Sequence record: MN895436.1
Reading direction: 5' to 3' (one strand)
Source of the DNA: Escherichia phage teqsoen
Length of the DNA: 64,000 bases
The notes beneath the pieces are model-generated. The model was not told where the DNA came from and did no database searches. It saw only the letters and a program-made list of their open reading frames with translations. Shown in pieces: positions 1-64,000 of the stretch (within the stretch, counting starts at the first letter, position 1; the number at the start of each line of letters is the position of its first letter). The position numbers and the translations under genes are program-made.

Positions 1-220
1 TAAATTCATCACCATCTCCTCGTCCCGAGTAGTAGTCTAATTTAGCTTTAAGAGCAACTTTTTTCTGTGCATCAATTCTAAGCATTTCCTTTTTAATACT
101 TGAATGCTTATTAAGCCATTTACTATATAACATCACATTATTAGCTGCTTCATACTGTAATTTAGTCGAATCTATAAACACATCTTTCTTCAATTCTTCT
201 TGAAGATCTTCTAATCTCAT
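1..220 (-). CDS. uvsY: UvsY recombination mediator, N-terminal part (gene runs off the window start)
   Basis: Reverse-strand ATG near 220 translates MRLEDLQEELKKDVFIDSTKLQYEAANNVMLYSKWLNKHSSIKKEMLRIDAQKK..., matching remembered T4 UvsY; no stop before position 1. Confidence 0.8.
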   Translation of the reverse strand, partial: MRLEDLQEELKKDVFIDSTKLQYEAANNVMLYSKWLNKHSSIKKEMLRIDAQKKVALKAKLDYYSGRGDGDEF

Positions 221-286
221 ATTGTTCTCTATTCAATTGTTATTGGATGGACTTAGATTCATTATACCACGTTTATACGTGAAGCA

Positions 287-685
287 TTATACTCTATTAC
301 TGGAAGCCAGTTGTAGTTTTATCTGCTCAATGTCATCAGGGTTATCAATGACCGAAAAGCGTATTTCTACTATCAGAGTATAATCATCATAAACTGGTAT
401 AACATTAACTGCTAATTTATCAATACGTGGCTCATAGTTTCTTACTGCGCTTTCGATATTACGCTCAACCGTGTCAGCAGTAAGAGGAGTCATATTCTCA
501 AAAAGTTGGTCAGATAAATCACATCCAAATTCAGGGTCAAACGGTCTTGAACCTTTTCTTGTTGTAATAATTCCTAAAAGACTATTTTTAATTGACCTTA
601 ATCCAAGTGATCTTGAAACGTCTTTGTTCCAATCCATTTTCATCTCTGGGTCAATATCAGAATAAAGCTTATTAATATTTGCCAT
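287..685 (-). CDS. 25: Baseplate wedge subunit gp25 (gpW-like)
   Basis: 132-aa ORF matching remembered T4 gp25; lies between uvsY and gene 26 as in T4. Confidence 0.93.
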   Translation of the reverse strand: MANINKLYSDIDPEMKMDWNKDVSRSLGLRSIKNSLLGIITTRKGSRPFDPEFGCDLSDQLFENMTPLTADTVERNIESAVRNYEPRIDKLAVNVIPVYDDYTLIVEIRFSVIDNPDDIEQIKLQLASSNRV

Positions 686-1311
686 TACAATAGCTCAAAG
701 AATTCTTTGAGTCCTCTTATTACATGAGCGTGAGTTTTTCCACACTCTGGACACTTAATTGGAACAGCCAAATAAACGGTAGGCTTTAAAAGCATATCTT
801 TTATAGCTACAATATCTGACTCTGTGATGATAGAATATAAATCTTCCAGTTCTTTTTCATTTAAGTCTTCAACTGGAATGCTTTCCCCGTTAGCATGAAT
901 CGTTTCTATACATGATACTATCATGTGGGCTATATTTTTATCATCAAAAATTTTAGGGTAATGGAATTTAATTTTAATGTCACCCAGTGTATACCAGAGG
1001 TCTTCTGGTGCATCTATTTGTGTATGTAATAGATTTATATGGGTTGGTATTTCAGTTCCACAGGTGCACTTCCAGGAATTTTCGTGATTAACTTCACCAA
1101 GAGAATGTGCCCATAAATGAATCAACAATAGTTCTGATTCTTGGCGGTTTAAATCTTTTGCATTTGTGCAGTCTTTGATTAGCTTTTTAACAATTACTTC
1201 TACGGAACCATTATTTTTGGCAGTAATAAGTTCTAGATATTCTTTAAGCGTGAATGCGCGACAATTGATTATTTTAGAACCAACTCTCACATCAAATTTA
1301 TATTCATACAT
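685..1311 (-). CDS. 26: Baseplate hub subunit gp26
   Basis: 208-aa ORF, same length and position as T4 gene 26; 1-nt overlap with gene 25. Confidence 0.88.
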
Positions 1312-1332
1312 ATTTAGCTCCTTTATTTATCA

Positions 1333-1340
1333 TATTTATA
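1333..1340 (-). promoter_or_regulatory. Late promoter (TATAAATA on reverse strand) for genes 26-25
   Basis: Plus-strand TATTTATA is the reverse complement of the T4 late -10 element, just upstream of the gene 26 start. Confidence 0.55.
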
Positions 1341-1344
1341 AATA
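1337..1344 (+). promoter_or_regulatory. Late promoter TATAAATA for gene 51
   Basis: TATAAATA about 18 nt upstream of AAGGAG and the ATG at 1362; divergent with the gene 26 late promoter. Confidence 0.6.
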
Positions 1345-1361
1345 GAATAAAAGGAGCATCT

Positions 1362-2111
1362 ATGGCAAACATTATTCGTTGTAAATTACCAGATGGTGTT
1401 CATCGTTTTAAACCATTTACGGTAGAAGATTATCGAGATTTTTTGTTAGTTCGAAACGATATAGAACATCGGTCACCACAAGAACAAAAAGAAATAATTA
1501 CTGATTTAATTGATGATTATTTTGGAGACTATCCGAAGACTTGGCAACCATTTATATTTTTGCAGGTATTTGTAGGTTCAATAGGTAAAACTAAAGTACC
1601 CGTCACATTTGTATGTCCAAAATGTAAAAAAGAAAAGACAGTTCCATTTGAAATATATCAAAAAGAATTAAAGGAACCTGTTTTCGATGTAGCTAATGTT
1701 AAAATTAAATTAAAGTTTCCTTCTGAGTTTTATGAAAATAAAGCAAAGATGATTACTGAAAATATTCATTCTGTTCAAGTAGATGAAATATGGTATGATT
1801 GGAAGGAAATTAGTGAATCAAGCCAAATAGAACTTGTTGATGCCATCGAGATAGAAACATTAGAAAAAATTCTCGATGCAATGAATCCTATTAATTTAAC
1901 TCTACATATGTCATGCTGTAATAAGTATGTAAAAAAATACACTGATATAGTAGATGTGTTTAAGCTATTAGTTAACCCAGATGAGATATTTACTTTTTAT
2001 CAAATTAACCACACACTTGTAAAAAGCAATTATAGCTTAAATTCAATAATGAAAATGATTCCTGCTGAGCGCGGATTCGTATTAAAACTGATTGAGAAGG
2101 ATAAACAATAA
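1362..2111 (+). CDS. 51: Baseplate hub assembly catalyst gp51
   Basis: 249-aa ORF with SD AAGGAG; T4 gene 51 position and length. Confidence 0.88.
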
Positions 2112-3286
2112 TGAGTATGTTGCAACGCCCCGGATATCCAAATCTCAGCGTTAAATTATTTGATAGCTACGACGCTTGGAGTAATAATAGATTTGTTGAA
2201 TTAGCTGCTACTATTACCACATTAACTATGCGGGATTCTCTTTATGGCCGAAATGAAGGAATGCTGCAGTTTTATGATTCTAAAAACATCCATACAAAAA
2301 TGGATGGAAATGAAATAATTCAGATTTCTGTAGCTAATGCAAACGATATTAATAATGTTAAAACACGAATTTATGGATGTAAGCATTTTTCCGTGTCAGT
2401 AGATTCAAAAGGTGATAACATCATTGCTATTGAATTGGGAACTATTCATTCTATAGAAAATCTTAAATTTGGTAGACCATTTTTCCCTGATGCAGGTGAA
2501 TCTATAAAAGAAATGCTTGGTGTCATTTATCAGGATCGCACATTATTAACTCCAGCAATAAATGCTATAAATGCTTATGTTCCTGATATTCCATGGACTA
2601 GCACATTTGAAAACTATTTGTCATATGTAAGAGAAGTTGCTCTAGCTGTAGGAAGCGACAAATTTGTATTTGTATGGCAAGACATCATGGGAGTTAACAT
2701 GATGGACTATGATATGATGATAAATCAAGAACCATATCCAATGATTGTCGGTGAGCCATCTTTAATAGGTCAATTTGTCCAAGAATTAAAATATCCATTA
2801 GCATATGATTTCGTTTGGTTGACTAAATCGAATCCTCACAAACGTGACCCAATGAAAAATGCTACTATCTATGCTCATTCATTTTTAGATTCTTCATTGC
2901 CAATGATTACTACAGGAAAGGGTGAAAACTCTATTGTGGTGTCAAGATCAGGTGCTTATTCTGAAATGACTTATAGGAATGGATATGAAGAAGCTATTCG
3001 TCTTCAAACTATGGCACAATATGACGGCTATGCTAAATGTTCTACTGTCGGTAATTTTAACTTGACTCCTGGTGTTAAAATTATTTTTAATGATAGTAAA
3101 AACCAATTTAAAACAGAATTTTACGTTGATGAAGTTATCCACGAATTATCCAATAATAATTCAGTAACTCATCTATATATGTTCACTAATGCAACGAAAC
3201 TGGAAACAATAGACCCAGTTAAGGTTAAAAATGAATTTAAATCTGATACTACCACTGAAGAAAGTAGTTCTTCCAATAAGCAATAA
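2111..3286 (+). CDS. 27: Baseplate hub subunit gp27
   Basis: 391-aa ORF; T4 gp27 length and position; ATGA overlap with gene 51. Confidence 0.93.
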
Positions 3287-3764
3287 AGAAGTTTCTATTC
3301 CTAAAATGGGTCTTAAACATTATAACATTTTAAAAGATGTTAAAGGTCCTGATGAAAATTTAAAACTTCTTATTGATTCTATTTGTCCGAATTTATCACC
3401 GGCAGAAGTTGATTTCGTTTCTATTCATTTATTGGAATTTAATGGAAAGATTAAATCTCGTAAAGAAATAGATGGCTATACTTATGACATTAATGATGTC
3501 TATGTATGCCAAAGATTGGAATTTCAATACCAAGGAAATACATTTTATTTTAGACCTCCTGGAAAATTTGAACAATTTTTAACGGTGAGCGATATGTTAT
3601 CTAAATGCTTACTTAAGGTCAATGATGAAGTTAAAGAAATTAATTTTCTTGAGATGCCAGCATTCGTTTTAAAATGGGCAAATGATATTTTTACAACTTT
3701 AGCAATTCCTGGCCCTAATGGTCCAATAACCGGAATTGGCAATATTATTGGATTATTTGAATGA
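3231..3764 (+). CDS. 28: Baseplate hub distal subunit gp28
   Basis: 177-aa ORF overlapping the gp27 3' end, as in T4. Confidence 0.85.
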
Positions 3765-5533
3765 AAAAGCCACAAGAAATGCAAACGATGCGTAGAAAAG
3801 TTATTTCAGATAATAAACCAACACAGGAAGCGGCTAAATCCGCTTCCAACACTTTATCTGGACTTAACGATATATCTACGAAATTGGATGATGCTCAAGC
3901 TGCCTCTGAATTAATAGCTCAAACTGTCGAAGAAAAATCGAATGAAATAGTTGGAGCAATTGACAACGTTGAAAGCGCAGTGAGTGATACTACCGCAGGT
4001 TCTGAGTTAATTGCCGAGACTGTTGAAATTGGCAATAATATCAATAAAGAAATCGGTGAATCACTCGGGAGCAAATTAGATAAATTAACAAGTTTACTAG
4101 AGCAAAAAATCCAGACAGCTGGAATTCAACAGACTGGGACTAGTTTAGCTACAGTTGAAAGCGCTATTCCTGTTAAAGTCGTTGAGGATGATACTGCTGA
4201 ATCTGTGGGTCCTTTATTACCGGCTCCTGAAGCAGTTAATAATGATCCTGACGCTGATTTTTTCCCTACCCCTCAGCCAGTTGAGCCAAAGCAAGAATCA
4301 CCAGAAGAAAAACAGAAAAAAGAAGCATTTAACTTAAAATTATCTCAAGCTTTAGATAAATTAACAAAGACAGTTGATTTTGGATTTAAGAAATCCATTT
4401 CAATTAGTGATAAAATATCAAGCATGTTATTTAAGTACACCATCAGTGCTGCTATTGAAGCTGCTAAAATGACTGCAATGATATTGGCTGTTGTTATTGG
4501 AATAGACCTGTTGATGGTTCATTTTAAATACTGGTCAGATAAATTTTCAAAAGCCTGGGATTTATTTAATACTGACTTTACTAAATTCTCTAGCGAAACC
4601 GGAACATGGGGTCCTTTATTACAGAGCATCTTTGATTCTATTGATAAAATTAAACAACTTTGGGAAGCGGGAGATTGGGGTGGATTGACAGCAGCTATTG
4701 TTGAAGGACTCGGAAGTGTTCTTTTTAATTTAGGTGAACTTATTCAATTAGGTATGGCTAAATTATCTGCTGCAATTCTTCGAGTCATTCCTGGTATGAA
4801 AGATACCGCTGATGAAGTAGAAGGAAGAGCGCTGGAAAATTTCCAAAATTCTACTGGAGCATCTCTCAATAAAGAAGACCAGGAAAAAGTTGCAAATTAT
4901 CAAGATAAACGAATGAACGGAGACCTTGGTCCGATAGCAAAAGGATTAGATAAAATTGCTAATTGGAAAACTCGTGCATCTAATTGGATTCGTGGGGTTG
5001 ATAATAAAGAAGCACTAACTACCGACGAAGAACGTGCAGCAGAAGAAGAAAAATTAAAGCAACTTTCACCTGAAGAAAGAAAAAATGCTTTAATGAAGGC
5101 TAATGAAGCCCGTGCCGCAATGATTCGCTTTGAAAAATATGCTGATTCAGCTGATATGAGTAAAGACTCAACGGTTAAATCTGTTGAATCTGCCTATGAA
5201 GACCTTAAAAAACGGATGGATGACCCGGATTTAAATAATTCACCGGCAGTTAAAAAAGAACTTGCTGCTAGATTTTCTAAAATTGATGCTACTTATCAAG
5301 AGCTCAAGAAAAATCAGCCTAATGCCAAACCTGAAACTTCTGCTAAATCGCCAGAAGCAAAACAAGTCCAGGTAATAGAAAAGAACAAAGCACAGCAAGC
5401 TCCTGTTCAACAAGCATCTCCTTCAATCAACAATACTAATAATGTTATTAAGAAAAATACTGTCGTTCATAATATGACACCTGTCACAAGCACGACTGCT
5501 CCTGGTGTATTTGATGCGACTGGAGTTAATTAA
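3761..5533 (+). CDS. 29: Baseplate hub subunit / tail length tape measure gp29
   Basis: 590-aa ORF, T4 gp29 length; extended, low-complexity, coiled-coil-like composition. Confidence 0.92.
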   Translation: MKKPQEMQTMRRKVISDNKPTQEAAKSASNTLSGLNDISTKLDDAQAASELIAQTVEEKSNEIVGAIDNVESAVSDTTAGSELIAETVEIGNNINKEIGESLGSKLDKLTSLLEQKIQTAGIQQTGTSLATVESAIPVKVVEDDTAESVGPLLPAPEAVNNDPDADFFPTPQPVEPKQESPEEKQKKEAFNLKLSQALDKLTKTVDFGFKKSISISDKISSMLFKYTISAAIEAAKMTAMILAVVIGIDLLMVHFKYWSDKFSKAWDLFNTDFTKFSSETGTWGPLLQSIFDSIDKIKQLWEAGDWGGLTAAIVEGLGSVLFNLGELIQLGMAKLSAAILRVIPGMKDTADEVEGRALENFQNSTGASLNKEDQEKVANYQDKRMNGDLGPIAKGLDKIANWKTRASNWIRGVDNKEALTTDEERAAEEEKLKQLSPEERKNALMKANEARAAMIRFEKYADSADMSKDSTVKSVESAYEDLKKRMDDPDLNNSPAVKKELAARFSKIDATYQELKKNQPNAKPETSAKSPEAKQVQVIEKNKAQQAPVQQASPSINNTNNVIKKNTVVHNMTPVTSTTAPGVFDATGVN

Positions 5534-5541
5534 GGAATAAT

Positions 5542-6636
5542 ATGGCAATTGTTAAAGAAATAACTGCTGATTTAATTAAAAAGTCCGGTGAGAAAATTTC
5601 AGCCGGACAGAGTACTAAATCAGAAGTAGGAACTAAAACATACACAGCCCAGTTTCCAACTGGGCGTGCTAGTGGTAATGACACTACAGGGGACTTCCAG
5701 GTAACAGATCTATATAAGAATGGATTATTATTTACTGCATACAATATGTCATCTAGGGATTCTGGAAGTCTTAGATCGATGAGATCTAACTACTCTTCTT
5801 CATCTTCGAGTATTTTACGTACAGCCAGAAACACTATCAGTAATACAGTATCAAAACTGTCAAATGGATTAATATCAGATAATAATTCAGGAACAATAAG
5901 TAAAGCCCCTGTTGCAAATATTCTTTTACCAAGATCTAAATCCGATGTTGATACATCATCACATAGATTTAATGATGTTCAAGAAAGTCTTATCAGCAGA
6001 GGCGGAGGTACTGCTACTGGTGTGCTAAGTAATATTGCTTCAACTGCAGTATTTGGGGCACTGGAAAGTATAACACAAGGTATAATGGCTGATAATAATG
6101 AACAGATTTATACGACAGCCAGAAGTATGTATGGTGGTGCTGAAAATAGAACTAAAGTGTTTACATGGGATTTGACTCCACGTTCAACAGAAGATTTAAT
6201 GGCTATTATTAATATCTATCAATATTTTAACTATTTTTCTTATGGTGAAACGGGTAAATCTCAATATGCTGCTGAAATAAAGGGGTATTTAGATGATTGG
6301 TATCGTTCTACGTTAATTGAACCTTTATCTCCGGAAGACGCAGCTAAAAATAAAACACTATTTGAGAAAATGACATCGAGTTTAACTAACGTTCTAGTAG
6401 TTTCAAACCCGACAATTTGGATGGTGAAAAACTTTGGTGCAACATCTAAGTTTGATGGAAAAACGGAAATATTTGGCCCATGCCAAATACAAAGCATCAG
6501 ATTTGATAAAACACCTAATGGTAACTTTAACGGATTAGCTATTGCTCCAAACCTCCCTAGTACATTTACTCTTGAGATTACTATGAGAGAAATTATCACG
6601 TTAAACCGTGCTTCTTTATATGCGGGGACTTTTTAA
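5542..6636 (+). CDS. 48: Baseplate tail tube cap gp48
   Basis: 364-aa ORF in the T4 position after gene 29. Confidence 0.88.
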   Translation: MAIVKEITADLIKKSGEKISAGQSTKSEVGTKTYTAQFPTGRASGNDTTGDFQVTDLYKNGLLFTAYNMSSRDSGSLRSMRSNYSSSSSSILRTARNTISNTVSKLSNGLISDNNSGTISKAPVANILLPRSKSDVDTSSHRFNDVQESLISRGGGTATGVLSNIASTAVFGALESITQGIMADNNEQIYTTARSMYGGAENRTKVFTWDLTPRSTEDLMAIINIYQYFNYFSYGETGKSQYAAEIKGYLDDWYRSTLIEPLSPEDAAKNKTLFEKMTSSLTNVLVVSNPTIWMVKNFGATSKFDGKTEIFGPCQIQSIRFDKTPNGNFNGLAIAPNLPSTFTLEITMREIITLNRASLYAGTF

Positions 6637-7601
6637 TGTATTCTTTAGAGGAATTTAATAATCAAGCAATAAACGCAGATTTCCAACGTAATAATATGTT
6701 TAGCTGCGTTTTTGCGACAACTCCATCAACTAAAAGCTCTTCGTTGATAAGTTCAATTAGCAACTTTTCTTATAATAACTTGGGCCTAAATTCAGATTGG
6801 TTAGGATTGACTCAAGGTGATATTAATCAGGGAATTACCACGCTAATTACTGCTGGCACACAAAAACTGATAAGAAAATCAGGGGTTAGTAAATATCTTA
6901 TTGGCGCTATGAGTCAACGTACAGTTCAAAGTTTATTAGGCTCATTTACAGTTGGTACATATTTAATTGACTTCTTTAACATGGCATATAACTCATCTGG
7001 ATTGATGATATATTCTGTAAAAATGCCAGAGAATAGATTATCCTATGAAACTGACTGGAACTATAACTCTCCTAATATTCGTATAACTGGAAGAGAATTA
7101 GACCCTTTGGTTATTTCATTTAGAATGGATTCAGAAGCTTGTAACTATCGTGCAATGCAAGACTGGGTTAACGCTGTTCAAGACCCAGTAACTGGATTGC
7201 GTGCTTTACCGCAAGATGTCGAGGCAGATATTCAGGTTAATCTTCATTCTCGTAATGGATTGCCTCATACTGCGGTGATGTTCACTGGATGCATTCCAAT
7301 ATCAGTGAGCGCTCCTGAGTTATCATATGATGGAGATAACCAAATAACTACATTTGACGTTACTTTTGCGTATAGAGTGATGCAGGCTGGAGCAGTTGAT
7401 AGGCAAGCTGCGCTTGAATGGCTTGAATCTGCTGCTATAAATGGTATTCAAAGCGTTCTCGGAAATAGTGGAGGTGTTACTGGACTATCTAATTCGCTTT
7501 CACGACTCAGTAGATTAGGGGGAACTGCAGGAAGCATTTCAAACATTAATACTATGACAGGAATTGTCAATTCGCAAAGTAAAATATTAGGAGCAATATA
7601 A
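6636..7601 (+). CDS. 54: Baseplate tail tube initiator gp54
   Basis: 321-aa ORF; ATGA-type overlap with gene 48; T4 order. Confidence 0.88.
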   Translation: MYSLEEFNNQAINADFQRNNMFSCVFATTPSTKSSSLISSISNFSYNNLGLNSDWLGLTQGDINQGITTLITAGTQKLIRKSGVSKYLIGAMSQRTVQSLLGSFTVGTYLIDFFNMAYNSSGLMIYSVKMPENRLSYETDWNYNSPNIRITGRELDPLVISFRMDSEACNYRAMQDWVNAVQDPVTGLRALPQDVEADIQVNLHSRNGLPHTAVMFTGCIPISVSAPELSYDGDNQITTFDVTFAYRVMQAGAVDRQAALEWLESAAINGIQSVLGNSGGVTGLSNSLSRLSRLGGTAGSISNINTMTGIVNSQSKILGAI

Positions 7602-7605
7602 CAAT

Positions 7606-7635
7606 GGGGACCTTTCGGTCCCCATATTTTTATTT
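7606..7635. terminator. Intrinsic terminator hairpin between convergent gene 54 and the alt-side operon
   Basis: GGGGACC-TTTC-GGTCCCC stem-loop followed by ATATTTTTATTT on the plus strand. Confidence 0.6.
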
Positions 7636-7920
7636 ACGGAATGAAATAAAAGCAGCAACTGAAGCAACTAAACTGTCTTCAATATAAACCTCAATTTTTA
7701 CCGGAGCTTCTGACTCAAATTTACCTGTTACTATACCCTGAAAAATACTTTCAGTCTGTTCTGGCTTTGAAAAATTTTCAGAAGGAAAAATTCCGAACTT
7801 TTTATCTGTTCCAAAAATTTTAATAAATTCATCGTAAACTGCTTCATTAAAAGCATTATCAGCAGGAATAACGCCTTCAACTACAAGTTCTTGACCTAAA
7901 AAGCGCAAAGAAGATTTCAT
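7630..7920 (-). CDS. Hypothetical protein (alt.-3-like position)
   Basis: 96-aa ORF with SD GAGGAA upstream and an early-promoter-like element further upstream. Confidence 0.6.
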   Translation of the reverse strand: MKSSLRFLGQELVVEGVIPADNAFNEAVYDEFIKIFGTDKKFGIFPSENFSKPEQTESIFQGIVTGKFESEAPVKIEVYIEDSLVASVAAFISFRK

Positions 7921-7944
7921 TTTGTGTTCCTCATGTTATGCCAG

Positions 7945-7985
7945 TAAGACTACTATAACACAACACGAGGGACTTGTAAACTACA
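7945..7985 (-). promoter_or_regulatory. Early promoter element (reverse strand)
   Basis: Reverse complement gives GTTTACA, an 18-nt spacer and a TATAGT-like -10; one copy of a repeated motif. Confidence 0.45.
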
Positions 7986-10038
7986 TTTTGAACTTTTTAG
8001 ACATTCCGTTGATGTTAACCAAAGAAGCCAAGATTTGAGAAACTTCGTTTTCCTCTTCTTTTGATTCTTCTACAAGGAATTGATTAAATCCAGCCATTGG
8101 ACGAACTTCACCAGTTTCCATTAGATGGTCGCCATCATATACCGATTCCTCTAATTGTTCAGAAGGAGGAACGATTGTACCTTCTATTAGATACTTGTTA
8201 TAAGCAGTTTCTTTCATAAAGTACGTGCTCACTTTATTAATCTTCAGTAAAATTCCACGCGGTAGAATAACTTCAGCTTCTGATGGAAATCCTGATAAAT
8301 GACCTGGAACGATAACTTTGATTCGCTCAGCTCCTTTAATTACCATACCCACGCTAGTTTCAGCATCTTCATTAGCATATGTAGAATGACTACCCATATG
8401 CATCAAATCTTCTGCATCAACGGAACCTTCTCCTTCGCCAGAAAATACTGCGCCGGAATCATCTAGAGCCATATAGTTTTTACCGTGCTCACCGAAAATA
8501 TTTGGTTTAAGCGATGTGGATACGAAGTTCTTGAAATAGAACATTTTGTTTTCAATATTATGACGCAAAGTTTTAAAGGTAACTTCTTGTCCACGGTAAA
8601 GTGTAGTTCCTGGAGGAAGAACTGAACCTTTAGCGAATGCAGAATCCAACGTCTCGATGTGCTTAATAGCACGTTCCATATATTCTTCACGGGTAGAATC
8701 TGGTTTACCCAAAAGGAACGAGTTCATTTCAACATATGAATCAGCACAATAATCTTCAATTACGTCAGATTCAGCCTGAGTTAATCCTTTTGGAGTTACT
8801 TCAGTACTTGCGTATTCATATGCCTGGGCAGCAGATTCATTAATCAATTTATAAATGCCATTCATGACAAATTGAATAATAGCTACCTTTTCATCTGGTG
8901 TGGCTTTAGAACCTTTAACTAAATCATTAATAATTTTCTTAATAACATCAAAGCTATTAGAAATATTAATGTCAGCAAGATCGCTTAAAATTTTATCGGT
9001 TTTATAATCAAAGAATTCTTTATTCTTTAAATATTCTTGAGAACCTTGATATGTTATATCGCTCTGCAGCTTGATAGATGGATCACGTAAACGTGCATGG
9101 GCCAATGCAATATGATTTCGGAAGCTTTCTAGTTCATAATCATTAGATTTAAAACGAGAAGCACTCCTCATACCACCGATAGCTCCTTTGCCGAAGTTTG
9201 AACCAATCTGAATAACGCCAGAGTTCATTGGTCCTTCTGCTTTATATACCGGAACTTTAGATTCAAACTCTTGATATTTCTTAGCGGCGAAGCTATCACC
9301 CTGAAGTGAAGCATCGACAGTAGAATATTGAGCTTGTGCTGCTAATCGACGACTAATTTTAGTTTTCTGAATAACAGCTTGATCCGTGCGCTTATCATTT
9401 TCTAAAGCAATAGAAGCAGCAACAGCAACAGCTTTAGGAACAGCATTACCTGTTTTAACGTCTACATAAACATCACCAACCTTTGATTCAACTTTTGTGA
9501 ATAACTCAGTTGAAATAGGAGGTACACCTGGAATGTCTTCTAAATTGGCATTTTTACGGTAAACCATAATATATGCATATTTCTTATCATAGTCCCAGAT
9601 TTCCTTTAAGAGAACATATCGACCTGCTCCTTTAGTACGTACTAAACGGTCAGCAATAACTTGCATTTGACGAGCTGCGCCATTTGTTTTACTCTTTAGT
9701 ACGCGGAATAGGCATGCGTCGATTTTATACTGTTTCATTGTTTGAAGAGCAGTATCAAAAACGGCATTAATGACACCAATTGGATTTCCACCCAAGTTTT
9801 TAAGCTTAACTAATGATAGTTTCTCATTGACACCTATCATTACGATATGCATCATTTTATCGCCTGGCTTAACGTTTTTATTTGTATCACCACCAGAGGT
9901 GTATGTACAAAATCTAAATCCAGGAAGCACGCTTTCTTCGCCGGCTTGGATAGCAAAAATTTGTGGTATTTTATGCTTAGGATTTAAGTTAACAACCGGC
10001 GCCGAAGCGCCGTCAAATAATTCTGTAATAAGTTCCAT
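7981..10038 (-). CDS. Alt-family ADP-ribosyltransferase paralog (685 aa)
   Basis: N-terminal ~240 aa about 75% identical to the neighbouring Alt; LYRGQ, FYFKNFVSTSL and EAEVILPRG match the R/STS/ExE toxin-type ART signature; divergent central region. Confidence 0.85.
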   Translation of the reverse strand: MELITELFDGASAPVVNLNPKHKIPQIFAIQAGEESVLPGFRFCTYTSGGDTNKNVKPGDKMMHIVMIGVNEKLSLVKLKNLGGNPIGVINAVFDTALQTMKQYKIDACLFRVLKSKTNGAARQMQVIADRLVRTKGAGRYVLLKEIWDYDKKYAYIMVYRKNANLEDIPGVPPISTELFTKVESKVGDVYVDVKTGNAVPKAVAVAASIALENDKRTDQAVIQKTKISRRLAAQAQYSTVDASLQGDSFAAKKYQEFESKVPVYKAEGPMNSGVIQIGSNFGKGAIGGMRSASRFKSNDYELESFRNHIALAHARLRDPSIKLQSDITYQGSQEYLKNKEFFDYKTDKILSDLADINISNSFDVIKKIINDLVKGSKATPDEKVAIIQFVMNGIYKLINESAAQAYEYASTEVTPKGLTQAESDVIEDYCADSYVEMNSFLLGKPDSTREEYMERAIKHIETLDSAFAKGSVLPPGTTLYRGQEVTFKTLRHNIENKMFYFKNFVSTSLKPNIFGEHGKNYMALDDSGAVFSGEGEGSVDAEDLMHMGSHSTYANEDAETSVGMVIKGAERIKVIVPGHLSGFPSEAEVILPRGILLKINKVSTYFMKETAYNKYLIEGTIVPPSEQLEESVYDGDHLMETGEVRPMAGFNQFLVEESKEEENEVSQILASLVNINGMSKKFKM

Positions 10039-10041
10039 GAT

Positions 10042-12129
10042 TTATCCTTGAACGAACTTGTAAGGCATGTTTGTAATATCTATGCAAGACGCAATAATTC
10101 CAAGAGATGATTCTACTTTCTGTTTAACATTTGATGAAACAAATGATGCAAAGTCAACTCTATCTTCTATATCACCTGTCATTGTAACCAATTCACCAGT
10201 TTCCATTAAATGGTCTCCGTCATAGATTACTGATTCGGTGAGTTCTTCTGTGGTCATAACTTCAGCTTGAATGAGTTTTGTATTATTAGATGTTGTTCCG
10301 TCATTATTAGAAGCATCAGTTATTTTATTAACTTTGACCATCAATCCGCGCGGTAGAATAACTTCAGCTTCTGTTGCTATTCCGAGACTTCCTGGATATA
10401 CAACATTAACTTTATGCGCGCCGTCAATTGCCCATCCTATTTGAACTTTAACGTATTCAGGATTTTCTTTATACGCTCTTATTTCGTTTGGATTAATAGT
10501 TATTCCTTCTTCATTTTTATCAACTGTTAATTCATTACGAGCTTCTGGTTCTAAAAGACCAATACCAGCATGTGTAATTCCAAAACGCCCAAAAATGATA
10601 GGAGTTAAAGAAGTAGATACAAAATTTCTGAAATAGAACACTTTATTTTTAACTAGCGCTTCGTATATAGGAGCAGTCATACTTTGAGCACGATAAACTG
10701 TAATGCCTTCCGGTATGCGGTCACCATTTTCAAAAGCTGAATCTAAATTATTTATAGCAGATTCAATTTCTTTTTCACTCATTACATCATATCGTTCTGG
10801 ATTGTAACGACCTAAAAGAAGATTATTAATGTCTGTATATCCTGAACCACAATATTCTCTAATGCCGCGCTTTTGTGATGGAGTATATTTAGAACCATCA
10901 CGGGCAATAGTAATATCAATCATTGGACCAGCACCAATTCCAGAAAAGCTATAAATCATTCGTTTGAGGAATTTAGTTTTTGCTGCATTCCAGGCATTTT
11001 TAGTTATTTCTTCCCAGACTTCATCTGGCTGCCCTTTACGAGTTTTATTATGTTTATCAAGCCAATTATCTTTATATTCTTCAAAGAGTTGATTAACAGC
11101 TGCTGCGTATTTCTCTAAACATTTTATTGAAGTAGTTGGTTCATTTTTAATCGCATTAAGAATTACATCTTTAATTTTTTCAGAAACTTCATTAACCTCA
11201 CTTTTTGAAAAGAATTTATAGTCATAATGAAGTTCATCTGCAGTTCCTTCAGCAATAATTTTTGCTGCCTTAGTTTTAGAAGCTAATGAATTAATTCCAA
11301 GCTTCATTTCTTCTGCTTCGGGAATTAAAGGAGCGGTAGCAGGTTTATTGAAATTAGCTGCAGTAGATTCATACTTCTGGAATAATTCACTTTCAAATCT
11401 AGAAGACTCTAACGATTGACTTTGCGCAATTGCTCTACGGGAAATTTTAACTTTAACGATTACAGCTTGATCAGAACGTTTATCATTTTCTTGCGCAATA
11501 GATGCTGCAATTGCCTCATTTTTAGTTACTTGGGCTCCAGTATCTTTATTGATATAAACATCACCGACCTTCGATTCAACCTTAGTAAAGAGCTCGGTAC
11601 TAATTTCCGGAACCCCTGGAATGTCTTCTAGTGATACATTTTTGCGATGTATAAGAATATATGCATACTTTTTATCGTAATCCCAGAGTTCCTTAAGAAG
11701 GACGTATCTGCCACCTGAACGACTACGGATAAGTCTATCAGCAATAACTTGAATTTGTCGAGCTTGACCAGCGGTTTTAGACTTAAGAATACGGAGCATA
11801 CAGGCATCAATTTTATACTGACGCATTGTTTGCATTGCAACAGTAAAAACTGAATTGATATAATTAATTGGGCTTGGACCAAGACCTTTCAATTTAGCAA
11901 TTGAACCTTTAGCAGTTAATGTAAAAGGAACAATATGCATCATTTTATCGCCCATCTTTAAATCACGATTAGTATCACCTCCAGATGTATAGGTACATAA
12001 ACGAAAGCCTGGTTGTTCAATTGCATCATCAACGTGAACTGAAAAAATTTGCGGTATTTTCTTCTTTGGATTTAAGTTTGTAATCGGAAGAGTAGTATCT
12101 TCGTCAAATAATTCTGTAATGAGTTCCAT
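10042..12129 (-). CDS. alt: Alt ADP-ribosyltransferase (capsid-packaged, injected)
   Basis: 695/696-aa ORF starting MELITELFDEDTTLPITNL, the copy closer to remembered T4 Alt; VYRAQ, FYFRNFVSTSL, EAEVILPRG motifs. Confidence 0.85.
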   Translation of the reverse strand: MELITELFDEDTTLPITNLNPKKKIPQIFSVHVDDAIEQPGFRLCTYTSGGDTNRDLKMGDKMMHIVPFTLTAKGSIAKLKGLGPSPINYINSVFTVAMQTMRQYKIDACMLRILKSKTAGQARQIQVIADRLIRSRSGGRYVLLKELWDYDKKYAYILIHRKNVSLEDIPGVPEISTELFTKVESKVGDVYINKDTGAQVTKNEAIAASIAQENDKRSDQAVIVKVKISRRAIAQSQSLESSRFESELFQKYESTAANFNKPATAPLIPEAEEMKLGINSLASKTKAAKIIAEGTADELHYDYKFFSKSEVNEVSEKIKDVILNAIKNEPTTSIKCLEKYAAAVNQLFEEYKDNWLDKHNKTRKGQPDEVWEEITKNAWNAAKTKFLKRMIYSFSGIGAGPMIDITIARDGSKYTPSQKRGIREYCGSGYTDINNLLLGRYNPERYDVMSEKEIESAINNLDSAFENGDRIPEGITVYRAQSMTAPIYEALVKNKVFYFRNFVSTSLTPIIFGRFGITHAGIGLLEPEARNELTVDKNEEGITINPNEIRAYKENPEYVKVQIGWAIDGAHKVNVVYPGSLGIATEAEVILPRGLMVKVNKITDASNNDGTTSNNTKLIQAEVMTTEELTESVIYDGDHLMETGELVTMTGDIEDRVDFASFVSSNVKQKVESSLGIIASCIDITNMPYKFVQG

Positions 12130-12151
12130 CATATCCTCTCTAGTGTTTATT

Positions 12152-12183
12152 CTATTTATAAAATTAAAGGCCCGAAGGCCTTT
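12152..12183 (-). terminator. Stem-loop / candidate terminator upstream of alt
   Basis: AAAGGCC-CGAA-GGCCTTT hairpin; reverse strand followed by AATTTTAT. Confidence 0.4.
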
Positions 12184-12370
12184 AATAATCTATAGGTAAG
12201 AGAGTACGATATATTTCAAACTTTGGACCTTTTTCATAAGCATCAAAAGTTTCTGTGAATTTATTATAAGCATATGCATCTATAAATTCAATCATGATTT
12301 GTGATACAGAAGTAGAAACATCTCCACCTTCTTTTTGAGCCACGACAATTGTTTCTAAGTAAGCTTTCAT
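12182..12370 (-). CDS. Hypothetical small protein (alt.1-like position)
   Basis: 62-aa ORF between ligase and alt. Confidence 0.5.
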   Translation of the reverse strand: MKAYLETIVVAQKEGGDVSTSVSQIMIEFIDAYAYNKFTETFDAYEKGPKFEIYRTLLPIDY

Positions 12371-13830
12371 AAACCAGTTACCTCATGAAAATCACCAAAT
12401 ACATCCTCGAATGTATTAGCTTTAGTTTTATCTTCACGCAAACGAATCGCAATTGGAAGAAATAATTTAACGTAATCAGTGCGGCCATCGGATTTTAACC
12501 AACCGTTGCATTCGCACTCTAGAATTTTTCCAATATAATAATTTTGGTTTTCCATAATGCGAGTACGGTCAAGTTCATGTGATTTTACGCCGGCTTTATC
12601 TTTTAAGCCTGAACCGGCATTTACCTTAATTTTTCCACACTCTGACTCAAGAATAAATCCACCTGCTTTAGTAGGGTCTTTACGGTGAGGATAAATTCCT
12701 ACAATTTTTAAATCAACATCAATTACTTCTTTAAATTTATAGAGATTTTTTGAACGAGCATTTTCCCATAATCCATCGATATTTTTGAGAATAATACCTT
12801 CAAGACCTTGGTCAATATACTTTTTATAAATTACCTTAGCTTCATCTAGGTTATTTACTACTTGGTTTTCAATTAAAATTACTTTATCATAGCCTGATGT
12901 CATTTGTTCTAATTTAGAAAAACGTACATCATATTTTAAACGAAATGCTGGAAGACCGTATATTTCTACCAACGGAACATAATCCCAGACCTGAAACTTC
13001 ATGCATTGAGCTTCTTTTTCTGAAATAGTTCCCTTTAAAGATTTATTAGCGATTCCATTAGAAGTAGTACGTGATTCAGCTACTTCAGCAAACTCTTTAG
13101 CTTTACTAATTTCAGGATAAGCATCAAAAAGAAAATCTAGGCCTTCTGGCTCCTTTTTAACTTGCTCATGGTATACCAATTCGCCATCAATTAACACACC
13201 TCCTGGATGAATCTGGCGGGCTTCAGCGGTCATTTTGATTAACTCTTCCTTAAGAAGATCTAATCCTAGATATTCATTACCAGCTCGTGATAAAAGACGG
13301 ACATCATCTAATTCATCACCTCTAACTTCAGCAAAACACCGAGCTCCATCTGCTTTTAATTGTGCAAAGGCTGGAAATTTGATATTCTTACTAATGCCTT
13401 TTTCATCATAAGAACTTGCGAGCATTTGAGGTTGTTCAGGAATTAAACCTGGCCAAACTTTGTTTGCAATAGATACTGAAGCACCGCATTCAAGGTCTCG
13501 CATCATCACTCGACGCAAAACTTCAACATCATCTTTTTTACCATCGGTGATATATCCAGATAATTCCTCAATTGCCGCATTTCCGGTCAATTTCCGAGTA
13601 GCTAACGTGAATTCAATGAAGTCAAGCATATCGGTAAGAGTCAACATTCCAAAACTCTGGGTAGCAATACCAGATTTAGGCCATTTCTTGATATAATACT
13701 GCAACCCACGAGAATAAGTCAGACGATATACTCGTTTAAGCAATTCATTATCTTTATTCTTTTCAAGAATTGCTTGCTTCTGCTTAGTTGAACCAATAGA
13801 TGCTATTTCGTTTAGAATTTTAAGAATCAT
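12367..13830 (-). CDS. 30: ATP-dependent DNA ligase gp30
   Basis: 487-aa ORF; KADGAR adenylation motif (QLKADGARCF); T4 ligase length. Confidence 0.95.
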   Translation of the reverse strand: MILKILNEIASIGSTKQKQAILEKNKDNELLKRVYRLTYSRGLQYYIKKWPKSGIATQSFGMLTLTDMLDFIEFTLATRKLTGNAAIEELSGYITDGKKDDVEVLRRVMMRDLECGASVSIANKVWPGLIPEQPQMLASSYDEKGISKNIKFPAFAQLKADGARCFAEVRGDELDDVRLLSRAGNEYLGLDLLKEELIKMTAEARQIHPGGVLIDGELVYHEQVKKEPEGLDFLFDAYPEISKAKEFAEVAESRTTSNGIANKSLKGTISEKEAQCMKFQVWDYVPLVEIYGLPAFRLKYDVRFSKLEQMTSGYDKVILIENQVVNNLDEAKVIYKKYIDQGLEGIILKNIDGLWENARSKNLYKFKEVIDVDLKIVGIYPHRKDPTKAGGFILESECGKIKVNAGSGLKDKAGVKSHELDRTRIMENQNYYIGKILECECNGWLKSDGRTDYVKLFLPIAIRLREDKTKANTFEDVFGDFHEVTGL

Positions 13831-14096
13831 TGTTCATCCTTTAGAGTTTGGTTTACAGCTCTATTATAAATCAATTCATCATTAAGCTCAGTCAAAGACC
13901 TATGGTACGTGGTTCTAACTTTATTTCCTTGCATCCAGTGTTTGACGTAAATGAAACCTTGCTCTACACATTTTTTAAAAATTCGTTCGTCTTTTTGAGC
14001 TCGGAATTCTGGATTGCATCTAAAAAATTGATTTACGTGACCGTAATCACGTGTAGTATTACCTTCATTTTCATAAATAGTGTGAACAACAAACAT
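13827..14096 (-). CDS. Hypothetical protein (30.1-like)
   Basis: 89-aa ORF, ATGA overlap with ligase. Confidence 0.6.
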   Translation of the reverse strand: MFVVHTIYENEGNTTRDYGHVNQFFRCNPEFRAQKDERIFKKCVEQGFIYVKHWMQGNKVRTTYHRSLTELNDELIYNRAVNQTLKDEQ

Positions 14097-14932
14097 TAGA
14101 ATGCTCCTTGGAAAATATTATCACCACTAGTAGGTCTATTATACAAATACTCTATGCCACCAGGTTTAATATAGTTCCATGTCTGAAACGGATGTGTCTG
14201 ATATGGATGATATGGATTATAAGGATTAAATCCAGGAGTTCTCCAGGTAGTGTTCCAACGAAAAGAATCATTTTTAATCATCTTTTCAATTACATCTTTT
14301 ATAGCTTTTTCACTATCAAAACTTTCTTTATTTTCCTTTGGTGAAAAAAGCTTATTCTCTACATCGTTCCATGTATAAACTCGCTGAGCGGTTTTTGGAA
14401 TACTGTCACGTTCCCCTCGAGCCATCCAATACACAGGAACACGTAATATTTCACTCGCATGATCGCAGTGGTGAGCGAGATCGTCAATATAACAAATTAC
14501 GTTATATTTCTCTTTTGCCTTTTTGAACAACTCTTCTTTTGAAGAATCATGACCACACATCATTACTTCTGAGAAGGCACCAGGAAAAAGAGCATTCAAA
14601 TTAAATTGACGATTCAGCAGAGCGTCAATAGAATCACCCAATGCTGTAACAGCTACAAAATTATAATCTTCTTTTAATTTGTTAATTACACACAGAGCAT
14701 CTTTATATGGAGACAAGTAACGAATAAAATCTGATCGATTGTATTTTTCAATTAACTTGACGCCAAGTTCTTCATCACAATTAAAAAGTTTACCAGGAGA
14801 AATAAATTTTTCATCTTGGATCATTTTTAAAATATGTTCCAACGGAAGATTATATTTCTGAGCAAAATAAGGAAGGCCTGATTGCCAGCTTAAACATACT
14901 CCATCAATATCAGTTAAAATAGTAGGCTTCAT
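14096..14932 (-). CDS. HAD-like hydrolase domain protein (30.2-like)
   Basis: 278-aa ORF; N-terminal LTDIDGV (HAD motif I-like) and downstream YIDD; aromatic/Pro-rich C-terminus. Confidence 0.65.
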   Translation of the reverse strand: MKPTILTDIDGVCLSWQSGLPYFAQKYNLPLEHILKMIQDEKFISPGKLFNCDEELGVKLIEKYNRSDFIRYLSPYKDALCVINKLKEDYNFVAVTALGDSIDALLNRQFNLNALFPGAFSEVMMCGHDSSKEELFKKAKEKYNVICYIDDLAHHCDHASEILRVPVYWMARGERDSIPKTAQRVYTWNDVENKLFSPKENKESFDSEKAIKDVIEKMIKNDSFRWNTTWRTPGFNPYNPYHPYQTHPFQTWNYIKPGGIEYLYNRPTSGDNIFQGAF

Positions 14933-15393
14933 AGAGAGTCTCTTAATAGGTTTAACACATCAATAAATTCAGCTTCGGTTAGTATTGTATCATCTTTTGT
15001 TAGACCACTAGCCATGCTGTGCTTCAAAACTTTTCCTTTCGAGGCTTGTAATGCATCACGAAAGCCCTTGTTTTGAATCGCTGCTTCAAAATATGCATTT
15101 GTGTATAATTCTTTCCACGCCGGGGAGTATCTTGAAAATGGAACTCCAAGCCAGAAGAGGGTCCCACGGTCCTGAGCTCTAGCATAAGACCTTCCAGCTT
15201 GTTGGGCGGCAAGCCCGGATAACCCAAATATACGACGTTGTTGTTCAACATTTTTCACCTTGCATCCTTGGAGGAATCCTTCAAGACCTCCAAATTGAAT
15301 ACCATCCATAACGAAAGGCCAATGGGCGAAATTACTTAATGCACATGATGGCCACCTAAAATTGCTTCTAATCTCTAACTCAGACATTTTCAA
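14929..15393 (-). CDS. NADAR / YbiA-family (DUF1768-like) protein (30.3-like)
   Basis: 154-aa ORF; ALSNFAHWPFVMDGIQFGGLEGFLQGCK aligns with the E. coli YbiA SNFAAWP...DG...EHYFQAQK core. Confidence 0.65.
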   Translation of the reverse strand: MKMSELEIRSNFRWPSCALSNFAHWPFVMDGIQFGGLEGFLQGCKVKNVEQQRRIFGLSGLAAQQAGRSYARAQDRGTLFWLGVPFSRYSPAWKELYTNAYFEAAIQNKGFRDALQASKGKVLKHSMASGLTKDDTILTEAEFIDVLNLLRDSL

Positions 15394-15586
15394 TGCTTAT
15401 AATTTCAACATCAGCCCAATGACCATAGCAAGGAAGACGAAATTCAACTGGCCAGTTAGGGTCCTTTTCTAATATAATAGACTCAACTCGTGGTTCTTCA
15501 TGTTCATCAGTATATGGATTTTTATCTGTTACTTTATATGTGACCTTAATGTACTGAATTCCAAAAATCTTATTAATTATATTCAT
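15380..15586 (-). CDS. Hypothetical small protein
   Basis: 68-aa ORF in the ligase-downstream small-ORF cluster. Confidence 0.5.
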   Translation of the reverse strand: MNIINKIFGIQYIKVTYKVTDKNPYTDEHEEPRVESIILEKDPNWPVEFRLPCYGHWADVEIISIENV

Positions 15587-15780
15587 ACTAATTCCTTTAA
15601 TCCGTAAATAGGAGATAATTCATCACCCATGCGAAGGTCTTCATTTCCATCTACCCAGGAAACAATATAAGCCTCTTTTATTTGAATACCACTCCATTTA
15701 AATGGAGGTAGAACCTTAGAAATTAATCCAGGTATACCAACTCCCTTTAATTCAACAGTTTGACCTAAAAAGAATTTCAT
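15583..15780 (-). CDS. Hypothetical small protein
   Basis: 65-aa ORF, ATGA overlap with neighbour. Confidence 0.5.
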   Translation of the reverse strand: MKFFLGQTVELKGVGIPGLISKVLPPFKWSGIQIKEAYIVSWVDGNEDLRMGDELSPIYGLKELV

Positions 15781-16067
15781 TAGAATCTCATCTGAAAACC
15801 GTGCGATTTAACATTACCGCCACCAATATCAGAGATATTAATTTCGCGCGCAATTGAAGGGTCAATGTCAATTTCACGATTGAGTTTAGTGATAGCTAAA
15901 GTATCGCGCCCATTTACAGTACGAAACTCTAAAGGACAAACCACATCAACGTAATTTTTAATCGATTCACTGGTAGGTTGCAAATGAGCAGGAAGGTCTT
16001 TAGGCGCCTTAGAGAAAACCACTTCACAAAAATTTTTGCGGGTATCAAAATAAGTAGTCATAAACAT
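15780..16067 (-). CDS. Hypothetical protein
   Basis: Track ORF 15780..16124 reads through a hairpin; an internal ATG preceded by GAGGAA gives a more plausible 95-aa product. Confidence 0.5.
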   Translation of the reverse strand: MFMTTYFDTRKNFCEVVFSKAPKDLPAHLQPTSESIKNYVDVVCPLEFRTVNGRDTLAITKLNREIDIDPSIAREINISDIGGGNVKSHGFQMRF

Positions 16068-16084
16068 AATATTTTCCTCAGTAA

Positions 16085-16098
16085 GGGGCCGAAGCCCC
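16085..16098. terminator. Intergenic stem-loop
   Basis: GGGGC-CGAA-GCCCC hairpin between ORFs; T-run on the plus side. Confidence 0.4.
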
Positions 16099-16107
16099 CA
16101 TTTTATT

Positions 16108-16473
16108 TTAAATATCAAATTCATTAAGAACTACATCAAAGATTGCTTCAAGATGCTCAGGTTTAGCTCTGTTACTCAGAATATGACGAATCCAAGTTTT
16201 AACCAAAAGCTTGCGATTAACGCCATTCCAGCAAGGATGAGTCCCTAAATCGCGTTGACGGAAATCATCATCCAGGGCGATTTTAAAGTTGGAACCTTCC
16301 GTCTTGATTGAAACCGTGATACCGTTTTCAAATCGCATATAAACGTAGTTAGGAGTCATATACTGTTCAATTTCGCATACTGATCCATTTTGATGTTTCC
16401 AAAGGCAAATAGTATCAATAGAACCTGCAATACCATTAGAAACATATTTACGTTCAAAGTTGATGTAGTTCAT
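16108..16473 (-). CDS. Hypothetical protein
   Basis: Track start is TTG; first ATG (MNYINFERKY...) has SD GGAGAA; 121 aa. Confidence 0.55.
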   Translation of the reverse strand: MNYINFERKYVSNGIAGSIDTICLWKHQNGSVCEIEQYMTPNYVYMRFENGITVSIKTEGSNFKIALDDDFRQRDLGTHPCWNGVNRKLLVKTWIRHILSNRAKPEHLEAIFDVVLNEFDI

Positions 16474-16504
16474 TTTATTCTCCAAGATGTTTAATTGCGG
16501 TACA

Positions 16505-16540
16505 GGTATATAATATCATGTCCTGTACCAAAGTAAACAA
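16505..16540 (-). promoter_or_regulatory. Early promoter element (reverse strand)
   Basis: GTTTAC -35 and TATATAAT-like -10 on the reverse complement. Confidence 0.4.
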
Positions 16541-16777
16541 TTATTTTACTACTTTCCAATGCTGCCTGTCAAGTTTACCAACTTTTTTCATCTTCTCAAT
16601 TAAGCGTTCTGCACGTTGGCGAGCTGTAACATAATGCCATTCGCCTAATTCATTTTGTTCAATTTTTCCAACGATTATTGTATTCAATTCATAAATCCAA
16701 CCAGTAAAGAAATTATGAACTTGAATTGTAAAGGTGAAATCTGTTCCCATACCTTCTGTTGTTTCTACTTCATTCAA
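16541..16777 (-). CDS. Hypothetical protein
   Basis: 78-aa ORF. Confidence 0.5.
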   Translation of the reverse strand: MNEVETTEGMGTDFTFTIQVHNFFTGWIYELNTIIVGKIEQNELGEWHYVTARQRAERLIEKMKKVGKLDRQHWKVVK

Positions 16778-16939
16778 CTGCCATTAAGAACCACATAGTT
16801 TCATTATATTTACCATTGAAGCATTTAGTTTTAACTGTAGCGTTCAGATTAATCGTTTTCATTTTATTCTCCTTTGTTTGTGTAAGATAATACTATCACA
16901 AAGGAACCATACTGTAAACAACTTTATGCAATCTTTGGA

Positions 16940-16968
16940 AAATAAAAAAGGACTCCCGAAGGAGTCCT
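16940..16968 (-). terminator. Intrinsic terminator (reverse strand)
   Basis: AGGACTCC-CGAA-GGAGTCCT hairpin followed on the reverse strand by TTTTTTATTTT. Confidence 0.6.
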
Positions 16969-16972
16969 CAAC

Positions 16973-17149
16973 TTATGCTTTCTGCTTACCAAAACGAGAA
17001 GCATCATCTCGAAGAACCGCACGTGCTCGGCGCATGATCTTCTCAACAGTTTGATTGATACGAGAGTTCGACCCACGCTTGTAACCAGCGCGTTTAGAAT
17101 CACCAACTTTCTTTTCAACTGCTTTCTTTGCTTTAGCTTGTTTTGCCAT
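16973..17149 (-). CDS. Small basic protein (30.9-like position)
   Basis: Lys/Arg-rich ORF MAKQAKAKKAVEKK...; first ATG of the 72-aa track ORF taken. Confidence 0.5.
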   Translation of the reverse strand: MAKQAKAKKAVEKKVGDSKRAGYKRGSNSRINQTVEKIMRRARAVLRDDASRFGKQKA

Positions 17150-17437
17150 TATAAATTCTCTTTTAAATGAAAATGCAGGACTTATTGGCATTGCCTGCGC
17201 AAGCCCTCAAGGGGGTACTTAGGTTTTGAATATTTACCGACAGGATAACCATAAACCTCGTCATCATACCACCAAGACTTACACAGATAACACTTTTCTG
17301 ACGCATGATAGTAACATTCAAGAGGTACACCGTAAAACTGCCGGGGTCTTAAAACTATAATGATTCGCAAATCATTAATCAGACAGTTCGACGGCTCCTC
17401 GATTTAGCTCACACTAAGGCAGTGAATCTCCAATAAA

Positions 17438-17686
17438 TTACTTCAATGTTACCACAAAGTGACGAACTGCTTTTCGTGCAGCAGAAGCCAGAGGCTTAGC
17501 ATATTTAAGTTCATCTTTTTCCTGAAGCTCAGCAGCTAATGCAGTTTGAGCAGGATTCAGATGTTTGAAATAACGCAGGATTTCAAGAGCTTCGGCTTCA
17601 ACATCAATAGATGCGCCATAGTTTTCGTGACCATTATTCCATGCGTTTCGTTGCAGTTCAAGAGCGTGTTGTAATTGTTTAATCAT
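17438..17686 (-). CDS. rIII: Lysis inhibition accessory protein RIII
   Basis: 82-aa ORF, T4 RIII length and position next to gene 31. Confidence 0.85.
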   Translation of the reverse strand: MIKQLQHALELQRNAWNNGHENYGASIDVEAEALEILRYFKHLNPAQTALAAELQEKDELKYAKPLASAARKAVRHFVVTLK

Positions 17687-17833
17687 TTAAAAATTCTCGT
17701 TAGAGATTAAAACTCGGTAGTCACGTTCTTCTGAATTTCATCTTCTTTCGACAGATCTCTCAGTTGTAGACTACCACATAGAATTGTTCGGTTAACTTAT
17801 TATTCCGACACCCAATTCATATTATTATTTATA

Positions 17834-18169
17834 TCACTTATAAAGACACGGAATAGCTTTATAGTGACAGGTAACGAATTTTTGTTTAATTTCTTTTGGC
17901 TGCTTAAGACCCAGAGCTACAAAAGGATGCGGAACGTTTCGAATTTGACCAACTGGAAGAGAAGTCAAATCACCAACTTCGCAGAAACCTTCAGGAACAT
18001 CAGGACCAACAGAGTGAACTACACACAGTTCAGGAACTTCACCTTGAACACGTTTACCGATAATAAGTCCTGATTCTGTAACTTCTTCATCACCAGCCTG
18101 TGCAGGTTCAGAAACTAAAATAACATATTCACCGACAGCACGAATTGGTAGCTGTTGTACTTCAGACAT
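17834..18169 (-). CDS. 31: Head assembly co-chaperonin gp31 (GroES-like)
   Basis: 111-aa ORF matching remembered T4 gp31. Confidence 0.93.
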
Positions 18170-18225
18170 CGTTTTTCCTTTTTGTTAACAGATGAATTAA
18201 TAATAACAAATAATTCTTAAAGCAT

Positions 18226-18534
18226 TTATTTACCAATAAATTGAAGCAAATGCTCAACTTTCATACCATTAACAGAAATCAATTTGTCAATAGAAAAACC
18301 TCGCCACTCGCCAAGCTCAACATCAAATACTGGAATCATGTCAGTAGATTCTTTCCGAGCAGATTCAGTCAATTTACCAGTTTGCATGGTTGGCATAAAG
18401 TCAGCATCGCGAGTACCTTTCATAGTACGAATAGTACCATCAGACTTTTCAAAAACTACGTTTGAAATACCCATGGACAATTTAGTTTTCAAAATTTCAC
18501 GAATTGCCACTTTCTGTTCAGTTGTCAGTTTCAT
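18226..18534 (-). CDS. Hypothetical protein (31.1-like)
   Basis: 102-aa ORF. Confidence 0.55.
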   Translation of the reverse strand: MKLTTEQKVAIREILKTKLSMGISNVVFEKSDGTIRTMKGTRDADFMPTMQTGKLTESARKESTDMIPVFDVELGEWRGFSIDKLISVNGMKVEHLLQFIGK

Positions 18535-18771
18535 TTATTTACCTATTACAGTTTTAATATGAGTTGTTCCACGTTCTTTAAGGGTGGAAAGTAATTTTTG
18601 GCATTTTTCTAAATCAGATTTCCAACTATATGGTCTATCAATACTAGTCCAATCAGTTTTATAATACTGTTTCCATTTAGAGAAAAAATATTTCTTATAC
18701 TCTACAGCAAACGAGATGTTCTCGTTAGAATAAGAACTAATTGCTGTAAGCTTTACCAAACGAAATTTCAT
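18535..18771 (-). CDS. Hypothetical protein (31.2-like)
   Basis: 78-aa ORF. Confidence 0.5.
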   Translation of the reverse strand: MKFRLVKLTAISSYSNENISFAVEYKKYFFSKWKQYYKTDWTSIDRPYSWKSDLEKCQKLLSTLKERGTTHIKTVIGK

Positions 18772-19352
18772 TATTCACCACAGAATTCGTTGATATTTTC
18801 CCAGTTTAACTTATTCAAGTTTTTCTTAGGAACATTAAACACTTCAATACCTGCATTTCGCAGAATATCATCCCAACCAGGTTTATTTTTATCGTATGTT
18901 TCGCAATAAACCAGCTTTTTAATACCAGATTGAGCTATCGCTTTTGCACAATCTGGACAAGGAGAAAGTGTTACATACATAGTAGCACCTTCAATAGAAG
19001 AACCATTTCGTGCAGCAAACAAAATTGCATTTAGTTCAGCATGAATTTCATTTTTAGACGACCATTCAGAGTGAGCGCTCCGGTGTTCTTTTGCCAAGAC
19101 AAAACGATCAGTTGAACCAAATGATACACATTCGGGCTTATGACCTTGGATGATAGTATGTTTAGGTTTATTCAGCAACCAACCTTGCTCGGCGGCATAA
19201 TCACAACAGTTCACACCACCAGCAGGTGAACCATTATATCCGGTAGAAATAATACGTCCATTCTTTTCAATTACTGCTCCTACCTTCCAGGAGCAACATT
19301 TTGATTCTTGTGATACTAAATATGCAATTTGAAGTACTGTACTCGCTTTCAT
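18771..19352 (-). CDS. cd: dCMP deaminase
   Basis: 193-aa ORF; zinc-deaminase motifs HAELNAI and PCPDCAKAI. Confidence 0.95.
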   Translation of the reverse strand: MKASTVLQIAYLVSQESKCCSWKVGAVIEKNGRIISTGYNGSPAGGVNCCDYAAEQGWLLNKPKHTIIQGHKPECVSFGSTDRFVLAKEHRSAHSEWSSKNEIHAELNAILFAARNGSSIEGATMYVTLSPCPDCAKAIAQSGIKKLVYCETYDKNKPGWDDILRNAGIEVFNVPKKNLNKLNWENINEFCGE

Positions 19353-19687
19353 TTCATAATCACCAAATAAGCAGATTTAGCAGTTTCAACACGATAAATT
19401 TCGTGACGAAGTTTAGTTATACTTTTAATAACAGAACTAATTATATTCTGCCCATCTTTAAAGCGGTTTTTCTTATCAATAAAAATTGCGCCAACCATCT
19501 TTTTGTGAAGCTCAACTGGATACTTCGTCACAATAATAGCATCATATACGGAAGGATGAATACTATTCACCAGAGTGTCATTCATTAAAGTTATTCTAAT
19601 GAACTGAGCTGTTTCAGAGTCAAGCGCTCTATGATCGCCAGTATCATTTTCAAGACAATTATCAATTATATCAGTTAAATTCATCAT
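19349..19687 (-). CDS. Hypothetical protein (cd.1-like)
   Basis: 112-aa ORF. Confidence 0.55.
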   Translation of the reverse strand: MMNLTDIIDNCLENDTGDHRALDSETAQFIRITLMNDTLVNSIHPSVYDAIIVTKYPVELHKKMVGAIFIDKKNRFKDGQNIISSVIKSITKLRHEIYRVETAKSAYLVIMK

Positions 19688-19923
19688 AGTACGCCATACA
19701 CCCTTTGTGCTTCAACTAATCCATCAAAATCCAATTTGAGATGTGTTATTTGATCACCATCACCTGGATTCACAATTACTAATACTGAACGAGGAGTTTC
19801 GGTAATAACACGAACTGATGTTTCAGGAAATCGTTCAGAAACCTTATTTACCAATTCCTGTGCAAATAGCTTAACTTTTTCTTGGAATTCTTTAACAGTA
19901 ATTGGTTTTTCACTTAGCAGCAT
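19684..19923 (-). CDS. Hypothetical protein
   Basis: Track ORF trimmed to the internal ATG (MLLSEKPITVKE...) with SD GAGGAA; the upstream part of the track ORF covers a promoter element. Confidence 0.5.
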   Translation of the reverse strand: MLLSEKPITVKEFQEKVKLFAQELVNKVSERFPETSVRVITETPRSVLVIVNPGDGDQITHLKLDFDGLVEAQRVYGVL

Positions 19924-19949
19924 TTTGTTTTCCTCATTTGTTTGGTAGA

Positions 19950-19975
19950 GCCATAATATCACAACTCTACCGTAA
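19950..19975 (-). promoter_or_regulatory. Early promoter element (reverse strand)
   Basis: GTTTAC-like -35 and TATTAT-like -10 on the reverse complement. Confidence 0.35.
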
Positions 19976-19984
19976 AGTAAACTA

Positions 19985-20260
19985 TTAAATCGCTTTGAAT
20001 TCCGCAGTTTGAGATTCAAAGCGAATGTCGCCTTTGATAACTAACTCAGCATCAAGACCGAATACGACAATGATATGCGCGGAACCTGGATACAGCGTAA
20101 TGGCAACAGAATCCACCTGGTCTGGAAGCAAAGTGTTTAATACATGAGTCACTTGAGCATGGATTCGAAGTTCGGCTGCGTTATCAAGCTTTTCAAACAT
20201 ATTATTAGCGATAATTTGGCTAAACACTACTTCTACGATTTTAGAGTAAGTCGGAAACAT
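19985..20260 (-). CDS. Hypothetical protein
   Basis: 91-aa ORF. Confidence 0.5.
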   Translation of the reverse strand: MFPTYSKIVEVVFSQIIANNMFEKLDNAAELRIHAQVTHVLNTLLPDQVDSVAITLYPGSAHIIVVFGLDAELVIKGDIRFESQTAEFKAI

Positions 20261-20262
20261 AT

Positions 20263-20463
20263 TTACCTCGCATAATTTTCTTCAAGCCAATCAATAACAT
20301 CTAACACATTATCAAAAGTTGAACCATCTACTCTGTCTTCTGTTTCATAATCAAGAACATCTAAGCCTACTCTTCCATCAACAATAGGCCATAAACAAAA
20401 TAGATATTTCTTTTCTTTTTCAATTTTATCACAAAGACGATAAATCTTTTCTATGTTATTCAT
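20263..20463 (-). CDS. Hypothetical protein
   Basis: 66-aa ORF. Confidence 0.5.
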   Translation of the reverse strand: MNNIEKIYRLCDKIEKEKKYLFCLWPIVDGRVGLDVLDYETEDRVDGSTFDNVLDVIDWLEENYAR

Positions 20464-20652
20464 AAGTTTTCCATGGTAAAGGCAGTTTAGTTTTCTTTAC
20501 TGTTAGTTCAACATCAGGATTCTTTTCTCTTAATTTAAGGCATTCCTCCCAAGCTCTGATTTCACTAGTGAATACACAAAATTGCCCATTACTAGTACCG
20601 ACTAAACCACTATTTACAATAATAATAGCCCAAGTTTCATGGTGCAAAGCCA

Positions 20653-20653
<1 letters not shown>
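20456..20653 (-). CDS. Hypothetical protein
   Basis: 65-aa ORF. Confidence 0.5.
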
Positions 20654-21856
<1,203 letters not shown>

Positions 21857-21860
<4 letters not shown>

Positions 21861-22087
21861 TTATTTTTCTCAACCAATGATTGAATATAATCATGCAGGT
21901 CTTTAGATGCTTTACCCCACTTATTTTGGTATTCATTTTTAAGATTAGCACGTGATTGAGCTAATAAAACATCATTAGTTGGAGGTAAAGATTCTAATCG
22001 TTGAATCTGACGTCCATAAATCATTGCTGCCATCTCTGATTCATAAATCAATCCTTTGAGATGTTCAAATTGATGCCATGAAATCAT
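21857..22087 (-). CDS. Hypothetical protein
   Basis: 76-aa ORF. Confidence 0.5.
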
Positions 22088-22383
22088 TTACATTTATCCT
22101 CTTTTAACTCTTGACGATAATAACATATCATAGTTTTCTGGTCATGTACATATCGTTTTACATCATTAAGCCAAATACGAAATTCCTGAGAATCTTCAAA
22201 TGGCATACCGACCCAAGCTTTACCATCGATAACTTTAACTTGCCAAGATAGTTTAGCTTCGTCATATGACTTTATTTGCACAGGCCAATTGGGATGAACT
22301 GTTTCTTTCTTTACTTCTAGAGGCTTTGTAGAACAACCAACTAGAAGACCAATAGATAATATTACTGCTGATAGTTTAATCAT
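22084..22383 (-). CDS. Outer-membrane spanin (lipoprotein)
   Basis: 99 aa; signal peptide with lipobox LLVGCS; immediately downstream of the i-spanin-like ORF. Confidence 0.65.
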   Translation of the reverse strand: MIKLSAVILSIGLLVGCSTKPLEVKKETVHPNWPVQIKSYDEAKLSWQVKVIDGKAWVGMPFEDSQEFRIWLNDVKRYVHDQKTMICYYRQELKEDKCK

Positions 22384-22733
22384 TTAGAAAGGTCCTGGAT
22401 GTCTTCTGCGAACTTGTTGAAGGAGTTGTTGATTTGTTTTTCAACCAATCCTGGCTTATGAGCCACCACATCCGCCTTCTTTGCGTCTTTGCGCAGCTTT
22501 TCATTTTCACGCTCAATAGCAGCAATTGCCTCACGATTTTTATTATTCATCGCATCAATATAATTATACTGAATTCGCAAATTATTTAATGCTAAAGCGT
22601 TTTCATTGGCCGTTTTTGTAATTTCTACAACAGACGTTTCTAATCTTTCAATTTTATTTTTTAAAATTAAAGAAGTTCCGCCCAATGCAATTACAATTAA
22701 TAACAAGCCTGCTGTCGTATTACTTAATTGCAT
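22380..22733 (-). CDS. Inner-membrane spanin
   Basis: 117 aa; N-terminal TM helix (GLLLIVIALGGTSLIL) followed by a coiled-coil-like region. Confidence 0.65.
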   Translation of the reverse strand: MQLSNTTAGLLLIVIALGGTSLILKNKIERLETSVVEITKTANENALALNNLRIQYNYIDAMNNKNREAIAAIERENEKLRKDAKKADVVAHKPGLVEKQINNSFNKFAEDIQDLSK

Positions 22734-23227
22734 AAAGTTTTAATAACCTCTATAATATCGTCTTGAGAAAGACCGTTAATTAAAATATGATGTTCAGCCG
22801 GAGATTTAGAAATTTTAAAGCATGCCTCAACATCTTCTGCCATATCCGATGCACTACGATTTGGATTACTAATTCCAAGACGATGCTTTCCAGTCAAAGG
22901 ATTAACGATGATATAGCATTTGCAGCTATTGATATGAACATTAGGCTGAGTCTGATTAATGAATACTTCGCACTCATACTTAGCGAGTTGATTTTCTAAA
23001 AAGACTTTCATCTCCTCAACCGCATCAGGAAGCATATCACGGGCTTGCTCAAGACGACGATTTCGATATTCTTTAATGGTCGTTTTCCGCTTGACTTGCT
23101 TAGCTAAATCTTTCTTAAGATCGGTGATATATCCAACTCGACGATTTCCTTTGAATACAGAAATCCCATCTGTAGTATCACCGTATGCTTCAACGACCAT
23201 TTCAGTAGTAATAAGTTGTAAATCCAT
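22724..23227 (-). CDS. alc: Alc, inhibitor of host transcription elongation on cytosine DNA
   Basis: 167 aa from the second Met; T4 position between the spanins and rnlA. Confidence 0.8.
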   Translation of the reverse strand: MDLQLITTEMVVEAYGDTTDGISVFKGNRRVGYITDLKKDLAKQVKRKTTIKEYRNRRLEQARDMLPDAVEEMKVFLENQLAKYECEVFINQTQPNVHINSCKCYIIVNPLTGKHRLGISNPNRSASDMAEDVEACFKISKSPAEHHILINGLSQDDIIEVIKTLCN

Positions 23228-23249
23228 CATAAAGTCCTCATGTTATGTC

Positions 23250-23285
23250 AGTAAGATTACTATAACACAACATGAGGGACTTGTA
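23250..23285 (-). promoter_or_regulatory. Early promoter element (reverse strand)
   Basis: Near-duplicate of the 7945..7985 element (GTTTACA ... TATAGT). Confidence 0.45.
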
Positions 23286-23291
23286 AACAGC

Positions 23292-24879
<1,588 letters not shown>

Positions 24880-24883
24880 AATA

Positions 24884-24902
24884 AAATGGGCCTTGCGGCC
24901 CA
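24884..24902 (-). other. Stem-loop between SD-like AAGGAG and the denA ATG
   Basis: GGGCC-GCAA-GGCCC hairpin on the reverse strand immediately after nrdB. Confidence 0.35.
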
Positions 24903-24906
24903 CTCC

Positions 24907-26085
24907 TTAAAAATATTTTTTAAAACTCATCATAACTTTATCATCAACATCATTATCAATCTGTGCAACAAGATAAGATGACAGTTCTACTTCTTGTGGC
25001 GCGGATTGAACATTATCAGAATTAAGATATTCACGAATCCAAGGATATGGGTGTTTAACCGGAGCATCGGTAATTGGGCATGGAAGACCACACTGTTTCA
25101 TACGAGATACAGTTAAGTAATCAATAAAGCTCCACATGCTATTTGTATTTAATCCAGGAACATCGCCATCTTTAAATAAATGAACTGCCCAATCTTTTTC
25201 TTGGCGGTTAACTTCCATGAAAATATCAACTGCTTCTTGTTCACACTCTTGAGCAATTTTAACCCATTCATCGCCATCAGTGCCAAGTTGAAGTTGACGA
25301 ATAATATATTGGGTGCCTTTAAGGTGAAGCTGCTCATCACGTGCAATGAACTTCATAATCTTGGCATTACCTTCCATGATTTCCATGTTCTTATGGAAGT
25401 TAAAGGTACACGCGAAAGATACATAAAAACGAATAGCTTCTAAGGCATTAATAACGTGCAAACAGAGGTAAAGAGATTTCATTAGCTCACGCTTCCAATA
25501 TGTCTCATGCTCAATAGCATCTTCAATAACGTCTTCGTCTGCATTAATTTCTTTTTGGTATTCGATATCAGCTTTAGCGTTTTCCCAATAACGAGTTTTA
25601 ATCAGAACATCATCATAATAACGTCCAATGGATTCAGCACGTTTCATAATAGCTTCATCTAATACAATTTCATCAAATACCTTCGATGGATCAGTATAAA
25701 GATTTCGCATGATATGTGTATATGAACGACTGTGAATAGTTTCACTAAAAGTCCATGTAGCAACCCATGTATCAAGACTTGGGTCTGAAATTAACGACAT
25801 AAGTACAGCAGACGGTGCACGACCCTGAATGCTATCTAGAAGTGATTGATACTTCAGGTTATTAGTAAAAATATCTTGCTGATATTGAGGAAGCTTGTTA
25901 AATTGCGCAGCATCCATCATTAAGTTTACTTCTTCAGGACGCCAGAAAAATGATAATTGCTTTTCGGTCAAATCTTCAAAAACTTTATGGCGTTGAATAT
26001 CATAACGCGCAATACCAAGACCTGAACCAAAAAACATAGGTTCTTTTAAAACATCAACTGGATTTGTATTAAAAACTGTGCTCAT
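24907..26085 (-). CDS. nrdB: Ribonucleotide reductase beta subunit (intron-less)
   Basis: Continuous 392-aa ORF with no interruption where T4 carries a group I intron. Confidence 0.93.
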   Translation of the reverse strand: MSTVFNTNPVDVLKEPMFFGSGLGIARYDIQRHKVFEDLTEKQLSFFWRPEEVNLMMDAAQFNKLPQYQQDIFTNNLKYQSLLDSIQGRAPSAVLMSLISDPSLDTWVATWTFSETIHSRSYTHIMRNLYTDPSKVFDEIVLDEAIMKRAESIGRYYDDVLIKTRYWENAKADIEYQKEINADEDVIEDAIEHETYWKRELMKSLYLCLHVINALEAIRFYVSFACTFNFHKNMEIMEGNAKIMKFIARDEQLHLKGTQYIIRQLQLGTDGDEWVKIAQECEQEAVDIFMEVNRQEKDWAVHLFKDGDVPGLNTNSMWSFIDYLTVSRMKQCGLPCPITDAPVKHPYPWIREYLNSDNVQSAPQEVELSSYLVAQIDNDVDDKVMMSFKKYF

Positions 26086-26136
26086 AAATTTTCCGCTTAG
26101 TTAATAGTTGGTGACTCGTCCGTGAGTCAAATTATA

Positions 26137-28401
26137 TCATAATTTACAGGATGAACAATCTTCAGCTTTTGGAGTTTCTATTTCATAATCATCAGTACCA
26201 GAACCATCGCGGGTATTATGATAATAGAAATTTTTTCCGCCAAAATACCAAAAATACAAAAGGTCATCAATCATTATTGACATTGGAACCTTGCCTTTAG
26301 GGAAGATTTGGGGGTCATAGTATGTATTCGCCGAAGCTGATTGACAAACCCATTTCAGCATAATAGCTACCTGCGTAAGATAAGGTTTATTACCTTTCTT
26401 AGCTAATTTCCATGTATAGTCGTAAAGGTCTATGTTATGCTCAATATTGGGCACGACCTGATTAAAGGAGCCCTCTTTTGATTCTTTAACAGAGACTGGT
26501 CCACGTGGAGGCTCGATACCGTTTGTACTGTTAGAAACTTGGGAAGATGACTCACATGGCATAAGTGCTGATAATGTGCTATTACGGATGCCAAAGAGCT
26601 TAAGGTCTTCCCGCAGCGCCGACCAGTCACAAACGTATTTTGGAGCTGCGATTTGGTCAATCTTTTTATTGTACCAGTCGATAGGTAATTCGCCTCGAGA
26701 CCAACGAGTGTCTGAATAATATTCGCAAGGTCCTTTTTCTTTGGCGAGCTTAATGGATGCTTTAATGAGTCCATACTGTAATCTCTCAAATAGTTCATGT
26801 GTTAAATCGTTAGCATCTTCATAAGAAGCAAAGTTACTTGCCAGCCAAGCTGCATAGTTAGTAACACCTACACCAAGGTTACGACGCTTTTTAGCTTTTT
26901 CTGCTTCAGGAACTGGATATCCTTGATAATCCAAAAGATTATCAAGAGCACGAACTTGAACTTCTGCCAATTCATTAATTTTATCTTGGTCTTGCCAGTC
27001 AAAATTATCTAGTACGAATGCAGAGAGAGTACACAATCCAATTTCAGCATCAGGACTGTTCACATCATTTGTTGGAATAGCAATTTCACAGCACAAGTTA
27101 CTCTGACGAATAGGTGCCTTTTCACGAATAAACGGAGTATAGTTATTCGTATTATCAATGAACTGCACATAAATCCTTGCTGTTCCTGAACGTTCAGTCA
27201 TGAGCAATTCAAATAGTTCACGGGCTTTAATACGCTTTTTACGAATATTAGGGTCTTTTTCTGCTGCTTCGTATAATTCACGGAAACGGTCTTGGTCTTT
27301 AAAATAAGAATAATAAAGCTCGCCACCCATTTCATGCGGACTGAACAAAGTAATGTAATCGTTCTTTCCGAATCGTTCCATCATCAAATCATTCAGCTGA
27401 ACACCATAATCCATATGACGAATGCGGTTTTCTTCTACGCCTTTGTTATTTTTCAAAACGAGAAGATTTTCAACTTCCAAATGCCAAATAGGATAATAAG
27501 CAGTAGCAGCGCCGCCACGAATTCCACCCTGTGAGCATGATTTAACTGCAGTCTGAAAATGTTTCCAAAAAGGAATAACACCAGTATGACGTACTTCACC
27601 CATGCCAATCTTAGAACCTTCGGCACGAATCATACCAACATTAATACCAATTCCAGCGCGTTTAGAGATATATTCAACAATTGAAGCGGAAGCCTTATTG
27701 ATAGACTTCAATGAATCACCTGCCTCAATAACAACACATGAACTAAACTGTCGAGTCGGAGTACGACAACCAGCCATAATAGGAGTTGGCAATGAAATCT
27801 GTCGAGTAGATACTGCTTCATAAAAACGGATAACATGTTTTAATCTATCAACAGGTTCATCTTGATGCAGTGCCATTCCAATAGTCATAAATGCAAACTG
27901 CGGAGTTTCATAAATTTGACCGGTGGTTTTATCTTTGACTAGATATTTTTCTTTTAATTGCATCGCTCCGGAATAAGTAAATTCCATATCCCGCTCGTGC
28001 TTAATTTTTGATTCTAAAAATGTAATTTCTTCCGCAGAATATTTTGACAATAATTCAGGGTCATATTTCCCTTCATTTACGCAATAAGAAATATGGTCAA
28101 TAAATGAACGCGGTTCATACTGCCCGTAAACATGCTTACGAAGAGCAAACATTAAACAGCGTGCAGCTACATATTGATAATCAGGCTCTTCAACCGAAAT
28201 AGAATTCGCAGCAGCCTTAATGACAATAGTCTGAATATCATCAGTTGTCATTCCATCACGGAGATAAGATTTAATATTTTCATATAATTCATAAGGATCT
28301 ACTGATGTTCCTTCAGCTGCCCAAGATAAAACTTTAATAATTTTTTGTGGGTCGAAGCTCTGAGAAACACCACTACTTTTGATAACATTAATTAATTGCA
28401 T
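26137..28401 (-). CDS. nrdA: Ribonucleotide reductase alpha subunit
   Basis: 754-aa ORF with ATP-cone-like N-terminus; T4 NrdA length. Confidence 0.95.
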   Translation of the reverse strand: MQLINVIKSSGVSQSFDPQKIIKVLSWAAEGTSVDPYELYENIKSYLRDGMTTDDIQTIVIKAAANSISVEEPDYQYVAARCLMFALRKHVYGQYEPRSFIDHISYCVNEGKYDPELLSKYSAEEITFLESKIKHERDMEFTYSGAMQLKEKYLVKDKTTGQIYETPQFAFMTIGMALHQDEPVDRLKHVIRFYEAVSTRQISLPTPIMAGCRTPTRQFSSCVVIEAGDSLKSINKASASIVEYISKRAGIGINVGMIRAEGSKIGMGEVRHTGVIPFWKHFQTAVKSCSQGGIRGGAATAYYPIWHLEVENLLVLKNNKGVEENRIRHMDYGVQLNDLMMERFGKNDYITLFSPHEMGGELYYSYFKDQDRFRELYEAAEKDPNIRKKRIKARELFELLMTERSGTARIYVQFIDNTNNYTPFIREKAPIRQSNLCCEIAIPTNDVNSPDAEIGLCTLSAFVLDNFDWQDQDKINELAEVQVRALDNLLDYQGYPVPEAEKAKKRRNLGVGVTNYAAWLASNFASYEDANDLTHELFERLQYGLIKASIKLAKEKGPCEYYSDTRWSRGELPIDWYNKKIDQIAAPKYVCDWSALREDLKLFGIRNSTLSALMPCESSSQVSNSTNGIEPPRGPVSVKESKEGSFNQVVPNIEHNIDLYDYTWKLAKKGNKPYLTQVAIMLKWVCQSASANTYYDPQIFPKGKVPMSIMIDDLLYFWYFGGKNFYYHNTRDGSGTDDYEIETPKAEDCSSCKL

Positions 28402-28718
28402 AAGTCCTCAACTTGAAAATCGTCTTTAAACACTCGGTTAACTATATGAGCTATTATATCACCATGACACGGCTTTGGTTTACATGTGCATCCTAGCCTC
28501 ATTCCACGTAAAGGCTCTAAATGTGCTTTAGTTATTTCTCCGGATTTAATTCGACGTATAAAATCTTTTTTGAATAATTCAATGGCAGCCTCCCGGCTGC
28601 CAGCATCTTTACCGACGTAATTTCCCCAAAATGTACCGCGGTGAATATTAACATCAAAGTCGGATTTGTATTTATTCACTACCCGGCATAGACGGCCCAC
28701 GCTGGAATAATTCGTCAT
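28392..28718 (-). CDS. Hypothetical protein (nrdA.1-like)
   Basis: 108-aa ORF. Confidence 0.55.
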
Positions 28719-28935
28719 ATTGTTTTTCCGTTAAAACAGTAATATCGTAGTAACAGTCAGAAGAAGTTTTAACTGTGGAAATTTTATTATCAAAATACTC
28801 ACGAGTCATTTTATGAGTATAGTATTTTTTACCATAAATGGTAATAGGCTGTTCTGGTCCTGGAACTTCTAACTCGCTTGGGTTAGGAAGTGTAAAAAGA
28901 ACAACGCCAGAAGTATCTTTAAATCGTAAAATCAT
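28672..28935 (-). CDS. Hypothetical protein (nrdA.2-like)
   Basis: 87-aa ORF. Confidence 0.5.
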
Positions 28936-29792
28936 ATTGCCATTTTCCCTTTAATTGCTGGATGCGATTCATAATTTTCAAGGATAAAATCTTTCGGTTT
29001 CATGTATTCAGTTAACCAGTAAAGCTGTGTTTCGGTGTCACAATTTCCAAACTCTATAGGCCAATCAATTTTAAGTTCACATAGTTCTTTAGGCTCACGA
29101 CGTAAAATTTCTTTACATTGCTCAGTATGATTCATATAGATGTGAGTATTACCACCAGAAAATATCAAATCTCCTGGGATAAGATTACACATCTTAGCCA
29201 CAATATGCGTCAAGGCAGCGTACGAGGCAATGTTGAATGGCAAGCCCAAGAAAACATCTACACTTCTTTGGTACCATTGTAAATCAAGATAACCATTACG
29301 CACATTAAACTGATAGAACATATGACAGGGCGGTAATGCCATTTGATTGATTTCAGCTGGATTCCATGCTGAAACGATTTGACGTCGATCAGTTGGTAAT
29401 TTTTTAATACGATCAATAGTTTCAACTAATTGATCCACACCACCGAAATCACGCCATTGTTTACCGTATATAGGACCAAGTTCACCACTATGATATCCTA
29501 GGTCTTTAGCCTGGTTTTCATAGTTATCGTCCCAAATAGTTTTACCTTGAATAAGACTACCATGAGTGCGAAGACGTAAATCATTAACATTGGTAGAACC
29601 GGAAATAAACCATAGAAGCTCAGCAATGCATGCATTCCAGGCGAGCTTTTTAGTTGTTACTGCAGGAAAACCTTTAGTTAAATCCCAGCGTAATTTAGTA
29701 CCGAACAAAGCAATTGTTCCTGTGCCTGTTCGGTCATCGGTTTCATAACCATTTTCAAAAATGTCTTTAATTAAATCTTGGTATTGTTTCAT
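28932..29792 (-). CDS. td: Thymidylate synthase (intron-less)
   Basis: Continuous 286-aa ORF with active-site MALPPCH; no intron or I-TevI-like ORF. Confidence 0.95.
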
Positions 29793-29840
29793 TTAGTACC
29801 TTATATAAATTATAATACATTTTATGAAGCTAATAATCAA

Positions 29841-30188
29841 TCAATACGGTTTAGCAACAAATTTTCTCTCAATTTCAGGTGTGAAATACAATTCTTTACC
29901 ACGTTTGGAAAAGCGACCAATAATATGATAATTATTCTCATCAAACGTAATATTACCAATATCCATAGCTTTCAACCAAATATCGATATTTCTATCCAGC
30001 TTTATGTCAAAATTCCAATACGGAGAACTATTACCGAAAATACTACAAGCGGATTCAGTGAAACAACTGCTATAAATCTTGTCTTTAGGAACTACTAATT
30101 GATAGACACCTTTAATAAACTGAGGACCTTGCCATTTTGGCTGTTTCACGTCTTTTTCTAATAGAATAGGGTAATAATTAAAATTCAT
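29841..30188 (-). CDS. Hypothetical protein inserted between frd and td
   Basis: About 115 aa from the first ATG (MNFNYYPILLEK...); track start is GTG; no recognisable motif. Confidence 0.55.
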   Translation of the reverse strand: MNFNYYPILLEKDVKQPKWQGPQFIKGVYQLVVPKDKIYSSCFTESACSIFGNSSPYWNFDIKLDRNIDIWLKAMDIGNITFDENNYHIIGRFSKRGKELYFTPEIERKFVAKPY

Positions 30189-30208
30189 ATTTTCCGCCAC
30201 GCGTTATT

Positions 30209-31035
<827 letters not shown>

Positions 31036-31046
31036 ATTATCTCCTA

Positions 31047-31379
31047 TTAAAAAGGATCAGGAACATATCCGCTAGCTTTAATCATTTTAATTAACGTTAA
31101 CATTCCTTTGTTAACTGCTCGTGAGATTTCATCAAAAACTTCATCACTAAAAAGTTCTAACACGCCCTTCTGAACTTTTAATTTACAGCCAACAATTTCT
31201 TCATCGCCTATAGTAAATTCATTACCACCAATTCCACCGAAAAACTTAATTACACCAGTTAACTGTCTTCCACGAGAATATGGGTCGTGTGATAAAGTAA
31301 TATGAGTCACCCCGGGTACAGTTTTAAATTGGCAGCGAATGTTTACTTGGGAAATTCCAGTTACATGAATATCAGACAT
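31047..31379 (-). CDS. Hypothetical protein (frd.2-like)
   Basis: 110-aa ORF. Confidence 0.55.
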   Translation of the reverse strand: MSDIHVTGISQVNIRCQFKTVPGVTHITLSHDPYSRGRQLTGVIKFFGGIGGNEFTIGDEEIVGCKLKVQKGVLELFSDEVFDEISRAVNKGMLTLIKMIKASGYVPDPF

Positions 31380-31389
31380 AATATTTTCC

Positions 31390-31689
31390 TCAAACAGACT
31401 TTTTCACAATTTTCCAATCAGCTTTAAACTGTTCAACGTCAGAATGGTAAATCCAGAATCCTGCGCTTTCTCCATCCTCATAAAGAGGGCATCCATCACA
31501 TTCATCTTCCCATCCCATATCACGCAAAAGACGTTCAGCTTTTTCAACAAGTTCAGAATCTTTACCAATAATATTAAAATACCATTTACCTCTAACTTCT
31601 GAATCTTTGATACTCTGACGTTGTAATCTCATTTTATTCTCCTTAGTTGATAAGGCTATAGTATCACTACCATAGCCTGTTGTAAACAA
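31390..31689 (-). CDS. Hypothetical protein (frd.3-like)
   Basis: 99-aa ORF. Confidence 0.5.
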   Translation of the reverse strand: MFTTGYGSDTIALSTKENKMRLQRQSIKDSEVRGKWYFNIIGKDSELVEKAERLLRDMGWEDECDGCPLYEDGESAGFWIYHSDVEQFKADWKIVKKSV

Positions 31690-31983
31690 TTATTTTTGAA
31701 TTTTATCGAGCCACTTACCAAGCTTAATCATTTCTTTAGTAGCCTTTTCCATACTTCTGAACTTAACCAATAGAGGATAGGTATCGACACCCATAACTAA
31801 ACTGGTTACAAGACTGTGTTCACCCACAAGCCATAACGAATACGTTTGAATATCGAGCCCGTAATTTCTGTCTTTGTGGACCCGTACACCCATCACTTCA
31901 AATTTCTCACTAGCTTTTTCTACCGCATCCAGGAAATCATCTTTAGTCATATTAGGCCTTAAAAGTTTTTCGCAAAAGTTCAA
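31690..31983 (-). CDS. Hypothetical protein
   Basis: 97-aa ORF. Confidence 0.5.
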   Translation of the reverse strand: MNFCEKLLRPNMTKDDFLDAVEKASEKFEVMGVRVHKDRNYGLDIQTYSLWLVGEHSLVTSLVMGVDTYPLLVKFRSMEKATKEMIKLGKWLDKIQK

Positions 31984-32317
31984 TGATTTCGTCTACATTG
32001 TTTTCATCTACAATGCAGTGAATTTTTGTTACGCCAGAAACTTTGTCTTTGACTTCATCTTCTTCAGAAGTCGGTTCTTTATACTCGCGAAAACAATGAA
32101 ATTCGTCTTCACAAACGTTAAAGTAAAAATGCTTTCCATTTGCGCATTCAATGTGTTTTATTACTCTAAATCCATCAACAAAGAAAGCTTCTTTAACTTC
32201 AAACCATCCGCCATTATCTCGAATAGCTTTAACGATTGATGAATTAGAACGTGGGCGATAATTAATAAATGTATCAATAAGTCTTGGAACAAGTTCATAC
32301 TTTTTGCCAATATACAT
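31952..32317 (-). CDS. Hypothetical protein
   Basis: 121-aa ORF, Cys/His-containing. Confidence 0.5.
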   Translation of the reverse strand: MYIGKKYELVPRLIDTFINYRPRSNSSIVKAIRDNGGWFEVKEAFFVDGFRVIKHIECANGKHFYFNVCEDEFHCFREYKEPTSEEDEVKDKVSGVTKIHCIVDENNVDEIIELLRKTFKA

Positions 32318-32361
32318 TACGGTTTCCTCATTTTGATAGGGGCTTGATAGCCCCTTGATAA

Positions 32362-32652
32362 TTATTGTTCAATCAGTCCCATGTAAAATTCTGCGTCTTC
32401 GGCATCCATGCCATCACAATATTCATTAGCCATAAAGCGGGTGAGGTCTTCAAGAGGACCTTCAATAACGATTTGAATACTCCAAAACTTAGAATCTTGC
32501 ACGCTTGTGATACTAAGTTCAGGATAACGATTACGAATAATCTCTTCAATATATTCAAAATCAACGATGTCAATATCAACTTTAGCCATATTATTTTCCT
32601 CTTTAATCATCAGCAGTATTGCCGATAGTTGTATAGTACCATGGAAGGACAA
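32362..32652 (-). CDS. Hypothetical acidic protein
   Basis: 96-aa track ORF; probable start at internal MAKVDIDIV. Confidence 0.5.
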
Positions 32653-32665
32653 GGATGTAAACCGT
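32630..32665 (-). promoter_or_regulatory. Early promoter element (reverse strand)
   Basis: GTTTACA ... GGTACTATACAACTAT on the reverse complement. Confidence 0.45.
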
Positions 32666-32685
32666 TTTGTGAAAAAATTTTTGAA

Positions 32686-32712
32686 ATAAAAAAGGGGACC
32701 CTAGAGGTCCCC
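32686..32712 (-). terminator. Intrinsic terminator downstream of gene 32
   Basis: GGGGACC-CTAGA-GGTCCCC hairpin followed on the reverse strand by TTTTTTATTT. Confidence 0.6.
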
Positions 32713-32734
32713 AATTAATTAGTAATATAATCTA

Positions 32735-33643
32735 TTAAAGGTCATTCAAAAGGTCATCTAGGTCCGTGTCATCAGCACTAGATGAACTGCCAGAGCTTGA
32801 GCTCATAAAATCATCTTCAGTTTTTGTATTGAAGTCATCAACATTGAATGCATCCAAATCATCAGCAACTTTATCAGCTTTCTTAGCAGCAGTTGCAGCG
32901 GCACCGCCCATCACAGCAGTTCCCATGACTTGACCGAATTTAGTGCTCAGTTCTTCAAACGATTTGAATTTATCTTTAGAAGTCATTTCAGAAAGGTCAA
33001 CCATTTGTTCGAACAGTTCTTTCTGGAAAGATTCATCGTCAATGTTTGGAATCGCAGATTGATTCAGGAATTTAGATTCATCGTAGTTACTAAATCCAGA
33101 AACCTGTTTAACTTTCAGTACAAAGTTAGCGCCTTCCCACGGACAAGTTACATCAACCGGAGTTTCACCCATTTCAACATCAACCGCAATCATCGCGTTG
33201 ATTTTATCCCAGATTTTCTTACCGAAACGATATTTAAATACTTTACCTTCATTTTCTGGAGCAGCTGGGTCTTTTACTACAAGAATGTTAGCCCAGTAAG
33301 AAGTTTTACGTTTAACAAGACTGTACTCTTTATTGTCAGTGTTGTACAAATCATTTTTACTGATGTACTGACATACTGGACAAGAATCGTAATCACCGTG
33401 GGTAGATGAGCAATTTTCGATATACCATTTACCGTTTTTCTTGAAACCGTGATTTACAAGAATTGCGAATGGTGCTTGTTCATCATTTTTAGACGGAAGA
33501 AAACGAATTACTGCTTGACCGTTACCCGCATTGTCGAGTTTCAGTTTCCACTCGCCTTTATCTTCAGAAGAAAAACCACCTTTATTTCCAGCCAGTTTAG
33601 CCATTTGTGCAGCGAGTTCAGCAGTAGATTTACGTTTAAACAT
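32735..33643 (-). CDS. 32: Single-stranded DNA-binding protein gp32
   Basis: 302-aa ORF matching remembered T4 gp32, including the acidic Ser/Asp-rich C-terminus. Confidence 0.95.
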
Positions 33644-33712
33644 TTTTATTTCCTTTTTAATTTAATTAACAGTTGGTGCTATGACGATGTATGACCTCAT
33701 AGCTGGTCAGTG
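33644..33712 (-). promoter_or_regulatory. Gene 32 translational operator (structured element plus unstructured A/U-rich leader)
   Basis: Reverse strand reads ...GTGAGGTCATACATCGTCATAGCACCAACTGTTAATTAAATTAAAAAGGAAATAAAAATG, matching the remembered gp32 autoregulatory leader. Confidence 0.55.
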
Positions 33713-33726
33713 AGATAATTATAATC

Positions 33727-33734
33727 TATTTATA
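33727..33734 (-). promoter_or_regulatory. Late promoter TATAAATA upstream of gene 32
   Basis: Plus-strand TATTTATA is the reverse complement of the late -10 element. Confidence 0.45.
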
Positions 33735-33742
33735 ATAAGCAA

Positions 33743-34396
33743 TTAATACTTGCAAGATTTCACAGTTTCAATAAAAACTTTTTTAGCTTCCTGTGAATCA
33801 ATATTTAAAATTTTTCTATAAGCCTTTAACTTTATAGAATAATTATTCCAGACTAAATTATCAGTCTGTTCATCATGTTTATCAATTATATTTAAAAACG
33901 AATCAAGCAAGATAAACGTTTCAAACGAAATTATGTTCGATTGCAGAAGTTTAAAAATATAACTTGACTGAACCTTTGGATTATATTCAAAGATTTCTTT
34001 AAAAGCAGAAACTTCAACTTTTTTACTAAAATAATAAATGTTGCGAATATCTTCTTCAAACTTAAATTTAATTTGCTTTAAGCGTCCGATATATTCACGA
34101 TAAAACACAAGTGCATCAGCGTCAGAGATGTCGCCAATCCAAGCATCTTGGTTAGCAACCAAATTACTTATAAAGATTAAAGCAAGTTCCTTTAATTTAT
34201 ATTTTTCTGATAACTTCTGAAAAAAATACTTATCCCTTCGCTTTTGATAAGCGGCATCAGACACCCGCATGCACCAATTATACTTAATAACATCATACTT
34301 TCCATTCATATGTTGTTTTATCATTAAGTATAATTTATAAACTGATTTACCATCAATGTATCTTTCACCACCAGCAGGCATGCGGAGTTTAATCAT
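33743..34396 (-). CDS. 59: Helicase loader gp59
   Basis: 217-aa ORF adjacent to gene 32. Confidence 0.9.
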   Translation of the reverse strand: MIKLRMPAGGERYIDGKSVYKLYLMIKQHMNGKYDVIKYNWCMRVSDAAYQKRRDKYFFQKLSEKYKLKELALIFISNLVANQDAWIGDISDADALVFYREYIGRLKQIKFKFEEDIRNIYYFSKKVEVSAFKEIFEYNPKVQSSYIFKLLQSNIISFETFILLDSFLNIIDKHDEQTDNLVWNNYSIKLKAYRKILNIDSQEAKKVFIETVKSCKY

Positions 34397-34731
34397 AGCA
34401 GAAAATCTAATGTATTAGTTTTTTCACAACGAACAACAGAAGGACGTAAAAGATTTTCGTCAATAGCTTCCGACTGAATTTTTTCAATTATACCCGAAGG
34501 AATAAATTTAGCAAATTGAGTTTCAGGAATAGAATTTTCTTCCAAGAATGCTGTCGTAGCTTCAAGATAACTCATTCCAAACTCTTCTACCATTTTTTCA
34601 ATAATAAATCCATTTTCTTGACGATCAAGAAGCTTTGCAATTTCATCCTTTTCTTTCTTGATTGAAAGTTCTTTTTCTGAAAGCCCGGCCTCATCGACCG
34701 GGCGAATATCATTTAGAGAAAACTGTGTCAT
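34393..34731 (-). CDS. 33: Late transcription co-activator gp33
   Basis: 112 aa from MTQFSLNDIRPVDE...; ATGA overlap with gene 59. Confidence 0.85.
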   Translation of the reverse strand: MTQFSLNDIRPVDEAGLSEKELSIKKEKDEIAKLLDRQENGFIIEKMVEEFGMSYLEATTAFLEENSIPETQFAKFIPSGIIEKIQSEAIDENLLRPSVVRCEKTNTLDFLL

Positions 34732-34978
34732 AAAGTTCAACTACCTCTTCAGTTTCAGCTTCAAACACATCACGGTTATCTTTATGATACAAAGCTAATA
34801 GACGATTAAACATCTTACCATCAACACCAAGTTCATCTTTGGCACGAATTCGAATATCTTTAATCAGTTCATTATAACCGGAAATTTTCAGTTTATGATC
34901 AGATGCTTCTTTAATAAATTTAGCCAAGTCTTCGCCATGGATAGCTTCATCAAATTCAACCATTTCTTTTTTAGCCAT
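34709..34978 (-). CDS. dsbA: dsDNA-binding protein DsbA
   Basis: 89-aa ORF between rnh and 33. Confidence 0.8.
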   Translation of the reverse strand: MAKKEMVEFDEAIHGEDLAKFIKEASDHKLKISGYNELIKDIRIRAKDELGVDGKMFNRLLALYHKDNRDVFEAETEEVVELYDTVFSK

Positions 34979-34986
34979 TATTCACC

Positions 34987-35904
34987 TCAAAATTCATTAA
35001 TGCTATTAGTTAATTTAGAAAGACCCGCTTTTACAAAATATGAATAAATTTTGCCACGCGGTGGTAATTTATATGAATTATAGTAATTCACAATGTTTGA
35101 AGCAATATTATCAGGAATATAATCAAAATCAATTAGAACTAAATTTTCTTTATAACGATTATATTCAGATTCTGTGAGAAGCACCTTAGCTTGCTCACGG
35201 TCATTAGCAATAGCTTCAACGATTGAAGTTTTCATTGAAGGAGTTCGTTCACCTTCAACTCTGGTAAACCAAAAGTCAGATCGTACTTTAACTGAAGCAA
35301 CGTTATCCTTTTTGTCGCCTTTAAGGATTTTAGTCATACAGTCAATTTCAGCAGAACCGCTTTTAATTTTAACCCATTTCTTATGCATCGGTGACCATTG
35401 CTTAACATTTGGGTATTTGTGAAGCTGTGTAAAGTCACCATCCGATGAAATGATTAAAATCTTGTGTCCTTCTAAAGAGAACTTTTTAACAAGAACAGCA
35501 ATGTGGTCATCTGCTTCATACTTATCAATATCCATAACAATGTATGGCATATAAGCTTTCAATTCATCTATAACTTTATGACTGGATTCAAAATAACCTT
35601 CCCAGTCCCAAGTCGATTCTTCTCGTGCTTTTCCACGGTTTTTCTTATAATAATAAGCAAAATCACGGCGCCAGTATCCAGATTTCGCGTTATCAATACA
35701 CAGTACAATTTTAGTGTATCCAAGCGTTTTTGCTTTTTTGACATTAAACTTAATTGAGTTCAATATCAAATGACGAACCATTGATAAATTAATTTTTTCT
35801 TTATCTGGGAAGTTTACTAAAGCAGTTGAAAGCGCAATTTGACTAAAGTCAATAAAGCAAATTCCTTCTTTGTAATCTTCATCCAGCATCATTTCTAAAT
35901 CCAT
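34987..35904 (-). CDS. rnh: RNase H (5'-3' exonuclease, FEN family)
   Basis: 305 aa from MDLEMMLDEDYKEG... Confidence 0.93.
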   Translation of the reverse strand: MDLEMMLDEDYKEGICFIDFSQIALSTALVNFPDKEKINLSMVRHLILNSIKFNVKKAKTLGYTKIVLCIDNAKSGYWRRDFAYYYKKNRGKAREESTWDWEGYFESSHKVIDELKAYMPYIVMDIDKYEADDHIAVLVKKFSLEGHKILIISSDGDFTQLHKYPNVKQWSPMHKKWVKIKSGSAEIDCMTKILKGDKKDNVASVKVRSDFWFTRVEGERTPSMKTSIVEAIANDREQAKVLLTESEYNRYKENLVLIDFDYIPDNIASNIVNYYNSYKLPPRGKIYSYFVKAGLSKLTNSINEF

Positions 35905-35966
35905 ATGAACCTCGTTCAATTAGTGAGATTTCTATTATATACCATCCAAATCTTAAAGTAAACAAG

Positions 35967-35974
35967 TATAAATA
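35967..35974 (+). promoter_or_regulatory. Late promoter TATAAATA for gene 34
   Basis: TATAAATA about 35 nt upstream of the gene 34 ATG. Confidence 0.6.
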
Positions 35975-36008
35975 CTTATTATTGAAAACACAATAGGAGC
36001 CCGGGAGA

Positions 36009-39000
36009 ATGGCCGAGATTAAAAGAAAGTTCAGAGCAGAAGACGGTCTGGACGCAGGTGGTGATAAAATAATCAACGTAGCTTTAGCTGATCGTACCGT
36101 AGGAACTGACGGTGTTAACGTTGATTACTTAATTCAAGAAAACACAGTTCAACAATACGATCCAACTCGTGGATATTTAAAAGATTTTGTAATCATTTAT
36201 GATAACCGCTTTTGGGCTGCTATAAATGATATTCCAAAACCGGCAGGAGCTTTTAATAGCGGACGCTGGAGAGCATTACGTACCGATGCTAACTGGATTA
36301 CGGTTTCATCTGGTTCATATCAATTAAAATCTGGTGAAGCTATTTCAGTTAACACCGCAGCTGGTAATGATATTACATTTACTTTACCATCTACCCCAAT
36401 TGATGGTGATACTATCGTTCTCCAAGATATTGGAGGAAAACCTGGAGTTAACCAAGTTTTAATTGTAGCTCCGGTGCAAAGTATTGTAAACTTCAGAGGT
36501 CAACAAGTACGTTCAGTACTAATGACTCATCCAAAGTCACAGCTAGTTTTAATTTTTAGTAATCGTCTGTGGCAAATGTATGTTGCTGATTATAGCAGAG
36601 AAGCTGTAGTTGTAACACCAGCGAATACTTATCAAGCACAATCAAACGATTTTATCGTACGTAGATTTACTTCTGCTGCACCAATTAATGTTAAACTTCC
36701 AAGATTTGCTAATCATGGCGATATTATTAATTTCGTTGATTTAGATAAACTGAATCCACTTTATCATACAATTGTTACTACATACGATGAAACGACTTCA
36801 GTACAAGAAGTTGGAACTCATTCCATTGAAGGCCGTACATCAATTGACGGTTTCTTGATGTTTGATGATAATGAGAAATTGTGGAGATTGTTTGACGGGG
36901 ATAGTAAAGCACGTTTACGCATTATAACGACTAATTCTAATATTCGTCCAAACGAAGAAGTTATGGTATTTGGTGCGAATAACGGAACAACCCAAACAAT
37001 TGAGCTTCAGCTTCCTACTGATATCTCTGTTGGTGATACTGTTAAAATTTCCATGAATTACATGAGAAAAGGACAAACAGTTAAAATCAAAGCTGCGGGC
37101 GAAGATAAAATTGCTTCTTCAGTTCAATTGCTGCAATTCCCAAAACGTTCAGAATATCCGCCTGAAACTAAATGGGTAACTGTTCAAGAATTAGTTTTTA
37201 ACGGTGAAACTAATTATGTTCCAGTTTTACAGCTTGCTTATATAGAAGATTCTGATGGAAAATACTGGGTTGTACAGCAAAACGTTCCAACTGTAGAAAG
37301 AGTAGACTCTTTAAATGATTCTACTAGAGCAAGATTAGGCGTAATTGCTTTAGCTACACAGGCTCAAGCTAACGTCGATTTAGAAAATTCTCCACAAAAA
37401 GAATTAGCAATTACTCCAGAAACATTAGCTAACCGTACTGCTACAGAAACTCGTAGAGGTATCGCAAGAATAGCAACTACTGCTCAAGTGAATCAGAACA
37501 CCACATTCTCTTTTGCAGATGACCTTATCATCACTCCTAAAAAGCTGAATGAAAGAACTGCTACAGAAACTCGCAGAGGTGTCGCAGAAATTGCTACGCA
37601 GCAAGAAACTAATACAGGTACTGATGACACTACAATCATTACTCCTAAAAAGCTTCAAGCTCGCCAAGGTTCTGAATCATTATCTGGTATTGTAACTTTT
37701 GTATCTACTACAGGTGCTACTCCAGCTTCTAGCCGTGAATTAAATGGTACGAATGTTTATAATAAAAACACTAATAATTTAGTTGTTTCACCTAAAGCTT
37801 TGGATCAGTATAAAGCTACGCCTACTCAACAGGGTGCAGTAATTTTAGCAGTTGAAAGTGAAGTAATTGCTGGACAAAGTCAAGAAGGATGGGCAAATGC
37901 TGTTGTAACGCCAGAAACGTTACATAAAAAGACATCAACTGATGGAAGAATTGGTTTAATTGAAATTGCTACGCAAAGTGAAGTTAATACAGGAACTGAT
38001 TATACTCGTGCAGTCACTCCTAAAACTTTAAATGACCGTAGAGCAACTGAAAGTTTAAGTGGTATAGCTGAAATTGCTACACAAGTTGAATTCGACGCAG
38101 GCGTCGACGATACTCGTATCTCTACACCATTAAAAATTAAAACCAGATTTAATAGTACTGATCGTACTTCTGTTGTTGCTCTATCTGGATTAGTTGAATC
38201 AGGAACTCTCTGGGACCATTATACCCTTAATATTCTTGAAGCAAATGAGACGCAACGTGGTACACTTCGTGTAGCTACACAAGTTGAAGCTGTTGCAGGA
38301 ACATTAGATAATGTTTTAATAACTCCTAAAAAGCTTTTAGGTACTAAATCTACCGAATCGCAAGAAGGTGTTATTAAAGTTGCAACTCAAGCTGAAACCG
38401 TAGCTGGAACATCAGCAAATACTGCTGTATCTCCAAAAAATTTAAAATGGATTGTGCAGAGTGAACCTACCTGGGCAGCTACTACTGCGGTAAGAGGTTT
38501 TGTTAAAACTTCATCTGGTTCAATTACGTTCGTTGGTAATGATACAGTCGGTTCTACCCAAGATTTAGAACTGTATGAGAAAAATAGCTATGCAATATCA
38601 CCATATGAATTAAACCGTGTATTAGCAAATTATTTACCGTTAAAAGCAAAAGCTGCAGATAGTAATTTATTGGATGGTCTAGATTCATCTCAGTTCATTC
38701 GTAGGGATATTGCACAGACGGTTAATGGTTCACTAACCTTAACCCAACAAACGAATCTGAGTGCCCCTCTTGTATCATCTAGTACTGCTACGTTTGGTGG
38801 TTCAGTTTCGGCAAATAGTACATTAACTATTTCTAATACTGGAACGGCAACTCGTCTGATTTTTGAGAAAGGACCTCAAACTGGAACTAACCCAGCGCAG
38901 ACGATGACTATCAGAGTTTGGGGAAATCAGTTTGGTGGCGGATCAGATACAACACGTTCTACTGTATTTGAAGTTGGTGATGAAACATCTAATCACTTTT

Positions 39001-39878
39001 ATTCTCAACGTAATAAAGCTGGGAATATAACGTTTAGTATCAATGGTACTGTGATGCCGATAAATGTTAATGCTTCGGGTTCTTTGAACGCGAACGGCGT
39101 TGCAACATTTGGTAGTTCAGTTACTGCTAATGGCGAATTCATCAGCAAGTCTGCAAATGCTTTTAGAGCAATTAGTGGTGATTACGGATTCTTTATTCGC
39201 AATGATGCTGCTACCACCTATTTTATGCTCACTGCATCAGGTGATCAGACTGGTGGATTTAATGGATTACGTCCTTTAGCTATTAATAATGCATCTGGCC
39301 AAGTAACGATTGGTGAAAGCTTAATCATTGCCAAAGGTGCTACTATAAATTCAGGTGGTTTGACTGTTAACTCGAGAATTCGTTCTCAGGGTACTAAAAC
39401 ATCTGATTTATATACCCGTGCGCCAACATCTGATACTGTAGGATTCTGGTCAATCGATATTAACGATTCAGCCACTTATAACCAGTTCCCAGGTTATTTT
39501 AAAATGGTTGAAAAAACTAATGAAGTGACTGGACTTCCATACTTAGAACGTGGCGAAGAAGTTAAATCTCCTGGTACACTGACACAGTTTGGTAACACAC
39601 TTGATTCGCTTTACCAAGATTGGATTACTTATCCAACGACACCAGAAGCGCGTACCACTCGCTGGACACGTACATGGCAGAAAACCAAAAACTCTTGGTC
39701 AAGTTTTGTTCAGGTATTTGACGGAGGTAACCCTCCTCAACCATCTGATATCGGTGCTTTACCATCTGATAATGCTACAATGGGGAATCTTACTATTCGT
39801 GATTTCTTACGAATTGGTAATGTTCGCATTATTCCTGACCCAGTGAATAAAACTGTTAAATTTGAATGGGTTGAATAA
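36009..39878 (+). CDS. 34: Long tail fibre proximal subunit gp34
   Basis: 1289-aa ORF with internal repeats of the form ETRRG(I/V)AxIATxxQ. Confidence 0.95.
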   Translation: MAEIKRKFRAEDGLDAGGDKIINVALADRTVGTDGVNVDYLIQENTVQQYDPTRGYLKDFVIIYDNRFWAAINDIPKPAGAFNSGRWRALRTDANWITVSSGSYQLKSGEAISVNTAAGNDITFTLPSTPIDGDTIVLQDIGGKPGVNQVLIVAPVQSIVNFRGQQVRSVLMTHPKSQLVLIFSNRLWQMYVADYSREAVVVTPANTYQAQSNDFIVRRFTSAAPINVKLPRFANHGDIINFVDLDKLNPLYHTIVTTYDETTSVQEVGTHSIEGRTSIDGFLMFDDNEKLWRLFDGDSKARLRIITTNSNIRPNEEVMVFGANNGTTQTIELQLPTDISVGDTVKISMNYMRKGQTVKIKAAGEDKIASSVQLLQFPKRSEYPPETKWVTVQELVFNGETNYVPVLQLAYIEDSDGKYWVVQQNVPTVERVDSLNDSTRARLGVIALATQAQANVDLENSPQKELAITPETLANRTATETRRGIARIATTAQVNQNTTFSFADDLIITPKKLNERTATETRRGVAEIATQQETNTGTDDTTIITPKKLQARQGSESLSGIVTFVSTTGATPASSRELNGTNVYNKNTNNLVVSPKALDQYKATPTQQGAVILAVESEVIAGQSQEGWANAVVTPETLHKKTSTDGRIGLIEIATQSEVNTGTDYTRAVTPKTLNDRRATESLSGIAEIATQVEFDAGVDDTRISTPLKIKTRFNSTDRTSVVALSGLVESGTLWDHYTLNILEANETQRGTLRVATQVEAVAGTLDNVLITPKKLLGTKSTESQEGVIKVATQAETVAGTSANTAVSPKNLKWIVQSEPTWAATTAVRGFVKTSSGSITFVGNDTVGSTQDLELYEKNSYAISPYELNRVLANYLPLKAKAADSNLLDGLDSSQFIRRDIAQTVNGSLTLTQQTNLSAPLVSSSTATFGGSVSANSTLTISNTGTATRLIFEKGPQTGTNPAQTMTIRVWGNQFGGGSDTTRSTVFEVGDETSNHFYSQRNKAGNITFSINGTVMPINVNASGSLNANGVATFGSSVTANGEFISKSANAFRAISGDYGFFIRNDAATTYFMLTASGDQTGGFNGLRPLAINNASGQVTIGESLIIAKGATINSGGLTVNSRIRSQGTKTSDLYTRAPTSDTVGFWSIDINDSATYNQFPGYFKMVEKTNEVTGLPYLERGEEVKSPGTLTQFGNTLDSLYQDWITYPTTPEARTTRWTRTWQKTKNSWSSFVQVFDGGNPPQPSDIGALPSDNATMGNLTIRDFLRIGNVRIIPDPVNKTVKFEWVE

Positions 39879-39886
39879 GAGGTATT

Positions 39887-41002
39887 ATGGAAAAATTTAT
39901 GGCAGAGTTTGGACAAGGATATGTCCAAACGCCGTTTTTATCGGAAAGCAATTCAGTAAGATATAAAATAAGCATAGCGGGTTCTTGCCCGCTTTCTACA
40001 GCAGGACCATACGTTAAATTTCAGGATAATCCTGTCGGAAGTCAAACATTTAGCGCAGGCCTTCATTTAAGAGTTTTTGACCCTTCTACAGGAGCATTAG
40101 TTGATAGTAAGTCATATGCTTTTTCGACTTCAAATGATACTACATCAGCTGCTTTTGCTAGCTTCATGAATTCTTTGACAAATAACAGAATTGTTGCTAT
40201 ATTAACTAGTGGAAAGGTTAATTTTCCTCCTGAAGTAGTATCTTGGTTAAGAACAGCAGGAACGTCTGCCTTTCCATCTGACTCTATATTGTCAAGATTC
40301 GACGTATCATATGCTGCTTTTTATACTTCTTCTAAAAGAGCTATTGCATTAGAGCATGTTAAATTAAGTAATAGAAAAAGCACAGATGATTATCAAACTA
40401 TTTTAGATGTTGTATTTGACAGTTTAGAAGACGTCGGAGCTACCGGGTTTCCAAGAAGAACGTATGAAAGCGTTGAGCAATTTATGTCAGCTGTTGGTGG
40501 AACTAATAACGAAATTGCGCGTTTACCGACTTCATCCGCGATAAGTAAACTATCTGACTACAATTTAATTCCTGGCGATGTTCTTTATCTTAAAGCACAA
40601 CTATATGCTGATGCTGATTTACTCGCTCTTGGAACTACAAATATATCCATTCGTTTTTATAATTCATCAAACGGATATATTTCTTCAACACAGGCTGAGT
40701 TTACTGGACAGGCTGGGTCTTGGGAATTAAAGGAAGATTATGTAGTTGTTCCAGAAAACGCTGTAGGATTTACGATATATGCACAAAGAACTGCACAAGC
40801 TGGCCAAGGTGGCATGAGAAATTTAAGCTTTTCTGAAGTATCAAGAAATGGCGGCATTTCAAAACCCGCTGAATTTGGCGTCAATGGTATTCGTGTTAAT
40901 TATGTCTGTGAATCCGCTTCACCTCCGGATATAATGGTACTTCCTACACAAGCATCGTCTAAAAATGGTAAAGTGTTTGGGCAAGAATTTAGAGAAGTTT
41001 AA
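39887..41002 (+). CDS. 35: Long tail fibre hinge connector gp35
   Basis: 371-aa ORF following gene 34. Confidence 0.9.
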   Translation: MEKFMAEFGQGYVQTPFLSESNSVRYKISIAGSCPLSTAGPYVKFQDNPVGSQTFSAGLHLRVFDPSTGALVDSKSYAFSTSNDTTSAAFASFMNSLTNNRIVAILTSGKVNFPPEVVSWLRTAGTSAFPSDSILSRFDVSYAAFYTSSKRAIALEHVKLSNRKSTDDYQTILDVVFDSLEDVGATGFPRRTYESVEQFMSAVGGTNNEIARLPTSSAISKLSDYNLIPGDVLYLKAQLYADADLLALGTTNISIRFYNSSNGYISSTQAEFTGQAGSWELKEDYVVVPENAVGFTIYAQRTAQAGQGGMRNLSFSEVSRNGGISKPAEFGVNGIRVNYVCESASPPDIMVLPTQASSKNGKVFGQEFREV

Positions 41003-41005
41003 ATT

Positions 41006-41033
41006 GAGGGAGCCTCCGGGCTCCCTTTTTCTT
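41006..41033 (+). terminator. Intrinsic terminator after gene 35
   Basis: GAGGGAGCC-TCCG-GGCTCCC hairpin followed by TTTTTCTTT. Confidence 0.6.
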
Positions 41034-41041
41034 TATAAATA
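41034..41041 (+). promoter_or_regulatory. Late promoter TATAAATA for gene 36
   Basis: TATAAATA directly after the terminator, about 24 nt upstream of the gene 36 ATG. Confidence 0.6.
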
Positions 41042-41064
41042 TTACTAAAATAAAGGGGCATACA

Positions 41065-41724
41065 ATGGCTGATTTAAAAGTAGGTTCAACAACTGGAGGC
41101 TCTGTCATTTGGCATCAAGGAAATTTTCCATTGAATCCAGCCGGTGACGATGTACTCTATAAATCATTTAAAATATATTCAGAATACAATAAACCGCAAG
41201 CGGCTGATAACGATTTCGTTTCTAAAGCTAATGGTGGTACTTATTTAAATAAGGTAATTTTTAATAAAGGGATGACTGTCCCTGGCGCAGGATCAGGTGA
41301 CAATGGTATTTTTGCTGGTCCTGGTGATAATGCCACGTATGATACTACAAATATGGATATTGTTTCGTGGTACGGTATTGGTTTTAAATCATCACAAGGT
41401 TCAGCAGCCCGAACTGTTGTAATTAATACACGTAATGGTGATATTAGCACAAAAGGTGTTGTATCAGCATCAGGTCAAGTAAGAAGTGATGCGGCTGCTC
41501 CTATAGCAGTGAATGACCTTACTAGAAAGGACTATGTTGATGGAGCAATAAATACTGTTACAGCAAATGCGGATTCTAGAGTTTTACGCAAAGGTGATAC
41601 CATGACAGGTAATTTAACAGCGCCAAACTTTTTCTCACAGAATCCTGCGTCTCAACCTTCTCACGTTCCGCGATTTGATCAAATCGTAATTAAGGATTCT
41701 GTTCAAGATTTCGGCTATTATTAA
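41065..41724 (+). CDS. 36: Long tail fibre distal connector gp36
   Basis: 219-aa ORF. Confidence 0.9.
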
Positions 41725-41732
41725 GAGGACTT

Positions 41733-44700
41733 ATGGCTACTTTAAAACAAATACAATTTAAAAGAAGCAAAACTGCAGGTCAACGTCCTGCTGCTTCAGT
41801 ATTAGCCGAAGGTGAATTGGCTATAAACTTAAAAGACCGTACTCTTTTTACTAAAGATGACTCGGGAAATATTATTGATTTAAGCATTTCTGCCGGCGGT
41901 AACATTAGTGGAAATATCACTCAAAACGGCGATTATTTACAAAACGGCACGTATAATCTTAACGGAAATCAGTTTGTTTACGCAGGAAAGTATATTGAAT
42001 TCTTGCCAAAAACTGCTGGAAATGGTGCGTGGGCAAATCAACACCTAAATAAAGCTCCTATCTTTACAGATTTGAGTTCAACTACTTCAACTTCTGAATA
42101 TCATCCGCTAATTAAGCAGCGTTATAAAGATGGCACGTTTTCTGTTGGTACGTTAGTAAACGAAGGAAGTTTTAAAATTCATTATATTAATGAATCGGGA
42201 ACTTCAAAATATTGGACATTTCGTAGAGATGGTGGATTTGTTGTTGATACAGGAAGTTTGACAGTAACAGATGGAAATATTTCTGCCTCTGGTAATATTA
42301 ATTCAGCTACTGGGGTAGTTTCTGCTCCGCAGATTAATACAAAGACTATAGCTTTTGATACAAAAGCCTTCGGACAATATGATTCGCAGTCATTAGTTCA
42401 ATATGTTTATCCTGGAACAGGTGAAACAAACGGAATCAATTACCTTCGCAAATTCCGTGCTAAATCTGGTGGTACAATTTATCATGAATTAGCTTCTGCG
42501 CAAACCGGAAAAAGTGATGAACTTTCTTGGTGGACTGGTAATACAGCGGTTAATAAACAAATGGGCCTTCGCAATGATGGGTCTTTAGTACTACGACGTT
42601 CACTTGCAATTGGTACAATTACAACAGATGAAAACATCAATAACTACGGTTCCACTGGAGCAATGGGAGAATGTTATATAGTTATCGGTGATGCATCAAC
42701 GGGTTTATCATACAAAAAAACTGGGGTATATGACTTAGTTGCTAGTGGTCTTTCTGTAGCATCTATTACTCCTGATAGTTTCCGTAGTACGCGCAAAGCG
42801 ATTTTTGGACGCTCGGAAGACCAAGGTGGTACGTGGATTCTTCCTGGTCAAAACACAGCTCTTCTTTCAGTTCATACTGAAGTTGACCAAAACAATAATG
42901 GAGATGGTCAAACTCATATTGGATATAATAGTAACAGCAAGTTTTATCATTATTTTAGAGGCAGAGGCCGAATGGCTGTTGGAATGGCTGAAGGTCTTAT
43001 TGTTGAGCCTGGAATTTTAGATATTAAAACTGGTTCAAATACTGTTTCTATTAGAGCTGATGGCGGAATTTCATCTACTCAGCGTCTTTCATTGCAGAAT
43101 GGTATATTTTTATCTTCTGATGGAAATAACAACGGTATATCGTTTAAAGCTTCTAGCAGTATAGATGGAACTAAAACTCTTAATTGGGATGCTGGTACTC
43201 GTGCAGGTCAAAACAAAAATACAGTAATTTTAAAAGCATGGGGAAATTCATTTAATACAAGTGGTGGAACTGATAGACATACTGTATTTGAAGTTTCTGA
43301 TTCGCAAGGATACTACTTTTATGCTCAACGTACTACCCCTGCATCAGGTCAAACAGTAGGTCCTATTAATTTTAAATTTAATGGTACTGTAGAAACCGGT
43401 CATATCAATGGATTAGGTAATATTACTTTATCTGGGGCAGTTATAGCAGATTCTGCTAATATTAAAGGACCACTAAAAATATCTAATGCTAATACAGCTG
43501 ATGCTTTTAGAATATGGAACGCTGAATATGGAGCCATTTTCCGTCGTTCAGAAACATCATTGCATATTATTCCTACACTTAAAGATGCAGGGGAAAATGG
43601 TGGAATAAGTAATCTTCGCCCATTAAGTATTGATCTTTCAAACGGATTTGTGCAAATGCATCATTCTCTTTCTGTGGGGAATACAGTAAGAACGAATGGA
43701 TTGTTTGCTGTGGATACTTCAGCTGCTCTTGTTGCAATTAACAGCCACTCTCGTGTTAATGCTAATTTCAGAATGCAATTAGGACAATCATCTTATATTG
43801 ATGCTGAATGTACTGACGCTGTGCGCCCTGCTGGAGCCGGTTCTTTTGCTTCGCAAAATAACGAAAACGTCCGTGCCCCATTCTATATGAATATAGATAG
43901 AACTGATACAAGCACTTATGTTCCTATTGTGAAACAAAGATACGTGCAAAATAATAGTTGCTATTCTATTGGTACTTTAATTAATGGTGGTAACTTTAGA
44001 GTTCATTATCATGAAGGTGGCGATGGCGGTTCTACAGGCGCAATTATAAAAGATTTAGGATGGGAATTTAATAAAAACGGTGATTTTTATTCTCCTGGTA
44101 AATTAGGCGCTGGAAATATTAGAATAGGTACTGATGGTAATATCACGGGTGGTTCTGGTAACTTTGCTAACTTGAATACAACTTTAAACCATAAAGTTAA
44201 TTCTGGTTTTATTACTTATGGAGCAACTGCAGGTTGGTACAAGTTTGCAACAGTAACAATGCCTCAATCTACATCAACGGTTTCAATTACAGTTACTGGT
44301 GGAAATGGATTTAATTCTGGTTCATTTAATCAATGCGCAATTTCTGAAATTGTTCTTCGTACGGGAAATAATAATCCTAAGGGATTAAATGCCGTTTTAT
44401 ACAGAAGAGGATTAAATTCATTTAGAGATATTGCTTGGGTTAATACATCTGGCGATACATATGACATTTATGTCAATATGGGAACATATGCTAATCAGTT
44501 AATATTCAATTACAGTTCTGTTGATAATGCAACAGTTCAAATAATTGGCGCATTTAGCTCAGCTCAAAGTCCTGTTGATACATTACCGGAAACAAATGTT
44601 AAAGGACAGGTAGCAGATGTATTGACTAACTTAGTTGATTCTGGAAAAACGAAGCGTTTTGTTGCTGAATCTGAAATAGCTATTAATAATCAAACTGGAT

Positions 44701-45596
44701 TACGTATTACGAGTAACGGTGATAAATCTGGTTCAAATTCAGTATTATTCAGAAATGATGGATCAGCGTTTTATATTCTTTTAACAGATAAAAACGCAGC
44801 AGATGGAAATACGACTGCTACAGAAGGAGATTGGAATGGTAAACGTCCTTTCCAAATTAATATGACTTCTGGTGAAGTAACATTCGGAAATAATATTAAT
44901 ATTTCTGGAAACGGAAGCATTACTTGGACAAAAGCCGGAGCAAACCCTAGAAATATGAGAATATTTCATGCAGGTGATGCTTCTCGTGGTAACCGTATTG
45001 AAATCGCAGATGATACTAATTATATTGCTTACTTTGAAAAAACTCCAGGTGGAGCTAACCGCTTTGTAGTAAATAATGCTATTGTAGCTGGTGTTAATCA
45101 AATGAATTCATTTGGTATTAACATCAATAACGCGCTTGGTGGAAATAGTATAGCATTTGGTGATAATGACACAGGTATTAAGCAAAACGGCGATGGATTA
45201 TTAGACATTTATGCGAATGGTGTGCAAACGTTCCGTTTCCAAAACGGTGATTTGTACTCATATAAAAATATAAATGCCCCAAACGTTTATATTCGTTCTG
45301 ATATTCGCTTAAAATCTAATTTCAAACCTATCGAAAATGCACTTGATAAAGTTGAAAAACTCAATGGTGTCATTTATGATAAAGCTGAATACATCGGTGG
45401 AGAGGCAATTGAAACTGAAGCGGGTATTGTAGCTCAAACGTTACAAGACGTTTTACCAGAAGCCGTCCGTGAAACAGAAGACAGCAAGGGTAATAAAATA
45501 CTCACTGTTTCTTCTCAAGCCCAGATTGCTCTTCTGGTTGAAGCTGTGAAAACGCTTTCTTCTCGTGTAAAAGAACTTGAATCTAAACTTATGTAA
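41733..45596 (+). CDS. 37: Long tail fibre distal subunit gp37 with C-terminal intramolecular chaperone-like domain
   Basis: 1287-aa ORF; C-terminal ~110 aa ([16 protein letters not shown]...VKELESKLM) resembles a self-cleaving chaperone domain. Confidence 0.9.
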
Positions 45597-45597
45597 A

Positions 45598-45615
45598 AGA
45601 GGGCTTCGGCCCTCT
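45598..45615 (+). other. Stem-loop between gene 37 stop and gene 38 start
   Basis: AGAGGGC-TTCG-GCCCTCT hairpin directly after the gp37 stop, preceding the SD of gene 38. Confidence 0.35.
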
Positions 45616-45626
45616 AAGGATTTTTA

Positions 45627-46412
45627 ATGGCAATTGTAGGTGTTCCTGGCTGGATTGGTGAATCTGCCGTGAATGAAACTGGACAACGTTGGATGGATGC
45701 TGCAATGAGAGCAGTCCGTGTTTCAGTTCCCGGTTGGATGAGCTCAATGGCCGGACAATCTAAAGAAGTATATTATAGCATTGGTGCTAGTAATTCTTAT
45801 AATAAAGATACATTAATAAACTGGATAAAAGCCCAAGGCAGTACTCCTGTTGTTATTACTATTACAGGAAATATTGTTTCTCAATCTACTGGTGTTCCAT
45901 GCTTAGATTTTCCTAGCTCATTAACTAATGCATACGTGACACTTAATATCAATTCAGGAGTGCATGTTTGGGGCCGTGGCGGGAATGGCGGAAATAACTC
46001 TGCCGGTGGAGCAGGAGGAACTGCAATAAATAATGGAATTGGAACTAGATTGCGTATTAACAACAATGGTGTTATCGCAGGAGGCGGTGGCGGCGGTGGA
46101 GGCGGATATTATTCTCCTTTTTCACAAATGAAATTGACTTTTGGCGGTGGCGGCGGTCGTCCATTTGGTGCTGCTGGCGGGTCTGCTAATATGGAACAGG
46201 GCGCTACTGCTGGTACTATTTCTGCACCTGGTAAAGGGTCTGTCAATGGTATCTATAATGGCGGGAATGGCGGTGATGCTGGTGCCGCAGGTGGTAAATG
46301 TAATATTCGTGGGCAAGGATCAGAATATAACGGCGGCGCGGCCGGTAAAGCTGTTACTGGTAATGCTCCAACTTGGACTAAGGTTGGTACAATATATGGT
46401 TCAAGAGTATAA
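45627..46412 (+). CDS. 38: Receptor-recognising adhesin gp38 (T2-type, glycine-rich motifs)
   Basis: 261-aa ORF with poly-Gly islands (GGGGGGGGGY, GRGGNGGNNSAGGAGG, FGGGGGRPFGAAGG) separated by variable segments. Confidence 0.9.
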   Translation: MAIVGVPGWIGESAVNETGQRWMDAAMRAVRVSVPGWMSSMAGQSKEVYYSIGASNSYNKDTLINWIKAQGSTPVVITITGNIVSQSTGVPCLDFPSSLTNAYVTLNINSGVHVWGRGGNGGNNSAGGAGGTAINNGIGTRLRINNNGVIAGGGGGGGGGYYSPFSQMKLTFGGGGGRPFGAAGGSANMEQGATAGTISAPGKGSVNGIYNGGNGGDAGAAGGKCNIRGQGSEYNGGAAGKAVTGNAPTWTKVGTIYGSRV

Positions 46413-46444
46413 TTTTTGAATAAATATCCTTAAAAGGAGGGTCT

Positions 46445-47101
46445 ATGGCAGCACCTAGAATATCATTTTCGCCCTCTGATATTCTATTTGGTGTTCTAGA
46501 TCGCTTGTTCAAAGATAACGCTACCGGGAAAGTTCTTGCTTCCCGGGTAGCTGTCGTAATTCTTTTATTTATGATGGCGATTGTTTGGTATAGGGGAGAT
46601 AGTTTCTTTGAGTACTATAAGCAATCAAAGTATGAAACATACAGTGAAATTATTGAAAAGGAAAGAAATGCACGCTTTGAATCTGTCGCCCTGGAACAAC
46701 TCCAGATAGTTCATATATCATCTGAGGCAGACTTTAGTGCGGTGTATTCTTTCCGCCCTAAAAACTTAAACTATTTTGTTGATATTATAGCATACGAAGG
46801 AAGATTACCTTCAACAATAACTGAAAAATCACTTGGAGGATATCCTGTTGATAAAACTATGGATGAATATATAGTTCATTTAAATGGACGTCATTATTAT
46901 TCTGACTCAAAATTTGCTTTTTTACCAACTAAAAAGCCTACTCCCGAAATAAACTACATGTACAGTTGTCCATATTTTAATTTGGATAATATCTATGCTG
47001 GAACGATAACCATGTACTGGTATAGAAATGATCATATAAGTAATGACCGCCTTGAATCAATATGCGCTCAGGCGGCCAGAATATTAGGAAGGGCTAAATA
47101 A
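46445..47101 (+). CDS. t: Holin T
   Basis: 218-aa ORF with one TM segment (VAVVILLFMMAIVWY) and a large C-terminal domain; SD AAGGAGG. Confidence 0.93.
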   Translation: MAAPRISFSPSDILFGVLDRLFKDNATGKVLASRVAVVILLFMMAIVWYRGDSFFEYYKQSKYETYSEIIEKERNARFESVALEQLQIVHISSEADFSAVYSFRPKNLNYFVDIIAYEGRLPSTITEKSLGGYPVDKTMDEYIVHLNGRHYYSDSKFAFLPTKKPTPEINYMYSCPYFNLDNIYAGTITMYWYRNDHISNDRLESICAQAARILGRAK

Positions 47102-47374
47102 TTATTTGTTCGTATACATCTCTAGATATCGATATACACCCTCAAAACCCTCGTTGAATTCGTCGATGAGGGTTTTCTTATCTTCTTGAGTTAATTCAGA
47201 AACAATTTTACGGAATGAATTCTGATTTAATTTTCTACCTTCATGCGTTACTCCAATCTCATTCAGAAATGCAATAAAATTAGCACGATTCTCAACAATA
47301 TCTTCTCTGGAAAATTTAATCAAAATAGACGCAACAGTAATAATTTCACGAACTGTATCAATGTTTTTATTCAT
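47102..47374 (-). CDS. asiA: Anti-sigma70 factor AsiA
   Basis: 90-aa ORF matching remembered T4 AsiA. Confidence 0.93.
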   Translation of the reverse strand: MNKNIDTVREIITVASILIKFSREDIVENRANFIAFLNEIGVTHEGRKLNQNSFRKIVSELTQEDKKTLIDEFNEGFEGVYRYLEMYTNK

Positions 47375-47386
47375 TAACTATACCAC

Positions 47387-47539
47387 TCAATTAGTTGACT
47401 TTGTTATAATATCATCAGACGCTTGATTTGTAAACTGGTCTGTGTTATTTTCTTCAAAAATTTTTTCTACGAATTCCTTGAACGACTTACGTTCCTGAGC
47501 TACATTATGCTCGATTACTTTTTCAAGATTATGACTCAT
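47387..47539 (-). CDS. Small acidic protein (50 aa), absent from the ORF track
   Basis: ATG overlapping the arn stop (ATGA); translates MSHNLEKVIEHNVAQERKSFKEFVEKIFEENNTDQF... Confidence 0.4.
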   Translation of the reverse strand: MSHNLEKVIEHNVAQERKSFKEFVEKIFEENNTDQFTNQASDDIITKSTN

Positions 47540-47814
47540 TCGAAATAATCTTCAATTTCATAATCATGGACGTAAATCATTATAGTTTTTAATACATCAT
47601 CAATACTTTTTCCTGGAGCTGGAATTACGTAGAAATATCCTGCTTTTGAGAGGTCTTTATAAGTTCCAATCAAGAAATCATTATTCTCAAGATGTAGTTC
47701 TTCAACTAATTCATTAACAATTGAATGGTATAGGTTTGGTAGAAACTTATATAGCTTTTCTAGAATATCAATTTTGATTGTGTATTGAACCACGGATTGA
47801 GAATCAATAATCAT
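47536..47814 (-). CDS. arn: Anti-restriction nuclease Arn
   Basis: 92-aa acidic ORF at the T4 arn position and length. Confidence 0.8.
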   Translation of the reverse strand: MIIDSQSVVQYTIKIDILEKLYKFLPNLYHSIVNELVEELHLENNDFLIGTYKDLSKAGYFYVIPAPGKSIDDVLKTIMIYVHDYEIEDYFE

Positions 47815-47897
47815 AGACCTTCCCCTTATGTTTCTGTTTGCGATTAGATTCTTTAAACGCTTTCTTCTTATCCTTATGAACAGAAGCTTTATTAAAA

Positions 47898-48116
47898 TTA
47901 TGTTTTGCGACTAAATTGTTCATAGTGCTGAATTACCTCTCTTAAACATTTGCATGTGAATGAAAACTTTTTAGCTACACCACATTCAAATATATGTTCT
48001 CTTAAATCACGTGTATCGGTATATCCCATCTCAACGATAAAATGCCGTATTAGATTTTTATCTTTATCATTGAGAGAATTAAAATAATCGGATTTTGAAT
48101 TAATTTCCCTGGCCAA
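47898..48116 (-). CDS. Hypothetical protein
   Basis: 72-aa ORF. Confidence 0.5.
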   Translation of the reverse strand: MAREINSKSDYFNSLNDKDKNLIRHFIVEMGYTDTRDLREHIFECGVAKKFSFTCKCLREVIQHYEQFSRKT

Positions 48117-48396
48117 ATTGAATCACCTTCAGTTGACGTTTTAATTCTTTTATCATCTCTTCGTTCATCGCAATATAAAGATCGCGTAAAGCAGGTTTTA
48201 GCATGTCATTTATTATAGAACTAAATGGACATACATAATCTTTTCCTACGAGCTTTTTGGTGAATTCCATATCACAGAACTTAAATCCCGGCTCATTGGT
48301 ATAAATTCCCCAATTAGTTGACATCATTTTATTGGCATATTCCAGTGCCTGGATTTGATTCATAATTCCATCAATTTGAAACTTTTTAATATTCAT
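48100..48396 (-). CDS. Hypothetical protein
   Basis: 98-aa ORF. Confidence 0.5.
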   Translation of the reverse strand: MNIKKFQIDGIMNQIQALEYANKMMSTNWGIYTNEPGFKFCDMEFTKKLVGKDYVCPFSSIINDMLKPALRDLYIAMNEEMIKELKRQLKVIQFGQGN

Positions 48397-48857
48397 TAGT
48401 AAAGGTCCTCAGAGTAAAGTTCTTTTTCACTACCACCACGTTCAATACGTACTTGTCCAGCGTAAGTTGCAATAATCATTGCTTCTTCACGTGTCCAATA
48501 ATTACTATATTGGTCAATAAACCCTTGGTCATCATCACAAACTTGCTGAGTAACTAATTGAGGTTTAACTACATCTAAAACTTCTGCCATATCTTTAGAA
48601 TAATGACGAGCACCTGGAATAACAAGAGTTCGTCCATCTTTTAATTTAAAACGGTTGGCTGCACAGACAATTCGTCGTTGATACTTTTGGTTTTCATCCC
48701 AGTACGCAGTCTGCCAACAGATTTCAGGAACTTCTTTCAGAATATCTTCTTCTGTGCATTTATAACCATGTGCTTTAAATTTTTCAACAAGACTTTCTGG
48801 AGTTTCACGAGATAAAGGCACATTCAGCATTTTTAAACGATTAATAAATGGGTTCAT
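48396..48857 (-). CDS. Hypothetical protein
   Basis: 153-aa ORF. Confidence 0.55.
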
Positions 48858-49183
48858 TTAAACCATCCTTTAATACGCTGCCACAAAGTTTTCTGTTGAG
48901 CTTTGTTAACACCAATTGAGCGAATAACTGGTTGAGATTCCTGGAATTCTTTATAATCAGCAAGGTAAATTTCGTAAGCTGCATCCGTAAATGAACTTAT
49001 CGCCGCCATAAAATTATTGCGAATACCTACTGGAGCATCTTTACTTTCACGAATAATCATGTATTTACCAGTCTTAATCTTTACGATAGTTCCAAGATAA
49101 GCTCCATGGTACCAGATGTCCCACCCCTCTTGAGTGGGTTCTGCACAACGACGAAGTTCATTAACAATTTCTAACTTGTTCAT
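48854..49183 (-). CDS. Hypothetical protein
   Basis: 109-aa ORF. Confidence 0.55.
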
Positions 49184-49193
49184 TATTTATTCC

Positions 49194-49829
49194 TCACAGT
49201 TCAGATGCTACGGTGATTACTGCTTCAATGTTTTCTGCCGAGCGTTTAATGTCAAGATACACATTACCGTTTTTAGCGATTTTACATGACATTCCGATAT
49301 CAGTAAATTTCTGAATATGGTGTTCCATCATTTTGTATCCAAAAATTCGCATATTTCCATTGTTATTAATTTCAAAATTACGAATTCCGTGAGTGCGTTT
49401 TTCTAAAATAGCAAGATAGTTACTGCGGTAAGTTTCAACCTTTTTAAGAACAAATCCATTTTCATCTAAAAGTTTTAACATGAGGTCTTTATCTTCTTCC
49501 ATATCAGAAGTAATCTCGCGAGCTTTACGAGTTGCTCGTTTTTTCAGCAGTTCCGGAGCATTTTCCTGTGCATATAAAGTTGCTGCGTTTGAAATAATAT
49601 CCTGAGCTTCACCTGTAATGATTAATCCATCACCAGATTTCTCCACCAGGCCTTTTTTAATCAATACCCCAATATTACTATTAACTACTGCGTTACCTAA
49701 ATCTGGATGCACCTCACGAACTTCTGCAGCTGTAATGAAATCTTTCTTAGCAATAGTAATTAAAATCGCAGCAGTTTTTTCATTCAGAACATCGTTAGAA
49801 GCTTTGATGATGTAAGTTACTTTAGACAT
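49194..49829 (-). CDS. motA: Middle transcription activator MotA
   Basis: 211-aa ORF matching remembered T4 MotA. Confidence 0.93.
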   Translation of the reverse strand: MSKVTYIIKASNDVLNEKTAAILITIAKKDFITAAEVREVHPDLGNAVVNSNIGVLIKKGLVEKSGDGLIITGEAQDIISNAATLYAQENAPELLKKRATRKAREITSDMEEDKDLMLKLLDENGFVLKKVETYRSNYLAILEKRTHGIRNFEINNNGNMRIFGYKMMEHHIQKFTDIGMSCKIAKNGNVYLDIKRSAENIEAVITVASEL

Positions 49830-49864
49830 TTTCTAATCTCCGTAATTCTGTATCAGTAGTTGAT

Positions 49865-49902
49865 AGTTGTATAGTACCACAGTATGCTTTGGTTGTAAAC
49901 CG
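49865..49902 (-). promoter_or_regulatory. Early promoter element (reverse strand)
   Basis: GTTTACA ... GGTACTATACAACTATCA on the reverse complement, upstream of motA. Confidence 0.45.
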
Positions 49903-49920
49903 TTTTGTGAAAAAATTTTA

Positions 49921-49950
49921 AAATAAAAAAGGGAGAGCCTCGGCTCTCCC
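49921..49950 (-). terminator. Intrinsic terminator (reverse strand)
   Basis: GGGAGAGCC-TCG-GGCTCTCCC hairpin followed on the reverse strand by TTTTTTATTTT. Confidence 0.6.
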
Positions 49951-49955
49951 TAAAA

Positions 49956-50105
49956 TTACTGCATGACTGTGATAACTGTCATGATAACACGTTGAATGCC
50001 GAACGCAAGAAGACCTCCTGCTACGGCTGGAACAACACCTACCCCCGCTAGTAAAATTCCGCCAGATACTAATGCTGCGCTTGTAATACCTATAAATGGA
50101 CTCAT
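49956..50105 (-). CDS. Small hydrophobic membrane peptide (49 aa, motA.1-like position)
   Basis: ATGA overlap with the gene 52 stop; translates MSPFIGITSAALVSGGILLAGVGVVPAVAGGLLAFG...; below the track length cutoff. Confidence 0.45.
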   Translation of the reverse strand: MSPFIGITSAALVSGGILLAGVGVVPAVAGGLLAFGIQRVIMTVITVMQ

Positions 50106-51430
50106 TTGATTTCCTCTAAATCTTTAGTGTATTCAGTAACTACATCAGTAGTTTTCCAATATTCGTTTTCTTCTTTTTTAGCTTTAGCTTCTTCAGCAAG
50201 TTTCTTTGCTTCATCAGAAGTCATATGAAAAATATTCATACCAACTAGTTTATCAACATAAGAAGAATACATCTCAATTTTAGAAAGTTCTTCAGTCAGT
50301 TCTTTGCGAGTTTTACCCTGTACAACGATTTCACCTGAAATTACTTTCTTAATGAAATGTGCCTTGGCAAAGGCTAAACGAAAAGCTGACTCAGTTTCTT
50401 TGATTTTGTTATCAATTCGTTTTTGGACATAAGTTTTACGAACTTCAACAAAGTCTTTAATTAAATCAACTACATTATCGTAAACTTGTAGTTTTCCTTT
50501 CTCATTAATAACCGTAATATTCTGAGAACGACGCTCAATCAACCCGAAGTCTTTCATAATTTTTGCATGGCGTTCTTCTTCATTATCGCTCAAAGAATAT
50601 TCTTTACGGAATTTAACTTTGAATCCAAAACCGTGCTCACCGCAAGCATCATCCCATGTAATGAAGCCTTTATCTTCAAGTGGGTCTAAGATTTTACTCA
50701 CATAAGTTTCACGATCATACTTATATGGAATCTCAGTGATATGCATTTGAGTTCGTGAAGTAAACTTATATGTTCCGCGAATTTCATATTGACCATCAAT
50801 CTCAACGACTTCACCACGAAATTCTGGGAATTCTACCTTCGGTTTAGTTACTTTCTTTCCTTGAAGAGCTTGCAGTACAGCTTTCTTGACAGAAGAAACA
50901 CTATGAGGAAGAATGTAAGTTGCATAACCAGTTGCAATACCGGAAACACCATTAAGAAGAACAGTAGGAATAATAGGCAAATAGAAAGCAGGCGGAATGT
51001 GTTCTTTATCTTGATGTACCGGGGCATATTCAGTATCTTTATATACGTTATAGAAATTTTTACTTACACGAGCAAAAATATAACGACTTGCTGCTGCTTT
51101 TTGGACGGTACGAGAACCAAAGTTTCCTTGACCGTCTAACAGAGGAAAGTTATTATTCCAAGTGTTAGCCATCAAAGCACCTGCGTCTTGCGCAGAGTTT
51201 TCACCATGATGATATCCAAGGTCCGCTACACCGCCTGCGATAGAAGCGAGTTTGTGAAACTTATCTTTATTTCCTCGTGCCAAATCAAGAGCTCGAGCAA
51301 TAACAAATCGTTGAACTGGCTTAAATCCGTCAATCATATTTGGGATAGCACGATTTTCAACCGTGTACATAGCATAAGCCAATGCTTCATTATCAATGAT
51401 ACTTTTTAAATCGCGATTATTCAGTTGCAT
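50102..51430 (-). CDS. 52: DNA topoisomerase II medium subunit gp52
   Basis: 442-aa ORF, T4 gp52 length. Confidence 0.93.
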   Translation of the reverse strand: MQLNNRDLKSIIDNEALAYAMYTVENRAIPNMIDGFKPVQRFVIARALDLARGNKDKFHKLASIAGGVADLGYHHGENSAQDAGALMANTWNNNFPLLDGQGNFGSRTVQKAAASRYIFARVSKNFYNVYKDTEYAPVHQDKEHIPPAFYLPIIPTVLLNGVSGIATGYATYILPHSVSSVKKAVLQALQGKKVTKPKVEFPEFRGEVVEIDGQYEIRGTYKFTSRTQMHITEIPYKYDRETYVSKILDPLEDKGFITWDDACGEHGFGFKVKFRKEYSLSDNEEERHAKIMKDFGLIERRSQNITVINEKGKLQVYDNVVDLIKDFVEVRKTYVQKRIDNKIKETESAFRLAFAKAHFIKKVISGEIVVQGKTRKELTEELSKIEMYSSYVDKLVGMNIFHMTSDEAKKLAEEAKAKKEENEYWKTTDVVTEYTKDLEEIK

Positions 51431-51434
51431 AAAT

Positions 51435-51575
51435 TTACCATACTAGTGAATGTAGTGCCATAATAACATCAGAAATGAAAAGCACGACTTGAATTAATCC
51501 GAACATTACTCCATAATATAGTGCTACCAATAAAGTAGCAAGGGCTAGTGAATAGCCCAAGATTTTCTTAATCAT
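51435..51575 (-). CDS. Small membrane peptide (46 aa, 52.1-like position)
   Basis: Translates MIKKILGYSLALATLLVALYYGVMFGLIQVVLF...; not in the ORF track. Confidence 0.4.
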   Translation of the reverse strand: MIKKILGYSLALATLLVALYYGVMFGLIQVVLFISDVIMALHSLVW

Positions 51576-51726
51576 TAGTAGATAACAACACAAATGTTAA
51601 ATATGCACACATACCCTGGGCTAAAGCTTGTGAAAACACACTGCTAGCATCGATACAGATAGTTAAAACACATGCTACTATCCAACAAATAAATGAAATA
51701 ACTCCTAATAATTTTGCGATATTCAT
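51568..51726 (-). CDS. ac: Small membrane protein, ac-like (52 aa)
   Basis: Translates MNIAKLLGVISFICWIVACVLTICIDASSVF...; position between stp and gene 52 as for T4 ac. Confidence 0.45.
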   Translation of the reverse strand: MNIAKLLGVISFICWIVACVLTICIDASSVFSQALAQGMCAYLTFVLLSTND

Positions 51727-51733
51727 ATTTTCC

Positions 51734-51814
51734 TCACTGGCGTCCGAAGACGCCTTTAGTTTTAAGATTATTACGATAGAACTGCATCACATGTTCGTTA
51801 TGGAAATTACTCAT
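51734..51814 (-). CDS. stp: Stp peptide (26 aa)
   Basis: Translates exactly [26 protein letters not shown], the remembered T4 Stp sequence; start overlaps the ndd stop. Confidence 0.85.
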
Positions 51815-52272
51815 TAATATGCCTGCAAAACAAATTTAAAGTTATCAGCCAACATACGGTTCATTTCTTCAAGTGTTTGATAATCAGAATGATGATTACG
51901 AGTAAACGCTAAAGCTAACTGTCCTTTTCCAAATCCCGTCGTCAGAGGTTTCATCTTAGAAGCAGGCAGATAAAATACTGTGTATGGAACATTGTTATTT
52001 GCAATAGTACGCGCAAGCTGAGACCGGCGTTGACGAATATGACTTAGAACTGCGCTGAATCCTTGCTTAGAACGCTGATTACCTACATAAAATCGTGCAG
52101 ACACACATGGATTATTAAATGGACGACCATCTAATTTACTCACTAAAAAGTAAAATCCAGGTTTAGATAAAAAGTCTTTATGTGGAACTCCCAAAAACCA
52201 TTCACCGTTCTTGATTGTACCAATAACGGTAGCGCCTGCATTATTCAGATCAGTAACAGTCATGTATTTCAT
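51814..52272 (-). CDS. ndd: Nucleoid disruption protein Ndd
   Basis: About 152 aa from [13 protein letters not shown]...; the track ORF extends 16 codons upstream. Confidence 0.85.
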
Positions 52273-52332
52273 ATTAATTTCCTCTAAATTATTTTCTACT
52301 CCAAGGCCGCATGAATACACGCGGCCATTAAA

Positions 52333-52548
52333 TTAATCGTCGCAGTCGACGCTCAATTCCCAAAACTCTTCTACAGCATAAGTTTCAGTATCATTTTCAA
52401 TACAGAAACGTTCATTACTGTTATTTGCTAAAGTAGCATTAACTGTCGGTTTCTCGCTAGTGCTCTTAAGAGGTGAAATACGAATTAACTGATCACCGTT
52501 ATCTAAACAGAAAATTTCACCAACTTTTACATCTTTAAAACTTTTCAT
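52333..52548 (-). CDS. Hypothetical protein
   Basis: 71-aa ORF. Confidence 0.5.
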   Translation of the reverse strand: MKSFKDVKVGEIFCLDNGDQLIRISPLKSTSEKPTVNATLANNSNERFCIENDTETYAVEEFWELSVDCDD

Positions 52549-52663
52549 AATTCACCTCAAGGAGTATAAAATCCAAATGCAGTTGTTGACCATCCCATCC
52601 AATACGGAAAATTTGCACCAATGTAAAACATAAGAATATAAAACCAAATGTTTAGTAAATTCA

Positions 52664-52882
52664 TCATTTTACACCATTCCAAATTGTTTCAACTACGGAT
52701 TTTAAACCATTCTGATGAATATCCATTCCGACTACCGCCATCAAATAGATTCCAACTACAACTGAACCTAAGGCAAAAATCAGCATGAAAATGAATAAAG
52801 CCGGAAAAATATTATCGAAAAACCATTCAATAAATGTAAAAGCACCGCGTTTACGCTTCATATTTTCCTCACATAAATCCAA
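52664..52882 (-). CDS. Small membrane protein
   Basis: 72-aa ORF with a strongly hydrophobic core (FPALFIFMLIFALGSVVVGIYLMAVVG). Confidence 0.5.
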   Translation of the reverse strand: MDLCEENMKRKRGAFTFIEWFFDNIFPALFIFMLIFALGSVVVGIYLMAVVGMDIHQNGLKSVVETIWNGVK

Positions 52883-52982
52883 AGTAAACGTTTAATACAT
52901 CAATCATTAAAACGATTGGGAATATACTCAAAACTATTAGTATTATAACTACATTCCATATAGCTTTAACAATCTTTTTCAT
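52869..52982 (-). CDS. Small membrane peptide (about 37 aa)
   Basis: Internal ATG (MKKIVKAIWNVVIILIVLSIF...) of the track ORF; the upstream part of the track ORF overlaps a promoter element. Confidence 0.4.
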   Translation of the reverse strand: MKKIVKAIWNVVIILIVLSIFPIVLMIDVLNVYFGFM

Positions 52983-52999
52983 TTTCTGTTCCTCCGTAG

Positions 53000-53043
53000 T
53001 TGATAGGGTAATAGTACCACGGAAGAACAGTCTTGTAAACAAC
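53000..53043 (-). promoter_or_regulatory. Early promoter element (reverse strand)
   Basis: GTTTACA ... GGTACTAT on the reverse complement. Confidence 0.4.
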
Positions 53044-53225
53044 TTTTTTAAAAATATTCGTAATAAATGTGAATACCAACTACTACCGCTGAAACTTGCA
53101 CAACCCACCACGCACAAGCAATAAGTACAGAATTCAAAATTTTCATAATAACCTCATCACAAAAGTAAATGTTAAACAAATTACTGGAATACTAATTAAC
53201 CAAACAAAACACCACCATAATGAAC

Positions 53226-53489
53226 TCATAGCTCAATCTCAGCGATTTTCATTTCACTACTATTAATAGCCGCTTTAAGACTATCTGAAAGAATTACATT
53301 CCAGTGGTCATTCATATGACCATTAACTAAGCGTGTAATTTCTTCAGGAGTTGAAAAATAAGGCTGATCAGACTCCCAATGCGATAATCCTAAGCGAGTA
53401 TAAATCATGCCTTCATCATCGCTAGAATATTCAACTGACACAAACTCATCAGTTATTTTATGTTTAGCGTAATAAAATTTAAATTTCAT
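53226..53489 (-). CDS. Hypothetical protein
   Basis: Internal ATG (MKFKFYYAKHK...) with SD GGAGGAG; upstream track extension covers a promoter element. Confidence 0.5.
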   Translation of the reverse strand: MKFKFYYAKHKITDEFVSVEYSSDDEGMIYTRLGLSHWESDQPYFSTPEEITRLVNGHMNDHWNVILSDSLKAAINSSEMKIAEIEL

Positions 53490-53506
53490 TTTTACTCCTC
53501 CGTAGC

Positions 53507-53548
53507 TGATAGTTGTATAGTACCACGGTCCTTGTGGTATGTAAACCA
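53507..53548 (-). promoter_or_regulatory. Early promoter element (reverse strand)
   Basis: GTTTACATACCACAAGGACCGTGGTACTATACAACTAT on the reverse complement. Confidence 0.45.
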
Positions 53549-53563
53549 TTTTGTGAAATTTTT

Positions 53564-54121
53564 TTAAATGGAAAGATACCATCCGTTGTAGTTGCTTTTT
53601 CTTACAACCTTACGAAGGTCTTCTCTGTCACCGATGAACTTCGGAGTGTACTGGATGACACCTGGATGAATTTCTTTAGTGTTGAATATAATTATACAGT
53701 CAGCGACTTGATGATTTAGAATGGGCCCTAGATTTATTCCAGAACCGTATGGATACTCTCCGCTGCATCCTGTTGTTACAGAAATCCAACGTGAGTCAGT
53801 TTGGTGTGTCTTAACTTCTACACGAAGCCCGCAGTATCTTGGATGCGCCAATACATCCCATGCGTATGTATACGGGTCATTAACATCCTCTTGGCCTTTA
53901 TTAACATACCCGCTTAACCAATCTGCTACAAAAAATTCTGCGTACACAGCGATACGACATCTTTCAATAACTTCTGCTTTATCCTGGTTCGGGTTTTGTT
54001 TTAAAGAGTATCTTGCTGTATCAGCAATTTTGACCTTCATTTCACTAGTCAAGTCACTGTTCGATAGGGTAAATGTCGGAATCTGAAATAGTCTCTGTAA
54101 ACCCGGATTCGTTTTCTGCAT
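53564..54121 (-). CDS. denB: Endonuclease IV
   Basis: 185-aa ORF at the T4 denB position and length. Confidence 0.85.
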   Translation of the reverse strand: MQKTNPGLQRLFQIPTFTLSNSDLTSEMKVKIADTARYSLKQNPNQDKAEVIERCRIAVYAEFFVADWLSGYVNKGQEDVNDPYTYAWDVLAHPRYCGLRVEVKTHQTDSRWISVTTGCSGEYPYGSGINLGPILNHQVADCIIIFNTKEIHPGVIQYTPKFIGDREDLRKVVRKSNYNGWYLSI

Positions 54122-54383
54122 TTAGACTTTCCTTTTTACCACTGAGATAGGCGTTATATACTTTAAGAGTGCCATAATAAATTCGGTCATTTTCATCTAA
54201 AGACTCGCGGTCAAGTTCATCGAGCTCCTTTTTATCCATGACTATAACATCATTACAGTAAAGAAACCCAAGTTTTTCGTGACCAAACTCAAATTTATTA
54301 CAGTACACAATATTAGCGTGATGATTTCCGTGCAGTTTAATCTCTTTTATGTCGGAATCACCGATATTCATACAATAAATCAT
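54054..54383 (-). CDS. Hypothetical protein (denB.1-like)
   Basis: 109-aa ORF with SD AAGGAAAAA; overlaps the denB start. Confidence 0.5.
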   Translation of the reverse strand: MIYCMNIGDSDIKEIKLHGNHHANIVYCNKFEFGHEKLGFLYCNDVIVMDKKELDELDRESLDENDRIYYGTLKVYNAYLSGKKESLNAENESGFTETISDSDIYPIEQ

Positions 54384-54384
54384 A

Positions 54385-54417
54385 ATTTTTCCTTAAAACA
54401 AAAGGGCCGAAGCCCTT
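54385..54417 (-). terminator. Hairpin / candidate terminator
   Basis: AAGGGC-CGAA-GCCCTT stem-loop followed on the reverse strand by TTTGTTTT. Confidence 0.45.
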
Positions 54418-54419
54418 AT

Positions 54420-54614
54420 TTATTTGAATTGTGCAATTCTTTTCTCTAGACATTCAGCATAAGATTTCATTGAGATGAACTGTGAAAGTAGCAATTCTTG
54501 CTCAACTGCACTAACTGTTAGAAACTTTGCGCTTTCTAAAAATTTGCTCAGTGCATTAATTTTGAGCATTAATTGATCGTATTCTTCTTTTACTCGTGCT
54601 TGATAACCTAACAT
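54420..54614 (-). CDS. Hypothetical small coiled-coil-like protein
   Basis: 64-aa ORF. Confidence 0.5.
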   Translation of the reverse strand: MLGYQARVKEEYDQLMLKINALSKFLESAKFLTVSAVEQELLLSQFISMKSYAECLEKRIAQFK

Positions 54615-54628
54615 AATTTTCCTTAGTT

Positions 54629-54644
54629 AAGGGCCGAAGCCCTT
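54629..54644 (-). other. Hairpin overlapping the rIIB stop
   Basis: Second copy of AAGGGCCGAAGCCCTT, immediately before the SD of the next ORF. Confidence 0.35.
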
Positions 54645-55581
54645 ATTTAAATTGTTCAGTAACGTCTTCAACTACTTCGTATTGGCAGGTACGCATTTTA
54701 GCATCGTTGTAATCAATCGGAATTGATACTACATCACGCGGATGTACTTTAACTTTTACGACTCGGCTGGTTGAACTGCCAAAGTGACGAATATAAGATT
54801 TAGAACACACATGCAGACCACGAGAACAAGTTTGTGTATCATCGTCATTCACACGAGTACGTGGCATTTTAACTACTTTACCCGGACTGTTATCAAAGGT
54901 GTTTGAGTGACAGTCAAAGTAATTGCTGCGAACTACTTTCCAAGCATAGAAGTAACCATCTTCTGTAATTTCAATATCGTTTGCTACCAAGAAATCAAAG
55001 AGTCGAGATACCGCTTTTTGGCTTGGGTTTTCCAGCAGATTTTCCAAGAACGGGAAATAAAATTCAAAGTTTTCGCCTTTTTCCATCGAGTCAAGAATAC
55101 GATCAACTAAACCAGACCGCAATTCAATATTTTGATAGAACAAGCTTCCACCTTCAATTCGAACATCACCGGAAATATATTTTTCAACAGCGCGACGAAC
55201 ATTAATTTTTTGTGCAGCTTCTTCCAGCTTATCCGCTACAAGCAGATTAAGAATTTCCTGGAAGTTTGAATGAGTATTAGGAGTTGCGTTATAAGTTACA
55301 CCGTCAACAGTAATTGAAATGAATTTTTTAGATGCATTCCAAATAATGTCAGATTTAGCAACTGGAGCAATAACTGCATCGCTATTAACTTTAACTGTAA
55401 TATCACCACTAATAGTAACTTTAGGGCGTTTAGCTTCTTCAGCATTTTTCAAAACACGACGGATTGTGTCAACCGATACACCTTGCCAATCAGCCAATTC
55501 CTGTTGGGTGTAATTACCGCTTGAATACAGTTTAACAATTTCAGCTTGTTCGTTTTTGGTCAGGCATTTAATATTGTACAT
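54643..55581 (-). CDS. rIIB: RIIB membrane-associated protein
   Basis: 312-aa ORF, T4 rIIB length, adjacent to rIIA. Confidence 0.9.
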   Translation of the reverse strand: MYNIKCLTKNEQAEIVKLYSSGNYTQQELADWQGVSVDTIRRVLKNAEEAKRPKVTISGDITVKVNSDAVIAPVAKSDIIWNASKKFISITVDGVTYNATPNTHSNFQEILNLLVADKLEEAAQKINVRRAVEKYISGDVRIEGGSLFYQNIELRSGLVDRILDSMEKGENFEFYFPFLENLLENPSQKAVSRLFDFLVANDIEITEDGYFYAWKVVRSNYFDCHSNTFDNSPGKVVKMPRTRVNDDDTQTCSRGLHVCSKSYIRHFGSSTSRVVKVKVHPRDVVSIPIDYNDAKMRTCQYEVVEDVTEQFK

Positions 55582-55592
55582 AATTTTCCTTA

Positions 55593-57770
55593 TTAGGCCG
55601 CAAGGGCCTTCATAGTTTTAGCGATTTGGGAAACTTCATCATCACTTAAAGAACTGCGATATCCGATGAAGTCGGAAACAATACGGAATTTCTTGGTAAA
55701 CTCAGCAACCATTTTATCACTGTTTTTTGAAGCATTATTTGATAGTACATCAAAAAGATTAGTTACTGTCCAGATGTCATGACCAATGGTATCTTTTCCA
55801 CCATTAAAATATACGCCGCGCAATGAACTAACTATATTAGCGAGTCGTGTATATTCTTCAGAAACTTCATCTGTACTGAAGTACTTCATCATAAAATCTA
55901 GTTCAGGATACTTGATAATTTTATCAATATATCGTTGAGCTGAACTTGAATAACCTACGTACTTATCATAATCTACATCATCAAAAGCATCTACATATAA
56001 ATCACGCAGAGTTTCAAAAATACATTGGCACTGACCGAGTTCTTTTACCTTTTTCTGTAAAAGCGGACGAATAACATAAAATTCATTAATGCCAATAAGA
56101 TTAGCCATACGAATCAAAATATTCATAGATGGATGACAAAGAGATGTAGTACCATCCATAGAGAAAATATCAGAACGATGCATATACGCTACATAACCAG
56201 TAATTTCATCTGCTTCTGATGTGAGCGTAAATAGTTCCTCTTTTTCCCAACGCCCGTCTTTAATTTCAAACTTAAATGCTGTAGCAGCTTTAGGGCGAGG
56301 AGCTTTACTTTTAACTACCTTTGGAATATAGCTTTTAACTAAAGCTTCAATTTCTGACAAATAATGAATGTTAACTTCATCACTTTCAAACATCGCTATA
56401 ATATCAGGAAGCAAATCAATCTGCGATTCTACTTCTGGATTAATAAACAGAAGGCGTTCGTTATGATGAATATTCAAAGTGTTATTAAATTCACTATCAT
56501 CTAACGCATGTGCTAATCCACGGACAATATTAACACGATTTTTAATATTATCAATAACAATATTAATTTTTGTTGTATTAATACCAAACAGACGATAACT
56601 TGATGCAACGGCTGAAGTTTCATGACTTTGCTTAATGCGTTTCAGTCGAGGGTCAAGATTTACTTCATACACAACTCCTGCATTGCATAACTTACTGTCA
56701 GGTTCAAACATGCTCTGCATCTTTTTATATGACAGATTTTTAGTCGTGAATTTGACTGAATTACTAATCATATAATCTCGAGCAGAATATCCCATCTTCA
56801 TCAATTCACGATATGTGTGACGAGGAGATGTAGATTCTTTAAATCGCTTTACATCTTCATTAAATGCTTTCTCACTGAGTTCTTTAACTCGTTCAATAAT
56901 ATTTTTACGAGTACGATCATCCAGTGAAAGAGCCTCACGAGATGGAGCAATATCAAGTGAACCCATTGGAAACTTAATGTAATTCACTTCATTGCGAATG
57001 CTTAGCCAGTTACGGTCTCTAATAACACCATCGATAGGATAAACAATACCGCCATAGATAGCATATAATCCACCGCGATCAGGCCAGTATCTTTCTGGAT
57101 TTACGCCATAATAATCATCAAAATCCGGAAAATAATCAATTTCGCGGTCAAGACCATTAATGATAGCCAAATCTTTGAATGGTCGCATGATATAAGAAAC
57201 TTCATAAGCAAAGTTTCTAAAGTCTTTTTCTTCAACTGGAACTACGATTTCAATACCAGTTTTATCATTTGGACCCATTTCTTTTACGAATGTAGGTTTA
57301 ATTTGTGGACCATCGCCATCCATGTAAGCTACATAACCACGAATTTCACCTTTATGATACGAAGTAATACTAAATGTATCAGTATAACTAAACGGAGATT
57401 TAGAACCTAACCCAAATCCGCCAATGAAATCGTTAGATTCAGCCTTAGATGAACTGAAGTATGAATTATACAAACCAGGAGAATTATCATCACCCTGAAT
57501 ATCAAAATCACTCATACCCGGACCAAAATCTCGACAAACAAATCGTGGGTCTAAACGTCCAGGAATTTGTATGATAAATTTTTCAGGATTTCCATTAAGT
57601 GCATGAGCATCAATCATGTTAGTAATCAATTCACGGACTACTGCGCGAATCTTGTTTGTATACAAATCAGATGATAGAATTTTAAATACTTTAGGATTTG
57701 CTGCGATGCTAAATGCTTTTGATTTAGAACCATTACCAAGAATTGTTTCTTTTTCAGTGGTGATAATCAT
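55593..57770 (-). CDS. rIIA: RIIA protein (GHKL ATPase-like N-terminus)
   Basis: 725-aa ORF, T4 rIIA length and position. Confidence 0.92.
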
Positions 57771-57780
57771 AATTTCCTCA

Positions 57781-57984
57781 TTAATTCATATTACGCTTAA
57801 TAACTTCAGCAACTTCTAGTAGTTCATCTTTAGTTGCGGTGTCGGATTGAATTTTATCTCTAATATCTTTAAAGCGGTTTTTAAATTCTTCGGCTTCTCC
57901 CATATCGAAAAAGCGTTGAATGATTCTATATTCTCGATGAACTGCTTTATCAAAAAGTTCTAAATTTACTTTATATGATTTCAT
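57781..57984 (-). CDS. Hypothetical protein (rIIA.1-like)
   Basis: 67-aa ORF with SD GAGGAT. Confidence 0.55.
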
Positions 57985-58007
57985 TCCAATATCCTCATTT
58001 GCCCAAT

Positions 58008-58040
58008 TAATTATACCACATCCTTGTGGTAAAGTAAACT
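58008..58040 (-). promoter_or_regulatory. Early promoter element (reverse strand)
   Basis: Reverse complement GTTTAC ... TGGTATAAT (extended -10). Confidence 0.45.
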
Positions 58041-59856
58041 ACTGGCTCATCCATTCTTTACGAAGGTCAGCATTATCTCCCATGAGCATTTCAAAAAGCT
58101 CTTTCCAGTTCTCAGGAAGTTTAACAACATCATATACTGGATTTTGAATCATCTCACGATATTCAGATTTTTCCAAAGAGCCAAGTCCCTTAATATAACG
58201 GATGCTATGTTTAGGTAGAGCATCTTTGGCACTCTCATATTCAGCGACTGTATAAAACCATTCTTGTTTTTTACCGACCTGAGCGATGATTACAGGAGTT
58301 TTGACAAAGCGAATTCTTCCTTGCTCAAACAATTCTGGCCAATTACTAAAAAATCCGAGCAGAGAAGGATAAATGCTTCCTAGACCATCATGGTCAGCAT
58401 CAGTCATAATAGCGATATTATGATAATTCAAGTTTTCAGCTTTTTCACCGAGAACTAATCCAGTTATTGCGCAAATATCAAATAGTTCTTTGTTTTTAAG
58501 CATATCAGCATATGACATACCCCAACTGTTGAGAACTTTACCACGCAATGGATAACCACCATGAAGTTCTTTATCACGAACATCAATAAGATATCCGATA
58601 GCAGAATCGCCCTCAGTTAAGAATAGTGTAGTGTCAGCATCTTTACCACAAAGATTCGCTTTGATGTGTTTATGAACCTTAGCTTTAGAAGCCTTTTTAG
58701 CTGCTTTAGTTTCTGCTGCTTTTTCTGCTGCCAATTTACGGGCCAAGGCAGCTTCAATAATTGGCATCAAAATAGCTTCATTATTTAGAATAGCGCGTGA
58801 AATCTTTTTAGCATCAAGCTGAATATGACTACGAATTTCGCCAAATGGAGAAGTCAAACGCTCTTTAGTTTGAGAATCAAATCGCATGTTTTTCATATCA
58901 CGGACAAACATAACGATAGTCAAACATTCTTTGACACGCGCTTTAGTCACATCAATTTTGAACTTACGTTTGATTTGCGGAATAAGGTCTTCACAAATAT
59001 CATCCATAACACAGTCAATGTGATGGCCACCATTCTTAGTGTGAATGTTATTCACATAAGTTAATTGGCGAAATCCATCCGGTGAACGACCAACCGCAAT
59101 AGAACAATTTTCTTGTTCTTGAACAATAGCATGTTCATCATACTGTCGTGCATATTTCTTAAAATTGCCCTGAACCTTTTTACCATTAAAGGTAAATTGA
59201 ATATCAGGATAAACAACAGCAAGTGTCTGGAGACGATCTAGTGTAATGTCAAGATAAACTTGGGACAGCTCATTAGTTTCAAATGACATAAAATCTGGAA
59301 TGAAAGTAACACGAGTTCCTTTCCATTTTCCAGGAATAGTTTCCCAGGATTTATTTTCCATGCCATTTGAACAACGAACTACAATATTATTTTGACCATC
59401 GCCAGTTTCACCGACAAACATCACAGAAAAAATGTTAGTTAAACTAGAACCAACACCATTCATACCACCGGTGACACGTTCTTTATCATCACCAAAGTTA
59501 CCACCCGCTTTTGGAATAGTCCAAGCAGCAACTGGACCAGGAATTTCTTCACCGGTAGGTGTTTTAACCATCGCTTGTGGAATACCACGACCGTTATCTT
59601 CAACTGTTACTTGATTGTTTTTAATAGTAACATTAATTTTATTTGCGAATTTAAACTTAGTACGAATACCTTCATCGACTGAGTTATCGATAATTTCATC
59701 AATAAGCTTAACAAGACCAGGTACATACTGAACACTTTCCCATTTACCAAACAGAAAGCGCTCATGCATTTCATTAGCAGAAGAGCCAATGTACATGCCA
59801 CTACGCTTTTTGATATGTTCAATATCGCTCAGAATTTTAATTTCATTCTTAATCAT
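58039..59856 (-). CDS. 39: DNA topoisomerase II large subunit gp39 (single uninterrupted ORF)
   Basis: 605/606-aa ORF with GHKL ATPase and TOPRIM-like regions; no split into separate 39 and 60 segments. Confidence 0.92.
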   Translation of the reverse strand: MIKNEIKILSDIEHIKKRSGMYIGSSANEMHERFLFGKWESVQYVPGLVKLIDEIIDNSVDEGIRTKFKFANKINVTIKNNQVTVEDNGRGIPQAMVKTPTGEEIPGPVAAWTIPKAGGNFGDDKERVTGGMNGVGSSLTNIFSVMFVGETGDGQNNIVVRCSNGMENKSWETIPGKWKGTRVTFIPDFMSFETNELSQVYLDITLDRLQTLAVVYPDIQFTFNGKKVQGNFKKYARQYDEHAIVQEQENCSIAVGRSPDGFRQLTYVNNIHTKNGGHHIDCVMDDICEDLIPQIKRKFKIDVTKARVKECLTIVMFVRDMKNMRFDSQTKERLTSPFGEIRSHIQLDAKKISRAILNNEAILMPIIEAALARKLAAEKAAETKAAKKASKAKVHKHIKANLCGKDADTTLFLTEGDSAIGYLIDVRDKELHGGYPLRGKVLNSWGMSYADMLKNKELFDICAITGLVLGEKAENLNYHNIAIMTDADHDGLGSIYPSLLGFFSNWPELFEQGRIRFVKTPVIIAQVGKKQEWFYTVAEYESAKDALPKHSIRYIKGLGSLEKSEYREMIQNPVYDVVKLPENWKELFEMLMGDNADLRKEWMSQ

Positions 59857-59904
59857 CACTTATCCTCGTTTGGTTTCGGGAATATTATACTCCGGTAATC
59901 ATAA

Positions 59905-59927
59905 AGCTAAAGGCCCGAAGGCCTTTT
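59905..59927 (-). terminator. Hairpin / candidate terminator
   Basis: AAAGGCC-CGAA-GGCCTTT stem-loop after the lipoprotein ORF. Confidence 0.45.
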
Positions 59928-60195
59928 ATTTAAAACGAATAGTTGAATCCTTAAAGAACAGCCCAGAACATACTGTTCCTTCTACTTTCTGCCCGGTAGG
60001 TCCAATAGCACGAAATCCAGTATGTTGGAAATCATTTTCAGAGCAACCGAACCAGTTATATCCAGTGATTTCAATATTCGTAAAACCACTTGATGATAAA
60101 ATTTTAGTTGCATTATCAGCATCAGTACATCCTACTAAAGATACTGCTAATACTAATGCTGCGATAGAACGATTAATATATTTCATAATTTTCAC
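59926..60195 (-). CDS. Predicted lipoprotein (39.1-like position)
   Basis: 89 aa; signal peptide with lipobox SLVGC. Confidence 0.6.
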   Translation of the reverse strand: MKIMKYINRSIAALVLAVSLVGCTDADNATKILSSSGFTNIEITGYNWFGCSENDFQHTGFRAIGPTGQKVEGTVCSGLFFKDSTIRFK

Positions 60196-60563
60196 TTAAA
60201 TTTAATAGCTTGAAGAAGACTAATAATTCTCAAGCGACTTCTTTCATCTTTAACTGTAAAGGAAAGAGGGTCGCCAGATTTCATGGTAATAGTGCATTCA
60301 AAATCAAAATCTTCTGTGACTTCTTCGAAGAAGTCAAATTCTTCAGCATAAATTAGAACATTACTCTGCATACTGTGAAGAATTTTTCCGTTATTTCCAG
60401 ACGCTGTACTAATCATCGTAACATTATGACCTTTCATATCTTCAACGATAAATTCGCTTGTAGATATTACAGCATTAATAGAACCATTCCTATAAATAGC
60501 AGACATTAGATATTTCTTTTCTTCGCCTTCGCGAATACGATATTTCTTACCGATTTTAAACAT
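60192..60563 (-). CDS. Hypothetical protein (39.2-like position)
   Basis: Track start is GTG; first ATG two codons in (MFKIGKKY...). Confidence 0.5.
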   Translation of the reverse strand: MFKIGKKYRIREGEEKKYLMSAIYRNGSINAVISTSEFIVEDMKGHNVTMISTASGNNGKILHSMQSNVLIYAEEFDFFEEVTEDFDFECTITMKSGDPLSFTVKDERSRLRIISLLQAIKFK

Positions 60564-60565
60564 AA

Positions 60566-60742
60566 TCACCCTTTAAGTAAATCGTAAAAACCACCATTCA
60601 CATGCTTAGGAGCAGAAGGCCGACGAGTAGACAAACGATGACATTTAGGGCAAACATCATTTTCTCGTTCAGAAATCTTTTTAATTTTTTCATATTCATG
60701 CCCGCAATCTTCGGATTGGCATTTATAATCATACATTGGCAT
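60566..60742 (-). CDS. Small zinc-ribbon protein (58 aa), absent from the ORF track
   Basis: Translates MPMYDYKCQSEDCGHEYEKIKKISERENDVCPKCHRLSTRR... with CxxxxC...CxxC spacing. Confidence 0.5.
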   Translation of the reverse strand: MPMYDYKCQSEDCGHEYEKIKKISERENDVCPKCHRLSTRRPSAPKHVNGGFYDLLKG

Positions 60743-60744
60743 AA

Positions 60745-61170
60745 TTATTCCTTAAAATGAGCTTTCAGCATCTGATACAAGGACCATGCCTGTTCATTAT
60801 TTTCAATAGTAACTTTCATGACAGGAAATTCTGTGAAATCTTCTATTTGTTCTTGCTCTTGCTCTTCCTGCTCTTGCTCTTCAGCTGCCTGATATGGATT
60901 TTCCACTTCATCAAAGAACTCGGCTTCGTTAGTAGAGAGCCAGATAAAGTTTTCGTCAAGGATATCACCATGTGTTGCATATCCAATTGTGCCAGTAAAT
61001 GACATAATTTTAGTAGGACGACCAAGATGGTCAACATCTAAAATTTTAAAAGGATGCATACCTAAACGTCGTGCATAAATTCCGTTATCAGTATGGTCTT
61101 TAATAAAAGCTTCTTGAGCTTGTTTATTTTTAAATTGATACCATTTATTAACTTCAAATTTAATAGCCAT
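60745..61170 (-). CDS. goF: goF-like protein with acidic EQ repeat
   Basis: 141-aa ORF; internal [12 protein letters not shown] low-complexity tract; position after 39.x as in T4. Confidence 0.5.
60842..60885. repeat. CTTGCTC-type short tandem repeat inside the goF-like ORF
   Basis: ttcttgctcttgctcttcctgctcttgctcttc encodes the EQ repeat. Confidence 0.5.
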
Positions 61171-61385
61171 TAATAAATTTCCTTCCAGTAAGTTGTGCCA
61201 TCTTCAGTAATTTCACGAAATACACCGTAAATTGGTTGTTTATCACCAACCTTTTCATACACATAAACCGAAGTCAAGTGAGTAAACTTGATGGTGTGTT
61301 CCTTTTGAACTACTACCAAATCTGGATCGAATAATACATCTTCAAATTCGTCATTAGTGCAGTTCTGAACAATTTTACGTTTCAT
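61170..61385 (-). CDS. cef: cef-like protein
   Basis: 71-aa ORF; position and length as T4 cef. Confidence 0.5.
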
Positions 61386-61398
61386 TACAATTTCCTCA

Positions 61399-61680
61399 TT
61401 AATTAAACATTGGAGCGATACGTTTCAGAAGAGTAGCAGCACCTTTAGCGAATTTTACATCATGAAAAACAGTTTCTTCTTCTGTAACAACTCGAACTTT
61501 AATATTTTCACAATCCCAATTTTTACGAACAATCTTCAAAAGCTGCAGTAAATCTTTACATTCAGCAATATCGATAACACATCCACGAGAATCTTCCATT
61601 ATCGCACGATAACCGTAAGCCATACCACAATCATTGAAAGATTGCTCGATGATAATTAAATTTTCCATTTTATTCTCCAA
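61399..61680 (-). CDS. Hypothetical protein
   Basis: 93-aa ORF. Confidence 0.5.
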   Translation of the reverse strand: MENKMENLIIIEQSFNDCGMAYGYRAIMEDSRGCVIDIAECKDLLQLLKIVRKNWDCENIKVRVVTEEETVFHDVKFAKGAATLLKRIAPMFN

Positions 61681-61765
61681 GTTGTTTTCTGTATCAGTAG
61701 TTGATATTGATATAGTACCATAATCAACTACTGATGTATATAGTTTTATGAAAAAAATTTAAACT

Positions 61766-62257
61766 TTATGCATAGCGAGCTTTGCTGTAGTGTTTAATCC
61801 AACTTTCAGGAATGACTTTGTATGTTCCTAAAAATACCGCGTTGTATAACTTAACGCCATCTTCTACCCATTGATCAGTAATGTATGCACACATAGCGCG
61901 AGTACGGTTAACAACACCTTCCTCACCTTCAGTAAATTCAAACTCATAAGGAGCAACGAACTTGATAGCTTGACCGAGTTTCCACTTAAAGTCTACACCT
62001 ACATGCGAAGTATCAATCGTTTCAATTCCTTTAGCGGGAACAGCTTTCAAAAACGCAGGCTCAAGAAATTTCCATCGAACATAACCAAACTGAGGTTTAG
62101 ACATTCCATCTTTAGGAATGATACGCACTTTTACTTCAGAATCTTCATCTTTAACACCATGTTTAAGCTGAATGCTTACGACTTCAACCAATTTTCCTGC
62201 TGCTTTAGAACGGGATTTATCAGATACACGAGCAATTTCACCGATATTAATATTCAT
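61766..62257 (-). CDS. motB: MotB DNA-binding protein
   Basis: 163-aa ORF at the T4 MotB position and length. Confidence 0.8.
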   Translation of the reverse strand: MNINIGEIARVSDKSRSKAAGKLVEVVSIQLKHGVKDEDSEVKVRIIPKDGMSKPQFGYVRWKFLEPAFLKAVPAKGIETIDTSHVGVDFKWKLGQAIKFVAPYEFEFTEGEEGVVNRTRAMCAYITDQWVEDGVKLYNAVFLGTYKVIPESWIKHYSKARYA

Positions 62258-62297
62258 AATTATCTCTCACTTGTTAAAAAGATTTTATACTCCGCAG

Positions 62298-62332
62298 GAC
62301 CATTATACTCTGGTCCCAAGAGTTTGTAAACT
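62298..62332 (-). promoter_or_regulatory. Early promoter element (reverse strand)
   Basis: Reverse complement GTTTAC ... GAGTATAATGG upstream of motB. Confidence 0.45.
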
Positions 62333-62834
62333 AGCTTACACGAACATTAATCACTGCGCTGCGAGGAACTACAGAGTACTCTCCAGCATGAACTACGTTC
62401 AGAAGTTCAACGCCATCTTCAATCCACTGGTCAGTTACCCAACCACCGACCGGATTCGCGAATGGACGACGAATGTAAACCGCCTTACACAACAAATCAG
62501 TCGGGTCTTCAATTTTTTCAACTGGTGCCACATACATAGAAACTAAATCCATATCAATATGGAATTTTTCCTGTTCTTCTTTTTCAATTTCTGTCAATAG
62601 ACTAAAATCTTTTTCATAAATAATAAGCGATGACACCATTCCATAATAGTTTCTAATTTCAATATACATCATGCCGATAAGAATTCCGCTATTAACACTA
62701 ATAACAGTAAAAGGATATCCGCCAGTTAAAGCAAGAAGTTCACAAAACTTATTATGAGATGTATTAGACAGTACCGGAAAATTCTTAATTTCATCAAATT
62801 TTTTCAATTGATAAACAGCATTATTTTTAATCAT
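62331..62834 (-). CDS. MotB-like paralog
   Basis: 167-aa ORF; C-terminus WVTDQWIEDGVELLNVVHAGEYSVVPRS aligns with MotB YITDQWVEDGVKLYNAVFLGTYKVIPES. Confidence 0.6.
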   Translation of the reverse strand: MIKNNAVYQLKKFDEIKNFPVLSNTSHNKFCELLALTGGYPFTVISVNSGILIGMMYIEIRNYYGMVSSLIIYEKDFSLLTEIEKEEQEKFHIDMDLVSMYVAPVEKIEDPTDLLCKAVYIRRPFANPVGGWVTDQWIEDGVELLNVVHAGEYSVVPRSAVINVRVS

Positions 62835-62844
62835 AATTTTCTCT

Positions 62845-63357
62845 TTAATCTAAGGTAATAAAGCCTTTTAATTCGGCATGCGATTTGCGGAACATTACTT
62901 GATGTCCGCCAATGATAACTTGGTCATCTGGCACTTCATAAATCGCAATGTACATTCCACGTTCTTTTAAGTCTTCACGCTCTTCTCGAGTGAACCATCT
63001 CATCATATCATATTCGCTAGCGAAAGCAAAATGATATAATGCAATAAACCACAATGGAATATAATTTTCAATTCGTGAATAATCTTTATTCCATTTAGTT
63101 TTAATAACATCATTAGCATTTTCAACTAATAACTTATCATCGTGTGGAATAGGAATACTTTCATGGCTTTCATAATTATCGCTATGATGATGAAATGACG
63201 ATGAATTAATACCGCAAAATTTTAGCCAAGTTCGAGTTTTCATAGAATCAAATCCACGATAAGGAGTTGATTGAACGCATAACTCTTGCCTAATTTTGAC
63301 TATACCACTATCATCATTTAATGCGCTAAACGATGATTCAACACGATAAATTTTCAT
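62845..63357 (-). CDS. Hypothetical protein
   Basis: About 170 aa from MKIYRVESSF... with SD GAGGATAA; upstream track extension overlaps a promoter element. Confidence 0.5.
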   Translation of the reverse strand: MKIYRVESSFSALNDDSGIVKIRQELCVQSTPYRGFDSMKTRTWLKFCGINSSSFHHHSDNYESHESIPIPHDDKLLVENANDVIKTKWNKDYSRIENYIPLWFIALYHFAFASEYDMMRWFTREEREDLKERGMYIAIYEVPDDQVIIGGHQVMFRKSHAELKGFITLD

Positions 63358-63369
63358 TTTATTATCCTC

Positions 63370-63406
63370 AGTAGCTATGGTGTTATAATACCACAACTAA
63401 CCGAGG
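63370..63406 (-). promoter_or_regulatory. Early promoter element (reverse strand)
   Basis: Reverse complement GTTTAC ... GGTATTATAAC. Confidence 0.4.
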
Positions 63407-63420
63407 AAGTAAACAACTTT

Positions 63421-64000
63421 TTATCGTTTTGTTGGAAGAGACAGAGGATCGCAATCTTCCTCTGACGGAGCATCTTCAAGACCCATAGCGTATCGCAAAG
63501 CATACTTCATCATCAGGATGTCTTTCGCACAGTCATGAATAGAATCATGTGCAACGAATCCATCTAAAGTTCCCTTTGGAAGAGGACACGTGGTCATATC
63601 ACGAACAAGCAGAAGTGCTTCAATTCTGGTACGAATATCACGCTGATTCCAGAATTTACATGGTTCTAACTTAAATGTATCAAGCTCATTCTCGGAAACG
63701 CCATTAAGACGTTGAATATCGCGAATGAGATCGACTAAAATTGGAAAATCAAACGACATTCCACGGCACCAGCCTTGAGATTTCCAAGGATCGATATTAT
63801 GTGCATTGATGTAATCGTTGAATTTTGCAATACCATCAATGGTGCTTACATCTTCATCGGATGATGCAATATTTTTTCGAGCTTCAGGAGACTGATTTTT
63901 CCACCATTCGATAGTGCTTTTAGTAAAAAGACGATGTCCTTTTTGGCTTTTTAAATCAAATTTGATTTTAATGCCACGTGAAACTAGTTCATCGAATGAT
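63421..64000 (-). CDS. dexA: Exonuclease A, C-terminal part (gene runs off the window end)
   Basis: Reading frame stays open upstream of the track Met to the window end (...DELVSRGIKIKFDLKSQKGH...WKSQGWCRGMSFDFPILVDL...), matching remembered T4 DexA. Confidence 0.8.
   Translation of the reverse strand, partial: SFDELVSRGIKIKFDLKSQKGHRLFTKSTIEWWKNQSPEARKNIASSDEDVSTIDGIAKFNDYINAHNIDPWKSQGWCRGMSFDFPILVDLIRDIQRLNGVSENELDTFKLEPCKFWNQRDIRTRIEALLLVRDMTTCPLPKGTLDGFVAHDSIHDCAKDILMMKYALRYAMGLEDAPSEEDCDPLSLPTKR

Follow-up and report, generated by a model that had tools for sequence, protein, structure and literature searches.

The alt locus of Escherichia phage teqsoen: a complete tandem pair of old Alt-family paralogs, predicted ADP-ribosyltransferases, of which the second is a remnant in T4

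The window analyzed here, a 64,000-nucleotide stretch of Escherichia phage teqsoen (MN895436.1), contains two minus-strand ORFs, of 696 aa (10042..12132) and 685 aa (7981..10038), which are separated by 3 nt according to the ORF list. The first-pass annotation had described them as two tandem, full-length members of the Alt family, and the coordinates, the 3-nt gap, and a BLASTP match between the two proteins (E = 2e-163, 41% identity across the full length) bear this out. It had also placed the pair between gene 54 and the DNA ligase gene; both are near, but the immediate neighbors are alt.-3 (DUF5498) and alt.1, which separate the pair from gene 54 and from the ligase gene, respectively. The genomic order gene 54, alt.-3, [alt], alt.1, gene 30 is that expected of the T4 Alt family.

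The 696-aa ORF, counted from its first ATG, is a T6-type allele of alt. Its product is 99.1% identical to T6 alt at the amino acid level and matches phrog_802 (E = 1.5e-273 over aa 1–695) and PF03496 (E = 1.8e-37). Translation most likely starts at the second ATG, at 12129, which is preceded by GAGG at a distance of 5 nt and gives a 695-aa precursor of 77.7 kDa beginning with MELITELFD, as in the T4 annotation. The 685-aa ORF encodes a second Alt paralog with a precursor mass of 75.9 kDa, orthologous to RB32 alt.-2, which likewise matches phrog_802 (E = 5.4e-256 over aa 1–685) and PF03496 (E = 7.5e-20) and is 99.0% identical to the second copy of T6. The PF03496 scores of 71.5 bits (685 aa) and 129 bits (696 aa) both exceed the gathering cut-off of 23.4.

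The region is 97–98% identical at the DNA level to many Tequatrovirus genomes in which two ADP-ribosyltransferase genes are annotated at this position. The same pair appears in the annotations of T2, T6, RB32, and Dhakavirus JS10 and of about 400 phage records, and the gene order in JS10 is the same as in the window. The second copies of RB32 (alt.-2, YP_803136), T2 (BBF63359), and T6 (BBF63615) equal the window gene in position and in length (2058 nt) and show no substantive difference from it, whereas the JS10 orthologue (YP_002922542) is 51% identical to the 685-aa protein. The novelty implied by the first-pass annotation therefore does not hold: the tandem pair is already known from hundreds of annotated genomes, T2, T6, and RB32 among them, and Alt paralogs have been remarked on in print since 2006 (PMC1524935; PMC13600099). 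The discovery value of the pair is small. A literature search turned up no work on the function of the intact second copy and neither virion proteomics nor biochemistry on it.

A T4-type late promoter box, TATAAATA, lies on the minus strand at 12153..12160, 21 to 24 nt upstream of the alt start, and the identical sequence is found upstream of T4 alt. Exact matches to the box number nine in the window against 9.15 expected by chance, and a lone match is thus without statistical weight; the promoter call is based on position and conservation in T4, not on the match count. This box probably drives both genes. There is no late promoter beside the start of the 685-aa gene, the nearest TATAAATA being 710 nt upstream, within alt, where it could be a chance match. 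Because the second gene has no adjacent late promoter, we infer cotranscription across the 3-nt gap, and a terminator scan returned no terminator-like site between the two genes. At the gene junction (10039..10049, minus strand), the Shine–Dalgarno sequence AAGGA of the second gene (10049–10045) overlaps the final alt codons and is followed by the stop codon (10044–10042), the 3-nt spacer, and the next start (TAA atc ATG); translational coupling at this junction is possible. A G+C-rich hairpin read from the sequence, AAAGGCC-TTCG-GGCCTTT followed by a T-rich run (12166..12183, minus strand), sits between alt.1 and the late promoter. This hairpin looks like a terminator, and a conserved terminator has been reported upstream of alt (PMC1524935), although the hairpin is absent from the output of the terminator scan.

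Both Alt proteins have a common layout, consisting of a six-residue propeptide, an α/β domain of ~230 aa, a paralog-specific helical center of ~175 aa, a C3/VIP2-like catalytic domain, and a C-terminal propeptide of 54 to 63 aa. In the 685-aa protein (minus-strand coordinates throughout), the N-terminal propeptide MELITE (10021..10038) ends in the gp21 motif ITE↓L, the same as in T4 Alt (the arrow marks the cleavage position). The conserved N-terminal α/β domain (aa 7–238; 9325..10020) is presumed to function in head-core incorporation and in ejection and has a dN/dS of 0.17 relative to that of alt. The first-pass annotation had rightly noted that the N-terminal domains of the two proteins are alike, but their identity is 68% over aa 1–238 rather than about 75%. 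The central domain (aa 239–415; 8794..9324), delimited by sequence comparison and a predicted model, is all-helical from about aa 250 in an AlphaFold2 model with a mean pLDDT of 75.6; the local pLDDT is 55 to 75 at aa 239–270 and about 85 to 93 at aa 270–415. This domain was found in 445 records, with at least 95% identity in 401 of these, and is a candidate target-recognition module. It is followed by the R-S-E ADP-ribosyltransferase domain (aa 416–631; 8146..8793), assigned by profile, alignment, and predicted fold, and by a 54-aa C-terminal propeptide (7984..8145) that starts downstream of a predicted gp21 cleavage site, EQLEE↓S. The propeptide is disordered in the model and holds the invariant sequence YDGDHLMETGE. 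The shared DGDHLMETGE, previously taken for the protein end, lies 41 to 52 residues before the C terminus, inside the propeptide, in both proteins.

The alt protein of the window was compared with T4 Alt. Here, an allelic effector cassette comprising the center and the ADP-ribosyltransferase core up to the ExE motif (aa 247–589; 10363..11391) is just 44.8% identical to T4 Alt, whereas identity outside the cassette is 99.6% (aa 1–246) and 94.3% (aa 590–695). The 63-aa C-terminal propeptide (10045..10233), located after EELTE↓S, differs from that of T4 Alt by a single residue. The true cassette exchange at this locus is between alleles of alt, T4-type versus T6-type.

Both proteins carry the motifs TVYRAQ or TLYRGQ, FYF(R/K)NFVSTSL, and EAEVILPRG. 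The catalytic positions map to R482 (8593–8595), S507-T508-S509 (8512–8520), and E587-A-E589 (8272–8280) in the 685-aa protein and to R480 (10690–10692), STS (10609–10617), and ExE (10363–10371) in alt. The aromatic–Arg motifs of strand 1, LYR482 and VYR480, line up with the YR of VIP2 and CDTa, and E587-A-E589 of both proteins lines up with the EYE of CDTa and the EKE of VIP2, which is the arginine-specific type of this ARTT-loop motif; the Arg and ExE positions also correspond to catalytic residues of iota toxin. The STS motifs (FVS507-T-S509L in the 685-aa protein and FVS505-T-S507L in alt) were placed by motif and conservation, as phmmer left that stretch unaligned to the solved toxins. 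Across 21 sequences from both paralog lineages, R482, S507/S509, and E587/E589 never vary, and T508 is nearly invariant. The claim that the R, STS, and ExE elements are complete in both proteins is thereby upheld. By sequence, the 685-aa protein gives marginal matches to solved ADP-ribosyltransferases (E = 0.01–0.05). The best PDB fold matches of its model, a predicted and not a solved structure, are Vis, Certhrax, C3, CDTa, iota toxin, and VIP2, with E values down to 1e-8 and target-normalized TM-scores of 0.6 to 0.68. Profile, motifs, and predicted fold thus identify both proteins as putative R-S-E ADP-ribosyltransferases.

T4 Alt is cut after ITE-6 and LTE-619, leaving a mature protein of 68.2 kDa (PMC5694885), a mass that we reproduced from the T4 Alt sequence. 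The N-terminal sequence MELITE↓LFD is the same in T4 Alt and both proteins of the window, and the predicted C-terminal sites are LTE-632↓SVIYDGD (alt) and LEE-631↓SVYDGD (685-aa protein). The C-terminal LxE↓S motif is retained in 20 of 21 sequences, and both JS10 paralogs retain LxE↓S followed by YDGD. The second Alt thus retains both prohead-protease sites that experiments had mapped in T4 Alt, and like Alt it is therefore probably packaged into the head, processed, and injected.

Between the two paralogs, dS is 1.1 to 4 in every segment, so synonymous sites have reached saturation from end to end; this saturation indicates that the duplication is old. The first-pass annotation had proposed swapped central domains, and one could accordingly imagine that one of the genes arose recently by recombination that placed an unrelated center into an Alt backbone. 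The centers are indeed without detectable similarity, in line with what had been noted, although the dissimilar span is about 175 aa (aa 239–415) and not about 250 aa. In this stretch, the paralogs are 23% identical in a gappy alignment; hhalign assigned a probability of 0.9% to a relationship between the centers, and no cross-group BLASTP match was found below E = 0.1. These values contrast with the 68% identity of the N-terminal domains, and the latter group by genome and not by paralog (68% within the window, 65% within JS10, and 46% between orthologs), which points to some past module exchange or gene conversion. Cassette replacement is, moreover, actually observed between alt alleles. However, the N-terminal domain is itself saturated at synonymous sites (dS 1.7), and nothing recent can therefore have happened here. 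Each center has been kept in its own paralog lineage as far as Dhakavirus (44.5% and 67.8% identity across genera), and the two centers agree in position, approximate length, predicted all-helical content, and helix order. In Foldseek, both full-length models are also colinear with the Alt proteins of SP18 (644 and 712 columns) and phiAS5 (744 and 753 columns). We consider a recent swap improbable, and it is at least as likely that the centers diverged from a common helical domain.

T4 differs from this arrangement. Its ORFs alt.-1 and alt.-2 (NP_049810 and NP_049809), which the T4 record describes as duplicating the start of alt, align to aa 1–118 of the 685-aa protein. Their PHROGs match the 685-aa copy with E = 2e-40 and 3e-38, versus 1e-21 and 2e-19 for alt. 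The two ORFs represent the first 116 codons of the second gene in frameshifted form and result from a 1.69-kb deletion; the stretch missing from T4 corresponds, by blastn, to 8001..9690 (minus strand) of the window. The first-pass annotation had allowed for the 685-aa copy being a characterized gene of T4 itself, and what T4 holds is a remnant only. T4 is thus unusual in that most of its second copy has been deleted, and the same type of deletion junction occurs in 91 of 498 records (about 18%). Since T4 and these records do without the second copy and Alt is non-essential (PMC9026906), any role of the second copy must be accessory.

The viability of T4 and the 91 records that hold only the frameshifted 116-codon remnant raises the question of whether the second copy is redundant and decaying, that is, weakly expressed or silent, unpackaged, or catalytically dead, and heading for a T4-like loss. 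Its Pfam score, below that of alt, and the lack of an adjacent late promoter of its own would fit such a scenario. On the other hand, an uninterrupted frame of exactly 685 aa is present in the window as well as in T2, T6, and RB32, neither the catalytic residues nor the two protease motifs vary, and the center is highly conserved in the 401 records mentioned above. Comparison of the window with T6 gave 54 synonymous and eight non-synonymous differences in the second copy (dN/dS 0.04, low in all domains), and comparison with JS10 gave a dN/dS of 0.15 with every domain constrained. These values point to strong purifying selection on the second copy, and we regard decay as unlikely. Taken together, our preferred reading, held with a probability of roughly 0.8, is that of an ordinary, complete Tequatrovirus alt locus with two old tandem paralogs, both R-S-E mono-ADP-ribosyltransferases of the arginine type.

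In the mechanism that we propose for this complete locus, late transcription of alt and the second gene would be driven by the TATAAATA box that precedes alt, and the second gene would be translated from its own Shine–Dalgarno sequence overlapping the alt end. Both proteins would be built into the prohead core and trimmed by gp21 at ITE↓L and LxE↓S to mature forms of ~69 to 70 kDa, after which they would enter the host together with the DNA and, with NAD+ as substrate, ADP-ribosylate host proteins. From the sequence divergence of the central domain and of the catalytic-domain loops, their target sets may differ. T4 lost the second of these putative enzymes through its 1.69-kb deletion.

At this locus it is T4, the model phage, that departs from the rule; most T-even phages, including T2 and T6, probably bring two different ADP-ribosyltransferases into the cell at time zero. 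The alt locus is modular, with a conserved delivery scaffold and variable effector cassettes, a pattern that could be used for loading foreign enzymes into capsids or for seeking counter-defense functions. More tentatively, and at somewhat less than even odds, alt.-2 may be a packaged, injected ADP-ribosyltransferase with host targets of its own, possibly defense or stress proteins, in a locus resembling a polymorphic-toxin system. In that case, loss of the second copy in T4 would contribute to phenotypic differences from T2/T6-like phages, and a conserved capsid-delivery scaffold, made up of the N-terminal domain and the two propeptides, would bear effector cassettes that can be exchanged and that pass from one phage genus to another.

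Among the closest known systems is T4 Alt (gpAlt, NP_049811), a head-packaged, injected NAD+:arginine ADP-ribosyltransferase that modifies the α subunit of RNA polymerase and other host proteins. The alt of the window is its orthologue, with the same promoter region and the same gp21 sites. The 685-aa protein shares the domain order, 41% identity, and the catalytic and both propeptide motifs with T4 Alt but differs in its center, which has no detectable similarity, in its catalytic domain (37% identity), and in its C-terminal propeptide, which is shorter. ModA and ModB, of about 200 aa, are encoded elsewhere, expressed early after infection, and not packaged. The two T4 proteins belong to the same R-S-E clade (PMC5512222). 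With C3 exoenzyme, VIP2, iota toxin Ia, CDTa, and Vis (PF03496), the phage proteins have the catalytic family, the motifs, and the predicted fold in common, at ~15 to 20% identity; unlike these toxins, they possess some 415 additional aa in N-terminal and central domains and protease-removed propeptides for capsid delivery, and they have neither a binary-toxin binding component nor a secretion signal. In their delivery, the Alt proteins resemble the T4 internal proteins IPI–IPIII, which carry a short N-terminal propeptide ending in LxE or IxE that is removed by gp21, and which are packaged in the head and injected (PMC7697877, PMC9026906), although members of the Alt family, present in ~40 copies, are about ten times larger and have a C-terminal propeptide removed as well (PMC5694885).

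Two open reading frames of the Alt family of ADP-ribosyltransferases (ARTs) lie in tandem on the minus strand: alt (10042–12132, 696 aa) and a second Alt paralog (7981–10038, 685 aa). Across the junction, the sequence is ...CAA GGA TAA atc ATG..., which puts the two genes 3 nt apart. The proteins share 41% identity over their full length (BLASTP, E = 2e-163), and the Y-R, FVSTSL, and EAEVILPRG motifs occur in both. The tandem, same-strand pair with ART motifs in both members that the first-pass annotation described is therefore real, and the interpretation attached to it holds in part. The pair does lie between gene 54 and DNA ligase in broad order, but adjoins neither, since alt.-3 (96 aa, DUF5498; same strand) intervenes downstream and alt.1 (12182–12370, minus strand, 62 aa; Pfam PF24647 “Phage_blade,” E = 7.5e-29) upstream of alt. 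In the T6 record AP018814, alt.1 and its neighbors carry names misassigned by transfer, such as “siderophore-interacting protein” and “major capsid protein” for small early genes. A perfect, G+C-rich 9-bp hairpin with T-runs on both strands (7604–7625), between the converging gene 54 (plus strand) and alt.-3 (minus strand), looks like a bidirectional terminator.

The start of alt is a tandem ATGATG (12127–12132, minus strand), which is the same in T4; the ORF finder uses the first ATG, whereas the spacing to GAGG and the T4 annotation favor the second (695 aa). The plus strand across the locus has only short ORFs of 52 to 93 aa. An Rfam search of 7400–12600 returned no family, and NCBIfam has none for the 685-aa or the 696-aa protein.

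A megablast search with 7600–12400 matched 543 phage records, 340 of which, nearly all Tequatrovirus, span 80% or more of the query with identities of up to 98%. This recurrence in hundreds of independent genomes rules out an assembly artifact. The central domain of the 685-aa protein was found in 445 records (at least 95% identity in 401). Many records annotate two ART genes here, for example as “Alt-like RNA polymerase ADP-ribosyltransferase (x2)” or “alt_1/alt_2.” In RB32, the genes are named alt and alt.-2, the latter with the remarks “apparent insertion” and “similar to alt”; the pair also occurs in T6 and T2 (2058 and 2094 nt) and, in unchanged order, in the Dhakavirus JS10 (locus L003, 1645–5856). 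Nolan et al. 2006 (PMC1524935) counted T4 alt.-1 and alt.-2 among the paralogous duplications, with alt as their source, and recorded that phage 44RR has a duplicate of alt at full length. Given these annotations and that report, the Alt pair is a real, ordinary, and already known genomic feature, and the novelty implied for the duplication falls away.

In the counterpart region of T4 are two short ORFs, alt.-1 (61 aa) and alt.-2 (67 aa), which the T4 record attributes to an old duplication of the beginning of alt. Together they align, with a frameshift, to the first ~118 residues of the 685-aa protein, and blastn shows that 8001–9690 is absent from T4, with a 9-nt overlap at the junction; T4 therefore holds the deletion remnant of a full-length gene. 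Directly after the stop codon of the second gene and preceding alt.-3, there is an early-type promoter on the minus strand (7952–7980; GTTTACA-17 nt-TATAGT, extended TG), which T4 has kept because the deletion ends just upstream of it. A probe spanning the T4 junction aligned without a break in 91 of 498 records, whereas in the remainder it split at the junction. Taken with the central-domain counts, this makes the intact pair the majority state and T4 the exception.

Pfam places PF03496 above cut-off in both proteins. The Arg and ExE residues of the pair align with their counterparts in VIP2 and CDTa, and across 21 sequences from both lineages R482, S507, S509, E587, and E589 never vary and T508 hardly does, which bears out the claim that the R/STS/ExE signature is complete in both copies. 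The ExE form is the arginine-specific type within the R-S-E clade. The predicted C-terminal fold resembles Vis, C3, CDTa, iota toxin, and VIP2. At the sequence level, phmmer of the full-length 685-aa protein against PDB sequences gave no match at E ≤ 0.01, and the isolated ART domain gave marginal matches only. A second Pfam family, PF26846, is assigned to all full-length Alt homologs (proteins P0001–P0120) in the precomputed annotation and is probably the Alt N-terminal domain; our Pfam search returned PF03496 only.

Likeness between the paralogs varies strongly along their length. In the MAFFT alignment, identity is 68% over aa 1–238, so the strong N-terminal likeness reported earlier stands but at a lower figure than the ~75% given. 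It drops to 23% over aa 239–410, which is so heavily gapped that there is in effect no alignment, and is 36% over aa 411–620 and 48% over aa 576–645, from the ExE motif region onward; the catalytic-domain loops (aa 521–575) are 16% identical. Every segment shows saturation at synonymous sites (dS 1.1–4), and the duplication is therefore old. This also excludes the “swapped central domains” of the first-pass annotation as a recent event. For the N-terminal domain, dS is ~1.7 and dN/dS 0.17, a dS that rules out recent gene conversion as the source of the similarity. The likeness reflects constraint, and an old conversion or module exchange is likely. The second gene itself is under strong purifying selection: it differs from T6 by 54 synonymous and eight nonsynonymous changes (dN/dS 0.04; 15 against four in the central domain), and dN/dS is 0.15 relative to JS10. 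The putative function of the second copy is unsurprising.

In all-against-all BLASTP, central-domain sequences fall into two groups, within which similarity is significant down to 22 to 33% identity, and no match below E = 0.1 bridges them. Because bridging sequences are lacking and hhalign profile–profile comparison gave a probability of 0.9%, homology of the centers is not demonstrable by sequence. In AlphaFold2 models of both proteins (mean pLDDT 75.6 for the 685-aa protein and 77.2 for alt), the center is all-helical from about aa 250, with a similar series of helices (pLDDT ~85–95 over approximately aa 270–415). Foldseek aligned both full-length models colinearly with the Alt proteins of SP18 (644 and 712 columns) and phiAS5 (744 and 753 columns). 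The helix order and these shared third-party alignments are a weak sign that the centers are related. Extreme divergence and ancient replacement could each account for the two centers, and we give neither precedence.

The N-terminal domains (9325–10038 and 11392–12129, minus strand) cluster by genome, with identities of 67.9% between the window paralogs and 65.1% between those of JS10, against 46% between cross-genus orthologs, whereas the center, ART domain, and C-terminal propeptide cluster by paralog lineage. This contrast points to old homogenization of the N termini in each genome, to effector modules having been exchanged between genera, or to both; the clustering by genome is consistent with old gene conversion over the first ~240 codons or with module exchange.

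The alt allele is itself a mosaic. Compared with T4 Alt, it is 99.6% identical over aa 1–246 and 94.3% over aa 590–695, but just 44.8% over aa 247–589 (center 29.5%, ART core 60.5%). This cassette of center and ART core (10363–11391, minus strand) has sharp DNA breakpoints against T4 alt at ~11391 and ~10365 (blastn), the second at the ExE codons where the cassette ends. It matches the T6 alt entry X69894 from the 1990s at 98% identity (99.1% with T6 alt across the entire protein), and about 318 records carry it with at least 90% identity. Both T4-type and T6-type alleles are found with an intact second gene, the former for instance in G3F7. The ART core is 93% identical to that of JS10 alt, as against 46% for the N-terminal domain, which suggests that the effector cassette moved between phage genera.

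In T4, the prohead protease gp21 cuts Alt at ITE-6 and LTE-619 to a 68.2-kDa product, as determined by mass spectrometry (Ali et al. 2017, PMC5694885), and we obtained the same mass from the T4 sequence. The corresponding motifs are ITE-6 and LTE-632 in the window alt and ITE-6 and LEE-631 in the 685-aa copy, with predicted mature masses of 70.1 and 69.1 kDa; both JS10 paralogs keep the N-terminal LxE and the C-terminal LxE|S-V-(V)-YDGD. The DGDHLMETGE described as a shared terminal tail is indeed present and invariant in both proteins, but is not the protein end: YDGDHLMETGE lies just past the gp21 site, within the removed propeptide (7984–8145 in the 685-aa protein and 10045–10233 in alt, minus strand). 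The tail is disordered in both AlphaFold2 models, and for a discarded segment to be so strictly conserved suggests that it functions in targeting to the core, in tethering, or in auto-inhibition.

Upstream of alt are a hairpin and a TATAAATA box, just as they are in T4. An AAGGA Shine–Dalgarno sequence for the second gene overlaps the 3' end of alt, and the terminator scan found no terminator-like site between the genes. An internal TATAAATA (10749–10756) was rejected as a promoter of the second gene, as it lies 710 nt upstream and exact matches in the window occur at a chance number.

Taken together, the catalytic, delivery, and expression features suggest that the two genes would be cotranscribed late and that both proteins would be incorporated into the prohead core, trimmed at both ends by gp21, and injected with the DNA, after which both putative enzymes would ADP-ribosylate host proteins, with substrate ranges that would differ owing to their differing central domains and catalytic-domain loops. 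For the second protein, we infer all these steps from motifs, signals, and predicted fold; our literature searches returned no biochemical, proteomic, or genetic study of this copy. That the alt locus acts as a delivery scaffold with exchangeable effector cassettes is a reading worth testing. In reviews, Alt is the prototypical injected ART (PMC5512222, PMC9503650), and most T-even phages probably inject a second putative ADP-ribosyltransferase.
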